Positions 1-20,000 of a stretch of 20,000 nt of DNA are shown piece after piece (position 1 is the stretch's first letter; the number at the start of each line of letters is the position of its first letter). The DNA comes from Seison nebaliae. Its lineage: Eukaryota. Location of the stretch: contig JALJEE010000635.1 of assembly GCA_023231475.1 (NCBI GenBank), positions 58,464 through 78,463 on the forward strand, written 5' to 3'. Position numbers and translations under genes: made by a program. Under the pieces are notes generated by a model, which worked only from the letters and a program-made list of their open reading frames with translations, did not search any database and was not told the origin of the DNA.

Positions 1-35
1 AAAAATTTGAAAAAATATCGAATGAATTTTCAAAC

Positions 36-1324
36 GTTTTTAGCGAATGTCAATACGTCTTGTAACAATTCTTTCATTGTCAACGTGTTCGCCACTTGTT
101 GGAATGAGTAGGCGGCGATGATACTGTCATGTTTCTGATTATCGACACAAGTTGATGGTAAGAAATAATATGAAGCGAAATCCGTTATTTTTCCATCATT
201 ATCCTTAATTCATTATATAATTAATTAAAATAAATTAATAAAAATATATACTTTGAGAACATAAGAATGAATGACATCTTTGATGGGGAGGAACCAATGT
301 TCGATTTCTTCCTCCGTATAAATGGCGGCAAGATTCATTTCTTTTAATTTCTGAAAAGAAAAATGGGAATTGTAAATAATAATGTGTATAAGAAAAGAAA
401 TAGTTTGTGGAAACGTTGTTCATCAATATCTTTACTTCTTCCACTTCTTTCTTCTCGAATTTGGACCAATTGTGTTTCGGTTCCTATTCCGACGATTGAA
501 ATTTCGAATAAATATAATGAGAACTTCGGGCAATTTATGGAGACGAATGTGTTGACTCATCGATAGATTAGGACGAACGAACGAAAATTTCACCTCGATC
601 AATTTCTTCGGATTAATACTTCGATGCCAATAACTAGAAATGGTGACGATGATGGAAATGATAAATGAAGAATGTGAAATGAACGTGCATTTACTGACTG
701 GCGTCGGGAGGACAACTCCAGCAGTGTAGACACTATGGAAGATACCGGCGATATTTAATCGTCTAGTAATCTCTCGAATTAGAACTGGAACAAGTCGCAT
801 TTTCCTTAGTGCTTTGTGCACACAAAGATAATTAATTTCGCTGCTATGCAATTCGTCATTATATACTCGAATTTTCGCCGGAATTCCCGTTATGACACCC
901 ACCAATTTATCACCTTCTTTACGACGAACGGCCAAATGCCATTTCTTACTCCATCCTGGTGGTGTTAATGACCATCGAAGGAAATTTTTCGAATATCGAA
1001 ATCGGAATAATGATTCATGATCTTCCACATAATGATCCGCCAACAATTCGTAGAGATCATTCATCTCCTTCTCATTATACACGTCCAATTCAGCCCATTG
1101 GTAAGTGGGCGGGAGGGGGAGTGGAGTGGAGCGCACATCTTTCTCCCCCTCAATACTTTCACCTTCGATCTTCACATTTTTCAATTCATCGCTGGTCTGC
1201 GGAACAGGTTGTGTCGACCAGAAGCGCCAATCATTTGTCCTGCAAAACGACAAGAGAGAATCTCTCCAGTAATTCCTTCAAATGAACAGAGAGAAGAATG
1301 TGGTAACGATTTATCATTCGACAT
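36..1324 (-). CDS. NMT: Glycylpeptide N-tetradecanoyltransferase (N-myristoyltransferase), 3'-partial. Exons 1324-1308, 1239-685, 633-525, 483-415, 350-252, 203-36; the gene continues beyond base 1
   Basis: Spliced translation has NMT motifs FWSTQPV, YVED..FRFRYS, EINYLCVHK.LR.MRLVPVLIREITRR, YTAGVVLPTP, YWHRSINPKKL, EEEIEHWFLP and ITDFASYYFLPS. GT-AG introns of 68, 51, 41, 64 and 48 nt all keep the frame. The short first exon (MSNDKS) is the least certain part. Confidence 0.96.
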
Positions 1325-2240
1325 ATCTCGATCGATCTGTGGCTAATCGTTGTTAGTGAAATGTTCAGAAAAGCATCAAATTTTGTGAAAGCAAGCCAAA
1401 TTATTGATTGAGAACTAAATTGAAATTTTTCTTCGTTCACTTCTTTTATGGTCGAATGCTGTTGTCATTGAAGCAGAACATGATCGGCCCAACTCCTTCA
1501 AAATCTCGTCTTTCCTCTACCATTTTATGACTTTGTAGAATTTATTTCATTTCCTCACCAAAACTCTCCCTCCTACAACCGTTAAATACATTCCTTATCA
1601 TTATTAATATATTCCATTTTAATACCATTAATACTGACAATTAATCATCGTCAAATTACTGGTCATTTATTCATTTAATTAAAATTGACGATAATTGATA
1701 CGGATGATGATAATCAAAGTAATAAATATTAATATAAATTAAAAAATACAAAAAATTCGTTATTTTAGACAATTAGTAAATTTTCAATCTGTTAAGTTCC
1801 TATTTTCCATCCATCACTTTACAATACGGAACGTTTGTGAAAAACTAAAAAAAAAAACAATTTCGATATCATAAATTAGAATTAACTAAAAGAAATTCGA
1901 TATTTTAATATCTCAATTTTTCTCTTAAGACTTTAGGGAGAATATTTGGATGGAAATTCTTATTTTCTTCTTTTTCATTAAGTCGATAATTTGATGGAAC
2001 TAAAAAAATTGAGAATTAAATTTAAACTGATGAAAATAGAATGAATTATAAATTTGAAAATTCGATTAATATTTAATTATAGTGGAATATTATAATTAAT
2101 GTCATAATATTATTATATAAAAAGGATTATGCGAACGTTTCTTCGAATGGAAAAGGATATGAATCGAATGAATTTATTTTAGTTTCAATTTCCTATTTAA
2201 ATTCAAAATGGCAACGCGAACCACTATATTATGGTAGATT

Positions 2241-3580
2241 ATGATAAGAAGAATCATGTGGTATTATCGATTAGGAGATAAGCCTAACAACGCCATTGTC
2301 CATCTATTCGTCATAATTTTATTACTGCTCATAATGTTTTTGTGTTATTTGGAGGATGTACAATTGACCGAATCCTCTCAATTCCACTTGAACAGTCCAA
2401 TGGTCTTCCCTTACTATTATCAAGCGGAAACTATAAATAGAATGAAAGCAGAGAACATGAAGAAATGGAAGGACGTTCGGGAGACATTGAAATATTTGAT
2501 TCCTTCAATGAACGATTTTTGCTCATCTGAAAACATCACTAATCCAAAGACCACCATCGAGAAATTGTGGATGGATTTGGTGAGAAATAAAACATTTCGT
2601 TTCTTATCGAAACACGAATGGGAAACGATTTTCCTAAAAATTGCTGAACATGAAATTTATCCAACCAACGTCTTCTTAAGAGAAGGTTTCTTATTAAATT
2701 TGAAAAGTGAATTGAGAATGGGAGACCGGAAATTTAGAAGGATTTATTTCTGGTTAGACAATTTAATTTTTGAAAAACACATGTCAATCAAATGTACCTT
2801 CATATGGTTAATACGACTCAATTACTTGTCTTTTATCGCACCAAATGAATTCTCCGTCAAAATCATAGTTCATTTTCGTAATTTTTTCACTTCCTCTATA
2901 TCTGATAACAGATTCCGGTTTTTTCGAAAACGAACGTTCTCAATAATTATTTCATACTTCATCGATACGAAACGTCGAAAGAAATTGGACGATTTACTGA
3001 GAAGAAATTGAGGATTAATTCGTTGAAGAGGCCGAAAGTTTTCTTGGTGAATCTCCGACAAAATTTCACGTCGTCACTCCCGAAAGATTTTGGATATCCA
3101 ATTTTTTATTTGGAAAAATATTTCAATGAGAATGAACGAAAATTAAATTTCGCTACCAAAATCATTTTGTTCCTCAACAAAATCGTTCATACTTACGATC
3201 TCGTTCTCTTCACCAATACAATAAATGTCACTAAACCATTTTACGAGAGAGACGGAACGATGAAGGACATGTTCAGTGGAATTTATTTCGTTTATGGGAA
3301 CAGAAACGTGGGAAATTTTGATGTGGAAATGGCGAAATGTTTACCACAATTCTCCTATTTATTCAAAACCTATCGATACTCTTATCATGAAATCCATCAT
3401 ATATTCATGAAAGACAATTTGCTACTTCGACTAATTATGAGAATAACAGCGTCCTTTCTATTCAGTAGTCCATGTGGCACAGTCGGTAAATTATGCAATG
3501 AGAAGAAGGTGTGTCTACCATTCGAATTGATGACTTTGGATGTTGTTACTCAATTCTTCAAATTTAATAATTTAAATTAA
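2241..3580 (+). CDS. Hypothetical ~431-aa type II membrane protein; exons 2241-2867 and 2912-3580
   Basis: A 44-nt phase-0 intron (GTTCAT...TAACAG, 2868-2911) joins ORFs 2241..3011 and 3008..3580 in frame. There is one N-terminal hydrophobic anchor (AIVHLFVIILLLLIMFLCYL). No family recognised with confidence. Confidence 0.75.
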
Positions 3581-3956
3581 AATTAATAAATTAAATTATT
3601 TAATAATAAATAATAATATTAATTAAATTAAATAATTTAAATTCATTTTCTTCCATTCCCACATTATTTTTCTTTCATTACTTCTATCTCACTTCCATTA
3701 TTTACGCATAAGTCAATTTCCATCAAAATATCATTGAATGTCGTTGAATGAAACAATATTGAAAAGTTATTTGAAAAGATGTCATGAGAATCGTTTATCG
3801 TTTATTTTTAACAAATAAATGATGATGATTTATGTCTCATCCAGTTTATGTGAGAAAAAGATTGAAAAGATGATATGTGTGATGGTTTTCAGAGAAGTCA
3901 GAATACTAATATCGGTGTTTATAAAACCATTAATTTTCGAGACGATATTGGCAAGA

Positions 3957-4843
3957 ATGATAAAGATAAAGCATTTATTTTTCCATTTTATTTTTTTGGT
4001 ATTAGTTTCTAATTCCGTTTTTGATTATGATCTACTTATAATTAGTGGGAGAGGAACGGAAATGTGTTTAATGCTTCAATGTGCCAAACCGAATGTAGAA
4101 AGAGTACTTTTCTGTCAACAGCAATAGTGAAATTTATTATTTTTTCGTGAAAAATCTTCTACAACCTCTTTCCATTCAGTGGTCCAACTATTCATTATTG
4201 TGCCGAACAGGAAGTTCCACATTATTTTATTGAAATATTTTTACGTTTATAAGTAGATTATCGATATGTTTTCACCGACTCATTATACCATAAACTGCGA
4301 TTTGCGTTCAAATAATTCGGAGACTCCAATTCAAGTTGTCAGATATAAATATGCTCAATGTTCGTTTTCTTTTGTTATCAATAAACATCAACGAATCGAC
4401 AGCGGTCAGAGGTGTGATTTCCAGTTTGGAACATGCACAAAATTATGACACGATTTGTTTATTAGTGCTCTTTATTGTTGGACCGCATGTGTATTATATG
4501 AACGGCGAAGACGATTATTATTTCTTTCCAAAAAATGTTAAATATTTCTCCGGAGATTTTAGATATTTGAAATTTTTCTCTTAGACATCGGTTGATTTAG
4601 GTTATAACATGGCCGATTTCAAGGTAACGACTACTACCACCAGTACAACAACAACTACCACAACAACGACAACAACGATAACTACAACTACGACTACTAC
4701 GACAACAACGACAACTACAACTACGACTACTACTACAACTACAACGACGACAGCACCGACAATTCCCGTAACAACCACTTATTCTACCGCAATTCCCAAG
4801 TTCGTTTTTAATTTACATTTTTTTTTGGTTTAGACAAACATGA
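3957..4843 (+). CDS. Secreted or membrane mucin-like protein, 5' part: signal peptide, Cys-containing domain, poly-Thr tract. Exons 3957-4126, 4180-4213, 4257-4359, 4403-4536, 4585-4799, then either 4834-4843 (stop) or splicing to 5827
   Basis: Hydrophobic N-terminus (HLFFHFIFLVLVS). Four GT-AG introns of 53, 43, 43 and 48 nt give one continuous frame into about 40 Thr codons. The 3' end is ambiguous. Confidence 0.7.
4627..4750 (+). repeat. ACN (Thr) codon repeat, coding low-complexity tract
   Basis: Run of mixed ACA/ACT/ACG/ACC triplets. Synonymous third-position variation fits a protein-level repeat. Confidence 0.95.
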
Positions 4844-5510
4844 CAAATTTGTTTTTATCATTGTCCTTATGATTGTTACGGTATGTACATTACAATTGGA
4901 ATCGATTAATGTCCGTTGTATCATGAGAACTATCATAAAATTCTGATCTGAATATTTTCATTAACATATCCTGATAAGTTTTCTGCTTTATTTTAAAGAC
5001 TTGAATATAATACATTAAGAGGAAAACTTTCCATTTTGTGGAAACATTCCGTACAGGCTCATGTTCTTTCATAATCTTTATCTTTTTAATATTAATGTTT
5101 TAATATTCAAATTGTAAATTCATTTTCGATATTATTATTAACAATAATATTTCCAACATTCTAATGCATCTCTTGTTGGAGATTCTTGAAATTCTTGAAA
5201 TTGTTTTATTCTTCCTCAATATTATTAAACAGTTCTCCACCGGTCTTCAAAACCGTGTGGTCGTTATAAAATTTTCGTATGAATATTCTCCAAATATTTC
5301 TCACTGCTTATAATTCGCGTATAGCTAAAATTATTAATTGTTTCATCCTGTGTATGGAATAAAAATTTAGTTTTCGGTTGAAAATAATAGGTTCAACTTT
5401 TTTATCCATCAATACGATTTCCGAAAATTTCTCTTACGTATGTAGTAAGTGAGAATGAAAAGTATATTTCATGAATATCACCAAACGACACAAAGAGCCC
5501 TATAAGAAAT

Positions 5511-5621
5511 GACCTCCTATAATAATGGCTAATCATATGTGATTAGTAGGAGGAAGGTCCCTAAAGAGGAATCCATGTGAATAACACGCATCGTATGATA
5601 ACGATTAGTGTTATCACATTG
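5511..5621. ncRNA. Candidate double-hairpin small RNA (H/ACA-like)
   Basis: Hairpin 1: CCTCCTA 5513-19 / TAGGAGG 5547-53 and CTAATCA 5529-35 / TGATTAG 5540-46. Hinge: AGAGGA (ANANNA) 5565-70. Hairpin 2: ATAACAC 5581-87 / GTGTTAT 5608-14 and ATCGT 5590-94 / ACGAT 5601-05. ACA at 5616-18. No target identified. Confidence 0.3.
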
Positions 5622-5826
5622 ATCGACGAACTGCTAACTTATAAATAGGAAACCTATTTCTAAGATATTGTGTCTATTTTCTCCTTCTTAAATCATTCCA
5701 TACCAAATAAAGAATTTCTCATTGAAATGGTTTCCTACTTAGCGCACTGCTAACACGTACAATATTTTAGAACGATTCATGATTCGTTTCAATTTCTCTT
5801 TCCCTTAATATTGCTGGTTGATTTAG

Positions 5827-6950
5827 AACGTTGCCACCAGGTGTAACAACAACAACCACCACCACTACTACAACCACAACTACTACAACCACAACAACCA
5901 CAACGACAACGACTACCACTACCACAACCACAACCACAACAACCACTACCAGTCTAACAACAACAACAACAACACTTATAACAAGAACGATTGATGTGAT
6001 CGATTTGATCAGATTGTTTAAATTATTAGAAGAATAATCGAACATGTTTAATTTACAGTTCTGAATTAGCAGTTAACATGACAACGATCTACTATACGAG
6101 ATTTATTGACCAAGGAGTGCGACCTGAAGTACCGGCCAATAATGAAGAACAACCACCACCCAAAATCGTGAAAACGCTGTTAGTTTAAATGATTTCAGCG
6201 AAATGTTCAATTATCATAATTTCGAAGGCAAGTCGATGTTGTTTATTCTATATTGGCAGGGCAAACTGATATAATGTTTGAAATAGCTGGATATTTGGAA
6301 GTTGCAGTTAAGAAAAAAAAAGAAGAGATTTTAAGCGCAGTTTTCATTAAATAGAGAAATTCTCATTCAATTCTCCCAATAGTTGGAATATGGAATCAAG
6401 CAAGAATTTCATAAAGCTGCAAAGTCGAATATAGTTCGCTCTACGCATTCTAGGACTCTTACTCCACCAGAAAATGGAAAATATCATTATATAATCTCAG
6501 CGAAGGTGAAAGATGTAGATTTTCGGTATCTATTCTCCATCAAACCGGAGCAACCGTTAACTGATAGTTTTGTGATGTATCGTCTCGGTCGTTCAGATTT
6601 CGTTAGGAACTTCGAACTGCAAATATCTGTCCTTCATAAAGTGCACGGTTTGAAATCGTTTAATCAACATGAATTGTCAATTTAACATAGAACCTAGATT
6701 GATTACGGTTATTCTGCCCAAGCGGACTTTGCTGAGTGGTAAGTTCTCGATGGAAACTATACTTTTCCTCGTCTTCTTCATTGCCATTCTATTTCTCATT
6801 TTATGTACATGGCGTCAAAGGAAAAGTTAATTTAAATTATTTATAGATTAGAAATCATTCAATTTATCAGAATGTCGCAAAACGGAATCGGTTTTATCCA
6901 CCTTTTCCACCAAACCTTCAGAACAGTATCCATATAATGAAAAAGTATAA
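5827..6950 (+). CDS. Type I transmembrane mucin-like protein, 3' part: poly-Thr, ~160-aa globular (possibly SEA-like) domain, TM, short tail. Exons 5827-6015, 6059-6178, 6228-6306, 6383-6647, 6691-6825, 6871-6950; a further exon 7041-7166 is possible
   Basis: Five GT-AG introns (43, 49, 76, 43, 45 nt) link ORFs 5831..6037 and 6383..6685 to a clear TM segment (ILFLVFFIAILFLILC) followed by a basic stop-transfer (WRQRKK). The SEA assignment is inference only. Confidence 0.75.
5846..5974 (+). repeat. ACN (Thr) codon repeat, second tract
   Basis: About 40 ACA/ACC/ACT/ACG triplets in frame with exon 5827-6015. Confidence 0.95.
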
Positions 6951-8034
6951 ATTTCTATATAAATAAAGTAATCTTATTTGACTAAAAATGGAAATAATTT
7001 CTTCATATTTTCTACATTGATGGTCATGTAAATCCTCTAGCAATCCGCAAGTTTTTTTAAAAATCAATTTCGTTTAACAAAAACGATGATGTTGAAATCC
7101 TCGGGCATGAACGGACGCTCACATCGCCTACAACAGTCCGTACAAACACATTGTAAGTTTTATTAGTTGAAGTATCATTAGTCTGAAATGTTCTAAATTA
7201 CAAAATTTTAATGTTTTTCCTTCCTTTTTTCAACCTGCAAAATCTCAATTAGAACTACCAAAAATTTTTTCAGATTATTTCCTAAATCTTTCTTTCCGTT
7301 CAAACTAAAAGAGAAATACATTTGCTATTAATTCCTTTATACTTGATGTTAATGTGGCTTTTAAAAGAATGTTTCCTTGGAAAGTGTTGCGAAACATTTT
7401 AATGTTTCTAGTGATATTCACTGAAATAGAATGCCACAAAATAAACAAACTTCTTTCGTTCCTTTATAATGCTAGGACATTTTCAAGATCAGAATCTCAA
7501 ATGGAAATCTTGAATTTTTCCTCAATAAAAATCTTTTCCACATTCTCAACATCAAAATTTCGAATTCAAAATGTTCGATCATTTTTGAAACTTCTTAGAA
7601 TTTTTTAAAATCCGTTGGAAAATCAAAATATTCAAAATATCAGGATCAAAACATTATGTCGAAATTATAAAACAGAAAATGGAATACCAATTTGAGAAAT
7701 TTTTCAATAATTTTATTGTTAATTGTTTGTACTTAATAAGTTTCGATTGAATATCGATGTGGTGATACATAATCAATATGAAATATAAACAAGTTTTTTT
7801 CACAATTTTCACTAGAAATTGATTGTTTAATGATAGAATAGAGTAACGGGTAATTGTTGATGGATTATTAATTTTAAAATTGGAATAAAGAAGATTATTC
7901 TTTAGAAAAAAACATTATTAAAAGAAGTTTTCCTATAGTAGAATGTTTAATGTTTTAGAGAGTAAAAAAATAATTTCTAGTAGAATTCCCATTAAACGAT
8001 ATCTTCCTGATGATTTGAGGGTAAGTGAACGGAT

Positions 8035-10611
8035 TTAGAATATAGATGTTTGATCGAAGATATCATCACTGCGACGAGGTTCGACATATCTTCTGAAAAT
8101 TTCTCTTAATTCATTTCGATTATCTCTAGTTAATCCTGGTTGGAAGTAATTGAAACTTCGGAAACGTTTCTTCATGAAATATCGGGGGAATTTCTCGATT
8201 AGAGATCGAAATCCGTTAAGTGTGATGAGATTAAAATCGATATCTAATTGTTTTAGTTTAGCTCCTTCGTAATTGTGTTCGTCAGATTGGATAGTGGATT
8301 TGAAGAGATTACCGATAAGTAAATTAATTCCTTCATCGCCGATCATATTTTCGGCGAGCGACAATTCCGTCAGATTTGATAAGGATTGGAAAGCAGTGGC
8401 AATTTCTTGGAGGAAGGTTGCATGAAATCCTAATTCAATAGCTGATATATCAAGTCGTGTCAATTTGTTAGTACTGATGAAATTGGCGATTAATGATCTG
8501 GCATTTTCGTTATGACAAAATAATCGTCTCAAGCTCAACTTTTTCAAATTATGACAATTATTTAATGCCACTATAATTGGCGTGGTTTCAATTCGATTAA
8601 GTCGTTGAGAATAATAATTGAAGGAATCGAGAACTAACTCGGAACATTCGATCTTTTCTAAAATTCGAGCGATATTCTTCACTTCGATATCCGTATCGGC
8701 CGTATTGTGACCCAAGTTCAATATGTCGATGGTGATACAATCGCGAACTTCATCTAAAATTTTCGTCGCTAACGATGATTGTTTGATATCTTCCTCGGAA
8801 ATCTCGTTCCTCATATTCGATGGCGTTCGATCTTTCGGAGAATTGTCATTTCGAACTGTCGACGATTTTTTCGGTAATGTCTCTTTAGACGACGACAACG
8901 ATCGTTGGAGATCATTTTGTACGAATTCGATACTCGTCGAATTCGTTTCATTTTCATAAATATTTTGAATTGAAGTGTCTTCGGTAGTGGCTCGTGAAAC
9001 GGGATAACCGTTAAAATGTCTCATATGCAAATAATCGGAATGACGACCACAATGAGCATATTCGATAACTAATTTCTTTAATTTCTTCCGATCCGTCACC
9101 GGTTGATGAATAGCGACACAAAGTAGCAAATCCAACGTCCTCCAAAATCTCAGACCACTCAACTCAATAATTTCTATGGTCGGTCTGGCGAGTAGAGAGA
9201 GTAAACAATTTTCTAAACGACGATTCATCGTCACGTGAGTTATATGAACTTCTTTCAAGAAGGAATTGAAGAAAAGATAATTCTCCAAAGCTCGACGTTC
9301 CGACGCTTTGTTCAATTCGATTGTATCGAAATAAATATGTTCGATAGGACATTGTATCGGCAATTTTAAGAGTTTGTCCTTATTATGTTGTTCGAGAACT
9401 TCGCTGTCTGGTGAACTTGATGGCCATTTGAACGGATTCGTTAAAATTCCGTTTGATGATATCGGTTCACTAACCAGATTCGTACTCGTCACTGTTGACG
9501 TGATATGATCTTCCGATTTGGATTCGGTCAATTCGATGATACTTTTCGTCTCCAGTTTCCTCTCGTCCTTTCCTAAATACGAGGGATTTACAGGTGTCTG
9601 CAATTTCGTCTCATTGAGAAACTCTTCATGAATTTGTTGTTTATTCAAATAAAATGGAGATCCTAATAATAATCGATTCTCACTCGCCATCTCTTTCTCC
9701 TCAATGAAATTGTTGTGTAACAAATATTTTTGATGACGACTGAAAAGTGCACGAAGGAAATCGAGGAAATATTTCTCCGATGGCATCATTAATGCCAACC
9801 AGAGATTGTTCAATTTCGTACAATGTTGAAGGAAATAAAGTATGTCCCAAATGGACGACTTGACTGGAGCGTCGTGTAGGACAACACCTTTCAATTGTTG
9901 AATTAACAAATTTTGCAAATGAATATCTGTCCTCAATCGTTTCCAATGAGTATATGCGTCCATTTCAATATCACGAACATATTTAACGTATGAGAGTTCT
10001 TTGAATTCATTAGCTGTCGAATTACCGATCGATCGACCACCAACATTCGGATTGTTAATACTGGCGGAGTCGCTATTTCTCATTCGAACATGACTCGCTG
10101 ATTGAGCGACTTGTAATCTTGCACCGTCGTGATTCTTATGCTCAAATACGATCCGATGATATAATTGCGGTTGAACGATCAAATCACCGATGGGAATATC
10201 CAACAGATTCTGTGTGATTCCCGGTGCCATGCGGACATAAATATTCTTCTGCTCTAAAACCATCACTATGAAAATATGTTCTAGACATTTCTGTCTCCAA
10301 TTGGTCGACTGTGTAGGCGACGACCAGATTCGAGCGAAAGTGATACTATCATTAACTATCCTCCAAATTCTTAAATTACTGTCAAGTAAGGCGGCTAATT
10401 GATTGAGATTTTTCGGAATACTCACAACTCGATCCTCCAATTTCGACAGTTCGATTATCTTCTCAATCTGCTGATCTAATATTTGGAGATTATGAAGATT
10501 CAATCGGAGTACTGCCTTCGACAGAATGTTGATGGGCAATCCATACACTCCCGAAATCTTCTCAAAATTACTATTGATAGTTTCTAACGACAAATCTACT
10601 AATGTTCTCAT
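8035..10611 (-). CDS. LRRC41: LRRC41 (MUF1)-like protein: N-terminal BC-box/cullin-box-like segment and C-terminal RI-type leucine-rich repeats; single coding exon, 858 aa
   Basis: Uninterrupted 2.58-kb ORF. The N-terminus TLVDLSLETI...GVYGLPINILSKAVLRLNL...IWR...NWRQKCLEHIF resembles, from recall, LRRC41 SLFELCGRAV...GVWALPGPILQSILPLLNI...IWR...CWRAKFMEAFF. LRRs include LKKLSL, LTRLDIS, LTELSLAENMIGDEG and LKQLDIDFNLITLNG. Confidence 0.75.
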   Translation of the reverse strand: MRTLVDLSLETINSNFEKISGVYGLPINILSKAVLRLNLHNLQILDQQIEKIIELSKLEDRVVSIPKNLNQLAALLDSNLRIWRIVNDSITFARIWSSPTQSTNWRQKCLEHIFIVMVLEQKNIYVRMAPGITQNLLDIPIGDLIVQPQLYHRIVFEHKNHDGARLQVAQSASHVRMRNSDSASINNPNVGGRSIGNSTANEFKELSYVKYVRDIEMDAYTHWKRLRTDIHLQNLLIQQLKGVVLHDAPVKSSIWDILYFLQHCTKLNNLWLALMMPSEKYFLDFLRALFSRHQKYLLHNNFIEEKEMASENRLLLGSPFYLNKQQIHEEFLNETKLQTPVNPSYLGKDERKLETKSIIELTESKSEDHITSTVTSTNLVSEPISSNGILTNPFKWPSSSPDSEVLEQHNKDKLLKLPIQCPIEHIYFDTIELNKASERRALENYLFFNSFLKEVHITHVTMNRRLENCLLSLLARPTIEIIELSGLRFWRTLDLLLCVAIHQPVTDRKKLKKLVIEYAHCGRHSDYLHMRHFNGYPVSRATTEDTSIQNIYENETNSTSIEFVQNDLQRSLSSSKETLPKKSSTVRNDNSPKDRTPSNMRNEISEEDIKQSSLATKILDEVRDCITIDILNLGHNTADTDIEVKNIARILEKIECSELVLDSFNYYSQRLNRIETTPIIVALNNCHNLKKLSLRRLFCHNENARSLIANFISTNKLTRLDISAIELGFHATFLQEIATAFQSLSNLTELSLAENMIGDEGINLLIGNLFKSTIQSDEHNYEGAKLKQLDIDFNLITLNGFRSLIEKFPRYFMKKRFRSFNYFQPGLTRDNRNELREIFRRYVEPRRSDDIFDQTSIF

Positions 10612-11278
10612 GAATCAACAAAAAACAAATAAAAGACTTACGAAAAAAAGAAACACGAGAAAATACAAAGGCAAAATACGAAAATACTTACAATTATTTC
10701 ACATTCATTTCTTTTTCTCGATCTCCTCCTTCCCACTCATTTCCATTAACTTTTCATCTAAAACCGTCACAATGCATTTGAGTTGATGTGATTCATAATT
10801 CTTAAATATCATAATTAAATTCTAATATAATTTCTTAATCGAACTCTTCCAATCGTGATTATGGGAAATTCTCAAAAAATTACTTTCTACAATTCTTTAA
10901 ATTCAAATTTATCGTAATCTGTTTAATTCCCATCGGTTTCTCCATATCGTTTTTGCGAACTACGTGACCATGGAGTTTTTAATTCCCTTTCACGGACAGT
11001 TGACGAGGTATAAAATGAAAATTGCTGGTGTGGAGAAGGTGCACGCAAATATCCCCATTTGCAAATGGGAGACAAATGAAATAGCAGCGGGATGAAAATG
11101 AAAAATTGCGCTACAATTTAATGTTATCTTAAGATGAGAATATTAATCATGGAATGTTAGTTGGTCTTACTGATATTCTAATTTATGGAGCACATTATTA
11201 ATTTGAAATTATGCCGTTATCTTTCCGTTAGAAAATTGAATTAAATTTAACAGTTAGTTTTTCGGTCCCTTCTGATTG

Positions 11279-11296
11279 TCTCTCTCTCTCTCTCTC
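11279..11296. repeat. (TC)9 microsatellite
   Basis: Directly visible. Confidence 0.9.
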
Positions 11297-14143
11297 TTTA
11301 TGGAAAATCTGCTTCTCAATTCCTTATGACAACTTCTCCTTCGATATCATTCCTTCACCTTCCTTCGTTTCTTACCGTTTGGAAATTGTGTTGCACATTT
11401 TATCAAGTTATTTTTTTTTCACATTCTCTACTTATGATCAGTCGCCGTAAATGACGAGAAATCATCGAAGGATAATAAAAGACCGTTTCACCTTTTTCAA
11501 CATCAAAAAAAAACCAAGAAAGAAACAGAAGAAACTGTAATTCTTGTAAGAGCTTGCATGTTTGGTGGAAGGATTGCTATTAAGAGAATATCATGTAAAA
11601 GAAAATGAAAAGAAGAAGATAATTGATAATATGGAAATTATTATAGTACGAGGTCGAATGTTCAAATGGATATGGTAAAAAAAGGAAAACTTTCGTTAAT
11701 TTATTATTCCGGTATTTCACCCACTCCTTCTCGCCAATCTCGCATATGTATCACATTCGAATGAGGGAGGATGATAAATGAATATTTTCTATAAATTTAT
11801 TCACTTCCAAGAACAAAATGCATAGACTCCTCACTGATTTGTTCTTTATCGATTAGTTCCATATCGATTATTACATTTCCTTTTCCTATATATAAAAGAC
11901 CTAAATAAAAGTTCGGATTACATCAACTCGAACCAAAAGAGAAATTATCGGGAGTTTCTTTCTGGGAATAATCGGAAGAAATAGTTGACATTATCTTCGC
12001 GATTAATGTTAAGTGGGAAAATTTAAGATTTGATGAAATACACTTGTTTGTGCACTTTCGGTGCATTAATGGTGCATATTGATTAAATGGAAAAGAAGCG
12101 TCGATTTCAATCAATTGACGATTGTAGTAGATGGGAGAATGATGACGAGGTCATTGTTAACATTAGTCGTCTGATCAGATGGAATAGTAATGGAAAGAAC
12201 GGAGGGGAAAAAGCATATTGTCGCCAGGAAGGAACAGTGTGCATAATAAGCAAACGTTGTTTGGTTAATGCTCATAGATAATAAGTCATATAATATACAT
12301 TAGAATTTTTCTAATGTAATTTTATAGAGTAATTATTGTTAGCCATTTGTCTTTAGTCAATTTGGTTATGTAAAATGATTATTCTGTTGCGAATGTTCGT
12401 CGCGATTGATAAAAGAATATTAGAAAAAAAATTGATTATATTATTAAGTTGGTGATTAAATAATATGGAAATAATAATAAGTAAAAACCTTTAAAATGTT
12501 CGTCACATATCTCGTTGGTGGAATGTGTTCATTCGTCCTATGTATACATATGTATATGACTTTGGATGTATGTTGTCGTGTCGTGACGGTTTCATGGAAA
12601 ATAATTACGATTATATGAATTTCATCTCTGCTTATCATTACTTTTTCTATTACATTGTGCTCATAGAGTGCGGGGGGATGTCAGACTCGATAATTCATTT
12701 CTCTATTCACATTATTGGTACAGAAGGAATTGTAATGAGCAGGAAAATAAATCATTCATTTCTTGTCAATGCTGTTAGACTAATAATCGTCAAAGCAGTT
12801 GTCGTCATTCACCATTTCTTCCTCCATTCAACTTCCTCCTGTTCCTCCACTTGGCTCGTTGTGCGATGGAGAATGGTGTAAATGGAGTCACTCATTCCCC
12901 GTCTTAAAAATGTTGGTGTGCGAGAATTGTGCGAGAGATTCCATGATCGTCATAATATGAAGATGATGGGAGAAGAGTAGATATTAGTAGGCGGGTTGGG
13001 GAAATTTAACTGAAATTTACTTAAAAGAATAAGAACATTAACAGCATTAAAGTTGAATTGTGTCGTGTATCCAAAAGAATTAGACATATTGGAAAGAAGC
13101 AATCCTCACCGTCATATGGTGGGAGGGGGAATATGAAGGAGCATGCATTTGAATGAGAGAATATTATGTTAATCATATCATTTACCATGATCGGAAATAT
13201 CTGTCATCTCTTCATCATTGGTCTTTTCTATGACTTTTCTTTTGATGGGATATATCTGTTTTAACATGTATATAAATGATATTGTGTAATGAAGGAAAAG
13301 AATGATGTGATGAAATTGGTAAATTCGTGTAGAGAATAGACATATCTATGTTATCAATACATTAAGGAAATTTGAAGAATGAAAGCGAATGTCAATGAAA
13401 ATTAAATGGGCTTCTCATTATGATAGAATGTCCCATCTCATTCATTATCATCTGCAATTGTGCATCATTCATCTTCCTCCATTCCCCCCCATACAGTCCC
13501 ATACACTCCAATTGTCAAAGGAACAAATTCTGATTTCTTTATCTCCCAACAAACTACTTCCCGCCATTCTCCAATAATTAGACAAGTAACAACATCCCAG
13601 TAAGTGATCTGTTCGTTGTCTCCGATTTGTGGAGGAGACAGAATTAAGATAAGATAGCAGATTTTCTTCTCCATCCTCCTCTCCTCCAACAAATCCACCT
13701 AATCAATGTCATTCATTATCGTCTTCCCTCCCAAATCAGAGCGACGGTTGGAAGAATGTACTGTTATTAAACCATTTCTTCAACGACGACGACATTCGAA
13801 AACATCTAGCAAACAAATGAAAATTGACTATCACGCCACTTTGATGGGAATAATCGTCATGTACATATTTGCTGTGTGGAGATGTTTTTTAGATTTGGTC
13901 TCTCGAAAGCGGCACAACGGATTGACATTAATAAGTATCTGCACATTACGGGAAGGGGGGGAATATGTAAGAATGAAATATTCGTACAATCCTGCTAATA
14001 TGGATAATATGTTGAAATGACTGACTGAAAGGCTGACTATGCACGGCGAGAAGATTGAATATATCTTATCTAACAATTTCTTTTTATTCCTTCCTCTTCG
14101 TAGATTGTGAAAGAGAAAAGACGTAAGCTCCACATAATTAACC

Positions 14144-14173
14144 AGATAGATAGATAGATAGGTAGATAGATAG
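14144..14173. repeat. Imperfect (AGAT)n tetranucleotide repeat
   Basis: agatagatagatagataggtagatagatag. Confidence 0.85.
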
Positions 14174-14307
14174 GTGAGATAGGTGACGTAGGATACACCT
14201 AAGCAAATCTATCTACCATTATCTACACCATTTGCAGGTAGTTAGATAGACAAATATTCTAAATAAATATTGTTGAATGAATAAGGGAAGGGAGGTGATG
14301 AAATAGA

Positions 14308-17300
14308 ATGGAAGAACGACGATATCAGATGAAGTTGTTCCTACTACTTCTCTTGTCGATTGTCGTTGTGCCAATAGCAAATGGGAATTTGGCAGGTTAA
14401 CCATCTACTTACTTCATCAATAGTTTAACAACAATCTCTTCTCTCACTTCACCTCCAGATACACGTTGTCGAGCTGATTCGCTTAGCTGCACCTCTACTC
14501 AAATGTGCCATTCCGGTTCGTATATAATTATTTTGACAGTTTCATAAATTAACATCTATCTACTCATCCGTCTCCTCCATTCGTCGTCGTCGTCTCAAAT
14601 AAATTCCAAATAAATTTTGGACGAATATCTCCTCCCATTCTCATTTTTGATTTCTCATTCCATTTTCTTTTTCCACATTCTCCAATTAACCAATTTCTTG
14701 AGAAGATCCTTTTCGTTTTGAAAATTTATCATAAATTGATTTCAGAATAATAATAATAATAATATTTAAATATTTTCTGTTTAATTAATTCATTTTAGCC
14801 ACTAATCGGTGTGTGGAAATCAGTCAAGTTCCATTGTATGAATCAGTTATCGCTTTGTTTCGGGCACCGGTCGACCTCCAATCCACGAAGATTCAATGCG
14901 TTATCGGGGCGATTGTTGGGACGTTGAATGACGACGAATATGAAGGAATCATCGACATTGAGATTCGGATCGATAGAATCTCAGATTCGATTCTCAGACA
15001 TTGTTGGAATGAGGAGGAGAAGAATGTGATGGAGGAGGATTCGAATGATCGGTCGATGATCGAGAAGGAGAAGAAGGACGAGGAATTATTCGATTCACAA
15101 TTATTGCAGACCATTTCCAATGAGCCTTATTACCGGCATAAATATGAGCGAATCGTTCGAAAGATTGTGAAATTAATGAAAAAATTAAAATCTCCTGATA
15201 CTAAAGACGATACGGGTGCAAGAGATACGGAGATGGAGACAGCACCTTATCGTTTATCTAAACAACAAGTCATCGCCCAGCGCTACTCAATTTTTCCCGA
15301 AAATGTCATTTATATGAATTTGAATGAGAAGTGAGTATATTATTAGTTTGTGTGTGTGTGCGTGTGTGTGTGTGTGTGTGTGAGAATAATCCGCCTTTCT
15401 TCCATTCTCCTCCCAATGATTATAAGTAGATGGAAATTAATTTAAAAAATACGTTGATCTTTTGCAGGAATGGAATGATGAATGGAACGAATGTACGCAA
15501 ATTGTTGGACGGTGTATTGCATCGGATGAACAATCCGATTTCCCCGAAAGACATCGTCGACGATATTAAGTTATTATTATTCCTGGAGAATTTCCTTTAT
15601 CTTCTCCAATTAATTTCTCAACTCTAAACGAATGTTAATTTAGCGTAACTCCACATAAGATAACAGTCGTTATTAAGGAAGAAGAAGCGAATAATTATGG
15701 AATTACTGTAAATGAGATTGCTTCTTTTATTTGTTGGTCTCATTCTCCTCATTCGCCCCCCATTCTTATTATTGAGATCTCTAGGGAACAATCGTGATGA
15801 GCTATTTCCCAACCATACTCTACTCGATGTCGGTCTAGGCTATGATTCAGTTAGTCCTCATTCCATTCATTCTCTCCATCTCCATCCCATCTAACTATTC
15901 TCATAGACATTCGATTGAATAGGATGGATTTTTAATCATCATTATTTCCATAAGAAGGAATTATCATCATTCCTTTAGGCTACCATCTCCCCCCTCATAT
16001 AATATTCTATTATTCTCTACAACTTGTCAATTTTTCGGAAATTAATTATTTCAACTTTCCTTATGATTCTTTCTCTTCCTCTTCCACTACTCAATACACT
16101 TCCATTCCTTTCCTCGAATCATATTCATATCGTCACCATCACCATCACCTGGTGATGATGATGATGAGATACGGTTGTTGTTTATGACAAAACTAACAAA
16201 TTTCCCGTTCACTCAGATTAATGGAAAATCAGTGATAACGTCAACGAATGATGTTGGACGGAATAAGAAGGCTTGGCCAACCACCTTAACCGTGAATGGT
16301 CGTCGTAACATTCTCACCATCACTATCATCATAGTAGCGACTGCTCTCATTCTCATCACCATCATCATATTGGTGACGTTATGTATTCTACCATTCAACG
16401 GGAAAGAACATCCGTTCTCTCCCACCTCTTTCAACTTCTATTCGGTGAAACATTTCCTTGGATCGTTGAGACCGAATCAACAACAAACGACATCGACAAC
16501 GAATGACGATGTGAGCAATTGGGACCAATCATCCAACGAACAATCGAACATTCTCCAACGATTCCGACGATTTTTCACAAAACCGAACGAATTCTATTCG
16601 GATTTACGCGCGTCTGATTCATTAGATGAAGTTCAAGCAAATTATACAGTTCGATGACATTTTCATTCCTATTTGTCATTCTCTCCATCTAAAAAGGATT
16701 TGTGTCGCGAACAACGATTCCTCAATTGCATTTCTGATGTTCAACGATCGTTAAGGTTCGAACTTTGTTATCGTGGAAAACACTTTTCATTTCACCTTTC
16801 CACAGTCAAGAAGAAATTCGTCAAATTTTAGAGGCAGATGACTTAGAAAGTAAAATTGAATATAAAGATGTGAGTTCATTGAATGAGGAAGAAGAGAAGA
16901 ATCGAGAGGAGAATATCGTTGGCTTCATCAACTCATTCCATCATTTCCTATCATGTTAATTGCAGGAGACATTAAACGATTTGTTAATGAACAAAAATAA
17001 TTGTTTCGACGATTTATGGAATCGATTAGAATCTCTATTAAGTCGTACTAATCTGGGAATTTCATCACGAACTGGTTCGTTTCCACTTACCACACATTCG
17101 ATTCCCCTTCATTCATTCATTCATTCTCATTTGACAGGTGTGCACGAACGTAGCACGATTGAAGGCAAAAAGGATGAGAACCAGAGGAAGAACAGATATG
17201 GTCACACATTCATTCCATGTTTCATTTTATTTCTTGTCTAATCGACTAATAATTTTCATTCAGTTGACAGGAATCGTGTCGTACTGCCAATCGAAGAGAA

Positions 17301-18638
17301 TGATTATATCAATGCATCTTATGTCGTTCGACTTCTTTTCTCTCTAATGAAAATTTTATTTTTTCTTTCTCTCAAGAAATTGGAGGATGAGGAAGAAGAA
17401 GAGAAGAAATATATCATCGCACAAGCACCAATGCATGATACGGTCACCGATTTCTGGGAGATGATATGGAACGAGAAAATTACTCAAATTGTCAACTTGA
17501 CGAAGTTGAATGAGAATCAACAGCCTCTTTGCTACCGTTATTGGCCGTGTGAGGACGTGGAGATGTTTAAACATTTCGAAATAAAATTATTGAGAGAAAT
17601 CGTCTTCGATCAAGACAATTTCAGTAAAAGAATTTTACGTTTGAAGAACATTTTGACGGGGGAAAGTCGATCAATTGTCCAATATAATTTCGCAATCTGG
17701 TATCAATTCTCGTTGGGATCGATTAAACGGATTGTGGAAGAAAGAAATGATGAAAATCGATGGGACGACGGTTATCGGTCGGTCGCTACCAAATCTTTAC
17801 TCCAATTTAGAAAGTTAGAGATATTTACTATGATACGTATAATATGTCCATGAATTGGGAAAAAGAAAAATTTCCTTTTTTATTTGCACGAAAATTTGAT
17901 GAACTTTCGCTGTTCACCAAATCGCTTTTGTGATTGATTGCAGTTTCGTATCCCGTCGCTTATGAAACGGCATGCATGTCTGTCGGCCTTCGTCCGTGTC
18001 GCATGTCTCCTTTATGGCAATGCTGATCCGTGAAGGAACTGTCAATCCACATCGAAAGTTGACGGGCATCTTTTATGGTCAGTAGTGCTGCCGTCGGCAC
18101 AAATGTTTCACGCCTTGACTCATGATATTCATTGTCCGTTTGCGATCCTTGATTAATTGCATAGTCATAAAAGTGAATTGGTTTCCAGTAACATAAAGAT
18201 GATTCGTTGATCCTCTTCTCATTGTCCTCTTCTCCTTCAACGATTATTCCATCTTCTAATAATTATTATTCCATTTCATTAAATAGACTAGTGAAACAAA
18301 AACAAACTCCTTCTCAATATCTTTTGGTTCATTGCAAGTTAGCAAATTAGCTTAACCTCTCTTAACTCAATCCGCTCATCAGCAATGGAAGTTCGAGATG
18401 TACCGCGTACTTGTTAATCGATCGCTTAATACAATCACTTAAAAGTTTTCATTATTTTATTTCATCTCATTTATATCAACTCCATCTCTCCACAGAAAAA
18501 CATACGAAGAGTTTAGAGGAAATCATTGAGGAACAGGTGAACTTGTTGAGAAACGAACGAATGAAGAGTCTGTTCACGAAAGAACAACTCGAAATCTCTT
18601 TGGCTACCGTTAAACAATATTATTCAAAAAACTATTGA
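14308..18638 (+). CDS. PTPRN: Receptor-type tyrosine phosphatase N family (IA-2/phogrin, ida-1-like), probable pseudophosphatase. Exons 14308-14395, 14459-14515, 14799-15330, 15468-15569, 15644-15732, 15785-15849, 16217-16648, 16697-16755, 16806-16917, 16966-17074, 17138-17218, 17264-17325, 17377-17813, 18287-18337, 18383-18444, 18496-18638
   Basis: All 15 GT-AG junctions are phase-consistent. The product has a signal peptide (MKLFLLLLLSIVVVPIANG), a 4-Cys N-terminal segment (CRADSLSCTSTQMCHSATNRC), an IA-2-type juxtamembrane domain (VRKLLDGVLH...INVTPHKITVVI...LLDVGLG), a TM, and one PTP domain: KNRY, DYINASYV, YIIAQAP...DFWEMIW, IVNLT, CYRYWP, SLLQFRK, LLVHCNNGSSRC, LRNER...TKEQLEISL. PTPRN versus PTPRN2 cannot be resolved. 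Confidence 0.88.
15349..15382. repeat. (TG)n microsatellite inside intron 15331-15467
   Basis: Directly visible, with one CG interruption. Confidence 0.92.
17896..18210 (+). ncRNA. Unidentified ~315-nt structured intronic RNA element
   Basis: Nested helices pair the two ends (for example 17916-36 / 18162-82, 20 of 21 paired) and close a multibranch domain. About 19 G-U pairs work only on the + strand. The element is GC-richer than its flanks and lies in the 473-nt intron 17814-18286. Confidence 0.75.
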
Positions 18639-18676
18639 TCTTAATTCGGAATTTAAATTCCGAAATTTGTTCTTGA

Positions 18677-18682
18677 AATAAA
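18677..18682 (+). promoter_or_regulatory. Putative polyadenylation signal AATAAA of the IA-2-like gene
   Basis: AATAAA about 40 nt after the stop, with a second copy at 18725. The motif is common in AT-rich DNA. Confidence 0.4.
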
Positions 18683-19204
18683 AGAGAATTCTATCATTAA
18701 ATTTTCCCAATTTAAATATTGACCAATAAAATTTTCACTTACATAAATCCGCACAACTATTGAAAATTTTAAAATATTTTTATCAAAACCTATTCAACCA
18801 TCGACCTAAAGTATTGTAGGTTGCGGAACGATATTCACCAACTTTTTTCATTTTCCTTCTTATTTTCATTTTAAAATGATTTTCTCTCCACTGTCTAAAA
18901 TAATCAATGAAGTCAGTGAAGACTACAAATTCACTGTGGCGAATAGAAGTGAACGATTGCATCTATGAAAGCAGCAGATCATATTGCGAATGTAAAAGAG
19001 AAACAGAAAATCGTCGCATAATTCACAATTTTGTCTCGGTATTTCAAAGATATCTCATCATTCATTGTCAACATAATAATTATTATAAATTACGTTGATT
19101 ATGGAACTACTTATGACTTTCTCAAGGGAACTTCCGTGACGTCATATGTAATCGTCAGTAGTTAATGATGTAATATTGATACTCGAATATAGAAGAATTT
19201 TCAT

Positions 19205-19277
19205 GGCTCTGTAGCTTAGTGGTTAAAGCGCCTGTCTTGTAAACAGGAGATCACGAGTTCAAATCTCGTCAGGGCCT
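19205..19277 (+). tRNA. trnT-UGU: tRNA-Thr(UGU), copy 1
   Basis: Acceptor GGCTCTG/CAGGGCC, D arm GCTT-AGTGGTTA-AAGC, anticodon arm CCTGT-CT-TGT-AA-ACAGG, T arm ACGAG-TTCAAAT-CTCGT, T discriminator. No encoded CCA and no intron. Confidence 0.97.
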
Positions 19278-19722
19278 TATTGCTCTATGGAATTTTATTT
19301 TAATGATGATGAGTCTAACTTTAAGGAATAATTGAAAGAAAAAAAAGAAAAATATCGTCAAATAAACTAATTTATAGGGAAAATAATAACGGCAATTTTA
19401 TCATTACTGATTATAAAACTCATTATATTTAAAATCTCATCTTTCTCCTCTACAAATAACCGAATTTCTGATATCACCAACATAATGAAAGCAATACTTT
19501 GATGATTAACAAATAGGAAGAAAATAATAATATAATTTTTTTTTCTTCATCGAAACTAACATGTCCTTTCGATATAATTTCCCGCAAAAAACTGTTATGG
19601 TCATAACAACATTGTAGATACTAAAGTTTTTCATACCAAAGTCAAGCTTTTCCATTACATGCCATGATATGAACATAGGAACATGAGAAATTTTATTAAG
19701 AAATATGGTCGTCAAACCACAT

Positions 19723-19795
19723 GGCTCTGTAGCTTAGCGGTTAAAGCGCCTGTCTTGTAAACAGGAGATCACGAGTTCAAATCTCGTCAGAGCCT
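19723..19795 (+). tRNA. trnT-UGU: tRNA-Thr(UGU), copy 2
   Basis: Same cloverleaf as copy 1 with two substitutions, followed directly by a T-run (Pol III terminator-like). Confidence 0.97.
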
Positions 19796-20000
19796 TATTT
19801 TGTTGTTGTGCAAGTAAACTTGCTGATCAATAGAATTCATGATAAGCGAAAAAAATAGTATTATTCTTCATTTTATTCGAAAAATAATATTATAAAAAAA
19901 ATTTCAAATCTTTGACATGTCGACTAATAAAAATATTAATTCTGGTAAAGAAGAGAAAGTGGATGACGAAAATGAAATCCATCATTGTGGTTCACCTACT

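Follow-up and report, generated by a model that had tools for sequence, protein, structure and literature searches.

The largest intron of an IA-2/PTPRN-like receptor phosphatase gene of Seison nebaliae carries an element that is almost certainly homologous to miR-153. From sequence comparison and predicted folding, it is likely to be a working miR-153 gene with a giant hairpin. Its two arms lie in the ancestral IA-2 intron, separated by 211 nt. The element lies on the + strand of the 20,000-nt stretch of DNA analysed here (the window). An earlier note, made from the sequence alone, had proposed a snoRNA- or scaRNA-like RNA, a divergent housekeeping RNA or a new cis-acting intronic structure; the identity was wrong, the rod at its base being the miR-153 star/mature duplex with its lower stem. 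The arms, the conserved position and phase of the intron and the predicted pairing are established by the comparisons below, and continued production of the mature microRNA appears quite probable from the same sequences and fold. The family, its link to the host gene and the long hairpins of Seison were already known; what is new is an additional miR-153 member with an unusually long precursor.

The host gene (14308-18638, +) has 16 exon blocks and corresponds to SNEBB_010330, whose 826-aa product is 100% identical to our predicted protein P0001; the exon at 17377-17811 likewise shows 100% identity to Seison nebaliae SNEBB_010330. The protein has a signal-like N-terminus, a single hydrophobic segment and a single phosphatase domain (Pfam Y_phosphatase). 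Its best single-domain relatives in the PDB are PTPRN2 (2qep, 120.5 bits) and 2i1y (110.4 bits); the totals above PTPRN2 belong to tandem-domain enzymes, in which two domains are summed per score. A Pfam search of the protein and of its putative ectodomain gave nothing relevant to the IA-2 ectodomain. Over matched exons, the phosphatase is ~30-50% identical to its orthologues. Its active-site loop (P0001 residues 757-765, encoded within 18287-18440) reads HCNNGSSRC and is degenerate, less so being the HCSDGAGRT of other animals' loci; from this sequence the domain is likely to be catalytically dead. We also observed a low-depth contig of 316 nt over 17403-17701 that is ~84% identical to the phosphatase exon, with 31 of the 38 listed differences at third codon positions. 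It has the appearance of an orthologue belonging to a diverged Seison lineage, or of a paralogue; Mauer et al. 2021 (PMC8351084) describe two strains of Seison nebaliae. Upstream, two threonine-codon repeat tracts (4620-4760 and 5830-5980, +) probably belong to a neighbouring gene as mucin-like exons.

The intron itself (17814-18286, +, 473 nt) is, as noted before, the largest of all 15 gaps between P0001 exons: eleven measure ~48-77 nt, and the remaining three 137, 283 and 367 nt. It is a phase-2 intron following LLQFR and matches the miR-153 intron of other animals in position and phase. This comparison relied on metagenome contigs scanned with the mature miR-153 motif, from which 24 loci were fetched; 21 of them show a normal hairpin or a discernible star arm, the other 3 neither. 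The LL.FR exon upstream of miR-153 was in view at 14 of the 24 (about 10 distinct loci after near-duplicates), and in all 14 a GT follows at phase 2. The short downstream exon ending in VHC was visible at 8 loci, and both flanks at 6 (L002, L010, L013, L015, L022 and L023), where the linkage of miR-153 to the IA-2 intron can be read from either side. In Seison, the identical phase-2 intron after LLQFR is followed by a short exon one codon shorter, and the next phase-2 intron likewise comes after HC. The closest single-domain structure to the flanking exon of L002 is PTPRN2. Going by the vertebrate-like locus L023, intron 19 of the human genes is probably the same intron as that of Seison. Human miR-153-1 and -2 are described (PMC3671108) as lying in intron 19 of the IA-2 and IA-2beta genes and as partly co-regulated with their hosts; our literature survey found no account of the host intron of miR-153 in invertebrates. 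Judged on these sequences, two arm matches together with exact intron synteny cannot be of chance origin. The Seison locus carries the miR-153/IA-2 linkage into a very fast-evolving, miniaturised genome.

The consensus mature arm has a single match in the 20-kb window (3 mismatches), compared to none in 200 shuffles. The predicted mature miR-153-3p (18157-18178, +) retains an intact seed and shares 19 of its 22 bases with the Rfam consensus arm: positions 1-11 are unchanged and the differences fall at 12, 21 and 22. The U for C at position 12 is also found in loci L002 and L015 and forms a wobble G-U with a conserved G; this variant is absent among the MirGeneDB entries listed. When 18150-18200 was scanned alone with cmscan, a 5'-truncated match to mir-153 was obtained (RF00650, model positions 39-73, 20.6 bits, E 0.029), against a gathering score of 54 for the full-length family. 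The model has 73 positions, too short to span the insert, and only 5 of the 20 fetched metagenome loci scanned passed its threshold. Mir-153 was not matched by the 5' arm alone, and the element was left unmatched in Rfam scans of 17600-18500 (E up to 10) and of the whole window. The earlier expectation that an Rfam match would confirm an RNA and remove its novelty is thus borne out in part, with a mir-153 match that is truncated and below threshold. Over the whole window, the sole Rfam matches were two tRNA-Thr(TGT) genes (19205-19277 and 19723-19795, +), 518 nt apart and 98% identical.

For the opposite arm, a matrix was trained on 16 non-redundant loci of other animals, Seison being excluded. 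Position 17922 ranked first of 39,940 sites with 31.4 bits, compared to 21.3 bits for the reverse complement of the mature arm and a maximum of 20.0 in 20 shuffled windows. The predicted miR-153 star (5p) arm (17922-17945, +) aligns with 16 other stars and differs from other MIR-153 in being 24 nt long. Both Seison arms were aligned by MAFFT to the other loci, with one long gap between them. From this alignment we left out loci without a hairpin (L003, L007, L018), near-duplicates (L009, L012, L017, L024) and one truncated locus (L021). In the resulting alignment A1 (17 rows), 87.9% of cells are paired, a covariation count reached in 0 of 500 shuffles; it deserves little weight, since nearly all double changes fall in the lower stem, which is variable, and the control is inflated by related sequences.

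Folding of the element is strand-specific. Compared with shuffles, 17896-18210 gave z -3.25 on the + strand and +0.78 on the - strand, as an RNA under structural constraint would and a DNA inverted repeat or MITE would not, in keeping with the earlier reading; z reached -4.90 for 17905-18195. Control windows of 315 nt (positions 1 to ~17,700, both strands, 12 shuffles each) fell below -3 in 9 of 118 cases, so that the z-score of 17896-18210 is modest taken alone and not decisive. The GC content of the element is 46-48%, that of its flanks 26-30%. In the same range of the window, two neighbouring imperfect hairpins were observed at 5500-5630; the 315-nt window around them gave z ~ -4 on both strands (12 shuffles), and this two-strand folding suggests a DNA-level inverted repeat.

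The fold first proposed for the element stands only in its core. Pairing can be drawn for every one of its seven listed helices, over 56 positions with 11 G-U and 1 mismatch, and the minimum free energy structure of the 315 nt contains 108 pairs, 23 of them G-U, but two of the seven helices are missing from the ensemble. Those beginning with 17909-12, 17916-20, 17922-36 and 17939-45 are well supported (P 0.96-0.98), whereas 17946-50/18141-45 (P 0.00) and 17963-69/18104-10 (P 0.01) lie outside it. The latter was to close a junction of three arms, which is unsupported: the arm at 18021-18084 is recovered (P 0.91-0.95), that at 18085-100 reaches only P 0.46 and that at 17970-18006, also outside the ensemble, P 0.04. 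The terminal helix 17896-903/18203-10 is displaced once the whole intron is folded. Of the predicted fold, one can depend on the rod 17909-17945/18155-18189 and on the hairpin 18021-18084.

Read as a microRNA precursor, the rod has a regular geometry. Star and mature arms pair at P 0.96-0.98 and form a predicted duplex, each end of which carries a 2-nt 3' overhang, as deduced from the fold and not from reads. Below it, the 5' strand of the lower stem (17909-17921, +) covers 13 nt before the predicted Drosha cut and pairs with 18178-18189 (P 0.97-0.98); the 3' strand (18179-18189, +) covers, by fold geometry, 11 nt after the other cut. Such 13/11 nt spacing is usual for Drosha. Basal UG and CNNC motifs are absent, with CG at -14/-13 and no CNNC within +16 to +22; these motifs aid microRNA processing and are not required for it. 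The predicted precursor measures 257 nt, made of the 24-nt star, the 211-nt insert and the 22-nt mature arm, and two base pairs past the predicted Dicer site a 9x8-nt internal loop opens, with further helices beyond.

The locus could then operate as follows. Transcription would produce the hairpin as part of the IA-2-like pre-mRNA. Cuts by Drosha/Pasha before 17922 and after 18178 would lie 13 and 11 nt up from the foot of the lower stem, the internal loop beside the duplex replacing the terminal loop as the Pasha platform, and this cropping would release the 257-nt precursor. Dicer, measuring from the 2-nt overhang, would excise the folded insert. The 3p arm would be loaded into Argonaute and repress mRNAs bearing a match to the miR-153 seed; the probable site of this action would be the neurosecretory cells in which the host gene is expressed. 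According to Javad-zada et al. 2025 (PMC12553114), fly mir-989 needs both a bulge near the dicing site and a paired extension, and long precursors are said to be overlooked by ortholog finders; bulge and extension are both predicted in the Seison hairpin.

The insert predicted to be excised by Dicer (17946-18156, +, 48% GC) starts with UCG. It opens with the internal loop (17946-54/18147-54), followed by a helix at 17955-59/18142-46. Further inside lies the hairpin 18021-18084 (+), of 24 bp including 6 G-U, which folds on the + strand alone (z -4.46, against -0.09 on the - strand). Half of the insert is at shuffle level (z -0.1 and -0.26) and the whole insert gave z -1.52. No relevant family was found by an Rfam scan of the insert alone. 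The idea that the insert arose from the hairpin by tandem duplication was also considered and was unsupported in 6 of 6 comparisons by global and local alignment (best case: 125 of 500 shuffles equal or higher).

The strand-specific inner hairpin raises the possibility that the Seison precursor is two-in-one, the hairpin being a functional small RNA or a switch gating the processing of miR-153. We regard this as improbable; if true, it would also account for the miss of miR-153 in whole-animal sequencing. In a broader version, likewise improbable, the miR-153 arms flank such a nested small RNA or switch, or else belong to a long RNA capped by box C/D elements and running from 17897 to ~18202. 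The sequences TGATGA (17897-902) and ATGA (18199-202) are set off from the splice sites by ~82 and ~84 nt, a snoRNA-like spacing. Against this, the canonical CUGA D box is missing at the 3' end, the insert matches no Rfam family, and the inner hairpin has no lower stem of its own and resembles by eye none of the 29 MirGeneDB Seison entries. Moreover, paired extensions are described as general in long precursors (PMC12553114) and would explain the inner structure without a second RNA. The C-box-like TGATGA and D-box-like TTGA to which the earlier note had drawn attention both lie outside the predicted Microprocessor substrate (17909-18189). A plain box C/D snoRNA or scaRNA was rejected, with only ATGA/TTGA at the 3' end, the terminal helix displaced and no snoRNA family below E 4.

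Other identities fare worse. The Rfam models of SRP RNA, RNase P/MRP and U3, of which the earlier note had seen no hallmark motifs, were unmatched at E up to 10 in 17600-18500; the snoRNA, scaRNA, 7SK and telomerase models were unmatched as well. That the intron encodes a divergent housekeeping RNA, telomerase RNA for instance, and resembles miR-153 only fortuitously is extremely unlikely. This reading draws on a 1.5-copy hexamer at 18045-53, mostly unpaired (0.74), which would template a repeat one base off the TGTGGG repeat of Adineta (Nowell et al. 2021, PMC7943196, on rotifer telomere repeats), and on the intronic telomerase RNA of Caenorhabditis (Klapproth et al. 2026, PMC12921731). Yet the element contains 27 such short periodic motifs, on account of which the template idea was rejected; the one at 18045-53 sits within an 11-nt hairpin loop, and two arm matches with exact intron synteny are incompatible with chance. 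No telomere repeat of Seison was found in the literature consulted. A decayed DNA inverted repeat or MITE has next to no probability: the GC step between element and flanks could mark an insertion at the origin of the loop, but folding is confined to one strand and the arms are those of miR-153. Two-strand terminal inverted repeats are absent. Of four sequencing runs, two cover the element, each with one contig over it and no second contig at 80% likeness; two small runs gave no contig there.

The main rival to a working gene is a miR-153 locus that is barely or no longer processed, its insert having outgrown the limits of the Seison Microprocessor or Dicer and its arms being a recent relic. 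The missing families are reported without reads in PMC12256650, the insert exceeds by 41 nt the longest annotated Seison loop (170 nt among the 29 MirGeneDB Seison entries as tabulated in table S1B of PMC12553114), extreme hairpins fail in fly and human cells according to the same source, and the mature arm carries three changes. We nevertheless hold a relic to be unlikely. Neither the seed nor any of the first 11 nt has changed, and the star retains the family core, despite the low identity of the host phosphatase to its orthologues (~30-50%); all arm changes preserve pairing or are confined to the 3' end, which is variable; the geometry of the lower stem is preserved; and loops of up to 238 nt, the longest among 3p matures in MirGeneDB 3.0 (PMC11701709), are processed elsewhere.

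A working miR-153 gene would contradict the published record. In Herlyn et al. 2025 (PMC12256650), Mir-153 is scored 0 in Seison and in both acanthocephalans and 1-4 in all 22 monogononts and bdelloids, and in the one Seison small-RNA library no reads of missing families are reported. The Seison RPM values given there are multiples of ~5.8, which by arithmetic corresponds to ~170,000 microRNA reads. With one read at ~5.8 RPM and Mir-153 expressed at 453-1530 RPM in other rotifers (same source, same tables), a rotifer-typical level of miR-153 should give dozens of reads. The zero for Mir-153 is weak when taken alone, as one Let-7 row of the table is also 0 for Seison although Let-7 is annotated there; moreover, an exact-match read search would miss Seison miR-153, given the absence of C12U among the MirGeneDB entries listed. 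Mir-153 is absent from the 29 MirGeneDB Seison rows, and by eye none of them is this locus. A full-text literature search found nothing on mir-153 in Seison. The published loss of Mir-153 in Seison is likely false.

Other entries of these tables were noticed in passing. The first 10 bases of Seison 'Novel-10' equal Mir-242 of most species listed, yet Mir-242 is scored lost; 'Novel-9' (5p arm) and 'Novel-4' presumably resemble Mir-10 and Mir-12. The family table gives Seison Mir-36 as 0 and Mir-8 as 1; among the 29 rows, by contrast, there are two Mir-36 but no Mir-8. Seison microRNA losses may be overcounted. This matters for the published argument that the loss of microRNAs goes hand in hand with body-plan reduction in parasites of rotifer descent, in which Mir-153 is one of 30 Seison losses; 37 families are scored lost in acanthocephalans. 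An intact-looking miR-153 in its ancestral intron indicates that at least this loss count can reflect a failure of detection arising from long hairpins, for which a cheap remedy would be to search the arms separately and in conserved host introns. Seison miR-153 would be the longest precursor among those annotated in the species and a natural test substrate for Microprocessor and Dicer on giant hairpins.

Compared with the MIR-153 family (RF00650; human miR-153-1/-2), the Seison locus shares the seed, 19 of 22 mature bases, the star core and the 3p-arm layout, together with the host gene type, intron position and phase. It differs in the distance between the arms, 211 nt in Seison against 14-38 nt across seven other measured loci; the first Mir-153 to appear in the length-ordered MirGeneDB table, that of Gordionus, has 113 nt. 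The annotated long-hairpin microRNAs of Seison likewise have long, partly folded inserts; UUG or UCG opens 19 of the 29 loops, and the miR-153 insert starts in the same manner with UCG. Seison hairpins measure 75-175 nt, with one above 200 (PMC12256650); the miR-153 insert is longer than all 29 annotated and GC-richer, and its family was scored lost. With the giant invertebrate hairpins described in PMC12553114 (mir-989, Daphnia mir-375/let-7/mir-278, lepidopteran mir-12), the Seison hairpin has in common a conserved duplex, a bulge and a paired extension. Those belong to other families and another phylum and exceed 1 kb at their extremes, Seison being far shorter, and the Seison insert, unlike them, is branched, with a fold that exceeds shuffles in stability only in part.
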